DNA of 64,000 nt, from NCBI GenBank assembly GCA_964470695.1, contig CAYYDR010000001.1, positions 465,997-529,996 on the forward strand, given 5' to 3'. Below, piece by piece: positions 1 through 64,000 of the stretch. Numbering within the stretch: position 1 is the first letter of the stretch; every line of letters starts with the position of its first letter. The notes beneath the pieces were generated by a model. That model had not been told where the DNA came from. It did not search any database and was given only the letters and a program-made list of their open reading frames with translations. The translations under genes and the position numbers were made by a program. The stretch comes from an uncultured Gammaproteobacteria bacterium. Lineage in GTDB: Bacteria; Patescibacteriota; Patescibacteriia; Patescibacteriales; UBA12465.

Positions 1-734
1 TAATTTTTGTTGTTTCGCAACATAAGCAGGTAATTGAAAGTTTTTTTTCTAGCAATGAAATGTTGGAGGACTATTTTATTAAACTGGGCGCCAAGGAGCA
101 AGTCGCTAATTTAAAAAAAATTGCTAAACTTGCGGAATTTACTTTTGTTTATACCAAAAGTTCTCATGGTAATAGTAGCGCCTTAGGCGCGGTTAGAAAT
201 TTATTGGGAGAGGAGCCTTTTGTTTTAGTTTGGTCAGATGAAGTCATTTTTTCTAAACAAAAGCCGCGTATTAAGCAGTGTCTTGAAGCTTTTGAAAAGT
301 ATAATAAGCCGGTTATCTCAGCTATTAGAATTACTGATCCTAAGAAAAGAGCCAGATATGGCATGGCGGCCTTAAAAGATATAAAAGGGGAATCGGAAAT
401 TAAGGAGATTACTAGTATTGTAGAAAAGCCCGCTCTAGGCACTGAGCCGTCGGAGTATGCGACTCATGGCGCCTATGTTTTAACGCCTGATATCTTTGAG
501 GCCCTAGACAAGCTGCCTAATAATGATGATAAGGATATTGGAATAGTTGATGTTATTAATATTATGAAGGAAAAGACTGGTTTGCTAGCCAAAATAATAC
601 CGGACGGTCATTATCTTGATTGTGGTAATCCTTTAGAGTATTTGTATTCTCAGATAGATTATTATTCAAATTATTCCGAATATTCTGCGGAAGTTATTGG
701 CCATTTAGGAGAAGAGGCCTGTAAGCGATGTTAA
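1..734 (+). CDS. galU: UTP-glucose-1-phosphate uridylyltransferase-like sugar nucleotidyltransferase, 5'-partial (frame open to window edge)
   Basis: Frame of ORF 60..734 has no stop back to nt 3, so the gene starts upstream of the window. GalU-like stretches are present (VIESFF...LEDYF..LGAKE, VLVWSDEVI, IVEKP). Confidence 0.7.
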   Translation, partial: IFVVSQHKQVIESFFSSNEMLEDYFIKLGAKEQVANLKKIAKLAEFTFVYTKSSHGNSSALGAVRNLLGEEPFVLVWSDEVIFSKQKPRIKQCLEAFEKYNKPVISAIRITDPKKRARYGMAALKDIKGESEIKEITSIVEKPALGTEPSEYATHGAYVLTPDIFEALDKLPNNDDKDIGIVDVINIMKEKTGLLAKIIPDGHYLDCGNPLEYLYSQIDYYSNYSEYSAEVIGHLGEEACKRC

Positions 735-783
735 TTAATTTTTAGATGCAATTAAGATAATTTATAAAATTATTAATAAAATT

Positions 784-1158
784 ATGGAAACGAACAAGGG
801 AAAAATATTTTTAAATACCGTTTCTTGGGGTTTTGGGCTTTGGCTTTTTGGTTATATTCTGGGAATATTATTTTTTGCTTTTGTGCCAAAAGAACTCATC
901 GGCTGGTATATTATGCCGATCGCAGTGATTGTAACCCTTTGGGTGCTATTTAAAAAGATTAAGAGAGATTTATTTACTTGTTATATCGGCTTGGGCGTTA
1001 TTTGGACAGTTATGGCCATTGCTTTGGATTATTTTTTCCTAGTTAAGCTATTTAAGGCCGCTGATTATTATAAAATTGATGTTTATATATATTATTTCTT
1101 AACTTTAGTCTTGCCAATTTTAGTCGGAGCGTACAAATTTAATAAACTGAAAAAGTAA
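784..1158 (+). CDS. hypothetical small integral membrane protein (about 4 TM segments)
   Basis: 124-aa ORF with four hydrophobic stretches and an AT-rich SD-less start context like neighbouring genes. Confidence 0.55.
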   Translation: METNKGKIFLNTVSWGFGLWLFGYILGILFFAFVPKELIGWYIMPIAVIVTLWVLFKKIKRDLFTCYIGLGVIWTVMAIALDYFFLVKLFKAADYYKIDVYIYYFLTLVLPILVGAYKFNKLKK

Positions 1159-1198
1159 TTTAATATTTTCAAATTAAAAAATATTAAGATATAAAAAT

Positions 1199-1504
1199 AT
1201 GAAACATTGTGCTACTTGTGGTATGCCGTTAGAGAAAAAAGAGAATTTCGCTTTGGGTGATGAAAATTCCCAATTTTGTGTTTACTGCGTTAATTCGGAC
1301 GGTAGCGTGAAATCTGGTGAAGAAATTTTCAAAGGTGGAGTAGAATTTTTTCTAGGAGCTCTGGGCGGCGAAAGAAGTTTTGCTGAGAAAATTACTAGAA
1401 AAAATATGAACAACCTGCCTTATTGGCAAGAACATGCCTGCGAAGCTCTTAAAGGCGAAATGGCGACTGACGAAGAATTCCGGGCGGCGATGGGTAGATT
1501 GTAG
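1199..1504 (+). CDS. putative zinc-ribbon domain protein
   Basis: N-terminal CxxC...CxxC (CATCGMPL...FCVYCVNSDG), typical of the bacterial putative zinc-ribbon family. Confidence 0.6.
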   Translation: MKHCATCGMPLEKKENFALGDENSQFCVYCVNSDGSVKSGEEIFKGGVEFFLGALGGERSFAEKITRKNMNNLPYWQEHACEALKGEMATDEEFRAAMGRL

Positions 1505-1541
1505 ATATTTAAGTTAGTTTTTATCAGTTTATAATTAAAAT

Positions 1542-2231
1542 ATGGATTTAAATAATAAAGTCGTAGTTATTACTGGTGGCAGCAAAGGTTTTGGAAAGTC
1601 TTTAGCTACTTTTTTAAAAAAAGAAAATTGCCAGGTAATTATCTCTAGTAATAACAGCGAGGAGTTAGAAAAAACCAGACAAGAAATATCTATTGATGCC
1701 TTTTTGGCCGATGTAACGAGACCAGCCGACTTAGTAAATCTCGGCCTATATGTTTTTGATAAATATAAGCGGATTGATATTTGGGTTAATAACGCCGGAA
1801 TACAAATAGCACCTAGTTTAATAGAAGACGTTGATATCAATAAACTAAAACAATTATTTGATATTAATTTTTTTGGTTATTTTTATGGTTGTCAAACCGC
1901 CCTTAAATATATGAAAGCGCAGGGAAGCGGGGTAATAGTAAATATAAACTCAACAGCTGGCCTTGGCGGAAAACCAATGATCAGCGCCTATTCTTCCTCT
2001 AAGTTTGCCATTAAGGGATTAACGGAGTCTATTAGACAAGAAATAACCGGTGATATTAAAATATATGCTGTCTATCCTGGCGGAATGCAGACAGAAATTT
2101 ACCAGGAGAAATATCCGGATGATATTAAAGAATATATGTTGACTGATGATGTTGCTCAAAAGGTTATTAATAATTTGAAATCTGATAGTCCCGACGAGGA
2201 TTTAGTTATTAAAAGACAATCTATTTCTTAG
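1542..2231 (+). CDS. SDR-family short-chain oxidoreductase
   Basis: TGGSKGFG Rossmann motif, NNAG, and YSSSK catalytic Tyr/Lys. Confidence 0.85.
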   Translation: MDLNNKVVVITGGSKGFGKSLATFLKKENCQVIISSNNSEELEKTRQEISIDAFLADVTRPADLVNLGLYVFDKYKRIDIWVNNAGIQIAPSLIEDVDINKLKQLFDINFFGYFYGCQTALKYMKAQGSGVIVNINSTAGLGGKPMISAYSSSKFAIKGLTESIRQEITGDIKIYAVYPGGMQTEIYQEKYPDDIKEYMLTDDVAQKVINNLKSDSPDEDLVIKRQSIS

Positions 2232-2300
2232 CTACTATTAGTTAATAAAAATAAGTATCTTTTTTTGATTATTATTTAAATTCTTCATCAATTAAAATTT

Positions 2301-3200
2301 ATGAAAAAAGGATTATTAATAAGTACCGCTATAATTTTAATTGTTATCGCCTTAGTAGTGGCGTTGGGAATATATAAATTTAATTTTACTAATGATGATA
2401 TTTATATTAAAACGGATGACAAAATAAATTCCTTGGATGCCACTAGTACTGACCAGATTTCAAAGACTGACCAATCCGCGCTGATAAAAATAAATAATTT
2501 TATTTCTGGCCAGATTGTTCAGAGTCCTTTAATGATTGAGGGGGTGGCGCCTGGTTCATGGTTTTTTGAGGCCAGCTTTCCGGTCAAGATTTATAATGAA
2601 AATAGCCAGTTGATTGGAATGGCGATAGCGACGGCTAGCGCCGCAGACGGCAGTTGGATGACTGATAAACTAGTGCCATTTAAAGCGGAATTAAAATTTG
2701 ATTCCGCCACGAGTACTAGTGGTGCTCTAGTTTTAGAGAAAGATAATCCTTCCGGCCTGCCTGAGAACGCCGCTGAATTACGTTTGCCGGTCAGGTTTCT
2801 GCCTACCACTGAGAAAATAAAGATAAAAGTTTTTTTTAGCAATAATAAATTAGATCCAGAGGTCAGCTGCAATAAAGTATTTCCGGTAGAAAGGGAAGTG
2901 ACTGAGACCCCGGCGATTGCTCGAGCAGCTTTGACTGAGCTTTTGTTAGGAGTGACTCCGCTGGAAAGTGAGGCGGGATTTATGACCAGTCTTAATCGTG
3001 GTATTAAGATTCAAAGCTTAACTATAAAAGACGGTGTGGCTAGAGTAGATTTTAATGCCCAATTAGAAGCAGGTTCCGGTGGCTCCTGTCGGGTAGCAGC
3101 GATTACGACTCAGATAAGAGAGACTCTTAAGCAATTTCCGAGCGTTAAAGATGTGATTATTTCTATTGATGGTAATAGTGAGGACATTCTTCAACCTTAA
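2301..3200 (+). CDS. membrane-anchored GerMN-domain protein with N-terminal Ig-like (Gmad2-type) domain
   Basis: N-terminal TM anchor; the C-terminal half resembles GerMN (TPAIARAALTELLLG...GVARVDFN...IDG). Confidence 0.6.
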   Translation: MKKGLLISTAIILIVIALVVALGIYKFNFTNDDIYIKTDDKINSLDATSTDQISKTDQSALIKINNFISGQIVQSPLMIEGVAPGSWFFEASFPVKIYNENSQLIGMAIATASAADGSWMTDKLVPFKAELKFDSATSTSGALVLEKDNPSGLPENAAELRLPVRFLPTTEKIKIKVFFSNNKLDPEVSCNKVFPVEREVTETPAIARAALTELLLGVTPLESEAGFMTSLNRGIKIQSLTIKDGVARVDFNAQLEAGSGGSCRVAAITTQIRETLKQFPSVKDVIISIDGNSEDILQP

Positions 3201-3263
3201 AAATTGAATAGTTTTCTGTCTGATTAAGAATTTCCAGCGACTTATTTAGTTAAAGCTATAAAA

Positions 3264-3296
3264 TAAAAAAAAGACTACGTTAGTAGTCTTTTTTTA
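3264..3296. terminator. bidirectional intrinsic terminator between convergent genes
   Basis: AAGACTAC-GTTA-GTAGTCTT stem-loop flanked by an A-run and a T-run. Confidence 0.7.
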
Positions 3297-3309
3297 TGTT
3301 GCTGAATGA

Positions 3310-3528
3310 TTAATTCTTAGTTGTTAATAAATCATCAACAGTGCGGTCTAGCGCATCGGCGATTCTTTTAACGGTTTCTACTCTCGGATCAAGAGTGGCG
3401 CCTGATTCTATCTTAGTAATTGTGTGCAAAGTTACCCCAGCCAGCTTAGATAGCTTATCTTGGGATAATTCAGCTTTTTGGCGGTATTTCTTGATGTTTT
3501 TAGCAATCGGTATAGTAGTTTTGTTCAT
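3310..3528 (-). CDS. XRE-family helix-turn-helix transcriptional regulator
   Basis: 72 aa; LSQDKLSKLAGVTLHTITKIESG is a canonical Cro/C1 HTH. Confidence 0.85.
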   Translation of the reverse strand: MNKTTIPIAKNIKKYRQKAELSQDKLSKLAGVTLHTITKIESGATLDPRVETVKRIADALDRTVDDLLTTKN

Positions 3529-3531
3529 ACA

Positions 3532-3560
3532 TTGACATTATAGTAAAGTTTTACTATAAT
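3532..3560 (+). promoter_or_regulatory. consensus sigma70-type promoter (TTGACA-17-TATAAT) facing the surface-protein/sortase operon
   Basis: TTGACA at 3532-3537, 17-nt spacer, TATAAT at 3555-3560. Confidence 0.6.
3537..3560. promoter_or_regulatory. perfect 11-2-11 palindrome (candidate XRE operator) carrying back-to-back TATAAT boxes
   Basis: ATTATAGTAAA-GT-TTTACTATAAT. The minus-strand TATAAT (3537-3542) ends 8 nt before the XRE ATG at 3528. Confidence 0.55.
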
Positions 3561-3731
3561 TATTATATAACTAAATATTTACTAATAAATGAAATTTAAC
3601 CTATCGGCCCTTGTTTGATCAAATTTATTAAATAAATTTAGTAAGCTTTATTAACAAATATCATAATTTAAAAAATATAGCAAATAATTAATTAAAGATA
3701 GAAGGAAATTTTATAAACTAAAAGTAATTAT

Positions 3732-5537
3732 ATGAAAAAATTTAATAAAATTTTGACAATTATATTCACCATAGTTTTTATACTGGGATTTAATGAACCG
3801 ATAGCGGTGTTGGCCGCCACGACACCATCCTTGGGGATGGCTAATACCTATAGTGTTCTAGCTGGCACCTATACTAATACGGCCGCCGGAACAACTATCA
3901 CCGGCGATATTGGCTTTACTACCGGGCCAGCCGTTGTTCCGGCCGGAGCGCATCCTAATTATGGAGTCGGAGCGCCTTATGCCACCGCTGGTGTAGACCA
4001 GGATAATGCTTTATCAGCCTTAGCCCTGCAGGCTTGTACTTATAATTTCCCGGCCGGAGCTATTAACCTGTCTACTGATATAACGCATGGCCCAATTGGA
4101 GTTTATGCCCCAGGTGTTTACTGCAGCGTTGGAGCGATGGATATAGGCGGCCCCCTTAATCTTAACGGGAGTGGAACTTATATTTTTAGAACCTTAGGGG
4201 CTCTTACCTCTACCGCGGGAGCAACCATTACTCTAACTGGAGCATCGGCTTGTGATGTATTTTGGACGCCGACTCAGGCTACTACCTTGGCTGCTAATAC
4301 GACCTTTGTCGGAACCGTTATAGACGCCGCTGGTATTACCATCGGAGCTAATACTACTTGGTCGGGAAGAGCCTTGGCTTTTGGTGGGACAGTTACTACT
4401 GATACAAATACTATTGCGGTGCCAACTTGTGTTAACCCGGCTGCTTCATCTTTTTCTCGTACCGGGACTATTAACGTTGTTAAAGTAGTCATTAATGATA
4501 ATGGCGGCACTAAGACGGTGTCTAATTTTCCTTTATTTATTAATGGTTCGCCAGTCATTTCGGGAACCACTAATACTTTTCGGGCCCCTGGTGATGTTTA
4601 TAAAGTTACTGAAACGGCTGATTCTAATTATACCCGGACTTTTTCGGGTGATTGTGATGTTAACGGCGGCGTGAATTTGGTTCCCGGTGATAATAAATTT
4701 TGTATAATTACAAATAATGATATAGGCGTTGCTACTATTGCCTCGCCTGTTCCTCCGCTTATTGATGTCATAAAAGTTCCTGACCCTCTGGCTTTACCTA
4801 ATGGCCCTGGCTCAGTTATGTATACTTATACGCTCCGCAATATCGGAACAGTCCCGGTTACAAACATTACCATGGTTGGCGATACGTGTAGTCCTATCAA
4901 ACTTATTTCGGGCGACACGAATTCGGACGCTAAGTTAGACCTGAATGAAACTTGGGTGCATCGTTGTTCCACAATTCTCTCGGAAACTCATACTAATACC
5001 GTAGTAGCGACCGGCTGGGCTAATGGTTTAAGCGCGACTGATATTGCTAGCGCTAGAGTTGTGGTCGGTTTACCAGTAGTCCCGCCCTTAATTCATGTGA
5101 CAAAAGTTCCTAACCCTTTAACCTTGCGAGCCGGCGGCGGATTAGTCACTTATACTGAAAAAATAACTAATCCTGGAACAGTCGCTCTGAGTAATGTTAG
5201 CCTAGTTGATGATAAGTGCAGTCCCATGAAATATATTTCCGGTGATACTAACGGTAATTTAAAGCTTGAGACTACCGAGACCTGGACCTATACTTGTAGC
5301 CAAAATCTTACCAAGACCACCGCTAATACGGCTATAGCTCGAGGTGAAGCTAATGGTCTAGTAGTAAGAGATTTGGCCATTGCCACCGTCGTGGTCGCCG
5401 CTGTTTCCCCTCAATTGCCTAATACGGGAATTTTTTCCACGGGGGATGAATTTCCTTGGAGTATGGTTATATTGTCTAGTATTCTAATAGTAATTTCGGC
5501 TTCAATTATTTTGACTATGAAGAAACGGGTTCGCTAA
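3732..5537 (+). CDS. LPXTG-anchored surface protein with N-terminal DUF3494 (ice-binding-like) domain and two tandem Ig-like repeats
   Basis: Signal peptide. TYSVLAGTYTNTAAGTTITGDIGFT is typical of DUF3494. C-terminus has LPNTG, a hydrophobic stretch and KKRVR. Confidence 0.75.
   Translation: MKKFNKILTIIFTIVFILGFNEPIAVLAATTPSLGMANTYSVLAGTYTNTAAGTTITGDIGFTTGPAVVPAGAHPNYGVGAPYATAGVDQDNALSALALQACTYNFPAGAINLSTDITHGPIGVYAPGVYCSVGAMDIGGPLNLNGSGTYIFRTLGALTSTAGATITLTGASACDVFWTPTQATTLAANTTFVGTVIDAAGITIGANTTWSGRALAFGGTVTTDTNTIAVPTCVNPAASSFSRTGTINVVKVVINDNGGTKTVSNFPLFINGSPVISGTTNTFRAPGDVYKVTETADSNYTRTFSGDCDVNGGVNLVPGDNKFCIITNNDIGVATIASPVPPLIDVIKVPDPLALPNGPGSVMYTYTLRNIGTVPVTNITMVGDTCSPIKLISGDTNSDAKLDLNETWVHRCSTILSETHTNTVVATGWANGLSATDIASARVVVGLPVVPPLIHVTKVPNPLTLRAGGGLVTYTEKITNPGTVALSNVSLVDDKCSPMKYISGDTNGNLKLETTETWTYTCSQNLTKTTANTAIARGEANGLVVRDLAIATVVVAAVSPQLPNTGIFSTGDEFPWSMVILSSILIVISASIILTMKKRVR
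4749..5403 (+). repeat. two tandem repeats of about 108 codons inside the surface protein gene
   Basis: PPLIDVIKVPDPL...CSPIKLISGDTN... and PPLIHVTKVPNPL...CSPMKYISGDTN... align along their whole length. Confidence 0.7.
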
Positions 5538-5544
5538 CTTATAG

Positions 5545-6141
5545 ATGACTCAATTAAAAAAAATATTATTTGTTATTAGTTTTTCCGGAATAAGTTTTCT
5601 GGCAGTCATTATTTTTTTCTCAAGTTTTAACTGGTTTGCCCTTTGTTCTCAAGCTAAATACGCTTTAGCCGCCGGCAGTCCAGTTAAAACTAAATTAGTA
5701 AAAATTGATCGTCTTCGCATCCCCGCTATTAATATTAATATCCCCCTAGAACAGGTGGGTTTAACGACTCAAGGAGCCGTAGATGTGCCACGTAGTCCTA
5801 TTAGCGCTGCTTGGTTTAATCTTGGACCGCGTCCCGGCGACAACGGCAGTGCTGTGGTTGTCGGGCATTATGGCCGCTGGAAAAATGGTTTGTCAGGGGC
5901 CTTTAATAATCTATCCAAGTTGCGTCAGGGCGATAAAATATATATTGAAAATGCCAAGGGATCAACCACTATTTTTGTGGTTCGCGAGCGTAAATCATAT
6001 GATCCCCAGGCTGATGCCTATGATGTTTTTAATTCCGATGATGATAAACCCCATCTTAATCTCATTACCTGCGAGGGGGCCTGGGACAAAGTTTCTAAAA
6101 GCTATTCTAAGAGATTAGTAATATTTGCTGATAAGCAATAA
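5545..6141 (+). CDS. sortase-family transpeptidase
   Basis: N-terminal TM anchor; HYGRW (catalytic His region); LITCEG (TLxTC Cys motif). Starts 7 nt after its LPNTG substrate gene. Confidence 0.8.
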   Translation: MTQLKKILFVISFSGISFLAVIIFFSSFNWFALCSQAKYALAAGSPVKTKLVKIDRLRIPAININIPLEQVGLTTQGAVDVPRSPISAAWFNLGPRPGDNGSAVVVGHYGRWKNGLSGAFNNLSKLRQGDKIYIENAKGSTTIFVVRERKSYDPQADAYDVFNSDDDKPHLNLITCEGAWDKVSKSYSKRLVIFADKQ

Positions 6142-6167
6142 ATATTATTAAAATTTACTATTTGGAG

Positions 6168-6196
6168 TTGAATTATTTTTAAAGCCATGCTAGAAT
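6168..6196 (+). promoter_or_regulatory. promoter of the trp leader (TTGAAT-17-TAGAAT)
   Basis: TTGAAT at 6168-6173, 17-nt spacer, TAGAAT at 6191-6196. The ATG at 6205 lies 8 nt downstream. Confidence 0.55.
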
Positions 6197-6204
6197 AATT
6201 TTGT

Positions 6205-6267
6205 ATGAATCAAAATAGATTTCAAACAGTCAGTCAGAGCTGGTGGACTACCCTTACTATTGGGTAG
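6205..6267 (+). CDS. trp leader peptide (20 aa, tandem Trp codons)
   Basis: ATG AAT CAA AAT AGA TTT CAA ACA GTC AGT CAG AGC TGG TGG ACT ACC CTT ACT ATT GGG TAG translates to MNQNRFQTVSQSWWTTLTIG. Below the ORF-track size cutoff. Confidence 0.55.
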   Translation: MNQNRFQTVSQSWWTTLTIG

Positions 6268-6295
6268 CTGGTTTTTTGTTTAAAATCAATTTTTT

Positions 6296-6334
6296 AAAAC
6301 TACCCGATAGATTATAAATATCGGGTAGTTTTTT
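6296..6334 (+). terminator. attenuator terminator (segments 3:4) upstream of trpB
   Basis: AAAACTACCCGATA-GATTATAAA-TATCGGGTAGTTTT gives a 14-bp stem ending in T6. Segment 2 (TATTGGGTAG, 6258-6267) can pair with segment 3 instead. Confidence 0.65.
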
Positions 6335-6444
6335 ATTTACTAAATTTATTATTATGCATTATTATTTCTATAACCGATCAACTCAGCCTTGGCGACTCAC
6401 TTAATCGTTGTAGTTTTTTAATTATTTATTTAAATTTAAAATAT

Positions 6445-7644
6445 ATGGAAAATTCCTTAAAGTTATTACCTAATCAAGCTGGTTATTTTGGTGAATATGG
6501 CGGCCAGATAATTCCGCCTGTTTTAAAGCCAATTTTTGACGATATTGCGGCGGCTTATAAAGAAGCTCAGGCTGATCCGAGTTTCAGGGCCGAATATGAA
6601 GGCTTGTTAAAAAATTATGTGGGGCGTCCTTCGCCCTTATATTACGCTCGTAATTTATCGGCTAAATTAGGGGGCGCTAAAATATATCTAAAAAGAGAAG
6701 ACCTTAACCATACGGGCGCTCATAAAATTAATCATACTTTAGGCGAGGCCCTACTAGCTAAAAGAATGGGAAAAACTAAATTACTGGCCGAAACTGGTGC
6801 GGGACAGCATGGCGTAGCCTTGGCCACGGCGGCGGCCCTAGTCGGGCTAGAATGTGAAATTCACATGGGTGAGATTGATATTGCTAAGCAGCACCCTAAC
6901 GTTATCCGTATGCAGCTATTAGGGGCAAAAGTCGTGGCGGTTAAATCGGGCGGCCGCTGTCTAAAGGATGCGGTTGATAGCGCCTTTGAATCATTCGTGA
7001 AAGACCCGGTTAATATTTTTTTCGGCATTGGCTCAGTAGTTGGCCCGCATCCTTTCCCGATGATGGTCAGAGATTTTCAATCCATTGTCGGGCAAGAAGC
7101 GCGCGGCCAAATATTAGAGCAAGAGGGAAGATTGCCTGATTATTTAATAGCTTGTGTTGGTGGTGGCTCTAACGCGATTGGCTTATTTCACGAATTTCTG
7201 GATGATAAATCGGTTAAAATGGTAGGGGTTGAGCCAAGTGGTAAAAGCTTTAAGTCCGGTGAACACGCGGCGACTTTAACGTTAGGAACGCCTGGTAATA
7301 TTCATGGCATGTTTACTTATTTATTGCAGGATGATAAAGGACAGCCCTTGCCAGTCCATTCTATTGCCTCTGGTTTAGATTATCCCGGCGTCGGGCCGGT
7401 CCATTCGGATTTAAAGGATAAGGGAAGGGTGGCTTATGACTCTGTTAATGACGAAGAGGCTTTGCAAGCTTTTCAGACCTTAAGCAAAGTAGAGGGCATA
7501 ATTCCGGCTCTAGAGAGCTCTCATGCCCTGGCTCAGGCGATTAAATTAGCTCCTTCGCTAGGCCAGGATAAAATTATTATTGTTAACCTATCGGGCCGCG
7601 GTGATAAGGACATTGACTATGTAGCCGATAGATTGAAATTGTAA
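6445..7644 (+). CDS. trpB: tryptophan synthase beta chain
   Basis: [22 protein letters not shown] (PLP-Lys motif), GGGSNAIG and SGRGDKD are all present. Confidence 0.95.
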
Positions 7645-7714
7645 ATAAGTATATACTGTCTATATAGTCATTTAACGGCCTTCTGGCCCATGATATTAAG
7701 CTAAAATAAATAGT

Positions 7715-8488
7715 ATGCCCAAGGGAGATTATCAAAAAATTGTTAGTTCTCAAAATGCCCAGATAAAATTATTAGAGAAATTGAATATCAAAAAATATCG
7801 CGAGCAGTTAAAGCAGTTTTTAGTGGAAAATTTAGCGATCATTTTAGATGGTTTAAATGATAACTATGATTTTGAGGCTTTATTTGTGACCGAAGAGTTT
7901 ATGGATAAGCATCCTGAAAAGCTAGCCTATATAGAGAGCAAATCTCAGTGCCAGAACTACTATTTAATAGATAGTAAATTGAATAAGCAATATTCTAGTC
8001 TTGATACTCCCTCGAGCATAACAGCTATTTATAGCCAGCCAGATAAAAAGCTTGATGAGTCATCGGTCGTCTATTTAAATAGCATTAATGACCCGGGAAA
8101 CCTGGGCGCTATTATGCGTAGCGCCCTGGCTTTTGATTTTAGGAATTTAGTCCTTGATGATAATTGCGTGGATATTTATAACCCTAAAGTCATCAGCGCG
8201 GCTAAGGAAGCAATCTTTAAACTTAACATTATTGAAGATAAAACGGGCGCCTGGCTGGCCGATAATAAGTTGCCAGTTTATGTTACTAGCTCTCATCAGG
8301 GGGATGATTTAGCGGTTTTTAAGCCGGCTAAATTATTTTGTTTAGTTTTAGGTAGTGAGAGTCATGGGGTTAGCTCGGAAATAATGAAAATAGCTAAGGC
8401 AAATATAAAAATTAATATTTCCGCCCAGCTTGAATCTTTAAATGTAGCTACGGCCGCGGCCATTTTGTTTTATGAGCTTAGACGTTAG
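7715..8488 (+). CDS. TrmH/SpoU-family RNA 2'-O-methyltransferase
   Basis: DPGNLGAIMRSA, LVLGSESHGVS and LNVATAAAILFYE are SpoU motifs 1-3. Confidence 0.85.
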   Translation: MPKGDYQKIVSSQNAQIKLLEKLNIKKYREQLKQFLVENLAIILDGLNDNYDFEALFVTEEFMDKHPEKLAYIESKSQCQNYYLIDSKLNKQYSSLDTPSSITAIYSQPDKKLDESSVVYLNSINDPGNLGAIMRSALAFDFRNLVLDDNCVDIYNPKVISAAKEAIFKLNIIEDKTGAWLADNKLPVYVTSSHQGDDLAVFKPAKLFCLVLGSESHGVSSEIMKIAKANIKINISAQLESLNVATAAAILFYELRR

Positions 8489-10082
8489 CCGGTTAATCAG
8501 AATTGAGGAGATAACTTTAGGGTTAGATGATAAGGAGGGGGTCTTAAAATCTAAGATTTCTCAGATTTTAAATTTACCGGAGGAGGCGATTATCAGCTAT
8601 GAGGTCGTCAAAAAGAATATTGATTCCCGTCAGAAAAATATCCTTTTTGTTTATTCGGTTGATGTCAAAGTCAGCCAGCTTGAATTAATTAAAAAATGGG
8701 ATGTGCGTCATCGGGTTAGAGTCCATGAGCCTTTTATTTATGAAGAAAAAGTCTTAACTAAAAAAATAAATAAGAGCGTTGTAGTAGTCGGCAGCGGTCC
8801 CTGCGGTTTATTTGCCGCATTATTATTGGCTAAAGCCGGCCTTAAGCCCCTTGTTATAGAAAGAGGTAAAGATATGGATGCTAGAGTAAGGGATGTGGAT
8901 AATTTTTTTCAGGGTGGCGCTTTTAGTCCTCAATCAAATATTCAATTTGGCGAAGGCGGAGCGGGAACATTTTCTGATGGTAAATTATATACGCTTATTA
9001 ATGACCCGCGCTCCAAATATATATTTTCTGAACTAATTAAAGCGGGCGCTCCACTAGAAATAGCTTTTAGCGGTACTCCGCATATCGGTACTGACAAATT
9101 GCGCGGCGTTATTAAAAACATTCGTCAGGAGATTATTAAATTAGGCGGCCAGATAAGGTTTGAAACTTGTTTAACCGATTTAGAGATAAAAAATGGCAAA
9201 TTAGACGCCGTTATTCTAAATAATGAAGAAAAGATAAAAGTTGATGATTTAATTTTAGCTACCGGGCACTCCGCGCGCGATACTTACGAAATGCTTTATA
9301 AAAGGCAGCTAAAAATGTCGGCTAAGGCTTTTTCAATTGGGCTCAGGATTGAACATAAGGCCAGAATGATAAATATCGCCCAGTATAAAGATTCTTATAA
9401 TCACCCTAAATTAGGCGCGGCTAGATATAAATTAGTCCAGCATCTTGATGATAAGCGGCCGGTTTATAGCTTTTGCATGTGTCCGGGTGGTTATGTAATG
9501 GGGGCGGCCTCTGAAGAAGGTGGTGTTGTTACTAACGGTATGAGCGAATATGCTCAAGATGGTGATAATTCCAATAGCGCTTTATTGGTACCAGTTACTC
9601 CGGCTGATTTTGATTCCAATCATCCTTTAGCAGGGATAGAATTTCAGCGCCGTTGGGAGAGAGCTGCTTATTTAGCCGGCGGTAGTAATTATTTTGCCCC
9701 GGCGCAGCTAGTGGGCGACTTTTTGCAGAAACGGGCGTCTAATGAATTAAAAAGTATTATCCCGAGTTATAAGCCGGGGGTTAAAATGACTTCCTTAGAT
9801 ACCTGTTTGCCTAACTATGTCCTTGATAGTTTAAGAGAGGCTATCCTTAAATTAGATAAGAAAATCAAGGGATTTGCTAATCCCGGTGCTGTTTTAACAG
9901 GAGTAGAAACTAGGAGCTCAGCACCGGTCAGAATAGAGCGCAATGAGAAATATGAATCTAATATTTCTGGTATTTATCCGGCCGGAGAAGGGGCGGGACA
10001 TGCCGGAGGAATAGTTTCTTCCGCTATTGATGGATTAGCGGTGGGGGAGCTAATAATTGATAAATATATAAATGAAAATTAA
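8472..10082 (+). CDS. FAD-dependent protein (COG2509-type uncharacterised dehydrogenase)
   Basis: VVVGSGPCGLFAA dinucleotide-binding motif, LATGHSARDT, C-terminal YPAGEGAGHAGGI. Confidence 0.8.
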   Translation: MSLDVSRLIRIEEITLGLDDKEGVLKSKISQILNLPEEAIISYEVVKKNIDSRQKNILFVYSVDVKVSQLELIKKWDVRHRVRVHEPFIYEEKVLTKKINKSVVVVGSGPCGLFAALLLAKAGLKPLVIERGKDMDARVRDVDNFFQGGAFSPQSNIQFGEGGAGTFSDGKLYTLINDPRSKYIFSELIKAGAPLEIAFSGTPHIGTDKLRGVIKNIRQEIIKLGGQIRFETCLTDLEIKNGKLDAVILNNEEKIKVDDLILATGHSARDTYEMLYKRQLKMSAKAFSIGLRIEHKARMINIAQYKDSYNHPKLGAARYKLVQHLDDKRPVYSFCMCPGGYVMGAASEEGGVVTNGMSEYAQDGDNSNSALLVPVTPADFDSNHPLAGIEFQRRWERAAYLAGGSNYFAPAQLVGDFLQKRASNELKSIIPSYKPGVKMTSLDTCLPNYVLDSLREAILKLDKKIKGFANPGAVLTGVETRSSAPVRIERNEKYESNISGIYPAGEGAGHAGGIVSSAIDGLAVGELIIDKYINEN

Positions 10083-10094
10083 TATTATTAAACT

Positions 10095-11015
10095 ATGGAG
10101 GCTCAGACTAACCTGGTTATTTTATTCGGAATTATTATCGTGGGATTTTTAGTAGTAGACCTGGGATATTTAAATAGAAAAAATCATCGCGTTGAATTTA
10201 AATCAGCTCTCTATCAGTCTTTATTTTGGATAGCCATATCTTTGATATTTGGGTTGTTAATTTTTTTATTTTTAGATAAAGAATTGGCCGCCCAGTTTAT
10301 GAGTGCCTATGTTACCGAAAAGATGCTTTCGGTTGATAATCTATTTGTCATAATGTTGATTTTTAGTTTTTTTAAATTGGAAGAGAAATATCATCATAGA
10401 GTTTTGTTCTGGGGCATTATGGGTGCGATAGTTTTCCGGGCGGTGTTTATCGGCGCTGGAGCCTATATTATCCACCAGTTTTATTGGGTTTTGTATATTT
10501 TTGGGGCAGTCTTGCTTTATACTGGCGTTAAATTATTGCGCGATAAGAAAGAAGAGCATGTTGATTTTAATAATAATAAAGTTATTAAACTGGCCCGTAA
10601 GTTTTTGCCATTCACGGCCAATCATCATAATGGAAAATTTTTCATTAGGGAAAAAGGGAAATTTTATTTTACCTCTTTATTTTTAATAATGTTATTGGTA
10701 GAGGCGACCGATATAGTCTTTGCCGTGGACTCTATTCCGGCCGTATTTGCTATTTCGCAAGATTTATTTATTATTTTTACTTCTAATGTTTTTGCCATCA
10801 TGGGGTTGCGCGCTTTATTTTTTCTGATTGAAAGCATTTTGCATCGTTTCCATCATTTGCAGAAAGGCCTAGCTTTTATTCTGCTTTTTATCGGTTTAAA
10901 AATGCTTTCCGGAATATTCGGCTGGCACATATCTTCTTTTGCTTCGTTCGGGATAATTATTTTTGCTCTCGCTTCGTCAATAATTTTGTCAGTTATGTTT
11001 CCTAAAAAAATTTAA
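10095..11015 (+). CDS. TerC-family integral membrane protein
   Basis: Multi-TM; EKMLSVDNLFV and VEATDIVFAVDSIPAVFAI are duplicated TerC signatures. Confidence 0.85.
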   Translation: MEAQTNLVILFGIIIVGFLVVDLGYLNRKNHRVEFKSALYQSLFWIAISLIFGLLIFLFLDKELAAQFMSAYVTEKMLSVDNLFVIMLIFSFFKLEEKYHHRVLFWGIMGAIVFRAVFIGAGAYIIHQFYWVLYIFGAVLLYTGVKLLRDKKEEHVDFNNNKVIKLARKFLPFTANHHNGKFFIREKGKFYFTSLFLIMLLVEATDIVFAVDSIPAVFAISQDLFIIFTSNVFAIMGLRALFFLIESILHRFHHLQKGLAFILLFIGLKMLSGIFGWHISSFASFGIIIFALASSIILSVMFPKKI

Positions 11016-11025
11016 TATTATTAAT

Positions 11026-11475
11026 ATGTTCTACAAAAAAATTTATAATTTTGGCGACAAGTTAGAAGATAAGGTGCGAGTCCGGCTCAGTCATTACCCG
11101 ATTATTTATGCTTTTTTGGGCGGTACTGGCATAATTATTTTTTGGCGAGGCGTCTGGCACACCGTGGATTTCCTCATGGAATTATTATTTGCGGTTGATG
11201 AGAGCGTGTTAAGCACTAGCGCGCCGCAACTGCCCTGGTGGGACGGACCTTTATCAATTTTAGTCGGATCAATACTATTATTAATGACTGGCCTGTTCGT
11301 TACTAGTTTTATCGGCAATGAAATTATTATTTCCGGCTTGAGAAAGGAGAAGAAAATAGTGGAAAAGACTGAGGAAGAAATTCGCGCTGAATTAAAGGAA
11401 AATATGAAAATAAAGAGCGAAACGCATGAGATTGAAGGTCGTTTAAAAAGAATTGAGGATATTTTGAACAAATAA
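11026..11475 (+). CDS. hypothetical 2-TM membrane protein with charged C-terminal helix
   Basis: 149-aa ORF with two hydrophobic segments and a KE-rich tail. The antisense ORFs here are low-complexity mirror frames. Confidence 0.5.
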   Translation: MFYKKIYNFGDKLEDKVRVRLSHYPIIYAFLGGTGIIIFWRGVWHTVDFLMELLFAVDESVLSTSAPQLPWWDGPLSILVGSILLLMTGLFVTSFIGNEIIISGLRKEKKIVEKTEEEIRAELKENMKIKSETHEIEGRLKRIEDILNK

Positions 11476-11521
11476 GAGATTTACTGATTATTTTTCTAAA
11501 ATTTGCTAGAATATAATTATT

Positions 11522-13447
11522 ATGGGCCATAATCTCATATCTAAAAATAAAGTTAGCATCCCTCTTTTAATTGGTGCGCTGGGGGTTGTTTTTGGTGATA
11601 TTGGCACTTCGCCGCTGTATGCTCTGAAAGAAACATTTTTTGGTCTCCATCCCCTAGAGCGCAGCCCGGAAAATGTTTTAGGAGTACTGTCTTTGATCTT
11701 TTGGACTTTGATGATTGTCGTCACCATTAAGTATATATTTCTTATTATGCGGGCGGATAATAATGGCGAAGGGGGAATTTTTGCCTTATTAGCTTTGCTT
11801 AGGCAGAGGAGAGTTAAGCGAATTTTTGGTTTAAGCGTAACGGCAGTAGTTCTGGCGGGAGCGACTTTACTTTATGGTGATGGCATTATAACGCCAGCCA
11901 TCTCTGTTTTATCCGCGGTTGAGGGATTTAAAATATTATCCCCAGGTTTAGCCGCTTATATTGTTCCTTTGACCGTATTAATTCTTATCGGCTTGTTTTA
12001 TATACAGAAAAAGGGAACCGGCAAAGTCGGAAAATTTTTTGGCCCTATCATGATTATTTGGTTTATTACTCTCATTGCTCTAGGCCTGCCTTCTATTGCT
12101 CAATACCCGCAAGTTCTGGCCGCTATTAATCCTTTGGCCGCTTATTATTTTATCAGCTCGCATGCTTGGCTGACATTTTTTGTTTTGAGTTCAGTCGCTT
12201 TGTGTATTACTGGCTGTGAGGCTCTTTACGCGGACATGGGCCACTTTAATCGCCGGGTAATAACCTGGTCTTGGTCCATTTTGGTTTATCCGGCTCTAAT
12301 AATAAATTATTTTGGCCAAGGAGCTCTGCTATTATCCGGACGAGAAATTATTAGCGATAATACTTTTTATGCTTTAGCCCCGCAGTGGGCGTTTTTGCCA
12401 GTAGTTATTTTGGCTACAGCTGCCACCATAATTGCTAGTCAGGCCTTGATCGCTGGAGTTTATTCTTTAACTAGCCAGGCGGTTGCTTTAGGTCTATTTC
12501 CGAAAATAAAGATTATTCATACTAACCCCCATGTGGAGGGCCAAATATATGTGCCATTTATAAATTTTGCCCTGGCCGTATGTTGCATATCTTTAGTGCT
12601 TGTTTTCCGTTCCTCGGGTGGGTTGGCAGCCGCTTATGGCATCGCTGTCACGGGAACTATGATTATAACCACTTTAGTTTTTTATTCTTTAACCCGTTAT
12701 CTCTGGAAATGGCCTCTATGGCTAGTTGTGCCAGTTTTTACCTTTTTATTAATTATAGATATTGCCTTTTTTTCTGGCACCATGTTGAAATTTTGGCAGG
12801 GCGGGTTTATTCCGGTAATTTTTGCTTGGGGGCTATTTATTGTTATGTCTACTTGGGACTGGGGGCGCGGAGTTTCCCGTATTGCCCATTTAGATGTGCC
12901 GGGGCTGTCTGTGGGGGAATTTATTAGAGCCCAAGTAGATTGTCAGAAGAGATTATTAAATCGTTCTGTTGTAGTTATGTCTTCACGGCCTATAGTTAAT
13001 AGGACCGATCGCATTCCCGTGGCCATGAATTCTTTTTTATCTAAGTGGGGCCTTTATATTCCGAAACATGTGATTTTTATGAATGTTGTTTTTCTCAATA
13101 GCCCTAGAGTTGATAAGATTAACCGTTACAGTATTATAAATTTCCAGTCTGATCCGCAGATTGGCAGCATTATTTCCGTACAAGCCTTTTATGGATATAT
13201 GCAGACGCCGGACATTAGGCGAGTTTTGGCCGATCTTAAAGAGCAGCGAAAAATAAAAATACCTAGCGACTCTAGGAAATGGTTGATACTTATTGCCATG
13301 GATCGTTTTATGACTAGGCCGCGTAATTTATTGCGCCGCGCTAGGATTATAATTTTAGATTTTATGTCTCGCTATACCAAGCCGATGACAAGCTATTATG
13401 GTTTAGGAGCAGATGATAAGGTAGATATTGAAATTATCAATATTTAA
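11522..13447 (+). CDS. kup: KUP/HAK/KT potassium uptake transporter
   Basis: GDIGTSPLYALKE, NNGEGGIFAL, and EALYADMGHF. Confidence 0.95.
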   Translation: MGHNLISKNKVSIPLLIGALGVVFGDIGTSPLYALKETFFGLHPLERSPENVLGVLSLIFWTLMIVVTIKYIFLIMRADNNGEGGIFALLALLRQRRVKRIFGLSVTAVVLAGATLLYGDGIITPAISVLSAVEGFKILSPGLAAYIVPLTVLILIGLFYIQKKGTGKVGKFFGPIMIIWFITLIALGLPSIAQYPQVLAAINPLAAYYFISSHAWLTFFVLSSVALCITGCEALYADMGHFNRRVITWSWSILVYPALIINYFGQGALLLSGREIISDNTFYALAPQWAFLPVVILATAATIIASQALIAGVYSLTSQAVALGLFPKIKIIHTNPHVEGQIYVPFINFALAVCCISLVLVFRSSGGLAAAYGIAVTGTMIITTLVFYSLTRYLWKWPLWLVVPVFTFLLIIDIAFFSGTMLKFWQGGFIPVIFAWGLFIVMSTWDWGRGVSRIAHLDVPGLSVGEFIRAQVDCQKRLLNRSVVVMSSRPIVNRTDRIPVAMNSFLSKWGLYIPKHVIFMNVVFLNSPRVDKINRYSIINFQSDPQIGSIISVQAFYGYMQTPDIRRVLADLKEQRKIKIPSDSRKWLILIAMDRFMTRPRNLLRRARIIILDFMSRYTKPMTSYYGLGADDKVDIEIINI

Positions 13448-13448
13448 T

Positions 13449-13477
13449 TTGATATAAAATAGAGAAAACACTATAAT
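13449..13477 (+). promoter_or_regulatory. promoter (TTGATA-17-TATAAT) for the hemerythrin-TspO-Nudix genes
   Basis: TTGATA at 13449-13454, 17-nt spacer, TATAAT at 13472-13477. Confidence 0.5.
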
Positions 13478-13508
13478 TTATTATAGATAATAACTTAATT
13501 TTAAAATT

Positions 13509-13925
13509 ATGTCTTTAATTATTTGGAAAGATGAATTCGCGCTTGGTATAAAGGAGATTGATGATCAGCATCAAAAAATGTTGAGTATCATTAATAAATT
13601 ATATAGTTTATTTGAGAATGAAAAGCATGAAGATCTTTTGGAAATAGATAAAATTATTAAAGAGATGTCTGATTATGCTACTTATCATTTTGAGACTGAG
13701 GAAAAATATTTTGAACTTTTTGGCTATGAAAAGGCTGCTGAGCATATCAAAATTCATAATCAGTATAAGCTTAGAGTTGATGAGTGGCGCCGGCATTATG
13801 ATGCGAGTAAAGACAAAAAAGTATTTTTTGAAATTTCTAACTTTTTACAAGACTGGTGGACTTGGCATATTAATAATACCGATCGTAGCTACGTTCCATT
13901 CTTAAAAGCTAATGGCGTCAAATAA
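13509..13925 (+). CDS. hemerythrin-like metal-binding protein (bacteriohemerythrin)
   Basis: IWKDEFALGIKEIDDQHQKM, plus HFETEE and H..W..HI metal-ligand spacing. Confidence 0.85.
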   Translation: MSLIIWKDEFALGIKEIDDQHQKMLSIINKLYSLFENEKHEDLLEIDKIIKEMSDYATYHFETEEKYFELFGYEKAAEHIKIHNQYKLRVDEWRRHYDASKDKKVFFEISNFLQDWWTWHINNTDRSYVPFLKANGVK

Positions 13926-14328
13926 TATGAATACATACAATTGGTACTCACAATTAGTAAAACCATCTTGGGCGCCGCCATCCTGGCTTTTTGGCCCAGC
14001 CTGGACATTTCTTTATACCTTAATTGCCATTTCTTTTGGAAGGGTTTTCTGGTTGTTTTTTCAAAAGAAGCTCCCATTAATAGTTGTCTTGCCCTTTATT
14101 TTGAATCTTTTTTTCAATTTCATTTTTACTTATTTGCAATTCGGATTAAAAAATAATTTTTTAGCAGCCCTGGATATTATCTTGGTGCTAATCACGATTA
14201 TTTGGATTATGGTTGCTATTTATCCTCATGTCCGTTGGGTCGCTTATATGCAGATTCCTTATTTGCTTTGGGTTTCTTTTGCTACCGTTTTGCAACTAAC
14301 AATTACTTATTTAAATCTAAATAAATAA
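13912..14328 (+). CDS. tspO: TspO/MBR-family tryptophan-rich sensory protein
   Basis: LVKPSWAPPSWLFGPAWTFLY; 5 TM segments; overlaps the hemerythrin gene by 14 nt. Confidence 0.85.
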   Translation: MASNNMNTYNWYSQLVKPSWAPPSWLFGPAWTFLYTLIAISFGRVFWLFFQKKLPLIVVLPFILNLFFNFIFTYLQFGLKNNFLAALDIILVLITIIWIMVAIYPHVRWVAYMQIPYLLWVSFATVLQLTITYLNLNK

Positions 14329-14338
14329 TAATATTATT

Positions 14339-14785
14339 ATGTCTCATCCGGAAAGGTTTAGAGCTTATATAGCGGTTTATCTCGTTTTAATCAAAGACGG
14401 AGAAATTTTATTGCTTAGGCGTTATAATACTGGTTATCAGGACGGCAATTATGGTTTAGTTTCTGGCCATTTGGAAGGAGGGGAAACCGCTAAGCAAGGA
14501 ATTCTTCGGGAAGCAAAAGAAGAGGCCGATATAATTCTTAATCTAGACGAACTTACGGTTGTCCATGTTATGCATCGCTTTGGGCCGGAACGTGAATATT
14601 TTGATATTTATCTTAAGGCGGAAAATTGGCGTGGCGATATTGTTAATATGGAAAAAGACAAATGCGATGAATTAGCTTGGTATAAATTGAATGACCTCCC
14701 AGAAAACATGGTTCCTGAGGTTAGGGCGGCCTTAGCTAGTATTAATAATGGTTTAGCTTATTGTGAATTTGGTTGGAATATTTAA
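14339..14785 (+). CDS. NUDIX hydrolase
   Basis: Nudix box GHLEGGETAKQGILREAKEEADI. Confidence 0.85.
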   Translation: MSHPERFRAYIAVYLVLIKDGEILLLRRYNTGYQDGNYGLVSGHLEGGETAKQGILREAKEEADIILNLDELTVVHVMHRFGPEREYFDIYLKAENWRGDIVNMEKDKCDELAWYKLNDLPENMVPEVRAALASINNGLAYCEFGWNI

Positions 14786-14891
14786 TAATTTGACTTATTT
14801 ATAAATACGTGCTATTTTTAGTTTATTAACTTAAGATTCGAATCTCTGTCATTTAAGTGGCCTTGGGAAAATCGGGTCACTTATTTTTATT

Positions 14892-16283
14892 ATGACAAAC
14901 CAAAAGAAATCTCATTATTCTCCGGACGAGCCTATTTTAGGGGAGGAATTAAAATTTGCTGATTTAGGTATCAGTGACTCAATTTTAGAAGTCCTCAGAA
15001 AACTAAATTTAGCCGTACCAACCCCTATCCAGCGTAAAACCATTCCGGTGGCCATTTTAGGCCAGGATTTGATTGGTGTAGCGCAAACTGGGACTGGAAA
15101 AACCTTTGCCTTCGGAATACCCATGTTGCAGCGCCTAGGGTTAACCAAGGGGCAGGGCTTGGTTATTACACCGACGCGTGAACTAGCGCTTCAAGTTGAA
15201 GAGAGTTTAAAGAAGCTCGGCCATACTCTAGGTCTAAGGACAGCTTTACTTATCGGCGGCGAAGCTTTGGACCGCCAGCTTTTCCAATTACGTAAAAAAC
15301 CTCATATTATTGTGGCTACCCCAGGACGTCTTATTGATCATTTAAAAAGACGAACTTTTAAACTAGACCAGATAAATACTTTAGTGCTTGATGAAGCTGA
15401 TATGATGCTGGACATGGGTTTTGCGCCACAGATTCAGGAAATTTTAAAGCAAGCGCCTAAAGAACGCCAAACCATGTTATTTTCAGCGACTATGCCAGCG
15501 GCGATTGTTAAAATCGCGGCTAATTATATGAAATTACCGGTTAGTATTGAAGTTGCGCCTCCGGGGACGACCGCTTCTCAGGTTGATCAAGAAATATTTA
15601 TTATTAAAGGGGAAGAACGTTTTGATCATTTGGAGAAAACACTTCTTCGTTATAATGGCTCGGTTTTAGTTTTTGTCAGAACTAAACACAGCGTTAAAGC
15701 CTTAACTATAAAATTACAATCGCTTGGCCATAAGGCAGTAGAAATTCATTCTAATTTATCGTTAAGCCGCCGCCGAGCGGCTTTGAATGATTTTAAATCT
15801 AAAAAGGAGCGCATTTTAGTAGCCACTGATGTAGCAGCGCGCGGCTTAGATATTAATGCTATTGAGTTGGTAATTAACTATAATTTACCAGATAACTCTG
15901 AGGATTATGTCCATAGAATCGGCCGCACCGGCCGAGCCGGACAAGTCGGCAAAGCCATTACTTTCGCGACTGCCTATGAGCAAAAAGAGATTCGCGAAAT
16001 TGAAAAATTAATTAATAAAAGCATTAAACGGACGGAGTTTGTGAGGCTTGGTAGTGAACGTCAAACGCCGCCAGTTGCCCCGAGCAAGAAAAAAATGTTT
16101 AAGAGAAAAACCCAGTATGGTTTAAGCCCTAGGGGTAGCAATGCTTTTAATGAACGATCTAGCGGCGGCCGACGCTTCTCATCTCCTCACCCCACTGCTG
16201 GAAGAGCTAAACCTTCCTCTAGACAAGGCCAGCCCTACTCGCAAAGATTTTCTCGGCGCGAACGCCCTTCAACTAATATATAG
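14892..16283 (+). CDS. DEAD-box ATP-dependent RNA helicase with basic C-terminal tail
   Basis: Q motif, AQTGTGKT, PTRELA, DEAD, SAT, HRIGRTGRAG. Confidence 0.95.
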   Translation: MTNQKKSHYSPDEPILGEELKFADLGISDSILEVLRKLNLAVPTPIQRKTIPVAILGQDLIGVAQTGTGKTFAFGIPMLQRLGLTKGQGLVITPTRELALQVEESLKKLGHTLGLRTALLIGGEALDRQLFQLRKKPHIIVATPGRLIDHLKRRTFKLDQINTLVLDEADMMLDMGFAPQIQEILKQAPKERQTMLFSATMPAAIVKIAANYMKLPVSIEVAPPGTTASQVDQEIFIIKGEERFDHLEKTLLRYNGSVLVFVRTKHSVKALTIKLQSLGHKAVEIHSNLSLSRRRAALNDFKSKKERILVATDVAARGLDINAIELVINYNLPDNSEDYVHRIGRTGRAGQVGKAITFATAYEQKEIREIEKLINKSIKRTEFVRLGSERQTPPVAPSKKKMFKRKTQYGLSPRGSNAFNERSSGGRRFSSPHPTAGRAKPSSRQGQPYSQRFSRRERPSTNI

Positions 16284-16292
16284 TTTTTAAAT

Positions 16293-16320
16293 CAGGCCAT
16301 TGGGGCCTGTTTTATTTTTC
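16293..16320 (+). terminator. intrinsic terminator after the helicase gene
   Basis: CAGGCC-ATTGG-GGCCTG followed by TTTTATTTTT. Confidence 0.6.
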
Positions 16321-16399
16321 CAGTTTATCCCTGGCGTTTAATAAAATTTTTAGTTTATGGTAATATATCTATAAGAAAAATAAGTGTTTTAAGCTATAA

Positions 16400-16585
16400 A
16401 TGACTATGTATAAAATTCTGACGAAGGTGAAGAAATTTTTAAAAATTTTAGGGTCAGGTCTAATTACCGGAGCGGCCGATGATGGCCCATCCGGAATCAC
16501 TACCTATACTCAAACTGGGGCCCAGTTCGGCTATAAGCAGCTTTGGACGGCTATAGCCATGTTTTATATTTTAGCGCAAAGATAA
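16400..16585 (+). pseudogene. N-terminal remnant of an NRAMP-family divalent metal transporter
   Basis: The 61 aa end in ITGAADDGPSGITTYTQTGAQFGYKQLW, which is the conserved NRAMP N-terminal motif. The ORF stops after the first TM segment; full-length family members are several-fold longer. Confidence 0.55.
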
Positions 16586-16600
16586 ATAGATAATTAGTCT

Positions 16601-19153
16601 ATGATAAATATTAAAGACTTTGAGGGGCTATCCCAGGCTGAAGTTGATAAGAATTTAGCCGCTGATGGTTTTAATGAACTGCCTTCGCAAAAAAAGCAGG
16701 GTGGCTTCGCTATTTTATTTAAGGTTTTATCAGAGCCAATTCTGATTCTTCTTTTAGTAAGCGGAATGATATATGTCGGCCTAGGAGAAATGTCTGATGC
16801 CTTGATGCTTCTTTTTTGTATATTTGTAGTTATTGCCATAACCTTTTATCAAGAAAGAAAAACTGAAAGGACATTAGAGGCTTTAAGGGATTTATCTAGC
16901 CCCAGGGCCCTGGTTATTAGAGATGGCCAAGAAAAAAGAATTGCCGGGAGGGAAGTGGTTAGGGGCGATATTATTATTATTCGGGAGGGTGATCGTATTC
17001 CGGCTGATGCCGTTATTTTATCTTGTGAAAATTTATCAGTTGATGAATCTCTTTTAACTGGAGAGTCAGTGCCGGTTAGAAAGATAGAATGGGATGGCGT
17101 GATGTCTGATAAGAGACCCGGCGGGGACGGCTTGCCTTTTCTTTATTCCGGTTCCTTAGTGACTGGCGGGAGAGGGACGGCGAGAGTAAGTCGGACTGGC
17201 CTAAATACGGAAATTGGGAAAATTGGTAAAAGTCTGGAAAGTATTAAAGAGGAGGACACTCTTTTAAAAAAGGAAACTGATAAGATAGTCCGTTCCGTAG
17301 CAGCCGTTGTCCTTGTTCTGTGTTTATTAGTAGTGATGTTTTATGCTCTTACTAAGAGTGATATAATTAGCGGCCTTTTGGCCGGCCTTACTTTAGGAAT
17401 GGCAATTTTGCCGGAAGAGTTTCCTCTCGTTTTAATAATATTTATGACGCTAGGCGCTTGGCGTATATCTAAGAAAAAAGTTTTAACCAGGCGTTCGGCG
17501 GCTATAGAAACCTTGGGAGCGGCCACTGTTCTTTGTACAGATAAAACAGGTACCCTGACTCTTAACAAAATGGAGCTTAGTAGTTTGTATTCGGATGGCT
17601 CATTCTATGAAGTTAGTGATTTTGCCTCAACCGAATTGCCAAAAAAGTTTGGGACTCTTTTAGAATTCGGAGTTCTGGCTAGTCAGAAAGATCCTTTTGA
17701 CCCGATTGAAAAGGAATTAAATAAGATGGGGGAATTATATCTTAAAAATACCGAAGTTATTGGGCATGATTTTTCTTTAGTTAAAGAATATCCCCTTTCG
17801 GAAAAACTTTTAGCTCTTTCTCATGTTTGGCACTCGAAGGGCAAAAAGGGAATGGTAGTGGCGGCTAAGGGGGCGCCGGAAGCAATTTTAGAACTATGTC
17901 ACGCCAATCATGAAGCCAAGCAAGCTCTCCTAGAAAGAGTTAAGGAAATGTCAGATAAGGGCCTGCGCGTTTTAGGCGTTGCTAAAGCGGTTTTTGCTCA
18001 TGATAATTTACCTAGCAATCAGCATGATTTTGCTTTTGAACTGATTGGTTTATTAGGTTTTGTTGACCCGATTCGGGCAACTGTTCCTAAGGCAATTCAG
18101 GAGGCTTTTCAGGCCGGGATGAGGGTGATAGTTATTACTGGCGATTATCCGGGAACGGCCCAGTTTATTGCTAATAAAATTGGCCTTAAAAGTCCTACTA
18201 AATATTTGACTGGCGCTGATTTAGAAAAAATGAGCCATTTGGAGCTTAGGGAAAAAATAAAGACCATTAATATTTTTGCCCGCGTGGTTCCTGAGCAGAA
18301 ATTACTTATTGTTAATGCCCTTAAAGCTAATAACGAAATTGTGGCTATGACTGGAGACGGCGTGAATGACGCTCCCGCCTTAAAATCAGCTCATATCGGT
18401 GTCGCCATGGGGGAAAGAGGAACCGATGTCGCTCGCGAGGCCTCGGCTCTTATTCTTCTTAATGATGATTTTTCTTCAATTGTTACAGCGGTCCGTTTAG
18501 GGCGGAGAATATATAATAATCTAAAAAGGGCCATGGGTTATCTTCTGGCGGTTCATGTTCCCATTGCCGGCATGTCAATATTGCCACTCGCTTTTAATTT
18601 GCCGATAGTATTATTTCCCGCTCACGTTGCTTTTATGGAATTAGTCATTGATCCGGCTTGCTCTACTGTTTTTGAATCAGGCAAGGAAGAGCGGGGAATA
18701 ATGAAAAGGCCGCCCCGCAATTTACGCCAGCCAATGTTTAGTTTTCAAACTGTATTAGTCAGCCTAATCCAGGGCTTAACGGCTTTAGTCGCGACTTTTT
18801 TGCTGTTTATTTTTGCGGTTAAGTCGGGTCGCAGTGAATATGAAGCCCGCTCGTTTGCCTTTGTAGCCTTAGTTTTAGGCAATTTAATGCTTATTATAAT
18901 CAATTTATCTTGGAGCCGCAGTATTTATCGGATAATTCTATCGGCTAATAAAATATTTTTTATAATATTTGGCGGGGCAATCACCTGCCTTTTAGCTGTT
19001 GTCTATGTGCCTTTCTTGGCAAAACTTTTTCGTTTGGCCCCGCTTAACTTAAATGATTTTTTACTTATTATCGCCGTAGTTTTTATAAGTTTAGTTTGGT
19101 TTGAAATATTAAAGTTATTAAAAAAGAATAGTATATCAAAGATAATCGGTTAA
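16601..19153 (+). CDS. cation-transporting P-type ATPase (P2, Ca2+-ATPase-like)
   Basis: TGES, CTDKTGTLT, TGDGVNDAPALK, 10-TM layout. Confidence 0.95.
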   Translation: MINIKDFEGLSQAEVDKNLAADGFNELPSQKKQGGFAILFKVLSEPILILLLVSGMIYVGLGEMSDALMLLFCIFVVIAITFYQERKTERTLEALRDLSSPRALVIRDGQEKRIAGREVVRGDIIIIREGDRIPADAVILSCENLSVDESLLTGESVPVRKIEWDGVMSDKRPGGDGLPFLYSGSLVTGGRGTARVSRTGLNTEIGKIGKSLESIKEEDTLLKKETDKIVRSVAAVVLVLCLLVVMFYALTKSDIISGLLAGLTLGMAILPEEFPLVLIIFMTLGAWRISKKKVLTRRSAAIETLGAATVLCTDKTGTLTLNKMELSSLYSDGSFYEVSDFASTELPKKFGTLLEFGVLASQKDPFDPIEKELNKMGELYLKNTEVIGHDFSLVKEYPLSEKLLALSHVWHSKGKKGMVVAAKGAPEAILELCHANHEAKQALLERVKEMSDKGLRVLGVAKAVFAHDNLPSNQHDFAFELIGLLGFVDPIRATVPKAIQEAFQAGMRVIVITGDYPGTAQFIANKIGLKSPTKYLTGADLEKMSHLELREKIKTINIFARVVPEQKLLIVNALKANNEIVAMTGDGVNDAPALKSAHIGVAMGERGTDVAREASALILLNDDFSSIVTAVRLGRRIYNNLKRAMGYLLAVHVPIAGMSILPLAFNLPIVLFPAHVAFMELVIDPACSTVFESGKEERGIMKRPPRNLRQPMFSFQTVLVSLIQGLTALVATFLLFIFAVKSGRSEYEARSFAFVALVLGNLMLIIINLSWSRSIYRIILSANKIFFIIFGGAITCLLAVVYVPFLAKLFRLAPLNLNDFLLIIAVVFISLVWFEILKLLKKNSISKIIG

Positions 19154-19185
19154 AAGGCTGTTTAAAATTAGTTTAAGGTTAATTT

Positions 19186-19214
19186 AAAAAGGCTGTTGTT
19201 TAGACAGCCTTTTC
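19186..19214. terminator. bidirectional terminator between the ATPase gene and convergent gene 19216..19563
   Basis: AAAAAGGCTGT-loop-ACAGCCTTTT. Confidence 0.65.
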
Positions 19215-19215
19215 T

Positions 19216-19563
19216 TTATTTTGCTAATAGCTCTTCAGGAATAGAGGGATCAAGGGTGATTTCGTTAATGATGGTTTTAATTTTTTCAAAATTACCATCA
19301 TATCTTTTAACTTGGTTCATTAAGTCCAGGGCAATTGGCTTTTGCTTTTCCATTCCTTCCCAGTTTTCTTCTAGGCTATATGGGCCAAAAAGAAAGGAAA
19401 TGGCATCGGCCAGGCTGAATCCAGACCAGACAATGAAGAAGCTCCTCTTTCGGAAGCTAAAATAGTCTTCATTTTCGGCTTGTTTCAATCCATAGACTGT
19501 TTTTAATTTTTCCCTGATATGATATTCGTCAGAGAAAAACTCCCCTCTTTTTAAAATGAACAT
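19216..19563 (-). CDS. hypothetical protein (no recognisable domain), SD-bearing
   Basis: 115-aa ORF preceded by GAGGAGGAAAA-ATG. The overlapping + ORF 19196..19465 starts inside the terminator and has no start signals. Confidence 0.55.
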   Translation of the reverse strand: MFILKRGEFFSDEYHIREKLKTVYGLKQAENEDYFSFRKRSFFIVWSGFSLADAISFLFGPYSLEENWEGMEKQKPIALDLMNQVKRYDGNFEKIKTIINEITLDPSIPEELLAK

Positions 19564-19783
19564 TTTTCCTCCTCGCTAGGCTGGCCCAGCTGAAAGTTGT
19601 TGTTTAAATTATTTATCTTATTTATAACATTATTCCTCAATATTTGTCAAATAGAGAGGGAGATTTATCATGAATTTTAAGGGAAAACAATTAATTTTTT
19701 ATTTTATCTTTTTTTATGCTATAATTAATTTATTAGGCGTTCATTCGCTTAATAAATTTTGCAATTAAAATAAATATAAAATT

Positions 19784-21949
19784 ATGAAAAACAAGCTCAT
19801 CTTGATGGCAATTATATTAGTTGCCTCTGGCACCTTGTTATTATCGCGAGGAGTCCAAGCTGCAACGCCAGTTTTGTCCTTATCAACCACTAATGACGGC
19901 GATTATGTTAAATTGGATGTAGCTAACGGAGATGCTGACTCCAGTATTTTGCTATATTATCATAAGAGTAGCGGCGGCTTGCAAGTTAGATATTTAGGGA
20001 AGACCAATGCTAGCGGCAATTACTCAACTAATATAAGTACTTCCGATTATGATGTTATTACTAATGATTCTGTTTATGTGGCCGTTAATAACAAGCAATC
20101 TTCTTTAGTTAGTTGGCCCCTAGTTGCTTCTAGCGGTGGAGCCTTGACCCTTAATAAGACTGGTTTAGTTTTTTCGGTCGGCCAATCCGAAACGCTGACA
20201 GTTGGAAATGTCGGGACTAATATTTTGTACTTACTAAATAATTCTAACCCACAGATTGCTAATGTTAATATCTCTGGCAGCCAGGTAACTGTAAAAGCTA
20301 ATACTTATGGGCAAACAGTAGTAACGGTGTGTGCACTAGGAACGACTTCAAATTGCGCTAGCACCTATGTGACAGTCCAGAATTCGGGCGCTAAAACGCT
20401 TACTTTCAGCCAGAGCAACTTAACCATCGCCGCTGGACAAAGTTCCCAGATCACTATTTTAAATAGTAGTGGAAGCTATACTATTTTAAATAATTCCAAT
20501 CCTAGTATTATTCAGGCCAGTATAAAAGATGCGGTTATAACTTTAACTGCTAGTAATAACAGTGGTACCGCCGCTTTAACCGTCTGTCAGTCTGATATGA
20601 GTGGTTGCGGCATTATTAATGCTAGTTCTGGTAGCGTGAGCTCGTCTACTTTAGTTTTTAACCAAACCGCCCCCTTACTTACGACCGGCCAGACTTTAAA
20701 CGTCGCTATTTCAGGTGGCGGTAGCAACTATAATATCTCATCAAATTCTAATTCCAACGTCCTATCAGCTAGTATTAATGGCACTAATTTGGTTTTAATA
20801 GGGAACAGCGCTGGGTCTTCTACGGTCACTGTTTGTTCCTCAAGCGGTAATTGCAATTCTTTAAGCGCTACGGTTAGTTACGCGACCAGCGGCCCCATTA
20901 CTTTAAGCCAGACTAGCTTATGGCTGCAGGTTGGACAAGCGGTGAGCGTTACTATTTCTGGCGGCACTATGCCTTATAGTATTTTACCTGATACAAATTC
21001 TAATAGTATTTTTTCTAGTAATTTAAATAATAATATTTTGACTCTAACTGGTTTAGCGGCGGGGTCATCTTCGCTTAGCGTCTGCTCGGCCGCCGGTGCC
21101 TGCACTAATTTATCAGTTTTAGTTAATGGCGTTAGCTCTAGTAGTCAATTAACTTTTAGTAATAATAATCTATCTTTGAATGTTGGCGCTGATGCTAATA
21201 TTTCTTTGTTTGGTAATGGTGGATACTATGTTTCTACTAGTAATAACCTTAATGTTGCTTCTATAACCGTCACTGGTTCCCAGGCCAAGGTCTCTGCTTT
21301 AAGCCCTGGCAGCGCTAATGCTACCATTTGCCAGACCGGCGGTCAGTGCAGCGTTTTATATGTAGTAGTGGCTTCCAATGCTTCCACGGTTTCTACCCCG
21401 ACTTTTAGCCAGGTTAATCCGACAATTTCTGTCGGCCAGAGTTCAACTATAACTATTACGGGAGGAACTGGTACTAGTTATAGCCTTTCGTCAAATTCTA
21501 ATCCAACCATAGTCCAAGCTAATGTTAATGGCAGCAGCTTAGTATTACTAGGAAAGAGCCAAGGGAGCGCAGTTTTATCAGTTTGCGCCGCTTCTAATAG
21601 CTGTAATTCTTTAGCGGTTACTGTTAACGCGGTTAGCGCTTCAACTGGTGGCTCATCGGTAACCGGTAATACCGGAAATAGTAATGCTGGCAACTCCGCA
21701 AATACGGGCGCTACTAATAAACCGGTTAAACCAAAATATAAGTTTACACGTTATTTGACAGTAGGCTCTAAGGGGGCGGATGTTACCGCCCTGCAGACTC
21801 GCTTGAAGTATGAAGGAGTCTATTCCGGCCCAATAACCGGTACTTTTGGAGCTCAGACTTATGAGGCGGTTAAAGCTTATCAGAAAAAGAATAAATTGCA
21901 GACTCTGGGCGTAGTCGGGCCAGGAACCAGAGCTTTGCTTAATAAGTAA
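19784..21949 (+). CDS. secreted protein with six Big_2-like Ig repeats and a C-terminal peptidoglycan-binding domain
   Basis: Signal peptide; six units of about 80 aa, each ending in a Cys-x5-6-Cys pair. The C-terminus (GADVTALQTRLKYEGVYSGPITGTFGAQTYEAVKAYQ) is PG_binding_1-like. Confidence 0.75.
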   Translation: MKNKLILMAIILVASGTLLLSRGVQAATPVLSLSTTNDGDYVKLDVANGDADSSILLYYHKSSGGLQVRYLGKTNASGNYSTNISTSDYDVITNDSVYVAVNNKQSSLVSWPLVASSGGALTLNKTGLVFSVGQSETLTVGNVGTNILYLLNNSNPQIANVNISGSQVTVKANTYGQTVVTVCALGTTSNCASTYVTVQNSGAKTLTFSQSNLTIAAGQSSQITILNSSGSYTILNNSNPSIIQASIKDAVITLTASNNSGTAALTVCQSDMSGCGIINASSGSVSSSTLVFNQTAPLLTTGQTLNVAISGGGSNYNISSNSNSNVLSASINGTNLVLIGNSAGSSTVTVCSSSGNCNSLSATVSYATSGPITLSQTSLWLQVGQAVSVTISGGTMPYSILPDTNSNSIFSSNLNNNILTLTGLAAGSSSLSVCSAAGACTNLSVLVNGVSSSSQLTFSNNNLSLNVGADANISLFGNGGYYVSTSNNLNVASITVTGSQAKVSALSPGSANATICQTGGQCSVLYVVVASNASTVSTPTFSQVNPTISVGQSSTITITGGTGTSYSLSSNSNPTIVQANVNGSSLVLLGKSQGSAVLSVCAASNSCNSLAVTVNAVSASTGGSSVTGNTGNSNAGNSANTGATNKPVKPKYKFTRYLTVGSKGADVTALQTRLKYEGVYSGPITGTFGAQTYEAVKAYQKKNKLQTLGVVGPGTRALLNK
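20140..21650 (+). repeat. six divergent tandem coding repeats of about 240 nt (Big_2-like units)
   Basis: Recurrent pattern L(T/V)FSQ..L.(I/L)..GQS..(I/V)T(I/V)...SNSNP.I.(Q/S)A...G..(L/V)......G.(A/S).(L/V)(T/S)VC....C in the translation. Confidence 0.6.
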
Positions 21950-21969
21950 ATAAAGTAATTGATAAAAAT

Positions 21970-22686
21970 ATGGAAAACAATAATAAGTCTATTGCTTATG
22001 GCGTAATCCTCGGCTTGAGTTTGATTATTGCCTCAGCGATAGTAGCTCGGACTTTTCTAGATGTTAAAAAATTAGATAATGTGTTGACCGTGTCCGGTTC
22101 AGCCAAGCAAAAAGTAACGGCTGATTCGGCTCGCTGGACTGCTAATTTTTCTCGTTCTGTTTTTAAGGATCAGCTTAAAGATGGTTATGCTAGCATGAAG
22201 AACGATGAAAAAGTAGTTAATGCTTTTTTTGTGGAAAAGGGTTTTAAGGATATTGAAATCTCACCGGTTTTCATGAATGAAATTTGGAAGAATGACCAGA
22301 ATGCGCCTAAGGAATATAATTTAGTCCAGAATGTTCAGATAAAATCTGATGATGTTTTAAAGATGAAGGAAATAGCTAAGAGCAGCGACCAGTTAGCAGC
22401 GAAGGGAATAATATTCTCCGCTAATCCGGTTGAATATTATTACTCTAAATTACCTGAGTTAAGAGTTTCCTTATTACCAGAGGCAATTAAAGATGCTAAA
22501 AATAGAGCTCAAGCCATTGCCGAAAGTAGTGATCGGGGCGTGGACGCGATTAAATCTGTCTCTATGGGCGTGGTACAAGTAATGCCAGTCGGTTCAATTG
22601 ATGTTTCTGATTATGGCTCTTATGATACCTCTAGTATTGATAAGGAAGTTATGATTACCGTTAAGACTGTTTTCGGCTTGAAGTAA
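21970..22686 (+). CDS. SIMPL-domain (DUF541) protein, membrane-anchored
   Basis: N-terminal TM anchor; overall pattern similar to 32167..32904, with AIKDAKNRAQAIAESS as the SIMPL helix. Confidence 0.75.
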   Translation: MENNNKSIAYGVILGLSLIIASAIVARTFLDVKKLDNVLTVSGSAKQKVTADSARWTANFSRSVFKDQLKDGYASMKNDEKVVNAFFVEKGFKDIEISPVFMNEIWKNDQNAPKEYNLVQNVQIKSDDVLKMKEIAKSSDQLAAKGIIFSANPVEYYYSKLPELRVSLLPEAIKDAKNRAQAIAESSDRGVDAIKSVSMGVVQVMPVGSIDVSDYGSYDTSSIDKEVMITVKTVFGLK

Positions 22687-22711
22687 ATCATTGGTTTATA
22701 ATTTTTTAGAC

Positions 22712-22741
22712 AAATCAGCCGGCTTTTGTCCGGCTGATTTA
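22712..22741 (+). terminator. stem-loop terminator after the SIMPL gene
   Basis: AAATCAGCCGG-CTTTTGT-CCGGCTGATTT. Confidence 0.6.
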
Positions 22742-22767
22742 AAATAGAATTTGGTTAATCATAATAG

Positions 22768-22796
22768 TTGAATTTCCTCAATAATCCCGCTATAAT
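22768..22796 (+). promoter_or_regulatory. promoter of the uvr cluster (TTGAAT-17-TATAAT), near-leaderless
   Basis: TTGAAT at 22768-22773, TATAAT at 22791-22796, and the uvrB ATG at 22805, only 8 nt after the -10. Confidence 0.6.
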
Positions 22797-22804
22797 ATCT
22801 GGCT

Positions 22805-24640
22805 ATGGCTAAATTGTTTAAATTACATTCAGAATTTAAACCCGCTGGCGATCAACCAGCCGCAATTAAGAAGCTGCAAGCGGGATTAGACAAGGGTCTG
22901 CGTTATCAGACTCTTTTAGGCGTAACGGGCAGCGGTAAGACTTTTACGGCCGCTAATTTGATTACCGCTGGGGATAGGCCAGTCTTGGTTATGGCGCCTA
23001 ATAAAGCTTTAGCCGCTCAGCTTTACCGAGAATATAAGAACTTTTTCCCGGAGAATGCCGTTCATTATTTTGTCTCCTATTACGACTATTATCAGCCGGA
23101 GGCCTATTTGCCTATTACCGACACTTATATTGATAAAGAGGCCATGATTAACCAGGAAATAGACCGTTTGCGGCATGGCGCAACCTCGGCCCTTGTTTCT
23201 CGCCGAGACGTTATTATTGTCGCTTCGGTTTCTTGTATTTATAATCTCGGCGTCCCCTCTACTTATTTAGAAGCAAAATTGGTTTTGGAAAAAGGTAAAC
23301 CCATGGTGCGAACTGATTTAATTAAACAATTAATTAAGATTCAGTTTACCAGGACGAGCGGAGAAATAAGCCGAGGTGAGTTTAGAGTACGCGGTGATGT
23401 TTTTGAAATACGGTCAATGTCTGAAAATATTATTTATCGCTTAGAATTAAACGGCCAGAGCATTAGCGATTTATCAATAATTGATAATACGACTAAAAAT
23501 ATCATGGGCAATTTGGAAGAAATAGTTATTTTTCCGCCTAAACATTTCGTATCCACTAAACCGCAGATAGAAGCCGCTATTAAAAATATCCAGGAAGAAT
23601 TAAAAGACCGTTTAGCTTATTTTAAAAAAGAAGGATTACTGCTAGAAGCGGAAAGACTAGAAAGACGAACTCGCTATGATATGGAAATGCTCCGTAGCCT
23701 TGGTTATTGCCATGGCATTGAGAATTACTCGCGCCATTTAACTGGCAAATTAGCGGGCGAGGCGCCTGATTCTCTATTAGCTTATTTTCCCTGGAAAGAC
23801 GGTAGGCCGGATTTTTTAACGATCATTGATGAGTCGCATATTGCCGTGCCGCAGGTTAGGGGTATGTATAATGGCGATCAGGCGCGTAAGAAAATTTTGG
23901 CGCAGTATGGCTGGCGTTTGCCGTCCGCGCTTGATAATCGCCCTTTAAAATTTAATGAATTTGAAGAAAGGATAGGGCAGGTAATATTTACGACGGCTAC
24001 TCCTGGAGATTTTGAATTGAAATATTCTAAAAATATTGCCGAACAGGTCATACGTCCGACCGGTCTAGTTGATCCGGAAGTGGAAGTTAGGCCGGTATTT
24101 AATAAGAAAGAAAATTATAGCCAGATTAATGATGTCATGAAAGAAATTAGCAAGATTGCCTCCCTAGGCGAGCGGGCGATTATTAATACTTTAACTAAGA
24201 AGCAAGCTGAAGATTTAAATACTTATTTGAATGGCCAAGGCTTTAAGTCTAACTATCTTCACTCCGATATTAAGACTTTTGAACGGACCGATATTTTAAG
24301 GCATTTCCGAGAGGGGAAGTTTGATGTTCTTATCGGCGTTAATCTTTTGCGGGAGGGCTTGGATTTGCCTGAGGTTACTTTAGTCGCGATTTTAGATGCT
24401 GATAGAGAGGGATTCTTGCGTAGTGAGACATCTTTGATGCAAACCATGGGTCGTGCTGCCCGTAACGTCAAGGGAAAAATTATCTTGTATGCTGATAAGA
24501 TTACCGGTTCAATGCGTCGGGCCATGAAAGAAGCGGATAGGAGACGTAAAAAACAGTTAGAGTATAATAAGAAGTATAATATAACGCCGCAAAATATTAC
24601 TAAAAAGATAGAAGAATTCTTGGACGCGGCGGAAAAATAA
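22805..24640 (+). CDS. uvrB: excinuclease ABC subunit B, lacking the C-terminal UVR domain
   Basis: GVTGSGKT, YYDYYQPEAY, DESH, and helicase motifs through GRAARN. The protein ends at ...KKIEEFLDAAEK with no ..FE.AA..RD.. hairpin. Confidence 0.95.
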   Translation: MAKLFKLHSEFKPAGDQPAAIKKLQAGLDKGLRYQTLLGVTGSGKTFTAANLITAGDRPVLVMAPNKALAAQLYREYKNFFPENAVHYFVSYYDYYQPEAYLPITDTYIDKEAMINQEIDRLRHGATSALVSRRDVIIVASVSCIYNLGVPSTYLEAKLVLEKGKPMVRTDLIKQLIKIQFTRTSGEISRGEFRVRGDVFEIRSMSENIIYRLELNGQSISDLSIIDNTTKNIMGNLEEIVIFPPKHFVSTKPQIEAAIKNIQEELKDRLAYFKKEGLLLEAERLERRTRYDMEMLRSLGYCHGIENYSRHLTGKLAGEAPDSLLAYFPWKDGRPDFLTIIDESHIAVPQVRGMYNGDQARKKILAQYGWRLPSALDNRPLKFNEFEERIGQVIFTTATPGDFELKYSKNIAEQVIRPTGLVDPEVEVRPVFNKKENYSQINDVMKEISKIASLGERAIINTLTKKQAEDLNTYLNGQGFKSNYLHSDIKTFERTDILRHFREGKFDVLIGVNLLREGLDLPEVTLVAILDADREGFLRSETSLMQTMGRAARNVKGKIILYADKITGSMRRAMKEADRRRKKQLEYNKKYNITPQNITKKIEEFLDAAEK

Positions 24641-24643
24641 TTT

Positions 24644-25228
24644 TTGTTTAATTATATGATTGAGTACGAAGCTACTTTTACGAATATTGATAAAGATGAA
24701 ATAAGGGGTCGGCTTAAACAAGCTGGCGCGGTTTTAATAAAACCAGAATTTTTGCAGAAGCGTTTAAATTTTACTCTGCCGTCTGGTCATGAAATTAAGG
24801 GCGGCTGGCTCAGAGTTAGGGATGAGGGTGATAAGGTGAGCTTAAGTTTAAAAATAATTGATGGCGATAAAATAGATGATCAAAAAGAAACTTGTTTATA
24901 TATTGATAGTTTTTCCGAGGGCATCGCTTTATTAAAATCCTTGGGCTGCCAGGAAAAAGCCTATCAGGAAAGCCGTCGAGAAATTTGGGATCTTGATGGA
25001 GTTGAAGTAGTTATTGATGAATGGCCATATTTAGAGCCTTATGTAGAAATAGAAGGAAATTCTGAGGAGGAGGTAAAAAAAGTTAGTGCTAAATTAAGCT
25101 TTGATTATAGTAGGGCGGTATTTGGTTCAGTGGATATTCAATATAATAAAAAATATGGTTTAGATCGTGATAATATTAATACTATTGGTAAAGTGACTTT
25201 TGATGGTCCTAACCCTTTTATTAAATAG
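24644..25228 (+). CDS. CYTH-domain protein (CyaB/thiamine-triphosphatase-like tunnel fold)
   Basis: IEYEATF occupies the ExExK position; also WLRVRDEGDKVSLSLK and VVIDEWPYLEPYVEIE. The track start is TTG at 24644; the first ATG is at 24656. Confidence 0.65.
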   Translation: MFNYMIEYEATFTNIDKDEIRGRLKQAGAVLIKPEFLQKRLNFTLPSGHEIKGGWLRVRDEGDKVSLSLKIIDGDKIDDQKETCLYIDSFSEGIALLKSLGCQEKAYQESRREIWDLDGVEVVIDEWPYLEPYVEIEGNSEEEVKKVSAKLSFDYSRAVFGSVDIQYNKKYGLDRDNINTIGKVTFDGPNPFIK

Positions 25229-25248
25229 ACTAGTCTTGAAATAAAATC

Positions 25249-27756
25249 ATGTCAGAAAAAATGATAATCCGCGGCGCGCGGATGCACAATTTAAAAAATA
25301 TAAACTTAGAAATACCGCATAATAAACTGACAGTTATTACTGGCGTTTCGGGAAGCGGCAAATCGTCGTTGGCTTTTGATACGATTTTTGCGGAAGGACA
25401 GAGGCAGTACGTTGAATCCCTGTCGCCCTATATGCGTCAATTCTTGGGCCAGAAAAAGCCGGCTGATGTTGATGAAATAATTGGTTTAGCCCCTTCTATT
25501 TCTATTGATCAAAAAGCCTTATCGCACAATCCTCGCTCCACCGTCGGAACTCTAACCGATATTTATGATTATCTGCGCGTTCTCTATGCTCGGGTAGGAG
25601 AAGTATATTGTCCGGTTTGCGGAACTAAAATTGAAAAGTTAACCGTTGAGGAAATGGTTGATATTATTATTAATCGCGGCCAGGAGCAGAAACAGGAATA
25701 TGTGGAAATATTATCGCCGGTTATCCGCGACCGCAAAGGGGAATATTATCAGCTTTTATATAATTATCTCGGTTTGGGCTATAGCGAGGCCAGGGTAGAC
25801 GGACAGCTTCATTCTTTGCGTGATCAAATAAAATTATCACCAAAACAAAAGCATGATATTGATATTGTGATTGATAAGATAATGTTAAGCGATCAGACCC
25901 GCTTATTTGAGGCCGTGGAAAACTCTTTAGAGTATAGTAAAGGGTTAGTAATTGCTAAATATAAAAATCAGGAGTTTTTATTATCGTCTAACTGGACCTG
26001 TCCTAATGACAATTTTTCTTTTCCTGAAGTTGAGCCGCGCCTTTTTTCTTTTAATTCTCCCCATGGCGCTTGTCCGGAATGCACTGGTCTGGGACGAGTA
26101 GATTTTTTTAAGGATGAAAAATGTCCTAAATGTTCAGGGGAAAGACTGAGGCCAGAAGCTTTATCGGTCCGAGTTAATAATAAGAATATTGCCGAAGTGG
26201 CTAAATTGCCGATTAACAAGACTTTAGATTTTTTCAATAAGTATTATGAAAAAATGACTAAACGTCAGCTGGCTATCGCGGAAAATGTCGTCGTTCAGAT
26301 TATTAGTCGTTTAGAGTTTTTATTAAAAGTGGGTTTACATTATATTTCTTTAGAAAGGGAGGCCCATACTTTATCAGGCGGCGAAGCGCAGCGTATCCGC
26401 CTATCATCGCAAATCGGTTCCCATTTATCAAGAACTTTATATGTTTTAGACGAACCGACTATCGGGCTGCACGAACGCGATACTGAGCGTTTGATTGATA
26501 CTCTAAAAAAGTTACGTGATAAGGGAAATACCGTTATCATTGTTGAGCATGATGAGCGGACAATATTAGAATCAGATTATTTAGTTGATTTAGGGCCATT
26601 AGCCGGCGTACACGGCGGTGAGATTGTGGCGATTGGCGAAACTAAGAATTTACTGAATGATAAAAAAAATAAAACGGCTTTTAAAGAGTCTTTAACTCTC
26701 CAATATCTGAATGGCGAGCGATCTATTGATTTGCCAGAGAAGAGACGAGAACAAAACCATGGTAGTCTAAAAATCAGAGGTGCTTACGCTAACAATTTAA
26801 AGAATGTAAATTTAGATATTCCTTTAGGTCGTTTGGTCGGAATTAGTGGTGTATCTGGTAGTGGCAAGTCATCGCTTTTATATGATGTCATATATAAAAA
26901 TATCACCCATATTAAGAATAGGCCGGGTAAGGCTAAGTTAGAAGAAGTTAAGGAAATAAAGGGAGCCGAATATATTAATAAGGTCATTGTTATTGACCAG
27001 TCACCCATCGGGCGAACGCCGCGGTCTAATCCGGCTACTTATACCGGCATATTTACTCCAATCCGTGATTTTTTTGCCTCTCTGCCTGAAGCCAGGGAAA
27101 GAGGCTATTCTATCTCTAGATTCTCGTTTAATCGCCCAGGTGGGCGCTGTGAGGCCTGTGAAGGGGCCGGGGCTAACCTAATAGAGATGCACTTCCTACC
27201 CCCGGTTTTGGTAGAATGCGAAGTCTGTCGTGGCAAGCGTTTTAATCGGGAAACCCTACAAGTAAAATATAAGGGAAAGAATATTGCCGAGGTGCTAGAC
27301 ATGACAATTGATGAGGCCATTACTTATTTTGATGGCAATTATTTAATTACTGATAAGCTCAAAGTGTTAGCTTCAGTGGGGTTAGGTTATATTAAAATTG
27401 GTCAGAGCGCCACGACTTTATCGGGCGGCGAAGCCCAGCGCGTTAAAATCGCTAAGGAACTGACTCATACGCTAGGCAAAAGAACCCTATATCTTTTAGA
27501 TGAACCGACTACAGGCCTGCATTATCATGATATTGATATGCTACTAGGAGTTTTAAATAAGCTAGTGGAAAAAGGGAATTCAGTTTTAGTAATTGAGCAT
27601 AACATGCACATGCTTAAGGCCATGGATTATATTATTGATTTGGGCCCGGATGGCGGTGAGGACGGCGGCCGGCTAGTTGCTAGCGGCCAGCCGGAAGACA
27701 TCGCCCGCGAACCAAAGAGTGTGACGGGGAAATATCTTAAAGAATATTTAAAATAA
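25249..27756 (+). CDS. uvrA: excinuclease ABC subunit A, short form lacking the insertion domain
   Basis: Two ABC modules (GVSGSGKSS twice, LSGGEAQR twice). A UvrB-binding-domain-like region is present. CPECTGLG is followed after 13 aa by CPKCSGERL. Confidence 0.95.
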
Positions 27757-27759
27757 TTT

Positions 27760-28623
27760 ATGAGTTTATCAATTATCCTAGCCTTTGGGGCGATGTTTGG
27801 TTGGGGAATAGCGGATTTTTTAATTCAGAAAACAGTCAAGAAAATTGGCAGTCTAGAAACCTTAGCCTGGATTACTGTCCTGGGCGCTATTATTTTAATT
27901 CCGCTGATTTTATATGAAGGATTAAATTTAACTAGAACTAATGTAATCTTTTTGATTTTTCTAGGGGCTGTAACATTTACAGCCGGGCTACTGGATTTCA
28001 AGGCTTTGGCGATTGGTAAGCTAGCGGTTATGGAGACGATTATGGCTATTGAATTGCCGCTTACTATTTTATTAGGTGTTTTAGCTTTCCAGGAAAGACT
28101 AAATTTTTTGCAAGTAGCTTTAGTTACTTCAGTGTTTGTCGGAATAGTTTTGGCTTCAGTAAATTTTAAGAATATCCATCATCGGGATTTTTTAGAAAAA
28201 GGATCATTATTAGCGATTGCTTCCGGGTTGCTCATTGCCTTTGTTAACTTTTTTTCCGCTGATCAAGCTAAGTCTTTGAGTCCGTTAATGGCCATTTGGT
28301 TCCCCTGGTTATCTTGCGGGATGATTTGTCTGATTTATATTAGCCGTTTTAAGAAAAATCATTTTAAGAATTTTGTAAAACAAAGTTTTGGGCATTGGCG
28401 GTTAATACTAATAGTCGCAGTGATAGATTTAGGCGCTTGGTTATTTTATGCTTTTGCCGTGGCTAAAGAAGAATTATCAATTACCATCGCCATTACTGAA
28501 AGCTATATCGTCGTGGCTATAATCCTGGGCGTTCTTATTAATAAAGAGAAAATAAGGCCAGCCCAATACTTAGGATCGGCTCTGGCTATAATTAGCAGCT
28601 TATTAATTGGTTTTATCAGTTAA
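27760..28623 (+). CDS. EamA/DMT-superfamily transporter
   Basis: 10 TM segments as a duplicated 5-TM EamA architecture. Confidence 0.8.
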   Translation: MSLSIILAFGAMFGWGIADFLIQKTVKKIGSLETLAWITVLGAIILIPLILYEGLNLTRTNVIFLIFLGAVTFTAGLLDFKALAIGKLAVMETIMAIELPLTILLGVLAFQERLNFLQVALVTSVFVGIVLASVNFKNIHHRDFLEKGSLLAIASGLLIAFVNFFSADQAKSLSPLMAIWFPWLSCGMICLIYISRFKKNHFKNFVKQSFGHWRLILIVAVIDLGAWLFYAFAVAKEELSITIAITESYIVVAIILGVLINKEKIRPAQYLGSALAIISSLLIGFIS

Positions 28624-28637
28624 TTAGGGTTTAACAT

Positions 28638-28952
28638 ATGAAGTTGAAATTTGCGGATCGGGTTTACAAATTAACCGCCCAGATTCCTAAAGGAAAAGTG
28701 GCTACTTATCAGAGCATTGCTATTGCTATGGGGCAAGCTAAGGCTAGTCGCGCTGTCGGTAATGCCTTAAATAAAAATCCTTATGCTCCGCAAGTTCCTT
28801 GCCATCGCGTCGTTCGGTCTAATGGTGAGATCGGCGGATTTGCTTCGGGGTCTAATAAAAAAATAAAAATGCTTAAGAGCGAAGGAGTAATTATTATAAA
28901 TAATAAAGTAGATTTGTCCCAGCATGGTTACCAATTCAAAGCTAAAAGATAA
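28638..28952 (+). CDS. MGMT-family methylated-DNA-protein-cysteine methyltransferase domain protein
   Basis: Active-site PCHRVV; NPYAPQVPCHRVVRSNGEIGGF. Confidence 0.85.
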   Translation: MKLKFADRVYKLTAQIPKGKVATYQSIAIAMGQAKASRAVGNALNKNPYAPQVPCHRVVRSNGEIGGFASGSNKKIKMLKSEGVIIINNKVDLSQHGYQFKAKR

Positions 28953-30111
28953 ACTTAAATCCATCCCTAAAAAACCAGGGGTTTATTTTTGGTTAGACAA
29001 AAATAAGAAAGTTTTGTATGTTGGACGAGCGACTAGCCTTCGTAATCGTCTTAGCCAGTATTTCCAGAAGAATATCAGTCCCCGTATTGCGGAAATGGTG
29101 GCAGCCGCCAGTGATATCAGATATGAAGTTACCGAAACTATCCTAGAGGCGATTATTTTAGAGGCTAAAAACATTAAAAAGTATTGGTCCAAGTATAATA
29201 TAGTTGATCGCGATGATAGATCTTTTATTTATGTGGTTATACCTAAAACTGATTTTGCTAAACCGCTAATTGTCCGTGGCACTGATTTAAAAAAGTTTTC
29301 TGGCTCCAGGGTGGCCAAGATTTTTGGTCCTTATCAATCTTTTTATCTTCTGCAAAATGCCTTACGCTTAATTCGCCGGGTTTTTCCTTATGGCAATTGC
29401 CAGCCTAGTAGCGGTCGAGCTTGTTTTGATTATCAAATTGGTCTTTGTCCAGGCGCTTGCGTTGGAGCTATTAACGCCAAGGAGTATCGCCAGAACATCA
29501 ATAATATCATTTTGCTTTTATCGGGAGAAAAGAAGCGTTTAATTAAAAAATTAATGAAAGAAAATCCTGATAAGATAAAGGCCTTAAAACATCTTCAGGA
29601 CGTTTCTTTATTAACTAAAGAAGAAAATCTGGGCGAAGAAAGAGTCAGCCGTTTAGAGGGCTATGATATTTCTCACTTACAGGGCAAGGAAACCTATGGC
29701 TCAATGGTGGTATTTGAAAATAATGAGCCGATTAAGCAAGAGTATCGCTTATTTAAAATAAAAGAAGCTCCGGCGGGTGATGATGAAAGAGCCTTGGCCG
29801 AAGTCTTATTGCGTCGTTTTAAGCATCTAGAGTGGCCTAGACCGGATTTAGTTATGATAGATGGCGGTACGCCGCAAATAAGCTTTTTATCACGAGTTCT
29901 CTCAGCCAATAATATTAGTGTCCCCTTGGTCGGAATTTCTAAGTTTGGTAGCGATAAATTAGTTTTTGCGGCTGGCAGTAATAAATCCCTGCGTGATTTA
30001 GCGGAAAATATTAAACCAATTTTGCTTAAAGCTAGGGAAGAGGCACATCGTTTTGCTAATCGGGGACGTAAAAAAAGTTTGAAATATCCCAAGAAAATTG
30101 CTAAAATTTAA
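28924..30111 (+). CDS. uvrC: excinuclease ABC subunit C, minimal form (GIY-YIG plus RNase H-like nuclease; no UVR, no HhH2)
   Basis: GVYFW...LYVGRATSLRNRLSQY (GIY-YIG), Cys cluster CQPSSGRACFDYQIGLCPGAC, then GYDISH, GDDERA, DLVMIDGG, EEAHRFA. 395 aa, shorter than the 610-aa E. coli UvrC used for comparison. Confidence 0.85.
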   Translation: MVTNSKLKDKLKSIPKKPGVYFWLDKNKKVLYVGRATSLRNRLSQYFQKNISPRIAEMVAAASDIRYEVTETILEAIILEAKNIKKYWSKYNIVDRDDRSFIYVVIPKTDFAKPLIVRGTDLKKFSGSRVAKIFGPYQSFYLLQNALRLIRRVFPYGNCQPSSGRACFDYQIGLCPGACVGAINAKEYRQNINNIILLLSGEKKRLIKKLMKENPDKIKALKHLQDVSLLTKEENLGEERVSRLEGYDISHLQGKETYGSMVVFENNEPIKQEYRLFKIKEAPAGDDERALAEVLLRRFKHLEWPRPDLVMIDGGTPQISFLSRVLSANNISVPLVGISKFGSDKLVFAAGSNKSLRDLAENIKPILLKAREEAHRFANRGRKKSLKYPKKIAKI

Positions 30112-30138
30112 TTAGTTTAATAATCTAATTTTAATTCT

Positions 30139-31083
30139 ATGAATCCTCTAGAGAAAATTTTTGCTGGCCATGGGAAAGAACAGCAGGAAACAGCAAGTCC
30201 CGCCAGTATTCGTTTAGAGTTTTTTCGCCATAGTAAACAGGGGCCGCAGACAGCTGGCATGCAGGAGTATAATCGTCGTTTGACTGAGGGGCCGGATGGT
30301 GGTCGCGTAATGGCTACAGAAGCCGGCAAAGACCGTAATCCTGACCCAGAAGTCGGCTTGGCTTACGGTTCACCGCGCGATCGCGCCCAGGAAACCGCTT
30401 ATCGCCAGCTTTTAACTAATCAAGAGGAAATTACAGCTAGTAGCACACTAGAAGATATTGAGGCATTAATTAAAGAGAAGTTACCGGTCGGATCAAAAAA
30501 GATTGTTGATGAACGTCTAAACTTTAATTGGGAAGGGAGCCAGAAATTTAATGAAGTGGGCATGGATCATTTTCTTAAAGTTAAAGATACTTTGAGATTT
30601 TTGGTAGAAGAGAGTGATGATTTAGCAGTTGAAGCTAAGGATAAAGAATCTACCGCTTATTCACGAGCAGCCGCCAATACCGCTGAGATAGTTAAAAAAT
30701 ATTTGCAAATATTACCTAATTGGGAAAAGGTGGTCGCAACTGATAAGGAGCGCGGCGAAGACGAGAAAAAAGATTATGCTAAACATGGCAACGAAATGCA
30801 ACGTTTTCTTGGTTCGCATGGCGCGACCGTGGAAAATTTTTTGTTAAAGCTTATTGATAAGCTAGAAGGTCGTGCGGCCGTTTTAGAATTTATTAAAAAT
30901 TTGCCCGATCAGAATAATTTTCAGTTTAATGATGGTTATTCAATTAAATTATCATCTCAAAATGGTCAGCCAGAAATATTGGTTACCTATCATGATAAAT
31001 CTTGGTCAGTTAAGCCCGAATTATTAGATGAAATAATTGCTGATCGCACTATTTTAGATCAGAAGATTAAAGAGGCTATTTAA
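30139..31083 (+). CDS. histidine-phosphatase-superfamily-like protein (divergent)
   Basis: FFRHSKQG (RHG-like), GSPRDRAQETA (SP..RA.QTA) and LGSHGATVENFL (second catalytic His region). Confidence 0.5.
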   Translation: MNPLEKIFAGHGKEQQETASPASIRLEFFRHSKQGPQTAGMQEYNRRLTEGPDGGRVMATEAGKDRNPDPEVGLAYGSPRDRAQETAYRQLLTNQEEITASSTLEDIEALIKEKLPVGSKKIVDERLNFNWEGSQKFNEVGMDHFLKVKDTLRFLVEESDDLAVEAKDKESTAYSRAAANTAEIVKKYLQILPNWEKVVATDKERGEDEKKDYAKHGNEMQRFLGSHGATVENFLLKLIDKLEGRAAVLEFIKNLPDQNNFQFNDGYSIKLSSQNGQPEILVTYHDKSWSVKPELLDEIIADRTILDQKIKEAI

Positions 31084-31087
31084 GTTT

Positions 31088-32149
31088 ATGAAAATTGATA
31101 ACTTTAGGAAACGCTCTGATTGGCTGCAAGTTTGGTCGGGGAAATGGAGCCTCCACTCCGATATTAATTTTGGACATCAGTGGACCACGACTATTCGGGT
31201 GGCCGACCGGCCAGTCTATCCGCGGGTTATATATGTTCATCGCCGGGGAATTACTGATTGTTGGGTTAGCAATATTGATAAGGATAATCTGGGCGGACGT
31301 TTAGTGGCTGAGGTTAAACGGAATAAAAAATATATTAATAATTTAGCTGTTATTTTAAAGCTTAAGACTAAGCAGGTTCTTGATTTTGTTGCTGTTCATA
31401 AACCACAAGATATAGATCAAAAATCCTATAAGGAATTTTGGAACTTAATTGGTGGTTATTATTTGCCGCATTTGTGCGTTAAATACATGGTTGATTATCT
31501 TTCGCCAAAACAGCTCAAAAATTTTTTGCCGGTCTTAGAGGAGGCCAGGCTTTTCGCAGAGCCAGTATTTAGAGATACGGAAAATTTTATGGAAGCAGTA
31601 GCTAAAGTCATTGCCCGCCGTTCCGGATACGAAGTCAGTCAAGTTTTATCAGCCGATATTAAAGAGTTAACTAGATATTTTTCTAAAGGAGTTTTACCTG
31701 ATAAAAAAATATTATCAGCCAGATATAATTTATCGGCTGTTTTATTTGAGCGCGGCGAATATAAATTATTATCTGGTAGCTCAGCCGCTAAAATAGAAAA
31801 TTTTTTGATACCGCAAAAATTAGGAAAGATAATTAAGGGGAGCTCAGCTTACGGCGGGAAAGTTCAGGGAATAGTCCATATTATTACTAAGCCTAAGCAA
31901 GAAAGTGCTAGTTTTAAAAAGGGTGAGATATTAGTAACTGGAATGACTCGCCCAGAATTTTTACCGGTCATGAAAAAAGCCGCCGCCTTTATAACTGATT
32001 CAGGTGGAATTTTATCTCATGCCGCCATTATGGCTCGTGAGTTAAGAAAGCCTTGTGTAATCGGAACTAAACATGCCACTAAGACTTTAAAGAATGGCCA
32101 ATTAGTTGAAATAGACGCCGATCAGGGAATTATTAAAATAATTAATTAA
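31088..32149 (+). CDS. PEP-utilising-enzyme mobile (phosphohistidine swivel) domain protein without ATP-grasp
   Basis: C-terminus GEILVTGMTRPEFLPVMKKAAAFITDSGGILSHAAIMARELRKPCVIG is the swivel-domain signature. Confidence 0.75.
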   Translation: MKIDNFRKRSDWLQVWSGKWSLHSDINFGHQWTTTIRVADRPVYPRVIYVHRRGITDCWVSNIDKDNLGGRLVAEVKRNKKYINNLAVILKLKTKQVLDFVAVHKPQDIDQKSYKEFWNLIGGYYLPHLCVKYMVDYLSPKQLKNFLPVLEEARLFAEPVFRDTENFMEAVAKVIARRSGYEVSQVLSADIKELTRYFSKGVLPDKKILSARYNLSAVLFERGEYKLLSGSSAAKIENFLIPQKLGKIIKGSSAYGGKVQGIVHIITKPKQESASFKKGEILVTGMTRPEFLPVMKKAAAFITDSGGILSHAAIMARELRKPCVIGTKHATKTLKNGQLVEIDADQGIIKIIN

Positions 32150-32166
32150 TAAATAAATATAAACGT

Positions 32167-32904
32167 ATGAAAAAAAGTTATGTCTGGCTAGCTACTCTAG
32201 GAATATTAGCGGTAGCGGCTGTAGTCATCGTGGCTTTAGTGATGGCTAATAAAACCAAAAATGAAGATAGGTTTTCGGTTACCGGCTCCGGCACTGTCTA
32301 TGCCAAGGCCGATATCGCTAATTTAGAAGTGGGTTTAAAGACTGGCGCTAAGAAAACCGCCGCTGAAGCGACTAAAGAAAGCACGGCCAAAATGGATGAA
32401 ATTATCCAAGAAATAAAGAAACTAAATATTGATGAAAAGGATATTAAAACCTCCGGCTATAATTTAACCCCAGTTTATAATTGGACCGATAAAACCGGCC
32501 AGCAATTAATCGGTTATGAAGTCTCACAGAATTTAACTCTAAAAATTAGAGACTTAAATAAGATTGGCGATGTTATTGCTAAAACCACCGAAAAGGGCGC
32601 TAACCAAATTGGCAATATCAGTTTTACTATTGATGATGAATATGCTTTGAAGAATCAGGCTAGGGAATTAGCTATTCAAAAGGCTAAAGAGAAGGCGGCC
32701 CTGATTGCTGAGCAGTCTGGCATGAAATTAGGCGAAGTTAAGAGCGTTTATGAAAGTTCTGAGCCATTTGTAAGCCCTATGGCCTATTCTAACGCCAAAT
32801 TAGATATGGGGACTGGACGCATGGAAGTTTTGACTAGCCCTAATATACAGACCGGGCAGAACGAAATTAAAGTTGAAGTAACTTTGATGTACGAGGTAAA
32901 ATAG
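32167..32904 (+). CDS. SIMPL-domain (DUF541) protein, membrane-anchored
   Basis: GYEVSQNLTLKIRDLNKIGDVI and ARELAIQKAKEKAALIAEQSG are typical SIMPL segments. Confidence 0.85.
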   Translation: MKKSYVWLATLGILAVAAVVIVALVMANKTKNEDRFSVTGSGTVYAKADIANLEVGLKTGAKKTAAEATKESTAKMDEIIQEIKKLNIDEKDIKTSGYNLTPVYNWTDKTGQQLIGYEVSQNLTLKIRDLNKIGDVIAKTTEKGANQIGNISFTIDDEYALKNQARELAIQKAKEKAALIAEQSGMKLGEVKSVYESSEPFVSPMAYSNAKLDMGTGRMEVLTSPNIQTGQNEIKVEVTLMYEVK

Positions 32905-32930
32905 CCCAGAACTTCTCAATTGAGAAAATA

Positions 32931-32964
32931 AAAAAGGCCGTTGTTTTAAAACAGCGGCTTTTTT
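32931..32964. terminator. terminator between convergent genes
   Basis: GCCGTTG-TTTTAAAA-CAGCGGC (one G.U pair) flanked by A5 and T6. Confidence 0.6.
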
Positions 32965-32984
32965 GCAACCTTTAAACTATCCGT

Positions 32985-33470
32985 TCAAGCTATCTTTTGC
33001 AAGAGATAGCTCGGTAAATGGGCGAACCCGTTAATGAGCTCCCTGACCCCCTCCTTTGAGAAGTCAGAATAACCAGCATCCTGGCTAGTAATTCCGACTA
33101 CTCTGCTGAGTCTAGAGACTCTTCCCAGAAATTCCGGTTCGTCGCTAATAAAGACGGTATTATTTTCTTTGAAATTATCTACTTTGAAGGTTATCTTATC
33201 AAAATCTTTTCCGCCGACTAGGGTCTGGTCAAAGTTCAAGGAAATAAAAGCTATTTCCTTGTTTGAAAATTCGCTAAATGGCTTTTTGCTTATCAGGACG
33301 ATCTTATGCCCCTCTTTCCTGAGCTTGTGAAGCACTTCTCCTAATATTGGAGACACATTTTTTTCCGATACATGCTCGGTATTATATGAGAACCCCGGTT
33401 CGCTCGTCAGAGCCTTTTCTACATCGGCAGATATCTGTTCGACATAGAATACGAACAATGTTTTTTCCAT
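32985..33470 (-). CDS. hypothetical protein (possibly HAD-like fold lacking the nucleophile motif)
   Basis: 161-aa ORF with a weak SD (AAGGAAAT). KIVLISKKP and VFISDEP resemble HAD motifs II and IV, but no DxD motif is present. Confidence 0.45.
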   Translation of the reverse strand: MEKTLFVFYVEQISADVEKALTSEPGFSYNTEHVSEKNVSPILGEVLHKLRKEGHKIVLISKKPFSEFSNKEIAFISLNFDQTLVGGKDFDKITFKVDNFKENNTVFISDEPEFLGRVSRLSRVVGITSQDAGYSDFSKEGVRELINGFAHLPSYLLQKIA

Positions 33471-33583
33471 TGGTCTATTTCCTTTTTGTTTTGAAATAAC
33501 TATTATTTTTCCTTATATTTAAACATATTTATATAATAATGTCAAATATCAAATATACCCTAGAAATAGGCCTTTAGGGGGTC

Positions 33584-33611
33584 TTGACAAAATATCTTAA
33601 TTTGCTATTAT
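33584..33611 (+). promoter_or_regulatory. rplJ-rplL promoter (TTGACA, TATTAT)
   Basis: TTGACA at 33584-33589 and TATTAT at 33606-33611 (16-nt spacer). Confidence 0.55.
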
Positions 33612-33617
33612 ACTAGC

Positions 33618-33774
33618 ATAATCAAATACTACCACAGACAGCCAGCTGGGCCCTAAAAAGCCTGTAAGACTTGCCGAGGTAATAATACTATAATTTAGTA
33701 TTTTTATGAATCTGTGGTTTGTCACGGATTTTTTATTAATTACTGCTTAAGCCCTTTGGGCCATAAAAAACAAT
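33618..33774 (+). promoter_or_regulatory. structured 5' leader of rplJ (candidate L10 autoregulatory leader)
   Basis: Leader of about 155 nt. ACCACAGA (33631-33638) pairs with TCTGTGGT (33711-33718) and encloses an AATACTA/TAGTATT hairpin and a GC-rich segment. Confidence 0.4.
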
Positions 33775-34308
33775 ATGCCTAAGAATAAGATCCAAAAAGG
33801 AGAAATCTTTCGCGATTTAAACGAAAAGATTAAAAAATCTAAATCAGTAGTTTTTGCTGGTTTTAACGCTTTTGGTGTTAAAGATAATGAAACTTTGCGC
33901 GCCAAATTAAGAAATGAAAACAGCGAGTACTATGTTGCTAAGAAAACTTTGATGAACTTGGCTTTAAAAGAAAATAAATTAGACATTAATGTCCGCGATT
34001 TTGACGGGAAGGTAGCGGCCATATTTTCTTATGAGGATGAGGTAGCGCCAGCTAAAGTCCTAGGCACTTTCCGTAAAGACAAAGAAAAAGAGGGTAAAAT
34101 TTTTTTCCTGGGAGGTATTTTAGGCGGAAAATTGCTTTCTAAAAAAGAGGTGGAAGCCTTATCTGAATTACCAAGCAAGACTGAGTTATATGCCAGATTG
34201 GTCGGAACTTTGAATGCGCCTATTTCCGGCTTTGTTAATGTGATGGCTGGAAATATTAAAAATTTACTTAATGTTTTAAAGGCGATTGAAGAAAAAAATA
34301 ATAATTAA
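33775..34308 (+). CDS. rplJ: 50S ribosomal protein L10
   Basis: The ORF sits immediately upstream of rplL, and its sequence is L10-like throughout. Confidence 0.95.
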   Translation: MPKNKIQKGEIFRDLNEKIKKSKSVVFAGFNAFGVKDNETLRAKLRNENSEYYVAKKTLMNLALKENKLDINVRDFDGKVAAIFSYEDEVAPAKVLGTFRKDKEKEGKIFFLGGILGGKLLSKKEVEALSELPSKTELYARLVGTLNAPISGFVNVMAGNIKNLLNVLKAIEEKNNN

Positions 34309-34332
34309 TTAATATATAATAATTATAAATTT

Positions 34333-34731
34333 ATGTCAGAAGAAAAAAACGTAGAAGTGCCGGCTAAATTTGAAAAATTAGTTGGCGAGATTGAAAAAAT
34401 GAGCGTCCTTGATTTAGCGGAGCTTGTTAAGATCTTAGAAGATAAATTTGGCGTAAGCGCTTCTGCTCCAGCCATGATGATGGCTCCAGCCGCTGGTGCC
34501 GCCGCTGCGGTTGAGGAAAAGGATAGCTTTGATGTGGAAATCACTGAAGGTGGTGCCAACAAAATCAACGTCATTAAAGCAGTTCGCGAATTGACTGAGA
34601 TGGGATTGAAAGAAGCTAAAGACTTAGTTGATGCCGCTCCGAAAGTTTTAAAGGAAGGCGTTAAGAAGGAAGAGGCGGAAAAAATGAAGAAGAAATTAGA
34701 AGAAGCCGGTGCTAAGGTAACTTTGAAATAA
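34333..34731 (+). CDS. rplL: 50S ribosomal protein L7/L12
   Basis: Ala-rich hinge, then [20 protein letters not shown]...[11 protein letters not shown]. Confidence 0.97.
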
Positions 34732-34746
34732 TTTCTAGTAAACTTA

Positions 34747-34777
34747 TAAAAACGCCCGTTTATACGGGCGTTTTTTG
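34747..34777. terminator. strong intrinsic terminator after rplL
   Basis: AAAAACGCCCG-TTTATA-CGGGCGTTTTTT. Confidence 0.8.
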
Positions 34778-34804
34778 TATCTTATTTTATTATATCGGAG
34801 TTAT

Positions 34805-37063
34805 TTATTGATTTAAGTTAATTTTATAGATTGCTTCGCCGTCCAAGAAGTAGGCTGTTTTGCCTGGTTCATCAATAGCTAGATCTTTAGGTTGGGCTAA
34901 GGAATCTACTTGGTACTGATTTATAAGTTTGCCATCTTTTTTAGCTAGGACTATCAGGCGCTTAGAGTTAGCTTCAAATATATATATGTAGTTAGAGCCA
35001 ACAATTAGCTTACTGGCGTTAGTGACGGCTGGCGAGATAAGGGCGGATTGGTAATCGGCTTTTTTACTCATGAATAATTTTATTACTTCGCCATTATTTT
35101 TTAAGACATAGATATCGCCATCAATTATATATAAATCAACGGCCTGGCTCAGATCAATAACTTCTTTCAGCCAATCACTTTTTGAGCCATAGACGCTAGC
35201 CGTTTTGGCATATTTATAAATCTGATTATTATTTTTAGCGATAATATAAAGGAATTTATCCTGGTATATCTTAAAGCTAGTTAGTCCGGCCGCGGGGTCT
35301 AAATTTGGCACAGTCGTGCGAGTGCTAGCTTTAGTTTTAATATTGAATTGGACAACCGCATCATTATCCCAATAGTATAGACGATCTTTGGAATTAGAAA
35401 GAGGATTCATGAGATTATTCGCGCCTTTAATATCTAGTTTAGTTGATGAAGCGGAATTAGCCGTTAATTCATAGATGACCGGTCCGCTGGCGCCGTATAG
35501 TTTGCCACCGGAAAAGATCAGATTATTTATACCCATCCCGGCTAAGTCATTAGTTTTAGCAGCTTGGCTAATACGGATAATTTTTTGTAGCCTCTCTTGA
35601 TTGACCCGGAGTTTTTCCGCTAATTCGTCATAAACTTTTTGCTGGTCGGTTTTTTCTTTAGGCAGGGAGGCTAGCAGTGATTGAGCCTCGGTCAATATTT
35701 TAGCAGCCCCGGCCTCGTCATTATAGAGGAGGTGCGAGTCTATTTCATTGCCTTTATCTTGTATAGATGTTACTAAATTATTAAAATTAGTTTGGGCAAT
35801 TTTTCTATCTTGGCGCCAGTTAGTAATGAAGATGCTGCCCACAAAAATAATTATTACTAAGCTAAGTGAAACAAACAATAATCTATTTTTACTGTTAAGG
35901 CTTTTGAACCAGTTGAGCAGATTGGAAATGAACCCTGACCAAAGCTGGGCATTGAATAACCCCTTTAGCCCAGCAGTAAATTGGCTAAAAGAAGCTTTTA
36001 AGCGTCCAGTTTTTTTCTTGAAGAATATTTTTTCTTTAATTAAAAAGGAATCCGACCGGGCCATATTAAGGCTCTTTACAGTCCCTAGGTCTAGCGGCGG
36101 CTGATTTTCGTCATTTGATGGTTTATGATATTTCTTAAGAGCCGGCACTAAGTTGGGCCTCAAGCCTTTTAATATCCGTCCAATATTTTTAGCTATTTTG
36201 GAAAAATTAATTAGGCCGGCGGGAGCCAACATTTGTTCAGTTTTTTGCTCCGTATAATTTAGGGACGAAATAGAACTATGAGCAGAGGAGTTATCTTCAA
36301 TTTCTTCTCTAGTTTCTTGGCCGGATAAGCCAGTAGTATTCTTAATAATTATTCCTAAGAAGGGAACATAGGTGTTTATTTTAGAGAGGACATTCTTGAT
36401 TTGCTCCGCGGCGGTAATAGGAGGGAGTTTAGTAATAATATTAATCATTTCTTTGCCGGAGAGATATTCTGGCAATGATTCACTAGCAAAAACGAAGTAT
36501 GAACCAACTGGCACCTCGCCGCTTATTACCGAAGAGAAAAGTTTAGGTATTTTTAATTGAGTCGCGTCCGTATCTAGGCCGGCCGTTTCGTTAGCCTCGG
36601 AAGCGCTCGCCTCAACATTTATTAACTCGTAATCGCTGCCATGGCGGTAAATTAATAGGGCGCGGTTGCGTCCGAAGTTAGCAAAATGTATTTTATTTTC
36701 ATAAACAACGCCGATGGTAATATTGGTAGCGGCCGGATTAAGCTTTATTTTTTCGTCTGTCAAAAAATCAGTGAGATTCTTATTGCTTTTGGTAATGGCG
36801 GCTTCAAAAATATTCTCTATTTTTAAGCCTTCTATTTTATCGCGAAATAATATTTTTTCGTCATTATAGTAGTTATTTTCTAGGGAGCTTATCAGAAAAT
36901 CAAAAATTTTACGGCCATCGGTTTTCTTGCCGCCTATTTCAGCGAGGATGAATATTTTTCCCGCTAAATTTTCTTTAAGCGAATCTGGCTGAGCGACATA
37001 AACATCACTTAACCCCGTCGTTTTAGCAGAGTTGAGGATGATTGAAGCGGTCTTGTTATACAT
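34805..37063 (-). CDS. single-pass membrane protein: cytoplasmic degenerate PP2C/SpoIIE-like domain plus extracytoplasmic beta-propeller-like domain
   Basis: FANFGRNRALLIY sits where PP2C has GDSR, and FASESLPEYL where it has SDG. One TM segment (LLFVSLSLVIIIFVGSIFITNW); repetitive beta-rich C-terminal half. Confidence 0.55.
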   Translation of the reverse strand: MYNKTASIILNSAKTTGLSDVYVAQPDSLKENLAGKIFILAEIGGKKTDGRKIFDFLISSLENNYYNDEKILFRDKIEGLKIENIFEAAITKSNKNLTDFLTDEKIKLNPAATNITIGVVYENKIHFANFGRNRALLIYRHGSDYELINVEASASEANETAGLDTDATQLKIPKLFSSVISGEVPVGSYFVFASESLPEYLSGKEMINIITKLPPITAAEQIKNVLSKINTYVPFLGIIIKNTTGLSGQETREEIEDNSSAHSSISSLNYTEQKTEQMLAPAGLINFSKIAKNIGRILKGLRPNLVPALKKYHKPSNDENQPPLDLGTVKSLNMARSDSFLIKEKIFFKKKTGRLKASFSQFTAGLKGLFNAQLWSGFISNLLNWFKSLNSKNRLLFVSLSLVIIIFVGSIFITNWRQDRKIAQTNFNNLVTSIQDKGNEIDSHLLYNDEAGAAKILTEAQSLLASLPKEKTDQQKVYDELAEKLRVNQERLQKIIRISQAAKTNDLAGMGINNLIFSGGKLYGASGPVIYELTANSASSTKLDIKGANNLMNPLSNSKDRLYYWDNDAVVQFNIKTKASTRTTVPNLDPAAGLTSFKIYQDKFLYIIAKNNNQIYKYAKTASVYGSKSDWLKEVIDLSQAVDLYIIDGDIYVLKNNGEVIKLFMSKKADYQSALISPAVTNASKLIVGSNYIYIFEANSKRLIVLAKKDGKLINQYQVDSLAQPKDLAIDEPGKTAYFLDGEAIYKINLNQ

Positions 37064-37095
37064 AGGAAATAAGGGTTGGAGACTTATTTTTTAGT

Positions 37096-37124
37096 TTGAC
37101 TGTTTCTCACGAATATTATACTAT
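37096..37124 (+). promoter_or_regulatory. promoter (TTGACT-17-TACTAT) for 37145..39645
   Basis: TTGACT at 37096-37101 and TACTAT at 37119-37124. Confidence 0.45.
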
Positions 37125-37144
37125 AAATTCATAAATAAAGAAAT

Positions 37145-37750
37145 ATGCTTGACGCTATTTTCGGCTCAGTGCTGAGGGTAAAAATTCTTAATCTTTTTCT
37201 GCTTTATCCGGAAAAAAAATATCAACCTCAGGCTATTGCCCGTGATTTTTCTTTACCGCTGGTATCTTTGCGCCATGAATTAGAAAATTTGCTTAAATTC
37301 GGGCTGATTATTGAAGAAGTGGCGGCTAGCAAAGAAGAAAATAAGAAGAAAGAATTGGTGAATAAATTTTATAGCGCTAATACTAAATTCTTGCTTTACC
37401 CGGAAATAAAAGCTTTGTTTGTAAAGGCACAGATTATGTTCAGTCAAAAATTTTTGATTGGACTGGAAAAAATTTGTGAGCCTAAATTTTTAGCTTTGAC
37501 CGGCCTATTTACTAATTATCCAGAAGCTCAAACCGACCTTTTAATAGTTGGCGCTATCCGTCGGCCAGCTTTTTTGAAATTAATTAAGGAACTGGAAAAT
37601 GACTTGGGCCGAGAGATAAATTATACCATTATGGATGAAAAAGAGTTCCGTTATAGGCGTGAAATAATGGACATTTTTTTATATAATATATTGGAAGGGA
37701 AAACCCTAGTTTTGCTTGATAATTTGGAAAAAAATAAATCTAGCCTATGA
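37145..37750 (+). CDS. putative winged-helix DNA-binding protein
   Basis: RVKILNLFLLYPEKKYQPQAIARDFSLPLVSLRHELENLLKFGLI is ArsR/MarR-like. Its stop overlaps the next start (ATGA). Confidence 0.45.
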   Translation: MLDAIFGSVLRVKILNLFLLYPEKKYQPQAIARDFSLPLVSLRHELENLLKFGLIIEEVAASKEENKKKELVNKFYSANTKFLLYPEIKALFVKAQIMFSQKFLIGLEKICEPKFLALTGLFTNYPEAQTDLLIVGAIRRPAFLKLIKELENDLGREINYTIMDEKEFRYRREIMDIFLYNILEGKTLVLLDNLEKNKSSL

Positions 37751-39645
37751 TAAAGAAAAAAATATTATCGGTTTGGCTCAAGATTTGGTTTGCCCTAAAA
37801 TACATCATTTTAGCTGCGCTGGCCGCCCTGGTACTAATGCTTATACTTTTAGGCAGCGCTTATTCTAATTTAAGAGAGGCTGCTACTCAGGGGTTAAAAG
37901 GTAAAGAGGTTTTAAGCGCCGCTGTTTCGGCTAGTCAAAATCAGGCCTGGGACGAGGCCCAAGTTAAGGCTAATGAGGCTCATAATAATTTTTCTGACGC
38001 CTTAGCCGCCTTAGATGCTAGTCGTTCCAACTCTATTATAAAAAATATCGGCCTAGTCAGAACTCAGATAAATGATTTAGAGTATTTACTTAAAACCGCT
38101 GATATTTTAACCCGCTCTTTACAAAGAATAATTCCTATCGCTAAGGATTTGAGTAGTATTAGTTCCGGCGCGGGACGTTCTAATTTTAAGGATTTACCCC
38201 AAGAAGATAAGGCTAGATTTTTACAATTGATTTATCAGTCGGAGCCCGAGCTTAATGGCCTAAGGGCTAATATTGATATTGCCTTGCTTAACTTAGATAA
38301 AATTCATAAAATAGGCGTATTATGGCCTGTTTATAGGCAGATTAGCAACATTAAAGAAGAATTAAGGGGCGTTTCTTCTATTATGAAGACAGCTTCGCCT
38401 TTAATTAAATTACTGCCCGCCTTATCCGGTTACCCAACTACCAGCCGCTTTCTTCTTATTATGCAAAATAGTGACGAATTGCGTCCTTCCGGCGGGTTTA
38501 TTGGTGTTTATGGTATTCTAGAAATAAAAAATGGCGAAATATTATCATTGGCCACCGACGATAGCTATCATCTTGATATGCCAGCGGCGCAAAGTGATAA
38601 ATGGCGGCTAGAGCCGCCAGAGGAACTTAAAAAATACTTAAAGGTTGAGAAGTGGTATTTACGTGACGCCAACTGGTTTGCTGATTGGCCGCAGTCAGCT
38701 GAAAAAATTCAAGAAATATATATGGGTGAGAAGGCCGCTACTAGCCAGCCCGCAGATCCCTTTACCGGAGTAATAGCCATTACGCCCGATTTAGTGGCTG
38801 ATTTAATTGATTTAGTAGGACCTATTACCGTTAGAGGAGTAACTTATAAATCAGATAATTTTCAGCCCCTACTGCAATATAATGTGGAAATTGCTTATAA
38901 GGACCAAAATATTTCTCAATGGGATCGTAAAGATATAGTGAATGAACTCATGGACCAATTAAAGGATAGATTATTTAATCTATCAGCCGGCAGCTGGAAG
39001 AGACTTTTTTCTATTATTCAAGAGAAGGTCGCCTCTAAAAGTCTGCAGCTATATTTTACTAACGCCGCCTGGGAAAATTTAGCCGGAGTTTTAGGGGCTG
39101 ATGGCCGAATCGCTAAAACTACCGGGGATTATTTAATGGTCGTTGACGCTAATTTAGGAGCCTTTAAGAGTGATGCGGTCGTTAGAAAAGATATAACTTA
39201 TAGCTTATTAGAAGATGGCTCTGGTTTACAGGCTATCCTGAAGCTTAATTATGACCATGAAGGAGTCTTTGACTGGCGGACCACTAGATATCGCAGTTAT
39301 ACGAGGGTCTATGTTCCCAGGGGCAGTAAGCTTATTTCTTTGCAGGGGGTAGACGAAGCTACTCGTGATTTATCTGTTAGTGATGATCTTATTCTAGACA
39401 AGACTAGTTTTAATTTTTTCTTTACGGTTGAGCCAGGTTCTGATAAGGAAATCATTTTAACTTATCGTCTGCCAGAATTTATTAGACGCCAAGCCAGCGC
39501 TAGCGAGTATCAGATATTAATTCAAAAGCAGTCCGGTCAGAGGAATATTGACTTAGTAGTAGATGTTAAGCCGCGTAAAGGCAATAAGTTAAAGTGGCAG
39601 GGCAAACTTGATGCTGATAAGATTTTTTCCACAGCCTCTAATTAA
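37747..39645 (+). CDS. DUF4012-domain membrane-anchored protein
   Basis: N-terminal TM anchor; MQNSDELRPSGGFIGVYG is the hallmark DUF4012 motif. Confidence 0.75.
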   Translation: MIKKKILSVWLKIWFALKYIILAALAALVLMLILLGSAYSNLREAATQGLKGKEVLSAAVSASQNQAWDEAQVKANEAHNNFSDALAALDASRSNSIIKNIGLVRTQINDLEYLLKTADILTRSLQRIIPIAKDLSSISSGAGRSNFKDLPQEDKARFLQLIYQSEPELNGLRANIDIALLNLDKIHKIGVLWPVYRQISNIKEELRGVSSIMKTASPLIKLLPALSGYPTTSRFLLIMQNSDELRPSGGFIGVYGILEIKNGEILSLATDDSYHLDMPAAQSDKWRLEPPEELKKYLKVEKWYLRDANWFADWPQSAEKIQEIYMGEKAATSQPADPFTGVIAITPDLVADLIDLVGPITVRGVTYKSDNFQPLLQYNVEIAYKDQNISQWDRKDIVNELMDQLKDRLFNLSAGSWKRLFSIIQEKVASKSLQLYFTNAAWENLAGVLGADGRIAKTTGDYLMVVDANLGAFKSDAVVRKDITYSLLEDGSGLQAILKLNYDHEGVFDWRTTRYRSYTRVYVPRGSKLISLQGVDEATRDLSVSDDLILDKTSFNFFFTVEPGSDKEIILTYRLPEFIRRQASASEYQILIQKQSGQRNIDLVVDVKPRKGNKLKWQGKLDADKIFSTASN

Positions 39646-39681
39646 TTTTTATTTAATATAAGTATAAATATTTAAATAACA

Positions 39682-39710
39682 TTGACTAAAATTGAAAAAT
39701 ATTATATATT
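39682..39710 (+). promoter_or_regulatory. promoter (TTGACT-17-TATATT) of the GHL15-like cassette
   Basis: TTGACT at 39682-39687 and TATATT at 39705-39710. Confidence 0.45.
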
Positions 39711-39738
39711 AAACAATCAGTATTTACTGATTGTTTTT
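39711..39738 (+). terminator. stem-loop (terminator of the DUF4012 gene or 5' hairpin of the cassette transcript)
   Basis: AAACAATCAG-TATTTA-CTGATTGTTTTT. Confidence 0.5.
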
Positions 39739-39804
39739 AAATAAATATAGTTTTTCTTTAACAAGTAAATAAAATATAAATATAAATGAGAAAGGAAGGG
39801 AACA

Positions 39805-40836
39805 ATGAAAAGGTTGAATTTAGTTATTTTGTTTTTTATTTTTTGTGCGGCCATTCCTAATGATAATGAGCCGAAAAAAATAAAATCAGCGGCATATTGG
39901 ACAAGTCCAATAATGTCAGTAGAACAGGCTATTGCTCTATCGGTTAATAAATATGATTTTGTAATCGCTGATTACGAAAACATGTTTAATAACCACGGTG
40001 CACTAGACACTTTAAAAAAACTTAGCCCAAATACCAAGATTTTGGCTTATGTTAATCCAACAGAAATCTTTGCCAAGCAGTTGCCTAACAGGCCGCTACA
40101 AAATTCTCTTATTGAGAGAATAAACCAGAGATACCCCGCTTGGCTATTAAGGGATAAGTCAGGACAGAGTATCGTTTTTTATGAGGGAATGAAGATGATG
40201 AATATATCATCTGTTTGCCCCAAAATAAACAAGCGTAATTACAGCGAATGGCTATCGGATACCCTTATTCATAAAGTCTATTCCGACCCTATTTGGGATG
40301 GCACATTTTTGGATAATAACGGCAAGACCGTTTCCTGGGTAAATTCGAGCATTGACGCCAACAGTGATTGGCTGCCCGATTCTATGGCCGCTCTTGATGG
40401 ATGGTGGGAAGAAGGCTTGCGTAGTTTTCTTAAGAAAATTCGTTCCGTCAAAGGAAAAGGTTTTGTTATCATAGGCAACAAAGGCTCGGTTGATTTTACC
40501 GATTTAGTTGACGGGAGGATGTTTGAGTTTTTCCCCAATGACTATTTAGGCGGTAAAAAAGATGGCGGCTGGTGGCAATCAATGTCTAATGCTAGCCAGA
40601 CCGGGCCCTTCACCATTTTCATGGTTAAAGAAAAGGACTTAAATTTTGCCTTAGCCAGCGCCTTATTGCTAAACAATGTCTATATTGCGGTTGGGCAGAA
40701 TAATTCCCGGTTTTATCCTCAGCTACAGGAAAAAGTTGCCAAAGGCGGCGATATAAAACTGCAACGTCAACTTGGCGATGGCAAGACCATAGAAGTTGTA
40801 CCATCACAAAAATCCGGGGTTTTAATCAATAAATAA
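39805..40836 (+). CDS. secreted GHL15-like putative glycoside hydrolase (TIM-barrel type)
   Basis: Signal peptide. Collinear similarity to the N-terminal half of 60958..62976 (..DFVIADYEN../..DLLILDMET.., KILAYVNPTEI/IILAYITSQEI, WDGTFLDNNG/WDGVFYDNTW). SD AAGGAAGGG. Confidence 0.55.
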   Translation: MKRLNLVILFFIFCAAIPNDNEPKKIKSAAYWTSPIMSVEQAIALSVNKYDFVIADYENMFNNHGALDTLKKLSPNTKILAYVNPTEIFAKQLPNRPLQNSLIERINQRYPAWLLRDKSGQSIVFYEGMKMMNISSVCPKINKRNYSEWLSDTLIHKVYSDPIWDGTFLDNNGKTVSWVNSSIDANSDWLPDSMAALDGWWEEGLRSFLKKIRSVKGKGFVIIGNKGSVDFTDLVDGRMFEFFPNDYLGGKKDGGWWQSMSNASQTGPFTIFMVKEKDLNFALASALLLNNVYIAVGQNNSRFYPQLQEKVAKGGDIKLQRQLGDGKTIEVVPSQKSGVLINK

Positions 40837-40853
40837 AGATTTATTACCTCGGT

Positions 40854-40881
40854 AAGGCTGATCCTTAATCAGCCTTTTTTT
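40854..40881 (+). terminator. intrinsic terminator after the GHL15-like cassette
   Basis: AAGGCTGAT-CCTTA-ATCAGCCTTTTTTT. Confidence 0.75.
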
Positions 40882-40911
40882 ATAAGTAATTTTAGTGTAT
40901 TATATTAATAT

Positions 40912-42195
40912 ATGTTAGAAATTTTATTAGTTTTGGCCGCCCTGTCTCTTTTTTTAATATTTGCAATTAAACCAGAGCTTGGTCTTTATGTTCTGGCTTT
41001 TTTACTTCCTTTTATTGGATGGTCTTTTAATATTGGCCCCCTTAATATCCCCTTGGTTGATATAATAGGCCTTTTAGCCCTAGTCGCTTTTGGGGCGAGA
41101 ATATTGTTTGGTTGGTTTTTTGAGCCAAATAAAAAAAGGAAAGTCAGTTGGCCGCTGTTTATTCCTTTTTTTATCTTTTTTTCCATTAGTCTTATATCAT
41201 CAGCCGCCTCTAGCCATCCCTATCAATCATTATGGTATTTCTTTCGTTGGCCCGCTTTCCTTTATTTAGCTTATGTATTTCTGCCATATAATTTAGTGAC
41301 TAGCGGCAAGATATTAAAAAGAGCGGTTATTGCCGTGGCTCTTTCCTCAATATTAGTTCTAATTAGTGGATATTTATCTCTTTATGGCCAGGATTGGCAT
41401 GATAGTTTTTTTAGAATAAGATCTCTAGGTTTTTTTGGTATTTTTCCCTTTGGCGAAAATCATAATCTAGTCGCGGAATTTTTAAATGTTGGAATATTCA
41501 TAATATTAATGATGCGGTTTTTGATTAAAGAGCAAAGAGGAAAAAGATGGTTGGATATATTTTTTATTTTGATGGCGCTGGGGATAATTTTAACTTTTTC
41601 TCGGGCCGGCTGGATTACGCTGTTATTACAATCACTAGTCTATGGTTGGTATTATTTTCGATCTAAAAATTATCAGCCGGCTAGCTTAGTTATATCAGCG
41701 CTAGGAATATTAATTATGTTGTCTCCGCTAGTATGGAAAATGGGGCAGTTACAACAAGATAACGCCAGTTCCACTGAAAACCGCTGGTTATTAACAGAAA
41801 TTTCTGTACAGGCTTTTAACAATAAACCTTATCTCGGTTATGGTAGCGGCCAGTATATTAATTTAGTTGATAGTAATATTCGTTTTAAAGCTAAATATGG
41901 GGAAGCAATAGATTCTCATGGCGTTTTGCAGAAAGTTTTAGCGGAAAATGGTGTTTTTGGTTTAGCTGCTTGGCTATTTATAATGGCTGAATTATCAAAG
42001 ACGTCTTTTGTGTCTTTGAAAAAATATTATCACAAACAGCCTTGGCTGCTACCCTTAATTTTAGCTGGAGCGGGTGGTTTATTTTTTCAATTTTTTAATA
42101 CCTCGTATTATAAAGGTAAAGTATGGCTGCCAATTGCTCTCGCTTTGGCCGCTATTAATATTTTAGATAAGAAATATGGCAGAAAGAACGGGTAA
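40912..42195 (+). CDS. O-antigen ligase/polymerase-like (Wzy_C) membrane protein
   Basis: About 11 TM segments; FSRAGWITLLLQ loop motif. Confidence 0.8.
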   Translation: MLEILLVLAALSLFLIFAIKPELGLYVLAFLLPFIGWSFNIGPLNIPLVDIIGLLALVAFGARILFGWFFEPNKKRKVSWPLFIPFFIFFSISLISSAASSHPYQSLWYFFRWPAFLYLAYVFLPYNLVTSGKILKRAVIAVALSSILVLISGYLSLYGQDWHDSFFRIRSLGFFGIFPFGENHNLVAEFLNVGIFIILMMRFLIKEQRGKRWLDIFFILMALGIILTFSRAGWITLLLQSLVYGWYYFRSKNYQPASLVISALGILIMLSPLVWKMGQLQQDNASSTENRWLLTEISVQAFNNKPYLGYGSGQYINLVDSNIRFKAKYGEAIDSHGVLQKVLAENGVFGLAAWLFIMAELSKTSFVSLKKYYHKQPWLLPLILAGAGGLFFQFFNTSYYKGKVWLPIALALAAINILDKKYGRKNG

Positions 42196-43288
42196 TAAAA
42201 TTAAGATAGCTTATATTTTACCGACTTTAGATAAAGGCGGGGCGGAAAGATTTTTGTGCGATTTAATCCTTAATCTTAATCGTGAGCACTTTGATCCCTT
42301 GCTGATATTATTCAAGCGGGGCGGGGAGTGGCTGGAAGAATTAAAAACAGCTGGCGTCCCTTTTGTCCTGCTTGAAAAAAAACATAAATTTGATTTGGGG
42401 AACTTTTTTAAAATTTTTTCGGCTATTAGAGAGTTTAAGCCAGATATAGTCCACACTCAGCTAGGCGGCGACATTTATGGCCGTTTAGCCGCTAAAATAT
42501 TAAATATTTCAGTTATTATTTCCACGGAGCAGAATGTTAATCCTGATGAAAACTTTTTTTTCAGCCTTTTAAAAAGACTAGGTAATAGTTGGTCTAATAA
42601 AATTATAGCGATATCACAGTCAGTTAAAGACGACATTATTAACCGCTATAAAACTCCCGCGACTAAAATTACCATTATTAATAATGGCGTAGCCTTAGAT
42701 AAATTTATTAGAGGTGAATCGGATATTACTAGAAATGAGGCCATGAAGAGAGGCTATCTAGTCTTCGGAACTATTGGGCGTTTAAGTGAACAAAAAGGCC
42801 ACTCAATCTTAATAGAGGCCTGGTCAAAATTAAAAAATCAGAATTGCCGGTGTTTTATAGTCGGAGCCGGCCATTTAAAAGCTGAATTAGACGGACAAAT
42901 AAAAAACTTAGGCTTGAGTGACCACGTTAAATTAATTGGCTTAACTTCTGACGTTCCATCTTTCTTAAAATCTCTTGACGCCTTTGTTCTTCCTTCGCTT
43001 TGGGAAGGGCAGGGCTTAGTCCTCGCTGAAGCCGCTTTGGCTCGCCTGCCAATAATCGCTTCAGCCGTTGATGGTATAAAAGAAACGTTTGATGAAAGTA
43101 ACGCCTGGTTAGTTCCGCCTAGCGAACCGCAATTATTAGCTGATAAGATAGATAATTTAATTGATAATATAAACTCACCGCGTACCATGGAAAAAATTAA
43201 TTTGGCCCAAAAAATAGCGTTAACCAAGTTTGATATAAAAGATGTTGCAGATCGCTATGAGTCCTTATATAATAGCTTGTTAGAATAA
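42176..43288 (+). CDS. GT4-family glycosyltransferase
   Basis: LDKGGAER N-terminal motif and C-terminal SLWEGQGLVLAEAA (EX7E). Confidence 0.9.
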   Translation: MAERTGNKIKIAYILPTLDKGGAERFLCDLILNLNREHFDPLLILFKRGGEWLEELKTAGVPFVLLEKKHKFDLGNFFKIFSAIREFKPDIVHTQLGGDIYGRLAAKILNISVIISTEQNVNPDENFFFSLLKRLGNSWSNKIIAISQSVKDDIINRYKTPATKITIINNGVALDKFIRGESDITRNEAMKRGYLVFGTIGRLSEQKGHSILIEAWSKLKNQNCRCFIVGAGHLKAELDGQIKNLGLSDHVKLIGLTSDVPSFLKSLDAFVLPSLWEGQGLVLAEAALARLPIIASAVDGIKETFDESNAWLVPPSEPQLLADKIDNLIDNINSPRTMEKINLAQKIALTKFDIKDVADRYESLYNSLLE

Positions 43289-43290
43289 AA

Positions 43291-44514
43291 TTGATTATGA
43301 AAATATTACAAGTTAACCAATTCTATTATCCGCGGGGCGGGGCTGACGCCTATTTTTTAAATTTAACTAAAGATCTAGAGAAAACCGGCCATCAGGTAGC
43401 AGTTTTTTCCATGCATCACCCCCAAAATTTAAATAGCCCTTGGAGTAAATATTTTGTCTCCCGAGTCAGTTTTAATGAAGCGACTCTTCGTGATAAATTA
43501 AAAACACCGGGCCGAGTTTTGTATAGCCTAGAAGCTAAAAAGAATTTTTCGCGTTTACTTGATGATTTCCAGCCAGAGATAATTCATATTCATAATATTT
43601 ATCATCATCTTTCCCCCTCAATTCTTGATGCCGCTAAAAAAAGGCGGATACCGGTAGTTATGCATCTTCATGACTATAAATTAATTTGTGCTAATCACAC
43701 CCTTTTTACTAAAGGCGCCTTATGTGAACGCTGTTGTCCTAATAAATACTATAATTGTCTTTTAAATCGTTGTGTTAAGAATTCCTGGTCGGGTAGCGCT
43801 TTGGCCATGCTAGAAATGTATTTGCATCATTCCTGGTTAAAAATTTATGAGAATAGCGTTGATATATTTATAGCCCCTAGTAAGTTTATGAGAGATACCG
43901 TAGTTCGCTTTGGTCAGGAGGCTAAAAAGATAAAAGTAATCTATAATCCATATAATAAAGAAATGGCAGGGGAATTATCAGAAGAAGTAAAAGGGTCTGG
44001 GGCCTATCTGCTTTATTTCGGGCGTTTAAGCGAGGAGAAGGGTCTGGAAACATTAATAAGAGCCTCAGCTCTGACTGGCAAAATGGTTAAAATGGCTGGT
44101 GTTGGTCCAGAATTAAACAAATTAAAGTTATTAGCCACTAATTTAAAGTCTCCGGTTGAATTTTTGGGATCAAAAAATGCCCAGGAATTGACCACGTTAA
44201 TTAGGGGGGCTGAGGCAGTGGTAATTCCGTCTATTTGGGGAGAAAACATGCCCTTAAGCCTTTTAGAGGCCTTGAGCTTAGGACAAATAGTCATTGCTTC
44301 TAATATTGGCGGTTTACCGGAAATAATAAAGCATGGGCAGAATGGCTTATTGTTTAAACCCGGAGACTATCAAGATTTAGCCGGCAAAATAGGAGAATTA
44401 GCCAGTCTTGATCGGACGGCTATTTCCGCTTCCGCCCGCCAGAGTATTGAGTCTTTGTCCCCCAATAATAATTTACACGAAGTTTTAAATATTTACCAAA
44501 AGTTACTAAAATAG
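43291..44514 (+). CDS. GT4-family glycosyltransferase
   Basis: FYYPRGGAD and SIWGENMPLSLLEALSLG (EX7E). The first ATG is at 43297. Confidence 0.9.
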   Translation: MIMKILQVNQFYYPRGGADAYFLNLTKDLEKTGHQVAVFSMHHPQNLNSPWSKYFVSRVSFNEATLRDKLKTPGRVLYSLEAKKNFSRLLDDFQPEIIHIHNIYHHLSPSILDAAKKRRIPVVMHLHDYKLICANHTLFTKGALCERCCPNKYYNCLLNRCVKNSWSGSALAMLEMYLHHSWLKIYENSVDIFIAPSKFMRDTVVRFGQEAKKIKVIYNPYNKEMAGELSEEVKGSGAYLLYFGRLSEEKGLETLIRASALTGKMVKMAGVGPELNKLKLLATNLKSPVEFLGSKNAQELTTLIRGAEAVVIPSIWGENMPLSLLEALSLGQIVIASNIGGLPEIIKHGQNGLLFKPGDYQDLAGKIGELASLDRTAISASARQSIESLSPNNNLHEVLNIYQKLLK

Positions 44515-44527
44515 ATTTTACGGTAAC

Positions 44528-44558
44528 AAAAAACACCGGTCTAAAGCCGGTGTTTTTA
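44528..44558. terminator. bidirectional terminator between convergent genes
   Basis: AAAAAACACCGG-TCTAAAG-CCGGTGTTTTT. Confidence 0.75.
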
Positions 44559-44572
44559 TAGATGAGATTTAT

Positions 44573-45844
44573 TTATTGAATCTTGAAAGAAATACTGTAA
44601 GTTAGTTTTGAGCTTTCACCGTCTACCTTAATATCAACAGCTTTAGCTGCCTTTTCAGGCACTACTAAGCTTTGATTAAAGCGGCCGCGAGAATCAGTTT
44701 TAGTCTTGGTTTTAGTGCCGGTGAAATCAATCGTCAAGTCTTCGTTAGGGAAGTAGCCGCCGCCATTTAAAATTATGGTGGCATTAGGCGCTCCAGTAGT
44801 GTGGTCTAATCTTAAGAAAAGATTTTCAGTACTAGTTTCTTCCGCCTCTTCAGTCGCTTCAAAAGAAGCTACTTTATTTAAAGTATCATTTAATACTAAA
44901 ATATTGGAATTATTAAAGATAACCACCTTATCACCATTATTAGACACGACTTTTAAGCCCATCGCCCAGCCACGCGCGCCGCCCAGGCTAGTAGACCAAC
45001 GATAATCAGTATCGCGCATGGTTTGTTTGTCTAATTTAACAACGCCAGCGCCGTTAGAAAAATAGATATAATTATTATCTCCAGAAGCGGCCATATCATA
45101 GCCGTCATAGTCAAGGTGCTTAAAGCTGCCTAACAGTCTTCCGTCTAAACTAAACTTCTTGGCATAATAGTCATCAATAACAAAGAGGTCGCCATTTTCA
45201 TCTTGATAAGCCTGACGATTGCCAACTTTATTTTTATAATTAAGCGCGATGTTAGCTACTTTGGTATTAGTGTTTCTATCAAAAACATTTAAATAGCCGT
45301 CTTGGACATTTAAAATATACTGATCGTTATAAGCACGAATATTATAAGGAGTATCGTAGTTAGCGATGTCATAAGAAACAATTACCTGTAAATCAGCGTT
45401 CCAGACTTTAACGCTCTTTTGGCTGATAGTAACAATGTTATCGCCGAATTTATCTACTCGGTTATACCATTCCCAATAAGTATTTTTATTGCTTGATATT
45501 AGAGACAACTGATTGTCGCCAGTTAACTCATACTTATATAAAGTATAGTCGCCAATCGCGTAAATAATTAGGCGTCCGTTTTCTACCGATAATTTTGAAT
45601 CATAAAAATTACCGTTTTTATTAAAACGAGCGTCAAAGGGGCGGACCTTTACCAGCCTCTTTAATTCAGTTCCTTCTAACTTAAATACCTCTAAACTATC
45701 AGAGTTGGTAGAGCTGATATATAAGTTATTATTAAAACTAACGGCATCGCCTGAATAGTAAGATTTTAACTTACTTTGGCCGTTATTTGTAACAAATAAA
45801 ACAGCGATTAGGCAGATGGCAAATAATAAAGCAAACCTTTTCAT
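44573..45844 (-). CDS. secreted beta-propeller-like protein with C-terminal Ig-like domain
   Basis: Signal peptide; repeated beta-strand-rich segments of about 45 aa; no catalytic motif recognised. Confidence 0.55.
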   Translation of the reverse strand: MKRFALLFAICLIAVLFVTNNGQSKLKSYYSGDAVSFNNNLYISSTNSDSLEVFKLEGTELKRLVKVRPFDARFNKNGNFYDSKLSVENGRLIIYAIGDYTLYKYELTGDNQLSLISSNKNTYWEWYNRVDKFGDNIVTISQKSVKVWNADLQVIVSYDIANYDTPYNIRAYNDQYILNVQDGYLNVFDRNTNTKVANIALNYKNKVGNRQAYQDENGDLFVIDDYYAKKFSLDGRLLGSFKHLDYDGYDMAASGDNNYIYFSNGAGVVKLDKQTMRDTDYRWSTSLGGARGWAMGLKVVSNNGDKVVIFNNSNILVLNDTLNKVASFEATEEAEETSTENLFLRLDHTTGAPNATIILNGGGYFPNEDLTIDFTGTKTKTKTDSRGRFNQSLVVPEKAAKAVDIKVDGESSKLTYSISFKIQ

Positions 45845-45977
45845 ATAAATTTAACTAATATTAGATAAATTATTTTAAAATTAATTGTGTTCCATAAATC
45901 TTAACTGATTTAATTAAAATTGTCAAGAGTAAATAGCCTTAAAAAATAAGGCCCTATTTATATATTAGCTTTATCTA

Positions 45978-46006
45978 TTGACAAATAAAATTATTTGTAG
46001 TACAAT
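45978..46006 (+). promoter_or_regulatory. promoter (TTGACA-17-TACAAT) of the Wzz-like gene
   Basis: TTGACA at 45978-45983 and TACAAT at 46001-46006. Confidence 0.55.
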
Positions 46007-46041
46007 ATAATATTAATTAAATTATTAAAAATGACCAAAAT

Positions 46042-46815
46042 ATGGAGTTTAAGGAATTCATCCAAGTATTAAAAAGAAAGAAGGCGACTGTATTTACTAT
46101 AATCTTAATTTTGATTATATTAGTCGGGGGAATATCATTAATTAGTCCTCTTAAATATGGAGCAAAGTCGCGTCTTTTAGTTATCCAAAATACTACCGGC
46201 AATGATCCATATACTATTTCTAAATCTAACGAATATCTAGGAAATCTTTTTGCCCAGGTGGCTTATTCTGGTTCTTTTTATAATTTAGTTTTAGATTCTA
46301 AATATGATATAGATAAGAATTATTTTTCTGGTAGCTATAATGAGCAGATTAAATCTTGGGGACAGACTATCCAGACTAAGACTTTAAGCGATACCGGCAT
46401 TATTGAAATTAATGTTTACCACCCTAATCCTTATCAGGCCCAGCAGATTGCTTTAGCCGTTAACGATGTTTTAATTAGTAAGAATTCTAATTATCAAGGT
46501 AATGGCGAGGGAATAAAAGTTAATATTATTGATCAGCCCCTAGTCTCAACTTATCCGGTTAAACCTAACTTACTGCAGAATGGAATTTTAGCCCTAGTGT
46601 TTGGCATTATGTTTTCTCTATTTTATATCTACCTTTTTCCAGAGGAATCATATGATTTGAAGTTATGGCCGTCTAGAAAATCTAAACAAGTTAGAAATAT
46701 TGGGCACGCTGTTAAATTAGATTATTATCCGGTAGATAACCAGCCCATAGACGTTCCAATTAGTGAACAGGAAGAATTCAGACCACAGGGGAATATTCAG
46801 AATATCCTTAAATAA
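46042..46815 (+). CDS. Wzz/chain-length-determinant-like protein
   Basis: N-terminal FKEFIQVLKRKK plus TM segment, a second TM near residue 190, and a periplasmic-type middle domain. Confidence 0.6.
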   Translation: MEFKEFIQVLKRKKATVFTIILILIILVGGISLISPLKYGAKSRLLVIQNTTGNDPYTISKSNEYLGNLFAQVAYSGSFYNLVLDSKYDIDKNYFSGSYNEQIKSWGQTIQTKTLSDTGIIEINVYHPNPYQAQQIALAVNDVLISKNSNYQGNGEGIKVNIIDQPLVSTYPVKPNLLQNGILALVFGIMFSLFYIYLFPEESYDLKLWPSRKSKQVRNIGHAVKLDYYPVDNQPIDVPISEQEEFRPQGNIQNILK

Positions 46816-46880
46816 GTAATTAGTTTAATTAAAATAAATTAAAGTAACTTAACAAACAGCCCCCAAGGAGGTGGCTCATA

Positions 46881-47747
46881 ATGAGAAAGATAACAACCAT
46901 GATGATGTTGCTGCTGTTTTTGGCAGTCATCCCTCTCCTGGGGCAGGGCGAAGGTCGCGCTTTTCAGGAGAAGATAAATCTCTCCATTTTTGGCGGTATT
47001 TGGTCTAAACAGACCAATACCAATAATAATGGGTGGAATATCGGCGCGTACGCAGATTATTTACCTTATAAATCTAGCAATGGTCGCTGGACAGGTGGAA
47101 TTTATTCTGTCTATAACCATTCAAATTTTAAGGACAATCTATCCAAATATGATGCCAAAATTGAAGAATATGGTTTAGGATTAACCGGGGGTTATTACTA
47201 TGAAGGATTTTCCACCCGGAAATTCTTATTCCTAGGTTTCAGTCTCGGCTGGAAGCACGCCCAAGATAAGGGCTCTAGCCAGAACAGATGGGGTAAGTAT
47301 GAAGCCACTGATGAGGTGGAATTGATAACAAGTAATATCAACTTCAATCTTATTAGTAGGTTTGATGTTTTGCTCCCTAGGACTCAAATCCTAATTTCTC
47401 TGCAGGCCCCGTTGTCTTCTAATAAGAAGGCCTATTGGGAGGGCAAAGAAATAACCAGCGAAAGTTGGGATAGGACGTATGGGGAAGTTTTGCTTAAGCA
47501 AAGCATAATTAATTTAGGACTTAATACTAATTTATATCTTAGTCCAAAGTTAATTGCTGCCTTTGCATACAGTAAGGGCGACAATAGTCGTTCTTATAGT
47601 ATCGGCGTTGACCTTTCATTGCACAAGCAGTATAAGGATGACTTTTTGTCCGTATATTGTTTGTATAAGATAGGAAAAGATGTTGATGCCAACAGTATTT
47701 TCTTTGGGCTGAATTTTAGCCCGATGTCGTTGATTTTCGGTAATTAA
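46881..47747 (+). CDS. secreted protein with outer-membrane-beta-barrel-like sequence pattern
   Basis: Strong SD (AAGGAGGTG) and signal peptide. There are 10 or more amphipathic alternating strands (YGLGLTGGYYYEGF, FLFLGFSLGWKH, SYSIGVDLSLHK, SIFFGLNFSP). Confidence 0.5.
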   Translation: MRKITTMMMLLLFLAVIPLLGQGEGRAFQEKINLSIFGGIWSKQTNTNNNGWNIGAYADYLPYKSSNGRWTGGIYSVYNHSNFKDNLSKYDAKIEEYGLGLTGGYYYEGFSTRKFLFLGFSLGWKHAQDKGSSQNRWGKYEATDEVELITSNINFNLISRFDVLLPRTQILISLQAPLSSNKKAYWEGKEITSESWDRTYGEVLLKQSIINLGLNTNLYLSPKLIAAFAYSKGDNSRSYSIGVDLSLHKQYKDDFLSVYCLYKIGKDVDANSIFFGLNFSPMSLIFGN

Positions 47748-47802
47748 ACAAATAATAGTAGTATAAAACAAACCAAAAACTAATCGTAGGGAGTAACAAA
47801 TC

Positions 47803-48585
47803 ATGGAAAAGAACCAAAACGATCTGGAAAACCAGGAAATTTTAGACAAAAAGACACCAGTTCAGGAGTCCGAAAACAAGTCAAAAGCCTGGATGTACAT
47901 TCTGGGCGCGATTGCATTAATCCTTCTGTTTATTTTTATCTTCAAGCCTTTCGCAGGTAACAAAACAACAGAAGAAAATACAGCGGCTGAAGCTACTCAA
48001 ACATCTACTCAACAAGAAGTGGGTGAATTGAAAGACAAGCTCGCTCAGCTAGAAACACAGCTTAACAATGCGAATGACAAAGATGCAATCATCGCCAGCA
48101 AGGATGAAACCATAAAAGCTCTCGCTAAACGTTGTGTAACCGTTACAGTAAAAACACAGGAGCCGGTTAAGCCAAAAGAAAACACGGAAGTTAATGTTAG
48201 AAGTGTTATGCCAGTTAACCAGGTTGACTTATCAGCTTCGGTATCAAGAGTTATTAATAATACTGCAGTGGTTGATAAGAAAGAAGAATACAAAAAATTC
48301 TGCGTTAGAGTCGGCGGCGAATTTTGGCCACATTTAGCGATAAATGACGGCGAAACATTTACAGACGCAGTGGACAATGGTCTTGGAGGATTTGATATAA
48401 TCCTTAAAGATAGATGTCAGTCTATATCCGGTGACTATGGCTTAACATATGATAATGTTTTATTTGTCAAAGCCTCTAAGTTGAAAAAGTTCGGGGATAG
48501 TCCTGACGCAATAGGTCCAATCACATTTGGATCATTCAAAAGAATGACTTTACAAGGAGACTACTACATCTACAAACAAAAGTAG
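47803..48585 (+). CDS. hypothetical membrane-anchored protein with coiled-coil segment
   Basis: SD GGGAG; one TM segment (WMYILGAIALILLFIFIF); ELKDKLAQLETQLNNAN coiled coil. Confidence 0.5.
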   Translation: MEKNQNDLENQEILDKKTPVQESENKSKAWMYILGAIALILLFIFIFKPFAGNKTTEENTAAEATQTSTQQEVGELKDKLAQLETQLNNANDKDAIIASKDETIKALAKRCVTVTVKTQEPVKPKENTEVNVRSVMPVNQVDLSASVSRVINNTAVVDKKEEYKKFCVRVGGEFWPHLAINDGETFTDAVDNGLGGFDIILKDRCQSISGDYGLTYDNVLFVKASKLKKFGDSPDAIGPITFGSFKRMTLQGDYYIYKQK

Positions 48586-48628
48586 AGTTCTCCAATAGAT
48601 TCATAAAGCTTTCTAAATTTTGGAAGCG

Positions 48629-48664
48629 AAACCCTCAAATGCATTTGCAAATGAGGGTTTTTTA
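48629..48664 (+). terminator. intrinsic terminator after 47803..48585
   Basis: AAACCCTCA-loop-TGAGGGTTTTTTAT. Confidence 0.75.
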
Positions 48665-48732
48665 TTTGTCTTATTCAAGCGCAAAACCCCACTTAAATTA
48701 CTTATAGATAATAAAAAGATGTTGATAAAATG

Positions 48733-48766
48733 AAAAAGCCGCGAACTTAAAGTTGCGGCCTTTTTT
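48733..48766. terminator. terminator serving minus-strand gene 48792..49958
   Basis: AAAAAGCCGC(G)AACT-TAA-AGTTGCGGCCTTTTTT, with one bulge. Confidence 0.6.
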
Positions 48767-48791
48767 GTTATCAAATATATTTCTAATCTTC

Positions 48792-49958
48792 TTAATTTGT
48801 TTTTTTCCCCAAAACAGGGACTACTTTAACTTTGAGATATTGGAACGCGTTATCCCAGTAACTGCTTGCTGACATATTAGGGGAATAGGTGGTGGGGCTA
48901 GAGATATTGGGTCCAAATTGAAATACTAATAGATCGGAAATTGGGAATTGGGTAAAATTTATTTTTATTTTTCCCCAATTTGGAAAACCATTAACTGCGG
49001 TTTCTGCCAGTGGTTCCCGCCAAGTGCCGTTAGCATTTTGTAATCTTACAAATCCGCTAGTGAAAGCACTAGCGTGTCTAGTGTAAACTGTTACGCTAGA
49101 GCTATCTACGTCTATTCTTACAACCGCGTTTACTCCTTCATCACCCATACTTCCTGGCGCATTTGCCGTAGTAATACCAGTGACATTGCCAGAGGAGGTA
49201 AGAGTGAATTTATTATCTTTGTAATTTCCCCAAAAGGAACCCCAAATTAAATTCCCATTAGAGGAGGCTATCTTTCCGACTGGTAATTGATAATCACCAG
49301 GCGATAGAGTTACTCTTATAACTACAAATTTGCCAATATCCCCGGCATTGGCTGGCACAACCGCACCATTAACATAATTACTGTTTGTATCTGCTGGGGC
49401 AATTGTTTTAACTGTCCAAGTTGGGCTAGTTACACTGCCGGAATATCCATAGGCACTGCCGTTAATTCCCAGTAAACCCTTTTTATGAGCAATAAATACT
49501 AGATTATAGAGATTACTAGCGCCGGTTGACGTGCAAGAAGCAAGAGCAAAGCCAGGTAGACCATCAAGGGAATTTACTATTTTTACAAATACGGACGTAG
49601 AGTGAGATTGGCCTTTATCGTCAATTCCCACTAGAGTTACTAGGGTTATTGCGCCGGGATCTAGGCTGTGCCAAAATTCTACTGAGGCATTGGATGATTT
49701 GAAGTTATTTTCTTGAAATGTCCATTGCCAGGTTACGATATTTATCCCATTTTTGGCAATAGCGTTGTAGTTAGTCCTCAAATACTTTTCCGTTTGAACA
49801 GTATCTGAACCACTACTTGTTTTATACAGGGTGCTAACCTGTATCTGAATTTTTCCGTCAGTGACAGGGGTGTCATCCGGTTCTACCAAGATTTTTTCTT
49901 GGCAACCGAAGAATATTATTACAGAAAATAGGATGAAAAACATTTTTAATGTTTTCAT
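48792..49958 (-). CDS. lipoprotein with PKD-like domain
   Basis: SD AAGGAG; lipobox IIFFGC; WQWTF...GAITLVTLVGIDDKGQSHSTSVFVKIV resembles a PKD domain. Confidence 0.55.
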   Translation of the reverse strand: MKTLKMFFILFSVIIFFGCQEKILVEPDDTPVTDGKIQIQVSTLYKTSSGSDTVQTEKYLRTNYNAIAKNGINIVTWQWTFQENNFKSSNASVEFWHSLDPGAITLVTLVGIDDKGQSHSTSVFVKIVNSLDGLPGFALASCTSTGASNLYNLVFIAHKKGLLGINGSAYGYSGSVTSPTWTVKTIAPADTNSNYVNGAVVPANAGDIGKFVVIRVTLSPGDYQLPVGKIASSNGNLIWGSFWGNYKDNKFTLTSSGNVTGITTANAPGSMGDEGVNAVVRIDVDSSSVTVYTRHASAFTSGFVRLQNANGTWREPLAETAVNGFPNWGKIKINFTQFPISDLLVFQFGPNISSPTTYSPNMSASSYWDNAFQYLKVKVVPVLGKKTN

Positions 49959-50047
49959 GATTTTTTTACTCCTTGGTTTGGTTTATATGAAATATATTGA
50001 CTATATTTGTTTTAAAAAGGACTCTAAAAACTAGCGTTGGTACGCTT

Positions 50048-51151
50048 TTATTTCAATTTTAACAATTGATTTTGGTATACTTCTAAAACTTTCTTGGCAA
50101 CAATGGGCCAGGTAAATTCTTGAGCCACTCTTTCATAGGCTAGCTCAGCCTTGCTAGCGACTAAGCTGTCATTAGTTAGAAGTTCCTCTAACTTTACTTT
50201 TAGATCGGATATGTCTTGGCTTTTAAAAGAAAAGCCGGTATTTCTAATAGCCTCTAAATTGGCGCAGATGTCACTAACTAAGCAAGCTTTTTTATGAGCC
50301 ATTGCCTCAAGCAGGGAAATTGACAAGCCTTCCATTTCTGATGGTTGAACAAACAGGTAAGTATTAGCATATAACTGATCTAAAACTTGGCCACTTTGGT
50401 TGCCAGTAAATATAATTCTATCGTCGCCAGCCGCTAGCTTTTCTAGTTCAGCTAAATATTCACCAGAACCAGTTACAACTAATTTCTTGTCAGTTTTTAA
50501 TTGTTTGAAGGCGGGAATTAGGTATTGTAACCCCTTAAGTTTAATAATTCTAGAAACACTTAAAATATAATTATTAGGGCTTAAACCCCAGGCTCTTATC
50601 TTGTCATCGCCCTCTTTATTGTATAGATTTGCCCCATTAGGGATTAAAATTGGTCGTCTTTGATATTTATTTTGTATATAATCTTGCATGGCTCCAGTCA
50701 GAACTATAACTTCGTCAGCATAGCGGCACATTAGCCTTTCTCCTAACTGCAGCATCAATTTTGCAAAACCACTCCATTTTTGGTTATAGTAATCAAAGCT
50801 ATGCAGGGTGGCAACTATTTTTAAATTAGGGTTAAGCAACTTTGGTAACCAGCAGAGCAGGGACGGACCTATGCCCTGGAAATGGACTATGTCTACTTTT
50901 CTATTGGTAACATCAAGGCTTGATAATAGTGTATGAGTTATGTTGGCTAAGTTTTTATTATTAATAAAAGGTTTATTAATAATTTTAATATTTTTGAATT
51001 CTTCTAGTTTTTCTGGCAAGTAATTATTACGGTTATATACTAAAACTTCCTGGCCAGAAGAGACCAGGTTTATTGCTAAACTTTCCACATATCTTTCTAC
51101 GCCGCCGTTCTGGGCGGGTATTCCTTTTTGTCCAATAAAGGCAATTTTCAT
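50048..51151 (-). CDS. GT4-family glycosyltransferase
   Basis: KGIPAQNGGVERYVE and PSEMEGLSISLLEAMAH (EX7E). Confidence 0.9.
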   Translation of the reverse strand: MKIAFIGQKGIPAQNGGVERYVESLAINLVSSGQEVLVYNRNNYLPEKLEEFKNIKIINKPFINNKNLANITHTLLSSLDVTNRKVDIVHFQGIGPSLLCWLPKLLNPNLKIVATLHSFDYYNQKWSGFAKLMLQLGERLMCRYADEVIVLTGAMQDYIQNKYQRRPILIPNGANLYNKEGDDKIRAWGLSPNNYILSVSRIIKLKGLQYLIPAFKQLKTDKKLVVTGSGEYLAELEKLAAGDDRIIFTGNQSGQVLDQLYANTYLFVQPSEMEGLSISLLEAMAHKKACLVSDICANLEAIRNTGFSFKSQDISDLKVKLEELLTNDSLVASKAELAYERVAQEFTWPIVAKKVLEVYQNQLLKLK

Positions 51152-51170
51152 AGCATTATTATAACCCTAA

Positions 51171-51199
51171 ATTATAGTATATTATATATATTTTGTCAA
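51171..51199 (-). promoter_or_regulatory. consensus promoter (TTGACA-17-TATAAT on minus strand) for GT4 gene 50048..51151
   Basis: The reverse complement reads TTGACA-AAATATATATAATATAC-TATAAT. Confidence 0.6.
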
Positions 51200-51256
51200 G
51201 GGGTTATTGATAATAACTATTTATCAAAAATTTAGTTTAATATTAGTAAAAAAATA

Positions 51257-51285
51257 TAAAAAATAGACCCATTGTTAGGGGTCTA
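51257..51285 (-). terminator. intrinsic terminator after corA
   Basis: TAGACCC-ATTGTTAG-GGGTCTA, with a T-run on the minus strand. Confidence 0.65.
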
Positions 51286-51316
51286 CTATTTAGGCTAGAT
51301 TTATAATTGATTAAAC

Positions 51317-52291
51317 TTATAACCACTTCTTTTTATTAAATAGGAGTAACATAGCCAGAGAACAGGATATCATTATTAGAATGATTACCCAAAAACCGTA
51401 AAATTCTTCTACAAAGGGCATAAATTTAGCATTCATACCGAAGATCCCGGCCACCAGATTCAAGGGTAGAACCAGGACGGAAAATATAGTTAACGTCTTC
51501 ATGATGTCCGTCATGTGGTTATTAAGCATTGATTCATTGGTGTTATTTAAGACCTCAATCATCTCTTTTTGGTTATCTAGAGTTTCCCAAATGCGCTTAG
51601 AGTCTTCAACTAGATCATGATAGTATTTTTTGATAGCCAGCTTTTCTACTAGGCTGCTTTCCATCTCCATTAATTTCTGCAAGGTATTTTTATGATTTTG
51701 CATTATTTTTCTGATGTTGACTATGTTACGCCTTAGTTCCAAGACGCTCTTTACTGCCTCTTTCTGTTGACCAGCAAAAATCAAATCCTCAATGTCATTT
51801 ATTTTTAGGCTATTTTCATCCAATAAATGATAGCAGTCGTCAATTAAATGACTTAAAATTTCGTAAAGAAGGACGGCTGAGGACTCAATAGAATAGGAGA
51901 GTAGGGAGTCTGGGCTTTTCTTGCCTAAATTAAAAAAGCTGGGCAGAGCTTTTAGATTATTATTATGAACGGTTACTAAAAATCCATGTCCTATAAAAAA
52001 GTCTATTTCGCCGGCTATTATTTTTTCATCTTTGAAGACGGGAAAATGCAGAATTAAGCAAAGATAATTACTACCCTTTAGAACCATTGGTCTCTGAAAA
52101 GAAACCGCGGCCGAAGCGGCTCTAAGATGGTCTAGACTAAAATTATAATTTTTTCTTAAAAAATTTATCTCATTTTTACCGGCGTTAATAATATTAACCC
52201 ATTTGAGGGCGGGGGTAGTCTTAGGATTATCAATATTCAGCTCTTCAATGCGGTCGGTAATTTTTTTATAATTAGCCATAGATAAACACAT
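51317..52291 (-). CDS. corA: CorA-family magnesium/cobalt transporter
   Basis: GIFGMNAKFMP (GMN motif) and two C-terminal TM segments. An alternative start, MANYKK, is at 52279. Confidence 0.9.
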   Translation of the reverse strand: MCLSMANYKKITDRIEELNIDNPKTTPALKWVNIINAGKNEINFLRKNYNFSLDHLRAASAAVSFQRPMVLKGSNYLCLILHFPVFKDEKIIAGEIDFFIGHGFLVTVHNNNLKALPSFFNLGKKSPDSLLSYSIESSAVLLYEILSHLIDDCYHLLDENSLKINDIEDLIFAGQQKEAVKSVLELRRNIVNIRKIMQNHKNTLQKLMEMESSLVEKLAIKKYYHDLVEDSKRIWETLDNQKEMIEVLNNTNESMLNNHMTDIMKTLTIFSVLVLPLNLVAGIFGMNAKFMPFVEEFYGFWVIILIMISCSLAMLLLFNKKKWL

Positions 52292-52298
52292 CTTAATT

Positions 52299-52327
52299 TT
52301 GACGAAAGCCTAATTTTATAATAGAAT
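52299..52327 (+). promoter_or_regulatory. promoter (TTGACG-17-TAGAAT) for the GT26-Nudix/gltX genes
   Basis: TTGACG at 52299-52304 and TAGAAT at 52322-52327. Confidence 0.5.
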
Positions 52328-52349
52328 TAAGTTATTGATATTATAACAT

Positions 52350-53546
52350 ATGGCTAATGTTTTGGGAATAAATTTAAATGATTTACCAGCCGCCTCGGCC
52401 AAGAAAAAGGCGGCGGAATTTTTAAATAGCACCACTCAACATTATATAGTAACTCCTAATCCGGAAATTATTTTAAATTCTCATAAAGATGAGGAGTTAT
52501 TCTATATTCTCAATAAAGCTGATTTATCTATTGCTGATGGTTTTGGCTTAAAGTTAGCTGGCTGGCTGGCTGGGATTAATATTCCTAGGCTGGCGGGGGC
52601 TGATTTAACCCTACATCTTCTATCTTTAGCTCAAATAGAGCATAAACGAGTAGTAATTCTTAATTGGCGCGGCGGATTATCAAACAAAGTAGACATCCGT
52701 AGAGCCTTGAAGGAAAAATATCCAAGCCTGGATTGTTTGGTAATTGATTCTAGCCGCTCGCAACCCTTAAGTTCAAAAATTATTGATCAGATAAATAATT
52801 TTAAGCCCTTAATTTTATTTAATACCTTTGGCTCACCCTATCAGGAGAAAATTATTTATCACAATTTACGGAAAATGCCATCAGTGAGAGTAGCGCTCGG
52901 CGTTGGCGGGGCCTTTGATTTTATTACTAAAAAAGCTAAACGGGCCCCCTTGATTTTTAGGCAAGTTGGCTTAGAATGGCTTTGGCGCTTAATAAAACAG
53001 CCTAAGCGCTGGAAAAGGATTTACAATGCCACTTGGGTTTTCACCGGGAAATTATTACGTAATAGATGGAATCATTTTTTTTACCGGCCTTGCGTAGCTT
53101 GTTTTTTGTATAAAATTGAACAAGGCCAAAAAAAAATTTTAATAGTAGAGAGAGATGACGAGGCCGGACATTGGCAAATACCACAAGGAGGCACGGATGG
53201 AGAAAACCTGGAAACAGCTGGTGCCAGAGAGCTAAGGGGAGAGTTAAATACCAATAAGTTTACCACTAAGGCTACTTTTAAAAATACTTACAGCTATCTT
53301 TTCCCGCCGGTTAGTGATCAACGTTATTTAAGCCTCTCCCGCCGCTTTAGGTATGATTATAAGGGGCAGAGACAGGGTTTATACATTGCAGAGTTTATTG
53401 GTGAGAATAATGATATTAAAGTTAACTTCTGGGATCACCGGGCCTGGCGCTGGGTTGATGATAATAATTTCGTGGCCAGCGTTCATCCTGTCCGCCAAGA
53501 TAGTGCCAGAATATTTTTAGAAAAATTTCGGTCGCTTAAATTATAA
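52350..53546 (+). CDS. fusion protein: WecG/TagA/CpsF (GT26) glycosyltransferase plus C-terminal Nudix domain
   Basis: N-terminal 240 aa: TPNPEI, ADG, GVGGAFDF, EWLWRL. C-terminal region: PQGGTDGENLETAGARELRGELN, a Nudix box with RELRGE in place of REUxEE. Confidence 0.8.
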   Translation: MANVLGINLNDLPAASAKKKAAEFLNSTTQHYIVTPNPEIILNSHKDEELFYILNKADLSIADGFGLKLAGWLAGINIPRLAGADLTLHLLSLAQIEHKRVVILNWRGGLSNKVDIRRALKEKYPSLDCLVIDSSRSQPLSSKIIDQINNFKPLILFNTFGSPYQEKIIYHNLRKMPSVRVALGVGGAFDFITKKAKRAPLIFRQVGLEWLWRLIKQPKRWKRIYNATWVFTGKLLRNRWNHFFYRPCVACFLYKIEQGQKKILIVERDDEAGHWQIPQGGTDGENLETAGARELRGELNTNKFTTKATFKNTYSYLFPPVSDQRYLSLSRRFRYDYKGQRQGLYIAEFIGENNDIKVNFWDHRAWRWVDDNNFVASVHPVRQDSARIFLEKFRSLKL

Positions 53547-53554
53547 AATAAAAT

Positions 53555-55006
53555 ATGTCATTATTTAAAAACAATATTCGTTTACGTTTCGCTCCATCGC
53601 CAACCGGTTTTCTTCATATTGGTAATCTACGCTCCGCCTTATTCGGTTATTTGCTAGCCAAGAAATGGAACGGTAAATTTTTACTACGAGTAGAAGATAC
53701 TGATCAAAAAAGAGAAGTAGACGGGGCAGTAGAAAGTCTGATTAATATTTTAAAATGGATTGGGGTTGAATTTGATGAAGGGCCGGGAATTGGCGGTAAA
53801 TATGGACCATATATTCAAACCGAGCGTTTAGAGACTTATAATAAATATAGTGCACAACTACTGGCGGATGATAAGGCCTATCGTTGTTTCTGTACCGAGG
53901 ATAGACTGGCTAAGATGCGCCAGGATCAGGAAGCTAATAAGCAGGCGCCGCGTTATGATAGGGTTTGCCGTAATCTAAGTCATGAGGAATCGGAGGCGCG
54001 CGTTAAAGCGGGAGAAAAATTTGTTATTAGACAAAAGATGCCGCTAGAAGGAGAAATTATGGTTAAAGATGAATTGCGCGGTGAAATAAAATTTAAAGCA
54101 TCTGATCTTGATGATCATGTTTTAATTAAATCAGACGGCATCCCAACTTATCAGTTTGCTAATATTGTAGATGACCATTTAATGGAAATTTCTCATGTTA
54201 CTCGCGGCGATGAGTGGCTGCCCTCATTTCCTAAAAACATTCTTCTTTACCAAGCCTTTGGTTGGACTCCCCCTAAATTTATTCATTTACCCCTCATTTT
54301 AAATAAAACCGGTGGGAAATTAAGCAAAAGACAGGGTGATGTATTCGTGGAACAATATCGCGATAAAGGATACTTGCCAGAAGCAATTGTTAATTTTTGC
54401 GTTCTCTTGGGCTGGCACCCTAAAAATGATAAAGAAATCTGGAACCTATCAGAATTAAAAAAAGAGTTTGATTTAGACGGAATGGGTGTTAGTCCGGCTA
54501 TTTTTGATACTGATAAATTAGACTACTTCAGCGCTTATTATTTACGCCAAAAATCAATTTCCGAATTAGCTAAACTCTGCTTGCCTTATTTAGAGGCAGC
54601 TGGCCTGTCTATAAAATCAGAAAAATTATCTAAGATAGTTGCTCTCGCGCAAGATCGTTTGAAAAAAATTAGCGATATCGTTGAACTGACTAATTTTATA
54701 TTTTTATTGCCCCAATACGAAAAAAATTTGTTAGCCTGGAAGTCGGTTCCCTTAGAAGAGTCTAAAAATAAATTAGCCGAGATAAAAACTGAGTTAGAAA
54801 AAATTAGTGAAGGGAATTGGACTAAAGAGTATTTAGAGACTCATCTCTTGGTTTGGATTAAGAATAATAATGGTAAAAACGGCGATTATCTTTGGCCATT
54901 ACGTGTTGCTCTAACTGGTTTAAAGAATAGCCCGGGGCCATTTGAAGTGGCTGGGGCACTGGGTCGGGAAGAAAGTCTACTCAGAATAAAGATTGCCTTA
55001 GAATAA
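53555..55006 (+). CDS. gltX: glutamate-tRNA ligase
   Basis: RFAPSPTGFLHIGNLRSAL (HIGH) and KLSKR (KMSKS). Confidence 0.95.
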   Translation: MSLFKNNIRLRFAPSPTGFLHIGNLRSALFGYLLAKKWNGKFLLRVEDTDQKREVDGAVESLINILKWIGVEFDEGPGIGGKYGPYIQTERLETYNKYSAQLLADDKAYRCFCTEDRLAKMRQDQEANKQAPRYDRVCRNLSHEESEARVKAGEKFVIRQKMPLEGEIMVKDELRGEIKFKASDLDDHVLIKSDGIPTYQFANIVDDHLMEISHVTRGDEWLPSFPKNILLYQAFGWTPPKFIHLPLILNKTGGKLSKRQGDVFVEQYRDKGYLPEAIVNFCVLLGWHPKNDKEIWNLSELKKEFDLDGMGVSPAIFDTDKLDYFSAYYLRQKSISELAKLCLPYLEAAGLSIKSEKLSKIVALAQDRLKKISDIVELTNFIFLLPQYEKNLLAWKSVPLEESKNKLAEIKTELEKISEGNWTKEYLETHLLVWIKNNNGKNGDYLWPLRVALTGLKNSPGPFEVAGALGREESLLRIKIALE

Positions 55007-55032
55007 GGCTAATATTATTAATAAAAATAGTA

Positions 55033-55061
55033 TTTACAGAAATTCTGAAATATGTTATAAT
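55033..55061 (+). promoter_or_regulatory. promoter (TTTACA-17-TATAAT) giving a leaderless M23 peptidase mRNA
   Basis: TATAAT at 55056-55061 and the ATG at 55068, 6 nt later. Confidence 0.55.
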
Positions 55062-55067
55062 GTCATT

Positions 55068-56306
55068 ATGAATAAAAAATACTCACATTTCTGGAAATTT
55101 AATATCCTTATTATCATTTTAGTAGGTTTGGTTTTTCTATCTCCAGCTGTTTTTAGCCAATATTCCAGTCTGGATGATGAAATAAATACCCTCAATCTTA
55201 AAATCCAGAATCAAAAGAAACAGCTGGAGGCCCTGCGATCTCGCCAACAAGAGTATCAATCGCAAATTGCTCTTAAACAGAAAGACAGAATTAATCTTAG
55301 CAATCAGCTGGCTATTCTTGATAACCGTTTAGCTAAAGCCGCTCTTGATATTGAAAGCGTTAATCTGGAAATAGACAAAACTAATCTAGAAATTAAAAAG
55401 ATAGAAATTGATAGTAAAAATTTAAATCAAAAAATTGAAGAGCAAAAACAGCACATTGCTAATCTCCTGCGATCTATGTATAAGCAGGACCAGATTTCTA
55501 CTTTAGAAATACTCCTTTTAAATAATTCTTTAACAGAATTTTTAAATCAGGCCCAATATTTAGTTGACGCCAACGAAGAGATAAGCGGCAGCGTAGAAGA
55601 CTTAAAATATGATAAAGATAGGTTAGAGCAGAATAAACTCAGCTTTGATCAAAAAAATATTGATTTGCTTTCTCTTAAAGATAAGCTGCAAGAAAAAAAA
55701 GAAGGGCTAGTTTTTGAACAAGAAAATAAAAATTATTTACTAGAGGAGACAAGATCTTCGGAACAGCAGTACCAAGCTTTATTACAGCAAGCCAGAAGGG
55801 AACAGCAGCAAGCTGAAGCTGATATTGCTAGCGCCGAGCAATTAATTAGGCAGAAAATGTCTCAAAAAGACAAAAATCGCCTGAATAATGGTAACAATAC
55901 TATCGCCTGGCCAGTACCTAAGAATGTTATTGTAACTAGTTTCCGCGACGCCGACTATCCTTATCGCAATATAATCGGTGAACACTCGGCGGTTGATATT
56001 AGAGCCAGACAGGGAACTAATTTGACTGCCGCGGCTGATGGCTATGTCGCTAAAGTTAAGTTTGATGGTTCAACCAAATATTCTTATATAATGATTATCC
56101 ATGGTAATGGCCTGGCGACTGTCTACGGCCATATTTCAGCGGCCTATGTCATGGCTGATCAATATGTCACTCAAGGGCAGTCAATTGGCCGAACGGGTGG
56201 CACGCCAGGAGGCGTTGGAACAGGCCCATTTTCTACTGGCCCTCATTTACACTTTGAAGTCCGTCTAAACGGTTTACCGGTTAACCCGGAGAACTATTTA
56301 CCATAG
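55068..56306 (+). CDS. M23-family metallopeptidase with N-terminal coiled coil (EnvC-like)
   Basis: TM/signal segment, long Q/E/K/L coiled coil, HSAVDI...HGNGL...GPHLHFEV. Confidence 0.9.
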   Translation: MNKKYSHFWKFNILIIILVGLVFLSPAVFSQYSSLDDEINTLNLKIQNQKKQLEALRSRQQEYQSQIALKQKDRINLSNQLAILDNRLAKAALDIESVNLEIDKTNLEIKKIEIDSKNLNQKIEEQKQHIANLLRSMYKQDQISTLEILLLNNSLTEFLNQAQYLVDANEEISGSVEDLKYDKDRLEQNKLSFDQKNIDLLSLKDKLQEKKEGLVFEQENKNYLLEETRSSEQQYQALLQQARREQQQAEADIASAEQLIRQKMSQKDKNRLNNGNNTIAWPVPKNVIVTSFRDADYPYRNIIGEHSAVDIRARQGTNLTAAADGYVAKVKFDGSTKYSYIMIIHGNGLATVYGHISAAYVMADQYVTQGQSIGRTGGTPGGVGTGPFSTGPHLHFEVRLNGLPVNPENYLP

Positions 56307-56326
56307 AATAAATCAATTTTTATAAA

Positions 56327-56358
56327 TAAAAAAGGGCTTTTAAAATAGCCCTTTTTTT
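56327..56358. terminator. bidirectional terminator at the point where gene orientation converges
   Basis: AAAAAAGGGCT-TTTAAAAT-AGCCCTTTTTTT. Confidence 0.8.
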
Positions 56359-56379
56359 GTTTTGGCTTTAAAAAGATCT

Positions 56380-56562
56380 TTACGTTCTTTTTTTGCCATG
56401 CCGTGTTTTCTTATCGGAAGCCTTTTTTGCCTCTGATTCAGCACTTGAGCCGCGGTGCGAGTTTTCTACTTCTCCTGCGTGTCCACAGCAGGGGCGACCA
56501 AACCCGCATGGTTGTCCGGTAAGATGGCAATGGCAAGAACAACTGTTGCTTGCTATAGACAT
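56380..56562 (-). CDS. small Cys/His-rich protein with basic tail (metal-binding suspected)
   Basis: MSIASNSCSCHCHLTGQPCGFGRPCCGH... has 6 Cys in its N-terminal half (positions 8-26). SD GAGGT lies 4 nt from the ATG. It has its own TTGACA-17-TAATCT promoter and a terminator downstream. Confidence 0.6.
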   Translation of the reverse strand: MSIASNSCSCHCHLTGQPCGFGRPCCGHAGEVENSHRGSSAESEAKKASDKKTRHGKKRT

Positions 56563-56587
56563 GCCAACCTCGTTAATTGTTAATTTT

Positions 56588-56616
56588 AGATTACATTAAA
56601 AAACGTTATTTGTCAA
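56588..56616 (-). promoter_or_regulatory. promoter (TTGACA-17-TAATCT, minus strand) of the Cys-rich gene
   Basis: The reverse complement of 56611-56616 is TTGACA and of 56588-56593 is TAATCT. The element abuts the xer stop codon. Confidence 0.55.
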
Positions 56617-57573
56617 CTAAAGTTTTCTTCCATCATGAACCTTGCGATGGATATCTCTTAGTTGTTTATTAGTGACATGGGTATATATTTGGGTAGTGGC
56701 AATATTGCTATGGCCTAAAAATTCTTGAACAGTTCTCAAATCAACGCCTTGATTTAACAAATCAGTAGCAAAGGAATGGCGCAGGGTATGGGGAGTAGCC
56801 ATGACAGGCAAGCCAGCTATTTTAACATATTTTTTAACAATATCTTCTATACTTTTAACAGTTAAACGGCGGCTAGCCTGGCCTTTTTGAGCGCCACGCT
56901 TATAATTGACGAATAAAGCCTCATCCATGTCCTTACGCTCGTTTAAATAGCTTCTGAGGGCCTTAACTGCTCGGATAGAGAAGTAAACAGCCCTAATTTT
57001 ACTGCCTTTGCCAATTACAGCCGTTTCTATATCAATAGTATTATCCTTAATTCTTAATTGATCCCGGTTTAGGGCTGTTAGCTCAGCAACGCGCAGGCCG
57101 GTGGAAAAAAGAGTCTCTAAAATAGCCTGGTCGCGGAGACCAATCAGGGTACTAAGATTCGGAGAACTCAGTAGCCGCACTAATTGGTCTAATTTAAGAA
57201 ATTTTATTTCCTTGTCACCTTTATCCTTAGCTAGTTTAACTTTTGACGGCGGCAAAGATGAAATATCTTTTTCTACAAAAAATTCTAATAAAGAACGCAG
57301 GGCGATTAAATAATAATTTTGAGTGGTTTTTTTTAAAGTTTTTTTAGTTCTAGGGTCAACATGGCGAGATAGATATACTTTATAACTCCAAATCTCCTCC
57401 GGAGACAGGGAAGCGGGTTTTAAGCTCTCCCGGCCCGTATCTTTAAGCCAAGTAAAAAACTTATGCAAGAAGCGCGTATAATTTTCCTGGGTCTTGGAAG
57501 ATAGACCTTTTTCAATTTCGCAATAATCCAGGAAGTCTACTAAATATTTTATTATCGGTTTATTTTTATCCAT
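56617..57573 (-). CDS. XerC/XerD-family tyrosine recombinase
   Basis: N-terminal SAM-like core-binding domain; catalytic residues present (R in GLRVAEL, HTLRHSFAT, GHSNIATTQIYTHV). Confidence 0.9.
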   Translation of the reverse strand: MDKNKPIIKYLVDFLDYCEIEKGLSSKTQENYTRFLHKFFTWLKDTGRESLKPASLSPEEIWSYKVYLSRHVDPRTKKTLKKTTQNYYLIALRSLLEFFVEKDISSLPPSKVKLAKDKGDKEIKFLKLDQLVRLLSSPNLSTLIGLRDQAILETLFSTGLRVAELTALNRDQLRIKDNTIDIETAVIGKGSKIRAVYFSIRAVKALRSYLNERKDMDEALFVNYKRGAQKGQASRRLTVKSIEDIVKKYVKIAGLPVMATPHTLRHSFATDLLNQGVDLRTVQEFLGHSNIATTQIYTHVTNKQLRDIHRKVHDGRKL

Positions 57574-57655
57574 ATTGAATTTCCTATTTACATTATAACA
57601 TAAGCAGGGGATGAAGGAATAAAGGCTTTATTTCTTAGTCTTTTTGCTTAACCAT

Positions 57656-57683
57656 ACTTCGCATAATGTATATTAATAAACGT
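57656..57683. other. candidate dif-like Xer recombination site
   Basis: ACTTCGCATAA-TGTATA-TTAATAAACGT. The 16-nt core CGCATAATGTATATTA is identical to the same positions of E. coli dif (recalled from memory). It lies 83-110 nt upstream of the xer start. Confidence 0.45.
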
Positions 57684-57692
57684 ATAGCTAGG

Positions 57693-57717
57693 CAAAATAG
57701 AAGGGGCCTTGGGCCCC
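57693..57717 (-). terminator. terminator of the serS-to-ftsQ minus-strand operon
   Basis: GGGGCC-TTG-GGCCCC, followed on the minus strand by TTCTATTTTG. Confidence 0.55.
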
Positions 57718-57739
57718 AGCTATATTAAGGGTTGTTTAA

Positions 57740-57880
57740 TTAACTAATAATGAGCCCCATTAAGCGTACATCAGGCTGAAACATTAAAATAATTTTAATG
57801 ATTAATAGAAATATGCCGATAACAACTAGACAGAAAATAACCACAGCTAAAGCAAATAATAATTTAAAAGCGCCTTCCAT
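57740..57880 (-). CDS. unannotated 46-aa single-TM small protein downstream of ftsQ
   Basis: MEGAFKLLFALAVVIFCLVVIGIFLLIIKIILMFQPDVRLMGLIIS. The ATG is 14 nt after the ftsQ stop and the ORF lies upstream of the operon terminator. Below the ORF-track cutoff. Confidence 0.4.
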   Translation of the reverse strand: MEGAFKLLFALAVVIFCLVVIGIFLLIIKIILMFQPDVRLMGLIIS

Positions 57881-57894
57881 ATATTTATGCTTAA

Positions 57895-58749
57895 TTATTT
57901 AAAATCTGGGTAAATTATGACCTGGTTGCTATAGCGCAGGTCCATATAGTTAGTCTTACTAAAATTATCCTTTATTTTTTGATTTTTGACAAGAAGAAGC
58001 CTCTCAATCTGGTCGTCAGCTGATTCCTTCGTGTTAAAGTAGATTAAAGGGCCATTAGCCACCTTAACTTTAATAGTGTTAAATTCTTGATCAATTATGA
58101 ATCTTTCCACCGGTAAATCGCTATGTTTTATTAGTCGTTCACTAAGTCCGAAAATAAAAATCAAATAATCATTTTTAATACTAAGCTTATTATTTTCGCC
58201 GACCATGCTTGACGATGACTTATTTTCAAGAATAAAATATCTTTTTTTGTCTTCTTCTTTAACGGCCGTCTCTTTAATAAGGTAGGCATCGGCTGAAGAA
58301 TATGATAAATCGCCTCCCTCTTGGAAAATAAAAGCATAGGGCCGCTCACTAACCTTTAAGATAAGCGTGTTGGGTAGCTTTTTACTAATTGTTAAGCCGG
58401 CAAAATTGTAAGCCGAAATAATCTGTTCACTAGCAATAGTTTTATCAAATAAAAAAATATTATTTTCTCTGAAAAATACCCAGTGCTTACCGCTCGCCTG
58501 ATCCCAAATTATTTTTTCTAATTCAGCGCTATTTATTCTCGTTAATCCTTCAATTTTTATATTTTTTATTTGCCACCAAGGAGCAAAAAAGACTAGCCAA
58601 ATCATGGCTAAGAAGCCAATAACCGCTAACAATATTATCCAAATAACTGAGCGCGGTTTTTTGTCTGGTTGACGACGGCGAAAAAACGGATTTTGCAGGT
58701 TCTTGCGCTGATAATCTTTTTTTATTTTTTTATAAGGTCGGCCAAGCAT
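57895..58749 (-). CDS. ftsQ: FtsQ/DivIB-like cell division protein
   Basis: Basic N-terminus, one TM segment, then a POTRA-like IKNIKIEGLTRINSAELEKII. Confidence 0.7.
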   Translation of the reverse strand: MLGRPYKKIKKDYQRKNLQNPFFRRRQPDKKPRSVIWIILLAVIGFLAMIWLVFFAPWWQIKNIKIEGLTRINSAELEKIIWDQASGKHWVFFRENNIFLFDKTIASEQIISAYNFAGLTISKKLPNTLILKVSERPYAFIFQEGGDLSYSSADAYLIKETAVKEEDKKRYFILENKSSSSMVGENNKLSIKNDYLIFIFGLSERLIKHSDLPVERFIIDQEFNTIKVKVANGPLIYFNTKESADDQIERLLLVKNQKIKDNFSKTNYMDLRYSNQVIIYPDFK

Positions 58750-58753
58750 TGTT

Positions 58754-59893
58754 TTACCATTTTATTTCTTTTCTAATTGATGATTGTAGCTCTACTAGTA
58801 GCTCATATGGCAATATATCAGCTAGTCGGCTTAAATTAGCTAATGAATTAGGGGCTTTTTTGTCATTTGATATTATTAAAACATTATCACCAATTTTTGC
58901 TTTATATTCGCCAATTTCTAAACAAGATAAATTCATACAGACTTTACCGGCTAATTGAGCTAAAAATCCGCCTTGTCCGTTTATAACTAGTAGTTTAGCC
59001 TGATTTGATAGACGGCGGTTTAGGCCTTCAAAATAACCGAAGGGGATAATTCCTATTCTAGTATCCTTATCAGCCCGAAAGCTTTCATTATAAGAAACAC
59101 TTTCGCCTTTTTTTATATTTTGCATTGATATCAGACGGGAAAAAACTTGTAGGGCTGGCTGAAGATTTTTGGTGTCTTCCCTGTCTTCAAAAAAAGGACT
59201 ATAGCCATAAAATGATAAACCGGGTCGATAAGCCGTAAGCATTCTATTTCTTAAAGTAAAAATGCCGGCGGAATTGCCCAAGTGTATCCAGCGCGGAGAA
59301 AACCCTAGGGCTTGTAAATTTTTCAAGGCTTCTAAAAAATTATCTTCTTGGATTTTATTTAAAGCAGAATCCGTTTCAGCGGAAGCTAAGTGGGAACAAA
59401 AACCGCTTATCTCTACTTGATCTAAATACTTTTTTTCCTCGGTCAAAAAATCAGAAAAATTCTTAATCCCTTCCCTATTCATGCCAGAGTTAAAAAAGAG
59501 ATGTATTTTTACTTTTTTGCCGAATTTAGCTAGATAATGAAGTGTTTCTTTATTATAAACGACAAATTCTGTTCTGTTAAAATCACAATAATTATAAGCG
59601 CGATGCGGCATTTCCCCTAATATGAGCACGCGGCCGTGAAAATACTGATAAACTACTTGAGCCTCGGGATAAGAGTCAACTGCGACCATTAGGGCAGCTG
59701 ATGAATTTAAAATCTGGCAGACCTCCTTTAAACCGTGGCCGTAAGCGTTGGATTTTAGGACTGGGAATATTTCCGCTTCAGGATGAATATTCTTTAAGAG
59801 AGAAAAGTTAGCTAATAATTTAGGAGCATCAATCTCCATTAAATTTAGAGTGTCGTATTTAGGTTTAATTAGGCGGCGCAAAAAATCCATCAT
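58754..59893 (-). CDS. alr: alanine racemase
   Basis: VLKSNAYGHG (PLP-Lys), plus R..G...YG and SMD-type motifs along the length. Confidence 0.93.
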   Translation of the reverse strand: MMDFLRRLIKPKYDTLNLMEIDAPKLLANFSLLKNIHPEAEIFPVLKSNAYGHGLKEVCQILNSSAALMVAVDSYPEAQVVYQYFHGRVLILGEMPHRAYNYCDFNRTEFVVYNKETLHYLAKFGKKVKIHLFFNSGMNREGIKNFSDFLTEEKKYLDQVEISGFCSHLASAETDSALNKIQEDNFLEALKNLQALGFSPRWIHLGNSAGIFTLRNRMLTAYRPGLSFYGYSPFFEDREDTKNLQPALQVFSRLISMQNIKKGESVSYNESFRADKDTRIGIIPFGYFEGLNRRLSNQAKLLVINGQGGFLAQLAGKVCMNLSCLEIGEYKAKIGDNVLIISNDKKAPNSLANLSRLADILPYELLVELQSSIRKEIKW

Positions 59894-59900
59894 AAGCTAA

Positions 59901-60950
59901 TTATGGCTTAACAACCTGGCCGTCCCCAGCGTTAAAGCGATCTTTATCTAATTCGGTCGTTAAACGGCTAAAACTATTTTTTATTTCTTCTCCGGTCAGC
60001 ACATCATACCCGTAGTATAAACCACTAATCGTTAGCGGCAATACTTGGCCAGCCTGGGACTCTTCTGGGGTTAAACGGACTTCAAAACTCAAGCGATAAC
60101 TATCGCTACCAGCGGCTAATTTAGGCAGCTTCCAAATAATCTGGCGGGTTGAGCTGCTGTAGTTAAAGTCGCCTGCTAATAAGGAGCGATTGCCAGTTAA
60201 TTCTACGCCCTTAGGAAGACGCGCGCTAAAAACTAGATTTTTAAAATCACCATCACTGCTAGCTTCCCAAAAAATCCAATAAGTAGTTGGTATGCCTACT
60301 ATTGGCGGCAAAGGACCAATACCCAATTGATCGCCTTGGGGGCTAGTATAATAAGCGGCATCTTTAACTAGCAATTCAGCTGCTAGGCGTAAAGGAGGCA
60401 GATTAAAACTTTCTTTTAGCAGCTGACCGTTAAGGATATATTGGCTTTGCGCTTGCCAGTTAATAGTTCTCTCTTTGCCTTTGTTTACAAAATAAACTCG
60501 TAAAGATATTTCCCCTTCTGTTCCCGCCTCAATCCTGGATAATGTTATGTTCCGCCCATTAATTTTAAGGAGACTACTGGTTGAAGCAGCCTCTAGACGG
60601 CTTAGGCTAAAATTTTTATCCAGAGAACTAAAACCAATATTTATATCTTGAAAAGGGACGGCTGAACTATTTTTAAAATTTATTTTTAAAATGGAGCCAT
60701 CTTTAAGATTGGTGGTTGAAGTAGCGACTGCGAAATTAAATTCTAAAGGAGGATTATTAAAATCAACCGCTACGCGCCCGGGGGCGTTAACGCCTGATAG
60801 CTGGGGATGGTAAAAATATAGAGCCATAGTCCCAACCGCCAGCATAATAATTATGGTCAGGAGGGAAAAATCTAAAATAAAATGCCAATAATTCTTTAAA
60901 TAATATCTTTCCCAGCGGCCACGGATGTAGCGATGAATGATTCTTATCAT
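59901..60950 (-). CDS. hypothetical membrane-anchored extracytoplasmic protein
   Basis: The likely start is MIRIIHRY at 60950, 7 nt after the upstream stop; the track start at 61010 would overlap that gene. One TM segment and a beta-rich ectodomain. Confidence 0.55.
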   Translation of the reverse strand: MIRIIHRYIRGRWERYYLKNYWHFILDFSLLTIIIMLAVGTMALYFYHPQLSGVNAPGRVAVDFNNPPLEFNFAVATSTTNLKDGSILKINFKNSSAVPFQDINIGFSSLDKNFSLSRLEAASTSSLLKINGRNITLSRIEAGTEGEISLRVYFVNKGKERTINWQAQSQYILNGQLLKESFNLPPLRLAAELLVKDAAYYTSPQGDQLGIGPLPPIVGIPTTYWIFWEASSDGDFKNLVFSARLPKGVELTGNRSLLAGDFNYSSSTRQIIWKLPKLAAGSDSYRLSFEVRLTPEESQAGQVLPLTISGLYYGYDVLTGEEIKNSFSRLTTELDKDRFNAGDGQVVKP

Positions 60951-60957
60951 ATAATTA

Positions 60958-62976
60958 TTAATAAAAATTTTTAAGACCAGCGAGGATGTCCAATTCACCA
61001 TTTTCATCAATATCCCCGACTGTTACCTTGATGCCGCCACGGAAATTTTTATCATAGGCAAACCAGCTTTTTAAGGCTCTCCCTGATGAGTTAAATATTC
61101 TAATTTGCGGTCCGCCGCCTGACGCCGGAGCGGTTATTATTTCAATTTCTCCATCGCCGTTAACATCGCCAGCGGCAACGTTAACGCCGCCTTGAAATTT
61201 CTTATCATAAGCCAAAAAACTATTTTTCAAAATTCCTTTTAAAGAAAAAATTTTAATAAGCGGCTCCTCGCCCCGCCCTGGCCCGGTAATAATTTCTTCT
61301 TCGGCATCATTATTTATATCAGCTATCGCCACATTAACTCCTCCTCTTAATTTTTTATCATAAGCAAACCAGCTCCCTAATAGCTTGCCATTCGTGTTAA
61401 ATATCAGAACCTGGGGACCGCCGCCAGGACCAGCGCCTACAACAATTTTTTTAATATCACCATTATCTAATTCAGCTGCTAAGCTAACAGTGGCCTTAAA
61501 AGATTTAGAAAAGGGGTAAAAAGAAGATGTTATTTTGGCATTTTTAAATAAATTTACCTGTCCGCCTGAAGCGCTTAAATTTACTAGCGGCTGAGAATCT
61601 TCTGAGCTAGAAACAGAAATTATTTCCGCTTCGCCGGGCGAAGACTTCAAATAGGAGAAGAATCCGTTGCGATTTTGTCTTCCCTGCCAGTCAAAAACTC
61701 TAAAAAAATAGCCGTTAGTAAAGGGGTAATTTTTAATTAGAGTGCTTCTCTTTAACAAAAGTATGCCGTCATCAGAATCTAGCTGGATATAATTTATTCT
61801 CTGGCCATTATTAAACAAAGGACTTTGCTCACCTTTTATTTTCTCAAATTCCTCCAAATTAAAGACATAGGTTTGCTTTTTACCGCTAGAATTTACAATA
61901 GCTGACCCATTTTTAAAATCTCGCCGCCAGAGCCCTGGTTTTATTTCGGAATTATTATTAAGCAGGAGGTTATAAGGTCTGGATAGAGCCGGCCCTAAAT
62001 CAACATTATATTCATCATACCACCAAGTCTGCCCGTGGCTTGTTACATCATAGTCATAGCTATAGAAACCGTCGCCTAGCAAAGTACTAGCTAGTCCATA
62101 TCGGAAATGACGATAGTTAGCCTGATTTTTATCATATATATTAATAACTGGTAATTGCGGCGCAACATTTACTGTCGGCAGTTTTAAATAAGTTTTCATT
62201 GAGCCTGACCAGGTACCGCCATTTTCCCAAAAAGATGGAAAACTTTCTAACATCATGCCGTTTAATAGCGATTGATACCCGTCATAAACGCGGCCATTAC
62301 CAATAATAATAAAATCTGGACCAGCTAAGTTTCTAGTTTTAGCCAACATTTTTTTAAAACCATCGGCCCAAAGGCGATTGGATTCTGAGGAATCATCCGC
62401 TACTAAGTTATTATCCAAATCTAAGCTTTTATTATTAACCCAAGTAACGTCGCCCCAAGTATTATCATAGAAAACTCCGTCCCATAAGCCGCTAGCTTTA
62501 AGTCTAGTAACTACAAATTCTGGCAGATAATCATTAAAACGAAGGCCTCTCGGATCGGCTTTAGCGCCGTCGGAAAGATTCAGCATGTTAGTATAAGGCC
62601 AATTAGAGACTTTATTTCCTTGGGAATCTTTTAACCACCAGCCATCGTGAATATTCTCTCTTAACTCCTGCCTAAGGTAAGCGTTATTATAATGCCTGAT
62701 ATCATCTATTATTTCCTGGGAAGTTATATAAGCTAAAATGATAATTTTCGGGTTAAGCTCTCGTATCTTTATAATCTGATCGCGACTATTTTCTTGAGTT
62801 TCCATGTCAAGAATTAAAAGATCCCATTTAGCTAATTCCTGGGCCTCAGTATCCGATATTTCCCACTTCAAAAAATAATTGGCTAAACGCGGATAAGATG
62901 CTTTTAAAGTAGCCGCTTGAACAATGAGCGGCAAAGTAAGGCTGGAAATAATTATTGATAAAATAATTTTTTTCAT
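60958..62976 (-). CDS. secreted GHL15-like putative glycoside hydrolase fused to four FG-GAP/VCBS-like repeats
   Basis: Signal peptide; N-terminal half is paralogous to 39805..40836. The C-terminus has 4 copies of F.YDK.(F/L).GG(V/I).V..GD(I/V)(N/D)..G..(E/D)I(I/L). Confidence 0.65.
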   Translation of the reverse strand: MKKIILSIIISSLTLPLIVQAATLKASYPRLANYFLKWEISDTEAQELAKWDLLILDMETQENSRDQIIKIRELNPKIIILAYITSQEIIDDIRHYNNAYLRQELRENIHDGWWLKDSQGNKVSNWPYTNMLNLSDGAKADPRGLRFNDYLPEFVVTRLKASGLWDGVFYDNTWGDVTWVNNKSLDLDNNLVADDSSESNRLWADGFKKMLAKTRNLAGPDFIIIGNGRVYDGYQSLLNGMMLESFPSFWENGGTWSGSMKTYLKLPTVNVAPQLPVINIYDKNQANYRHFRYGLASTLLGDGFYSYDYDVTSHGQTWWYDEYNVDLGPALSRPYNLLLNNNSEIKPGLWRRDFKNGSAIVNSSGKKQTYVFNLEEFEKIKGEQSPLFNNGQRINYIQLDSDDGILLLKRSTLIKNYPFTNGYFFRVFDWQGRQNRNGFFSYLKSSPGEAEIISVSSSEDSQPLVNLSASGGQVNLFKNAKITSSFYPFSKSFKATVSLAAELDNGDIKKIVVGAGPGGGPQVLIFNTNGKLLGSWFAYDKKLRGGVNVAIADINNDAEEEIITGPGRGEEPLIKIFSLKGILKNSFLAYDKKFQGGVNVAAGDVNGDGEIEIITAPASGGGPQIRIFNSSGRALKSWFAYDKNFRGGIKVTVGDIDENGELDILAGLKNFY

Positions 62977-62985
62977 TGTCTAATG

Positions 62986-64000
62986 CTATTTCTTGGGTGC
63001 CGGGATGCAGTCTAGGCCGTTAGGCATATATTTACGTAAAACTTCGGGTATTATTACTGAGCCGTCAGCCTGTTGATTTTGCTCTAAAATAGCCGGCAGT
63101 AGTCGGCTAGTAGCCAAGCCAGAGGCATTTAGAGTATGAACAAATTCATTCTTGCCGCCGGTTTTTTTATAACGAGTCTGCCCGCGCCTAGCTTGGTATT
63201 CTAAAGCATTAGAAATACTGCTAACTTCCTTATATATTTCCATGCTGGGGATATAAACCTCTAAATCATAGGTTTTAGCCATAGCCGCACTGCAATCGCC
63301 AGCTGCTAGCTTAGAGACCTGGAAATGCAATCCTAAACCCTGAACTAATGATTTAGCATTTTCTACAAATTCATCAAAAATCTGCCAAGATTCTTCGGGA
63401 TGACAAAATGAAAACATTTCAATCTTATTAAATTGATGTCCCCTAATCATTCCTCTTTCTTCTTGCCGATAACTTCCCGCTTCCCGACGGAAGCAAGGAG
63501 AGTAGGCAAAATATTTTAGAGGCAAGGAGCTATCGTCTAATATTTCTTCACGATGATAATTGCCTAACATCATTTCACTAGTAGCATTTAAGCAAAGAGC
63601 ATCCTGGGTCCAAAAAAGATCATCTCTAAATTTAGGAAGATGGCCAGAGGTATAAGCTGATTTTTCCGTTAAAAGAAAGGGTGGAATTAAGAATTGATAG
63701 CCGTTTTTGGTATGGTATTCAATAAAATAAGACAAGAGCGCCCATTCTAGTAAAGCGCCTAAGCCTTTATAGCACCAAAAACCAGACCCAGACATTTTAA
63801 CGGCTCGTTCATAGTCAATCAACCCCAGGCTAGTTGCTAATTCAACATGGTCGCGAGGCGTAAATTTAAATTCTGGTTTTTTGCCAAAAGTGAAAATAAC
63901 CTCATTATTTTCCTTTCCCCCGGCTACAACATCGGCGGCTGGTAAATTTGGCAACTCCGCCAATTTCTCATTCAAATTAACTTCCACTGAGGCGAGTTCT
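62986..64000 (-). CDS. serS: serine-tRNA ligase, 5'-partial (continues beyond window end)
   Basis: Class II aaRS motifs (GSGFWCYKG, FRREAGS, TLNASGLATSR). The frame is open to nt 64000. Confidence 0.95.
   Translation of the reverse strand, partial: ELASVEVNLNEKLAELPNLPAADVVAGGKENNEVIFTFGKKPEFKFTPRDHVELATSLGLIDYERAVKMSGSGFWCYKGLGALLEWALLSYFIEYHTKNGYQFLIPPFLLTEKSAYTSGHLPKFRDDLFWTQDALCLNATSEMMLGNYHREEILDDSSLPLKYFAYSPCFRREAGSYRQEERGMIRGHQFNKIEMFSFCHPEESWQIFDEFVENAKSLVQGLGLHFQVSKLAAGDCSAAMAKTYDLEVYIPSMEIYKEVSSISNALEYQARRGQTRYKKTGGKNEFVHTLNASGLATSRLLPAILEQNQQADGSVIIPEVLRKYMPNGLDCIPAPKK

What the first reader, a model, noticed from the sequence alone, without database searches (positions are those of the whole stretch)
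56307..57683. Gene-orientation convergence plus a dif-like site beside the only xer gene: probable replication terminus
About 45 of 53 genes left of 56306 are on the + strand, and all 8 genes right of 56380 are on the - strand. The switch is at the bidirectional terminator 56327-56358. About 1.3 kb away, and 83-110 nt upstream of the xer start codon, lies ACTTCGCATAA-TGTATA-TTAATAAACGT (57656-57683). Its 16-nt core CGCATAATGTATATTA is identical to the corresponding part of E. coli dif (GGTGCGCATAA TGTATA TTATGTTAAAT). Its left arm begins like B. subtilis dif (ACTTCCTAGAA...). The right arm diverges (TTAATAAACGT versus TTATGTTAAAT). Together with the single xer gene nearby, this recalls single-recombinase systems such as XerS/difSL, in which dif sits next to the recombinase gene.
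Basis: partly seen in the sequence, partly recalled or inferred. Interest (0 to 1): 0.6.

Follow-up and report, generated by a model that had tools for sequence, protein, structure and literature searches.

The report
Conserved dif site beside xer, CPR terminus
The 28-base sequence next to the recombinase gene is a real, strongly conserved chromosome-dimer-resolution (dif) site of an uncultured Candidate Phyla Radiation bacterium, sitting where the two replication arms meet and physically linked to its Xer recombinase gene, an arrangement so far described only for a few other bacterial groups.

Summary
ACTTCGCATAA-TGTATA-TTAATAAACGT lies at 57656-57683, 83-110 nt upstream of the only tyrosine-recombinase gene in the window (56617-57573, minus strand).

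- **Origin.** The window comes from a Candidatus Falkowbacteria-like bacterium (Patescibacteria/CPR).
- **Conservation.** The 28-mer is upstream of xer in 74 of the 77 related genomes that hold enough upstream DNA. Its left arm is virtually invariant, its centre is conserved and its flanks are not.
- **Symmetry.** The right arm keeps only the positions that mirror the left arm. In more distant relatives the site is a near-perfect or perfect palindrome.
- **Resemblance to dif.** The first 20 nt equal the dif of Thiobacillus denitrificans. The canonical XerD arm is missing.
- **Other lineages.** Three further CPR lineages (Xer 48-54% identical) also carry a dif-like palindrome before xer, at a point where gene orientation converges.
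- **Terminus.** Third-codon-position GC skew, separated by gene strand, points toward the site from both sides. One arm is read in the window and the other in relatives. This supports a terminus within about 10 kb, but no whole chromosome could be read.
- **The recombinase.** It is XerC/D-like and passes no named Xer model. Whether it acts alone is inferred, not shown.

Verdict: a new, cis-linked variant of Xer/dif, of moderate interest.

The parts
57656..57683 (.). 28-bp dif site (11-6-11): ACTTCGCATAA / TGTATA / TTAATAAACGT
   Evidence: Read directly. Unique in the window. Present upstream of xer in 74 of 77 related loci with unconserved flanks. 25% G+C.
57656..57666 (.). Invariant arm ACTTCGCATAA on the xer side; inferred strong Xer-binding half-site
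   Evidence: Nearly 2 bits of information at all 11 columns across 75 sites. Identical to the XerC-side arm of the T. denitrificans and M. flagellatus dif.
57667..57672 (.). Central hexamer TGTATA; inferred strand-exchange region
   Evidence: TGTATA or TGTAGA in nearly all relatives. Identical to the E. coli dif centre.
57673..57683 (.). Degenerate arm TTAATAAACGT; inferred weak half-site
   Evidence: Among 28 distinct site variants, T1, T2, A3, A4 and A8 are invariant or nearly so and T11 is 93% conserved. All but A4 are the positions that mirror the invariant arm. The arm reads TTAAGCGAAGT or TTATGCGAAGT (palindromic) in more distant relatives.
56617..57573 (-). xer: 318-aa XerC/D-like tyrosine recombinase
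   Evidence: Pfam Phage_integrase plus SAM-like N-terminal domain. NCBIfam XerC 222.8, XerD 221.0 and XerA 192.2 bits, all below their cut-offs. Best solved relative is E. coli XerD 1a0p at 129 bits, against 55 bits for XerH. Motifs GLR, GKGSKIR, HTLRH and GHSNIATTQIY are present and align with the XerD active site.
57580..57600 (-). Putative xer promoter -10 (TGTTATAAT, 57600-57592) and ribosome-binding site (AGGAAA, 57585-57580)
   Evidence: Sequence inspection. The dif site ends 56 nt upstream of the -10 element, so it does not overlap the core promoter. Consensus match only.
56328..56357 (.). Bidirectional terminator hairpin at the point where + and - strand genes converge
   Evidence: Terminator scan: 11-pair stem, T-run after it and A-run before it.
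57703..57717 (-). GC-rich hairpin terminator closing the ftsQ / small-ORF operon just before dif
   Evidence: Terminator scan, GGGGCC...GGCCCC followed by a T-rich tail. Similar GC-rich hairpins are visible in the flanks of many relatives.
57740..57880 (-). 46-aa hydrophobic ORF between the FtsQ-like gene and dif
   Evidence: ORF list. Called as a gene on the Logan contig. A similar small membrane ORF is readable in the DNA upstream of dif in L077.
57895..58749 (-). FtsQ-like (POTRA) gene, last conserved gene of the arm that runs into dif
   Evidence: Pfam POTRA_1 and NCBIfam FtsQ, both weak. Syntenic in 67 of 80 loci.
55068..56306 (+). M23 peptidase gene, last gene of the opposite arm
   Evidence: Pfam Peptidase_M23. 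Same position in L046 and L208.

Best explanation
The 28-mer at 57656-57683 is the chromosomal dif site of this Falkowbacteria-like CPR bacterium, and the adjacent 318-aa gene encodes the Xer recombinase that acts on it.

**Inferred mechanism.**
1. Xer binds the invariant arm ACTTCGCATAA tightly. It binds the degenerate arm TTAA...A..T cooperatively.
2. Two dif copies on a dimeric chromosome synapse at the division septum.
3. Strand exchange takes place across the 6-bp centre TGTATA and restores monomers.
4. The asymmetry between the arms would fix the order of strand exchange.

**Location and organisation.** The site lies in the replication-terminus zone, where the two replichores and their gene orientations converge. 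Together with xer it forms a cis-linked module.

**Shown:**
- the sequence and its uniqueness in the window;
- its conservation and the pattern of that conservation;
- its homology to canonical dif;
- the family and active-site motifs of the protein;
- the convergence of strand biases.

**Inferred:**
- binding, cleavage and dimer resolution;
- that a single recombinase suffices;
- dependence on an FtsK-like translocase.
For: 1. **Conservation.** 74 of the 77 related genomes with enough upstream DNA (Xer 69-86% identical) carry the site upstream of xer in a fixed orientation. Information content is close to 2 bits per column within the site and close to 0 in the flanks.
2. **Homology to dif.** The first 20 nt are identical to betaproteobacterial dif sites and the centre is identical to that of E. 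coli dif. The site is non-coding, 25% G+C and has 11-6-11 dyad architecture, which meets four of the five criteria of PMC2731167.
3. **Symmetry.** The conserved positions of the degenerate arm are those that mirror the invariant arm. Relatives carry ACTTCGCATAA-TGTAGA-TTAAGCGAAGT and, in L069, the perfect ACTTCGCATAA-TGTATA-TTATGCGAAGT.
4. **Other CPR lineages.** Lineages with Xer 48-54% identical have their own dif-like palindromes just upstream of xer, at a gene-orientation switch with different neighbouring genes:
   - L204, Jacksonbacteria: ACGTCGCTTTA-CATAGA-TAAATCGACGT;
   - L208: ATGTCGTATAA-TATAGA-TTAAGAGACGA;
   - L292: ATGTCGCACAA-TGTATC-TTTTACGACGT.
5. **Not tied to the xer promoter.** In 23 of 74 loci, 0.3-1.1 kb of unrelated DNA separates the site from xer. 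In the window it lies upstream of the -35 region.
6. **Terminus.**
   - The window's cumulative skew peaks at 56798.
   - Mean skew flips at the site across the loci.
   - The FtsQ-side arm is 90-95% co-oriented with positive skew for at least 20 kb.
   - Minority-strand genes are lagging-like on both arms.
7. **The protein.** It is an XerC/D-type recombinase with intact catalytic motifs.
8. **Use by phages.** Four unrelated phage contigs carry the CPR-type palindromic site. This fits a site that a host recombinase acts on.
Against: - No full chromosome could be read, so the global GC-skew extremum is unknown.
- The site sits at about 10% and about 21% of the two deposited complete chromosomes (OW818634.1 and CP066698.1). 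Their start points are unknown.
- The window's own right arm is only 6-10 kb long, and its GC3 signal is intermediate at -0.076.
- In relatives, the 10 kb downstream of xer shows no leading/lagging contrast.
- In L204, L208 and L292 the skew drops at the site but does not turn negative.
- The canonical, normally best-conserved XerD arm TTATGTTAAAT is absent.
- Three loci (L033, L040, L057) lack the site upstream of xer.
- No FtsK gene is in the window.
- There is no biochemical evidence.
Confidence: 0.8

Rival explanations
1. The site is dif, but the system is a conventional two-recombinase one. A second Xer paralogue encoded elsewhere in the genome binds the degenerate arm, and the neighbouring gene supplies only one partner.
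For: Most bacteria use XerC plus XerD (PMC5357621). The protein scores equally against the XerC and XerD models and is closest to E. coli XerD among solved structures. The two arms differ in the window and in most close relatives. Only 64 kb of a genome of roughly 0.7-1 Mb was seen.
Against: The positions conserved in the degenerate arm are those that mirror the invariant arm, including the outer positions A8 and T11. The outer positions otherwise vary freely among close relatives. Related lineages have near-perfect or perfect palindromes, which need only one specificity. No canonical XerD arm is present. No second recombinase is found in the window or in about 3 Mb of related flanking DNA, although that DNA covers only the same neighbourhood.
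Confidence: 0.25
2. The site is dif, but the convergence at 56.3 kb is only a boundary between conserved operon blocks. The true fork-meeting point lies elsewhere, more than 10 kb away.
For: Synteny around the site is inherited across Falkowbacteria, so repeated convergence is not independent evidence. Total GC skew follows gene orientation. In relatives, genes on the two strands downstream of xer do not differ in coding-strand skew. In three other lineages the skew does not turn negative after the site.
Against: Replication-linked GC3 asymmetry, measured on minority-strand genes, points toward the site on both arms. The same dif-xer-convergence pattern recurs in lineages with different neighbouring genes. 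Known dif sites lie within 0.3-39 kb of the skew maximum (PMC2731167). On a 976,338-bp metagenome contig the site lies at 50.8% of the length; this is weak, because the origin was not located.
Confidence: 0.15
3. The conserved 28-mer is mainly a regulatory operator through which Xer or another protein controls xer transcription, not a recombination site.
For: It lies 83-110 nt upstream of the start codon. Three relatives have an extra lone half-site ACTTCGCATAAT next to the xer -10 region. Autoregulation was also suggested for difSL (PMC1914069).
Against: In 23 of 74 loci the site is separated from xer by up to 1.1 kb of unrelated DNA. In the window it lies upstream of the -35 region. It has the full 11-6-11 recombination-site architecture and 20 nt of identity to genuine dif sites. 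Phages carry the same site.
Confidence: 0.05
4. xer plus the site are the integrase and attachment site of an integrated mobile element, not a housekeeping system.
For: [quoted passage not shown] A 52%-identical Xer-like gene sits in a phage genome, L294. Phage contigs carry similar sites.
Against: The pair sits at the same place between core genes (ftsQ, alr, serS and dnaX on one side; an M23 peptidase gene and gltX on the other) in dozens of species-level genomes. There is one copy per locus, no second flanking site and no phage or conjugation genes next to it.
Confidence: 0.04

Closest known systems
XerS/difSL module of Streptococcus and Lactococcus
   Same: The recombination site lies immediately upstream of its recombinase gene in the terminus region. 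The gene stands alone and ends in a terminator. Only the site-gene pair is conserved while its surroundings vary (PMC1914069; here).
   Different: difSL is 31 bp with an 11-bp centre (PMC5357621); this site is 28 bp with a 6-bp centre. The protein has 318 aa against 356. It scores 118.5 bits against the XerS model, whose cut-off is 267. The site sequence is of the canonical dif type.
XerH/difH of Helicobacter and Campylobacter
   Same: dif lies near the recombinase gene, and the arms are largely palindromic with one weaker arm (PMC5357621).
   Different: The protein is only distantly similar to XerH: 55 bits to 5jjv against 129 bits to E. coli XerD. It is also shorter, 318 aa against 354-362. 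The site sequence is unrelated to the difH consensus listed in PMC2731167.
Canonical XerCD/dif (E. coli, Thiobacillus denitrificans and other Proteobacteria)
   Same: 28-bp 11-6-11 site, non-coding, low G+C and close to the skew switch. The XerC-side arm, the centre and the first 3 nt of the other arm are identical to the T. denitrificans dif. The recombinase is of the XerC/D type with the same catalytic motifs.
   Different: The XerD arm TTATGTTAAAT, the best-conserved part of canonical dif, is replaced by a degenerate mirror of the other arm. The site is linked to the recombinase gene, whereas xerC, xerD and dif are dispersed in canonical systems (PMC1914069). The protein reaches neither the XerC nor the XerD cut-off.
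Archaeal XerA/dif
   Same: A single recombinase acts on a conserved 28-bp dif in the terminus region (PMC5357621). The XerA model gives a substantial score of 192 bits, and the XerA structures 4a8e and 5hxy are the next best solved relatives after the XerD chains.
   Different: The score is below the XerA cut-off of 220. The host is bacterial. The reviews read here do not describe linkage of dif to xerA.

Membership tests
dif site (criteria of Carnoy & Roten 2009, PMC2731167) | 28-bp site with two 11-nt arms, a 6-nt centre and inner dyad symmetry | tested here: met
   ACTTCGCATAA / TGTATA / TTAATAAACGT. The inner ATAA...TTA is symmetric. Relatives are palindromic.
dif site (criteria of Carnoy & Roten 2009, PMC2731167) | Located in non-coding DNA of low G+C | tested here: met
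   Intergenic between the 46-aa ORF and xer. 25% G+C.
dif site (criteria of Carnoy & Roten 2009, PMC2731167) | [quoted passage not shown] | tested here: inconclusive
   Local evidence is positive: window maximum at 56798, skew flip at the site across loci, and GC3 strand asymmetry converging from both arms. No whole chromosome was available, and the downstream 10 kb in relatives is flat.
dif site (criteria of Carnoy & Roten 2009, PMC2731167) | Highly conserved XerD-binding arm (TTATGTTAAAT-like) | tested here: not met
   All 6 mismatches to the T. denitrificans dif fall in this arm. The family consensus is TTAATACACCT.
dif site (criteria of Carnoy & Roten 2009, PMC2731167) | Recombined by Xer to resolve chromosome dimers | not testable with these tools
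   Needs genetics or biochemistry.
XerC/XerD paralogue pair | Protein passes the XerC or XerD equivalog model | tested here: not met
   XerC 222.8 bits against a cut-off of 335.15. XerD 221.0 bits against a cut-off of 329.6.
XerC/XerD paralogue pair | Tyrosine-recombinase fold with the R-K-H-R-H-Y catalytic set | tested here: met
   Pfam Phage_integrase, E = 2.4e-40. Aligned with XerD 1a0p, the motifs GLR, GKGSKIR, HTLRH and GH...Y are all present.
XerC/XerD paralogue pair | Two different recombinase genes in the genome | not testable with these tools
   Only one in the 64-kb window.
XerS/difSL | XerS-type protein | tested here: not met
   NF003462 XerS scores 118.5 bits against a cut-off of 267, and the match covers the C-terminal half only.
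XerS/difSL | 31-bp site with an 11-bp central region | tested here: not met
   The site is 28 bp with a 6-bp centre. The difSL description is from PMC5357621.
XerS/difSL | Site immediately upstream of the recombinase gene, forming one module | tested here: met
   Median gap of about 130 nt in 74 loci and a fixed orientation.
XerH/difH | XerH-type protein | tested here: not met
   55.1 bits to XerH 5jjv against 129.3 bits to XerD 1a0p.
XerA (archaeal) | Protein passes the XerA equivalog model | tested here: not met
   NF040815 scores 192.2 bits against a cut-off of 220.
Single-recombinase Xer systems (functional class) | One recombinase recognises both arms | tested here: inconclusive
   Indirect support comes from mirror-symmetric conservation and from palindromic sites in relatives and in other CPR lineages. 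No genome-wide gene count and no binding data.

The most novel reading that the evidence does not exclude
Several lineages of the Parcubacteria group (Falkowbacteria, Jacksonbacteria and others) resolve chromosome dimers with a single XerC/D-like recombinase. It acts on a cis-linked dif that was ancestrally palindromic and is of the canonical sequence type. This would be a further, independent bacterial single-Xer module, distinct from XerS and XerH, in which one arm has secondarily degenerated. CPR phages would exploit it: four unrelated phage contigs carry the matching palindromic site, and one phage carries a 52%-identical Xer-like integrase. These would be the first Xer-exploiting mobile elements proposed for CPR bacteria.
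Probability: 0.5. Interest if true: 0.6.

Novelty: new variant of a known kind. Interest (0 to 1): 0.5.

Why it matters
- **A sequence marker for the terminus.** CPR/Patescibacteria genomes are almost all metagenome-assembled, and their chromosome biology is essentially unstudied. I found no paper on dif or Xer in these organisms in the library searched. A recognisable 28-bp dif gives a direct sequence marker of the terminus. That helps in checking assemblies, orienting replichores and estimating growth rate from coverage in these genomes. GRiD uses dif in this way (PMC6251912).
- **A clue to how dif and Xer evolve.** The family shows a palindromic site decaying into an asymmetric one while keeping only the mirror positions. 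It also shows a XerC/D-type protein in the gene-linked arrangement so far associated with XerS and XerH. Both bear on how two-recombinase and one-recombinase systems are related.
- **A handle on CPR phages.** Phage contigs with the same site suggest a way to find integrative elements of CPR hosts.

Tried and rejected
- **The window's own chromosome.** The Xer protein (P0001) is recorded on a 677,688-bp NCBI contig. Only a 12.4-kb Logan contig could be fetched. It adds 4.2 kb to the right arm.
- **dnaA motifs.** I searched the loci for them so as to locate an origin. None was found.
- **First GC3 and AT3 decomposition.** On the first 80 loci it was ambiguous, because one side has almost no minority-strand genes and the other gave no contrast. 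A metagenome scan with the T4CP-like neighbour extended the arm and supplied 51 minority-strand genes.
- **Rfam and tRNA scans.** Nothing above threshold around the site, and no tRNA in the window.
- **FtsK.** The ten largest window proteins were checked against Pfam. None is FtsK.
- **Canonical XerD arm.** A search for a site carrying one found only a coding-region TTATGTTAAAT at 19903 with no left arm.
- **Other Xer relatives.** The Nealsonbacteria relative (L206) has no dif-like site nearby, nor does a non-CPR-looking locus (L295). I could not decide whether they are paralogues or simply unlinked systems.
- **Origin reading.** Rejected: the skew runs from + to - and no dnaA is present.
- **The 60-aa Cys-rich ORF at 56380-56562.** It is not conserved in relatives, so I do not count it as part of the system.
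Full report
**1. What is in the window**

The sequence ACTTCGCATAATGTATATTAATAAACGT is at 57656-57683. It is intergenic.
- On one side lie a 46-aa hydrophobic ORF (57740-57880, - strand) and a GC-rich terminator hairpin (57703-57717).
- On the other side lies a 318-aa ORF (56617-57573, - strand).
- The site is 83-110 nt upstream of that ORF's ATG.
- A good extended -10 element (TGTTATAAT, 57600-57592) and a ribosome-binding site lie between the site and the ATG. The site therefore sits upstream of the core promoter and does not overlap it.

The 16-nt core shared with E. coli dif occurs once in the window. Looser matches are at chance level. No other 28-mer in the window comes close to canonical dif.

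- With ORFs of at least 100 aa, 43 are on + and 7 on - to the left of 56306.
- All ORFs to the right are on -.
- A hairpin flanked by an A-run and a T-run sits at 56328-56357, between the two blocks.
- Cumulative G-C peaks at 56798.

**2. Whose genome it is**

A scan of one genome per species with the recombinase returned 80 loci at 69-86% amino-acid identity. The records with an informative taxon name are labelled Candidatus Falkowbacteria, Parcubacteria or 'Patescibacteria group'; many others carry only generic submitter labels. NCBI places Falkowbacteria in the Parcubacteria group of the Patescibacteria.

The gene order is conserved:
- on one side of the convergence point, all transcribed toward it: a T4CP-like ATPase, dnaX, serS, a GHL15-domain protein, a 349-aa protein, alr, an FtsQ-like gene, dif and xer;
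- on the other side, on the opposite strand and also transcribed toward it: an M23 peptidase gene and gltX.

The window's own recombinase (P0001) is recorded on a 677,688-bp NCBI contig, which I could not fetch.

**3. The site is conserved as a functional element**

The 28-mer is upstream of xer, always in the same orientation, in 74 of the 77 related loci that hold enough upstream DNA. I aligned these with the window's own site, 75 sites in all, each with 40 nt of flank.
- The eleven positions of the left arm ACTTCGCATAA carry close to 2 bits each.
- The centre is TGTATA or TGTAGA.
- The flanks carry close to 0 bits.

The right arm behaves differently. Among the 28 distinct variants:
- T1, T2, A3 and A8 are invariant;
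- A4 is an A in 27 of the 28 variants;
- T11 is conserved in 93% of the variants;
- positions 5-7 and 9-10 vary even among close relatives.

Apart from A4, the conserved positions are exactly those that mirror the left arm.

In the more distant loci the right arm becomes TTAAGCGAAGT. In L069 it is TTATGCGAAGT, which makes a perfect inverted repeat of the left arm around TGTATA. The simplest reading is one recognition specificity for both arms, with one arm degenerating in the clade that contains the window. This is an inference. I could not count recombinase genes in a complete genome.

**4. It is a relative of canonical dif**

The table in Carnoy & Roten 2009 (PMC2731167) lists these sites:
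- E. coli: GGTGCGCATAATGTATATTATGTTAAAT
- Thiobacillus denitrificans: ACTTCGCATAATGTATATTATGTTAAAT

The window's site shares its first 20 nt with the second. All six differences fall in the XerD arm.

That paper gives five criteria for dif.
- Non-coding location, palindromic structure and low G+C are met.
- Closeness to the terminus is met locally.
- A conserved XerD arm is not met.

A scan of viral contigs with ACTTCGCATAATGTA returned at least 120 hits. Most are proteobacterial-type dif sites, or sites with a degenerate XerD arm that often occur as pairs 6-7 kb apart. That is the pattern of integrative elements that exploit Xer. The half-site itself is therefore not specific to CPR bacteria.

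**5. The protein**

- Pfam finds the tyrosine-recombinase catalytic domain and the SAM-like N-terminal domain.
- NCBIfam gives XerC 222.8, XerD 221.0, generic PRK00283 219.3, XerA 192.2 and XerS 118.5 bits. All are below their curated cut-offs.
- Among solved structures the best match is E. coli XerD (1a0p, 129 bits). Next come the archaeal XerA structures. XerH reaches only 55 bits.
- The catalytic motifs align with those of XerD.

It is a conventional XerC/D-type enzyme that cannot be assigned to either paralogue. It is not XerS or XerH.

**6. Beyond Falkowbacteria**

An exhaustive search of cluster representatives gave more distant relatives. Context could be fetched for several.
- **L204/L205** (Jacksonbacteria, 48% identity): ACGTCGCTTTA-CATAGA-TAAATCGACGT ends 38 nt before xer.
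- **L208** (54% identity): ATGTCGTATAA-TATAGA-TTAAGAGACGA ends 15 nt before xer.
- **L292/L293** (50% identity): ATGTCGCACAA-TGTATC-TTTTACGACGT lies about 300 nt before xer.

In all three, the genes upstream run toward xer and the genes downstream run against it. The neighbouring genes differ: UvrD and AspRS in one, gyrA and gyrB in another. The link between dif-xer and a gene-orientation switch is therefore not merely inherited Falkowbacteria synteny.

A Nealsonbacteria relative (L206) has no such site nearby. A 52%-identical relative (L294) sits in a phage genome.

**7. Is it the terminus?**

Total GC skew follows gene orientation, so I separated the two effects by comparing genes on the two strands.

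| Arm | Majority-strand genes, GC3 skew (overall skew) | Minority-strand genes, GC3 skew (overall skew) |
|---|---|---|
| Window, left of the site (56 kb) | +0.082 (+0.124), 43 genes | -0.237 (+0.001), 8 genes incl. xer |
| Relatives, FtsQ side, upstream of the T4CP-like gene (about 10-20 kb from the site where dif was located) | +0.086 (+0.122), 269 genes | -0.147 (+0.027), 51 genes incl. rpmA, tsaD-like and sua5-like |

- **Window, left arm.** The + strand is G-rich at third codon positions whichever way a gene points. It is therefore the leading strand, and the fork moves toward the site.
- **Window, right arm.** Every gene is co-oriented, so the test cannot be applied there.
- **The same arm in relatives.** I extended it with a metagenome scan using the conserved T4CP-like protein. 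In all 17 loci with a full 10-kb flank upstream of that gene, most coding bases (66-100%, over 90% in 11 of the 17) point toward the site and the skew is positive. In the seven of these where dif itself was located, the arm reaches about 20 kb from the site. The contrast between the strands there has p of about 1e-15. The values are nearly the same as on the window's other arm.

Both arms thus show leading strands that run toward the site. Averaged over the loci, skew in 1-kb bins is +0.07 to +0.13 up to the site and turns negative in the bin that starts at the site.

Limits:
- The two arms were tested in different, though syntenic, genomes.
- The window's own right-arm genes are intermediate, with GC3 skew of -0.076.
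- In relatives, the 10 kb downstream of xer shows no contrast between the strands.
- In L204, L208 and L292 the skew drops at the site but stays at or above 0.
- On a 976,338-bp metagenome contig the site lies at 50.8% of the length. On an 881,714-bp contig the neighbouring gene lies at about 51.5%. The origins were not located. In other large contigs the locus lies anywhere from 10% to 93%.

I conclude that a terminus zone within roughly 10 kb of dif is well supported but not proven.

**8. Rivals**

- **Operator for xer.** Unlikely. In 23 of 74 loci, 0.3-1.1 kb of unrelated DNA with different small ORFs lies between the site and xer.
- **Mobile-element integrase with its att site.** Unlikely, given the fixed position between core genes in dozens of species and a single copy per locus.
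- **A second Xer elsewhere.** This remains open; I put it at about 0.25.

**9. Comparison with known systems**

In organisation this matches the XerS/difSL module: the site lies immediately upstream of a stand-alone recombinase gene in the terminus region (PMC1914069). It also matches the reported proximity of difH to xerH (PMC5357621).

In sequence it belongs with canonical XerCD/dif, both for the site (28 bp, 6-bp centre, canonical arm and centre) and for the protein. It fails the defining tests for XerS, XerH, XerA, XerC and XerD individually.

I found no paper on dif or Xer in CPR bacteria in the library. I therefore rate it a new variant of a known kind and of moderate interest.

**10. 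Side observations**

Four unrelated phage contigs carry the CPR-type palindromic site next to GCTAAnnnTTAGC palindromes. One of them encodes a terminase and a portal protein. Such phages may integrate at host dif, or use the host Xer for resolution.

Noticed in passing
L083:2734-2761, L209:2792-2819, L210:10844-10871, L211:1102-1129 (IMG/VR contigs): Four phage contigs with no nucleotide similarity to each other carry a CPR-type palindromic dif-like site (ACTTCGCnnAA-n6-TTAnGCGAAGT). L083 encodes small and large terminase-like proteins and a portal-like protein. The parts held encode no Xer-like gene. Each site has a GCTAAnnnTTAGC palindrome within about 50 nt, a motif that occurs only about once per 56 kb in the host loci. 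They may be phages that integrate at host dif or borrow the host Xer.
   Followed up: partly
L294:5001-5960 (Logan SRR22388087 contig): A 319-aa protein 52% identical to the window's Xer sits in a phage-like genome (ERF, YqaJ, holin, M23 peptidase). Two GCTAAnnnTTAGC palindromes lie directly upstream of it. No dif-like site was found on the 11 kb held.
   Followed up: partly
L037:2142-4619; the window's own lineage L081:2-2284 (about 8-10 kb beyond the right end of the dif arm, outside the window): An 825-aa membrane-anchored ATPase resembles type IV coupling proteins (TrwB/VirD4/TraG, FtsK-HerA superfamily). It is conserved in synteny with dif and is far better conserved (73-91% identity in most loci) than its neighbours (about 50-60%). 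Whether it plays an FtsK-like role is pure speculation.
   Followed up: partly
L001, L005, L009, L021, L053 and 18 other loci, between dif and xer: In 23 of 74 relatives, 0.3-1.1 kb of unrelated DNA is inserted between the invariant arm of dif and xer. It often carries a different small ORF on the opposite strand. This looks like an insertion hot spot next to dif.
   Followed up: partly
L072, L076 and L078, 37-110 nt upstream of xer: An extra lone half-site ACTTCGCATAAT lies next to the xer -10 region, inverted relative to the invariant arm of the main dif 0.4-0.8 kb away. It could be an autoregulatory site, a remnant of an integration event, or one end of an invertible segment.
   Followed up: no
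window 56380-56562 (- strand): A 60-aa Cys/His-rich ORF (MSIASNSCSCHCHLTGQPCGFGRPCCGH...) lies between xer and the convergence terminator. It is 49% G+C in a 38% genome. No family hit was found. It is absent from all related loci except the window's own lineage.
   Followed up: partly
window 57740-57880 (- strand): A 46-aa hydrophobic ORF lies between the FtsQ-like gene and dif. A similar small membrane ORF is readable at the same place in the distant relative L077, so it is probably a real conserved micro-protein.
   Followed up: no
L230 (JGI contig Ga0074198_1000003, 976,338 bp) and L250 (Ga0265297_10000007, 881,714 bp): The dif locus lies at about 50.8% and about 51.5% of these two near-genome-size contigs. 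If they break near the origin, the replichores are symmetric. The origin was not located, and other large contigs show no such pattern.
   Followed up: no
proteins P0180, P0190, P0194-P0203 and others: Many cluster representatives of 650-750 aa match the Xer query in two separate stretches at about 30% identity, as if two recombinase units were fused in one polypeptide, or two adjacent genes were merged by gene calling.
   Followed up: no

What the first reader, a model, noticed from the sequence alone, without database searches (positions are those of the whole stretch)
56380..56616. GC-rich 60-codon gene for a Cys/His-rich small protein with its own consensus promoter at the terminus
Sequence: MSIASNSCSCHCHLTGQPCGFGRPCCGHAGEVENSHRGSSAESEAKKASDKKTRHGKKRT. 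Six Cys and three His lie in the first 28 residues (CSCHCH, PCGFGRPCCGH), followed by an acidic then a strongly basic tail. The gene has TTGACA-17-TAATCT, a GAGGT SD (rare in this genome) and a strong terminator, and it is visibly more GC-rich than the surrounding DNA. The Cys pattern resembles bacterial metallothionein or zinc-knuckle sequences, but I do not recognise a family. It may be a metal-binding or nucleic-acid-binding micro-protein and may be acquired.
Basis: partly seen in the sequence, partly recalled or inferred. Interest (0 to 1): 0.55.

Follow-up and report, generated by a model that had tools for sequence, protein, structure and literature searches.

The report
Orphan Cys/His-rich 60-residue protein gene
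A real but very rare 60-codon gene for a cysteine- and histidine-rich mini-protein, probably a metal binder, sits next to the replication terminus of an uncultured Falkowbacteria genome; it is absent from 137 related genomes and has only two known relatives, both in groundwater bacteria.

Summary
ORF 56380-56562 (-) encodes the stated 60-aa peptide. It has a perfect -35 box, a 17-nt spacer, a weak -10 box (TAATCT), a GAGGT Shine-Dalgarno (SD) site that is rare in this genome, and a bidirectional terminator.

It is not a known RNA: there is no Rfam hit and no unusual fold energy.

It is protein-coding. A search of 1.84 billion proteins found one credible family: P0003 (61 aa) and P0005 (62 aa), from groundwater metagenomes. 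These share S-C-x-C-H-C-H-[LV]-T-G-Q-x-C-G-x(2-3)-P-C-C-x2-A-G-x-V, the same length and a strong SD site. P0003 and P0005 differ almost only at third codon positions in this domain (dN/dS 0.07).

No Pfam, NCBIfam, PHROG, PADLOC or PDB match exists.

The gene is missing from all 137 syntenic Falkowbacteria loci. There the xer/M23 junction is either a bare terminator or holds unrelated cargo, so the gene is an accessory gene, probably acquired.

Its higher GC is fully explained by amino-acid composition, so GC is not evidence of foreign origin.

Metal-thiolate binding (metallothionein-like or a knuckle) is the best inference, but it is untested.

Interest is moderate to low: this is a genuine new micro-family with no functional handle.

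The parts
56380..56562 (-). Coding sequence, 60 codons plus a TAA stop: MSIASNSCSCHCHLTGQPCGFGRPCCGHAGEVENSHRGSSAESEAKKASDKKTRHGKKRT
   Evidence: ORF list. It is homologous over its full length to P0003 and P0005. Only this frame is open in all three members.
56467..56544 (-). Conserved Cys/His domain, residues 7-32: S-C-x-C-H-C-H-[LV]-T-G-Q-x-C-G-x(2-3)-P-C-C-x2-A-G-x-V, with six invariant Cys and two invariant His
   Evidence: Alignment A2. Between P0003 and P0005 the differences by codon position are 1/2/11 and dN/dS is 0.07. Window against either homologue gives 8/8/19.
56383..56466 (-). Divergent charged tail, residues 33-60. It is basic at its end here and acidic in the homologues. Only a G-K-K near the C-terminus is shared.
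   Evidence: Alignment A2. Tail dN/dS is about 0.6 to 1.2. AlphaFold2 pLDDT is below 50 here.
56567..56571 (-). Shine-Dalgarno GAGGT, 4 nt upstream of the ATG
   Evidence: Sequence. The homologues have AAAGGAGG at the same place. SD motifs are rare in this genome, about 8 of 53 long ORFs.
56588..56616 (-). Sigma-70-type promoter: -35 TTGACA (56611-56616), 17-nt spacer, -10 TAATCT (56588-56593)
   Evidence: Sequence. TTGACA-N17-TAnnnT is found 5 times against 0.48 expected, always upstream of an ORF start on the same strand. It falls below the threshold of the generic scan because the -10 matches at only 3 of 6 positions.
56328..56357 (.). Bidirectional intrinsic terminator (GGGCT-loop-AGCCC flanked by A and T runs), shared with the convergent M23 peptidase gene
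   Evidence: Terminator scan and RNA fold. Relatives with a short xer/M23 gap carry only such a terminator at this place.

Best explanation
This is a real, independently expressed accessory gene for a 60-residue cytoplasmic micro-protein. It belongs to a very small, undescribed family with three known members. The conserved part is an N-terminal module of about 26 residues with six invariant cysteines and two invariant histidines (C-x-C-H-C-H ... C ... C-C). This module most likely wraps one or two metal ions, or a small metal-thiolate cluster. Zn(II) is the most likely metal; Cu(I) or Fe are alternatives. The charged C-terminal tail is disordered and evolves freely. The gene has its own host-type promoter, an SD site and a terminator. 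It was probably gained by horizontal transfer into a variable spot between the convergent xer and M23-peptidase genes, about 1.1 kb from the dif-like site at the replication terminus.

Shown: the gene's anatomy, its coding nature, its family, its absence in relatives, and the lack of any known family match.

Inferred: metal binding, the identity of the metal, the physiological role (metal buffering or sequestration, or a metal-stabilised knuckle that docks on a partner), and the direction and source of transfer.
For: - Anatomy: promoter pattern roughly tenfold enriched and always gene-proximal; SD site.
- Homology: a phmmer search of 1.84e9 representatives returns P0003, which is 61 aa, aligns over its full length at 43% identity, E = 2.3e-4. 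Its relative P0005 is 62 aa. Composition-preserving shuffles never approach the observed score: 113 against a maximum of 69 in 20,000 shuffles. The motif occurs nowhere else in 1.16 Mb of fetched DNA read in six frames.
- Coding: P0003 and P0005 differ at codon positions 1/2/3 by 1/2/11 in the Cys domain, with dN/dS 0.07. Only the sense frame is open in all three members. The SD-ATG geometry is conserved.
- Not RNA: there is no Rfam match on either strand even at E <= 10 apart from terminator look-alikes. Fold z-scores are -1.2 and -0.9 once the terminator is excluded.
- Accessory: neither protein nor DNA similarity is found in 160 loci around orthologous xer genes. The xer/M23 gap has a median of 108 nt; 71 of 137 loci have at most 120 nt (just a terminator) and 57 of 137 carry unrelated inserts longer than 400 nt.
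- Different contexts: the homologues sit downstream of trmD and upstream of rpoB in a 50%-GC genome.
- Metal binding: six Cys and two His are invariant within 19-20 residues, in C-x-C and C-C motifs. There is no signal peptide or hydrophobic segment, so a cytoplasmic location is inferred. This rests on established knowledge of metallothioneins and zinc knuckles.
Against: - The family has only three sequences, two of which are 72% identical, so 'invariant' residues are weakly sampled.
- The database E-value (2.3e-4) is good but not overwhelming for a Cys-rich query.
- The third-position pattern between the window and P0003 is partly built in, because the hit was selected by protein similarity.
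- No structure could be predicted (pLDDT 52.7).
- There is no metal-homeostasis gene or any functional partner nearby in either context.
- The gene caller of one public pipeline did not call this ORF on an identical contig.
- Codon usage is host-like, which neither supports nor excludes recent transfer.
- No expression data exist.
Confidence: 0.55

Rival explanations
1. The ORF is a non-functional chance reading frame in a short piece of junk or remnant DNA inserted at a variable intergenic spot, and the similarity to P0003 is a chance match between Cys-rich sequences.
For: - Many spurious ORFs of 30-70 aa overlap the region, including a 68-aa antisense ORF.
- The ORF was not called on the identical public contig.
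- It is absent from all close relatives.
- The E-value is only 2.3e-4 in a very large database.
Against: - The match is collinear from residue 4 to the C-terminus, between proteins of 60 and 61 aa, with all six Cys and two His in register.
- Shuffles never come near the observed score.
- The SD site sits at the same distance in all members.
- A host-type promoter and a terminator frame the ORF precisely.
- The matched family is itself under strong purifying selection.
- The antisense ORF is interrupted in the homologues.
Confidence: 0.1
2. The locus is a structured non-coding RNA or sRNA gene, GC-rich within an AT-rich genome and with its own promoter and terminator. On this reading the ORF is incidental.
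For: - Stand-alone promoter and terminator, with local GC above the background.
- With the terminator included, the fold z-score is -3.55.
Against: - There is no Rfam family on either strand.
- Without the terminator hairpin the z-scores are -1.2 (sense) and -0.9 (antisense).
- The GC excess equals what the peptide's amino-acid composition predicts.
- Substitutions among homologues fall at third codon positions, not in compensatory pairs.
- There is no DNA conservation in 160 related loci.
Confidence: 0.03
3. The peptide is the precursor of a ribosomally synthesised, post-translationally modified peptide (RiPP). Its Cys-rich core lies at the N-terminus and a C-terminal follower peptide follows it, as in bottromycin. 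Thioether or thiazole chemistry would act on the Cys residues.
For: A small Cys-rich peptide with a conserved N-terminal segment and a variable, charged C-terminal segment. The resemblance is recalled from knowledge of bottromycin and ranthipeptide precursors, not tested.
Against: - No radical-SAM, YcaO, lanthionine-synthetase or peptidase/exporter genes lie near the gene in either genomic context. The neighbours are GltX, an M23 peptidase, Xer, an FtsQ-like protein and Alr in the window, and S16, KhpA, TrmD and RpoB in L161.
- There is no NCBIfam match to SCIFF or other precursor models.
- The host has a small genome.
Confidence: 0.04
4. The Cys/His module is a metal-stabilised knuckle, or a redox-active Fe(Cys)4 or Fe-S centre (desulforedoxin-like, using the vicinal C-C). 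Its role would be structural or regulatory, by docking onto a protein or nucleic acid, or electron transfer, rather than metal storage.
For: - Residues other than the ligands are also invariant (T-G-Q, G, P, A-G, V), which suggests a defined fold rather than a loose thiolate cluster.
- The vicinal C-C-G in the window recalls desulforedoxin's V-C-C-G (recalled from memory, not tested).
- The basic tail in the window copy could contact nucleic acid.
Against: - There is no C-x2-C knuckle.
- There is no Pfam hit to zf-CCHC, rubredoxin or desulforedoxin models, even at E <= 10.
- The tail is acidic in the two homologues, so nucleic-acid binding is not a family trait.
- No partner gene is conserved between the two contexts.
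Confidence: 0.2

Closest known systems
Bacterial metallothioneins (SmtA/BmtA, Pfam PF02069; mycobacterial MymT)
   Same: About 50-60 residues and cytoplasmic. Cys is clustered in C-x-C and C-C motifs, with His as additional ligands. There are few aromatic residues. The gene is a stand-alone small gene.
   Different: - No sequence match to PF02069 or to any PDB chain.
- Only 6 Cys, all in one 19-residue stretch, against 8-9 Cys spread over the whole chain.
- A long charged tail.
- No adjacent metal-sensing repressor (smtB-like).
- Metal binding has not been shown.
Desulforedoxin / N-terminal domain of desulfoferrodoxin (Fe(Cys)4, C-x2-C ... C-C)
   Same: A very small module that uses a vicinal Cys-Cys pair, followed by Gly in the window copy.
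   Different: There is no C-x2-C pair, no Pfam hit, and two extra Cys plus two His. The resemblance is recalled from memory and limited to the C-C(G) motif.
CCHC zinc knuckle (C-x2-C-x4-H-x4-C)
   Same: A short Cys/His module next to a basic tail in the window copy.
   Different: The spacing is not met: the pattern here is C-x-C-x-C-x6-C-x5(6)-C-C. There is no Pfam hit. The basic tail is not conserved.
Six-Cys ranthipeptide precursors (SCIFF) and other Cys-rich RiPP precursors
   Same: A short peptide with six Cys.
   Different: The Cys residues are N-terminal, not C-terminal. There is no NCBIfam hit and no adjacent radical-SAM maturase.

Membership tests
Unnamed family P0003/P0005 (groundwater metagenome small proteins) | Full-length collinear similarity with the motif S-C-x-C-H-C-H-[LV]-T-G-Q-x-C-G-x(2-3)-P-C-C-x2-A-G-x-V, and a length of 60-62 aa | tested here: met
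   phmmer E = 2.3e-4 in 1.84e9 proteins. Alignment A2 has 23 invariant columns. Shuffle test.
Unnamed family P0003/P0005 (groundwater metagenome small proteins) | Evolves as a protein: purifying selection, and only one frame open | tested here: met
   P0003 against P0005 gives dN/dS 0.07 in the Cys domain, with differences by codon position of 1/2/11. Other frames are interrupted.
Bacterial metallothionein (SmtA/BmtA, PF02069) | Match to the family profile | tested here: not met
   No Pfam or NCBIfam family at E <= 10 for any of the three members. No PDB chain at E <= 10.
Metallothionein in the broad, functional sense | Low mass, high Cys content in C-x-C / C-C / C-x-x-C motifs, and few aromatic residues | tested here: met
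   Read from the sequence: 60 aa, with 6 Cys among the 19 residues from C8 to C26. The motifs present are C-x-C-x-C and C-C. There is one Phe and no Tyr or Trp.
Metallothionein in the broad, functional sense | Binds several metal ions through thiolate clusters | not testable with these tools
   Needs a metal-loaded recombinant or synthetic peptide, analysed by ICP-MS, native MS and UV spectroscopy.
CCHC zinc knuckle (PF00098) | C-x2-C-x4-H-x4-C spacing and a profile match | tested here: not met
   The spacing read from the sequence is C8-x-C10-x-C12-x6-C19-x5-C25-C26. There is no Pfam hit.
Desulforedoxin (PF06397) | C-x2-C plus a vicinal C-C that together bind one Fe, and a profile match | tested here: not met
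   The vicinal C-C is present but there is no C-x2-C. There is no Pfam hit.
SCIFF / ranthipeptide precursor | Profile match and an adjacent radical-SAM maturase | tested here: not met
   There is no NCBIfam hit. Neighbours in both contexts lack a radical-SAM gene.
Any Rfam RNA family | Covariance-model match at or near the gathering score | tested here: not met
   There are no matches at gathering score in the whole window. At E <= 10 only terminator look-alikes appear, far below gathering score.

The most novel reading that the evidence does not exclude
The gene founds a new class of horizontally mobile, stand-alone metal-cluster micro-proteins of ultra-small groundwater bacteria. The fold would be a C-x-C-H-C-H / C-C Cys6His2 fold unrelated to known metallothioneins or zinc fingers. 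It would move between distant lineages as a minimal cassette of promoter, SD, ORF and terminator, landing in insertion hot spots: downstream of xer near the terminus here, and in the trmD-3' cassette array in the groundwater relative. It would give its host a selectable trait such as metal tolerance or scavenging.
Probability: 0.2. Interest if true: 0.55.

Novelty: new variant of a known kind. Interest (0 to 1): 0.35.

Why it matters
If the peptide binds metal, it would define a new minimal Cys6His2 metal-binding fold. It would be one of very few metal-handling proteins known from Patescibacteria, organisms with tiny genomes whose metal homeostasis is almost unknown. It is also an example of a conserved small gene that standard gene calling missed. 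As it stands, it is one of very many orphan small-protein families. It has three members, no functional partner and no structure, so the pay-off depends entirely on a simple biochemical test.

Tried and rejected
- **Known RNA.** Rfam on both strands, at gathering score and at E <= 10, and tRNA/tmRNA gave nothing. Folding without the terminator is not exceptional.
- **Known protein family.** Pfam, NCBIfam, PHROGs, PADLOC and PDB sequences, searched with the peptide and with the 3-member alignment, gave nothing.
- **Word-indexed protein search.** Searches with the peptide and with the family profile found no members beyond P0003 and P0005.
- **Public DNA collections.** Back-translated 8-mers of the window peptide found no relative in metagenome contigs. 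Family patterns found none in viral contigs. tblastn against phage and plasmid records found none.
- **Conservation in relatives.** tblastn and blastn against 160 Falkowbacteria loci found none.
- **Structure.** AlphaFold2 on the 3-sequence alignment gave pLDDT 52.7 and pTM 0.21. That is too poor for a fold search, so none was run.
- **Insertion scars.** No meaningful direct or inverted repeats flank the gene.
- **Cargo inserted at dif (IMEX-type element).** Rejected. The conserved dif-like site lies upstream of xer, about 1.1 kb away, and the short xer/M23 gaps of relatives hold only a terminator.
- **Foreign GC signature.** Rejected, because amino-acid composition explains the GC.
- **Other phmmer hits.** P0001, P0002 and P0004 are repetitive or low-complexity proteins that match only a 9-15-residue stretch. 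They were treated as spurious.
- **Literature.** Searches for Cys-rich small proteins or metallothioneins in CPR/Patescibacteria returned nothing.
- **Phylum of the organism carrying P0003/P0005.** It could not be determined, because it shares no genes with the window.

Full report
**1. What is in the sequence**

- Cys residues lie at positions 8, 10, 12, 19, 25 and 26. His residues lie at 11, 13 and 28.
- Upstream, the -35 hexamer TTGACA (56611-56616) directly abuts the stop codon of the preceding tyrosine-recombinase gene (56617-57573, minus strand).
- After a 17-nt spacer comes TAATCT (56588-56593), then GAGGT (56567-56571), four bases before the ATG.
- The -10 box matches TATAAT at only three positions, so the generic promoter scan skipped it.
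- The pattern TTGACA-N17-TAnnnT occurs five times in the window against 0.48 expected by chance. Every copy lies upstream of an ORF start on its own strand, so this looks like the host's own promoter type.
- SD-like motifs precede only about 8 of the 53 long ORFs in the window. The SD site here is therefore unusual for this genome.
- Downstream, the hairpin 56328-56357 with A and T runs on both sides is a bidirectional terminator, shared with the convergent M23-peptidase gene that ends at 56306.

**2. Composition**

The ORF is 49-50% GC against 38% for the window, which places it in the top 2.6% of 183-nt windows. Translating its amino-acid sequence back with the codon usage of 47 long ORFs of the window predicts 49.3% GC and GC3 of 0.399. 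The observed values are 50% and 0.40. The GC excess is simply the cost of encoding Cys, Gly, Pro, Ala, Arg and His. It says nothing about foreign origin.

**3. Genomic setting**

- Pfam identifies the neighbours as CorA, a WecG/NUDIX protein, GltX, an M23 peptidase, then the ORF, a Xer-type tyrosine recombinase, and alanine racemase. The 284-aa protein between the recombinase and the racemase had no Pfam match at this threshold. On the identical public contig it carries only a faint POTRA_1 hit, so 'FtsQ-like' is tentative.
- Orthologous recombinases at 62-87% identity come from Candidatus Falkowbacteria and other Patescibacteria metagenome-assembled genomes.
- GC skew changes sign at about 56-58 kb and gene orientation converges at the ORF.
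- A dif-like site (57656-57676) lies just upstream of xer. In most of the sequences printed its core, ATTAATATACATTATGCGAAGTAT, is identical, and 82 of 151 related loci hold a site within 4 mismatches of the general dif pattern. 'At the terminus' is therefore well founded.
- A public contig from run SRR13723396 is 100% identical over 3.3 kb, including the ORF. The ORF was not called as a gene there.

**4. RNA or protein?**

- Rfam gives no match at gathering score anywhere in the window. At E <= 10, only terminator look-alikes appear.
- The apparent fold stability (z = -3.55) comes from the terminator. Without it, z is -1.2 on the sense strand and -0.9 on the antisense strand.
- The word-indexed protein search found nothing.
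- An exhaustive phmmer scan of 1.84 billion representatives returned four hits. Three are repetitive proteins that match a 9-15-residue stretch.
- The fourth, P0003, is a 61-residue protein that aligns from residue 4 to the end at 43% identity (E = 2.3e-4).
- P0003 has one relative, P0005, of 62 aa and 72% identical to it.
- All three share S-C-x-C-H-C-H-[LV]-T-G-Q-x-C-G-x(2-3)-P-C-C-x2-A-G-x-V and a G-K-K near the C-terminus.
- Composition-preserving shuffles of the query never approach the observed alignment score: 113 against a maximum of 69 in 20,000 shuffles.
- Even a loose version of the Cys pattern occurs nowhere else in 1.16 Mb of fetched DNA read in six frames.

At the DNA level the three genes differ mainly at third codon positions.

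- Between P0003 and P0005, the differences in the Cys domain fall 1/2/11 over codon positions, and dN/dS is 0.07.
- For the window against either homologue the counts are 8/8/19, with synonymous sites saturated.
- Only the sense frame is open in all three. The 68-aa antisense ORF of the window is interrupted in the homologues.
- All three have an SD site at the same distance from the ATG.

One caveat applies. The window-versus-P0003 codon pattern is partly built in, because the hit was chosen by protein similarity. The independent evidence is the P0003-versus-P0005 comparison together with the shared length and architecture. I conclude that this is a protein-coding gene of a tiny conserved family.

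**5. Distribution**

- None of the 160 loci fetched around orthologous xer genes contains anything similar, at protein or DNA level.
- The xer-to-M23 arrangement is conserved in 137 of these loci. The gap between the two genes has a median of 108 nt.
- In 71 loci the gap is at most 120 nt and holds just one bidirectional terminator. In 57 loci it holds more than 400 nt of mutually unrelated cargo.
- The junction is therefore an insertion hot spot, and the small gene is one lineage-specific occupant.
- No repeats or scars flank it.
- The homologues lie in a different context, after rpsP-khpA-trmD and before rpoB-rpoC, in a 50%-GC uncultured groundwater bacterium. The region there is itself rearranged by insertions that duplicate the 3' end of trmD.
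- Taken together, this evidence makes horizontal acquisition the most economical reading: absence from relatives, presence in a distant genome, and an SD site in a genome that mostly lacks them. It is not proven, and codon usage is uninformative.

**6. Function**

- No Pfam, NCBIfam, PHROG, PADLOC or PDB sequence matches any member, even at E <= 10.
- AlphaFold2 on the three-sequence alignment is unusable (pLDDT 52.7).
- No conserved neighbour suggests a pathway.
- What remains is the chemistry of the conserved module. Six invariant Cys and two invariant His lie within 19-20 residues. They form C-x-C-x-C and C-C motifs, with His alternating on the opposite face of the C-x-C-H-C-H stretch. The peptide has no signal sequence or hydrophobic segment.
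- From established knowledge of metallothioneins and Cys/His knuckles, such an array in a cytoplasmic protein almost always ligates metal.
- I therefore favour a metal-thiolate micro-domain, with Zn(II) most likely and Cu(I) or Fe possible, carrying a disordered and freely evolving tail.
- The tail is basic in the window and acidic in the homologues. Nucleic-acid binding through the tail is therefore not a family trait.
- The alternatives are set out as rivals: a single-metal knuckle or redox centre, a RiPP precursor, a spurious ORF, and an ncRNA.

**7. Comparison with known systems**

- It works most like a bacterial metallothionein in size, C-x-C and C-C motifs, His co-ligands and stand-alone gene. 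It is not a member of the SmtA/BmtA family, because the profile test failed.
- It has no CCHC spacing and no C-x2-C pair. It shares only the vicinal C-C with desulforedoxin, and that resemblance is recalled from memory.
- It lacks the maturase partner and the C-terminal core of SCIFF-type precursors.

**8. Verdict**

Metal binding is plausible but untested, and the GC argument is invalid. The finding is a new small-protein family of a broadly familiar kind. Interest is moderate to low unless the biochemical test reveals a new metal-binding fold.

Noticed in passing
window 57656-57676 (- strand), intergenic between the 46-aa ORF 57740-57880 and xer (start 57573): A dif-like site, TTAATATACATTATGCGAAGT. 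In most of the printed sequences its core, ATTAATATACATTATGCGAAGTAT, is identical, about 75-170 nt upstream of xer; 82 of 151 Falkowbacteria loci hold a site within 4 mismatches of the general dif pattern. With the GC-skew sign change at about 56-58 kb and the convergence of gene orientation, it marks the replication terminus with xer right beside its site.
   Followed up: partly
L001-L160, between the xer stop and the M23-peptidase stop (equivalent to window 56307-56616): The convergent xer/M23 junction is an insertion hot spot in Falkowbacteria. 71 of 137 loci have at most 120 nt (one terminator). 57 of 137 carry 0.4-2.8 kb of unrelated cargo. The cargo includes prepilin-like proteins, a recurrent 121-133-aa ORF with an HExxH motif and no Pfam match (L115-L121, L125, L135, L151), and an extra integrase plus a roughly 160-aa ORF (L132, L153, L154).
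   Followed up: partly
L161 5300-6850 (Hainich groundwater contig carrying homologue P0005): There are three copies of the last 27-45 nt of trmD: the true 3' end at 5313-5339, one at about 5899-5936 and one at 6449-6475. There are also two copies of a 39-nt inverted-repeat element (5801-5839, 6285-6323) and two similar terminators. Together they frame three small ORFs of 118, 62 and 86 aa, none with a Pfam match. In L167 the Cys-rich gene follows trmD directly. This looks like a site-specific cassette array at the 3' end of trmD.
   Followed up: partly
window, whole (start regions of 53 long ORFs): Most genes lack any SD motif (about 8 of 53 have one). Many have a TATAAT-like box only 5-10 nt before the ATG, for example at 55068, 50048 (-), 22805, 11522 and 52350. 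This suggests leaderless or very short-leader mRNAs.
   Followed up: no
window 1-64000: No tRNA, tmRNA or Rfam family at gathering score anywhere in the 64 kb.
   Followed up: no
window 57740-57880 (- strand): A 46-aa very hydrophobic ORF (MEGAFKLLFALAVVIFCLVVIGIFLLIIKIILMFQPDVRLMGLIIS) lies between the FtsQ-like gene and the dif-like site. It is called as a gene on the identical public contig L169 and has no Pfam match.
   Followed up: no
L169 (Logan contig SRR13723396_131569), equivalent to window 55812-59073: An independent public contig is 100% identical to the window over 3,262 bp. The 60-codon ORF was not called by that pipeline, so small genes of this family are likely under-represented in protein databases.
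   Followed up: yes
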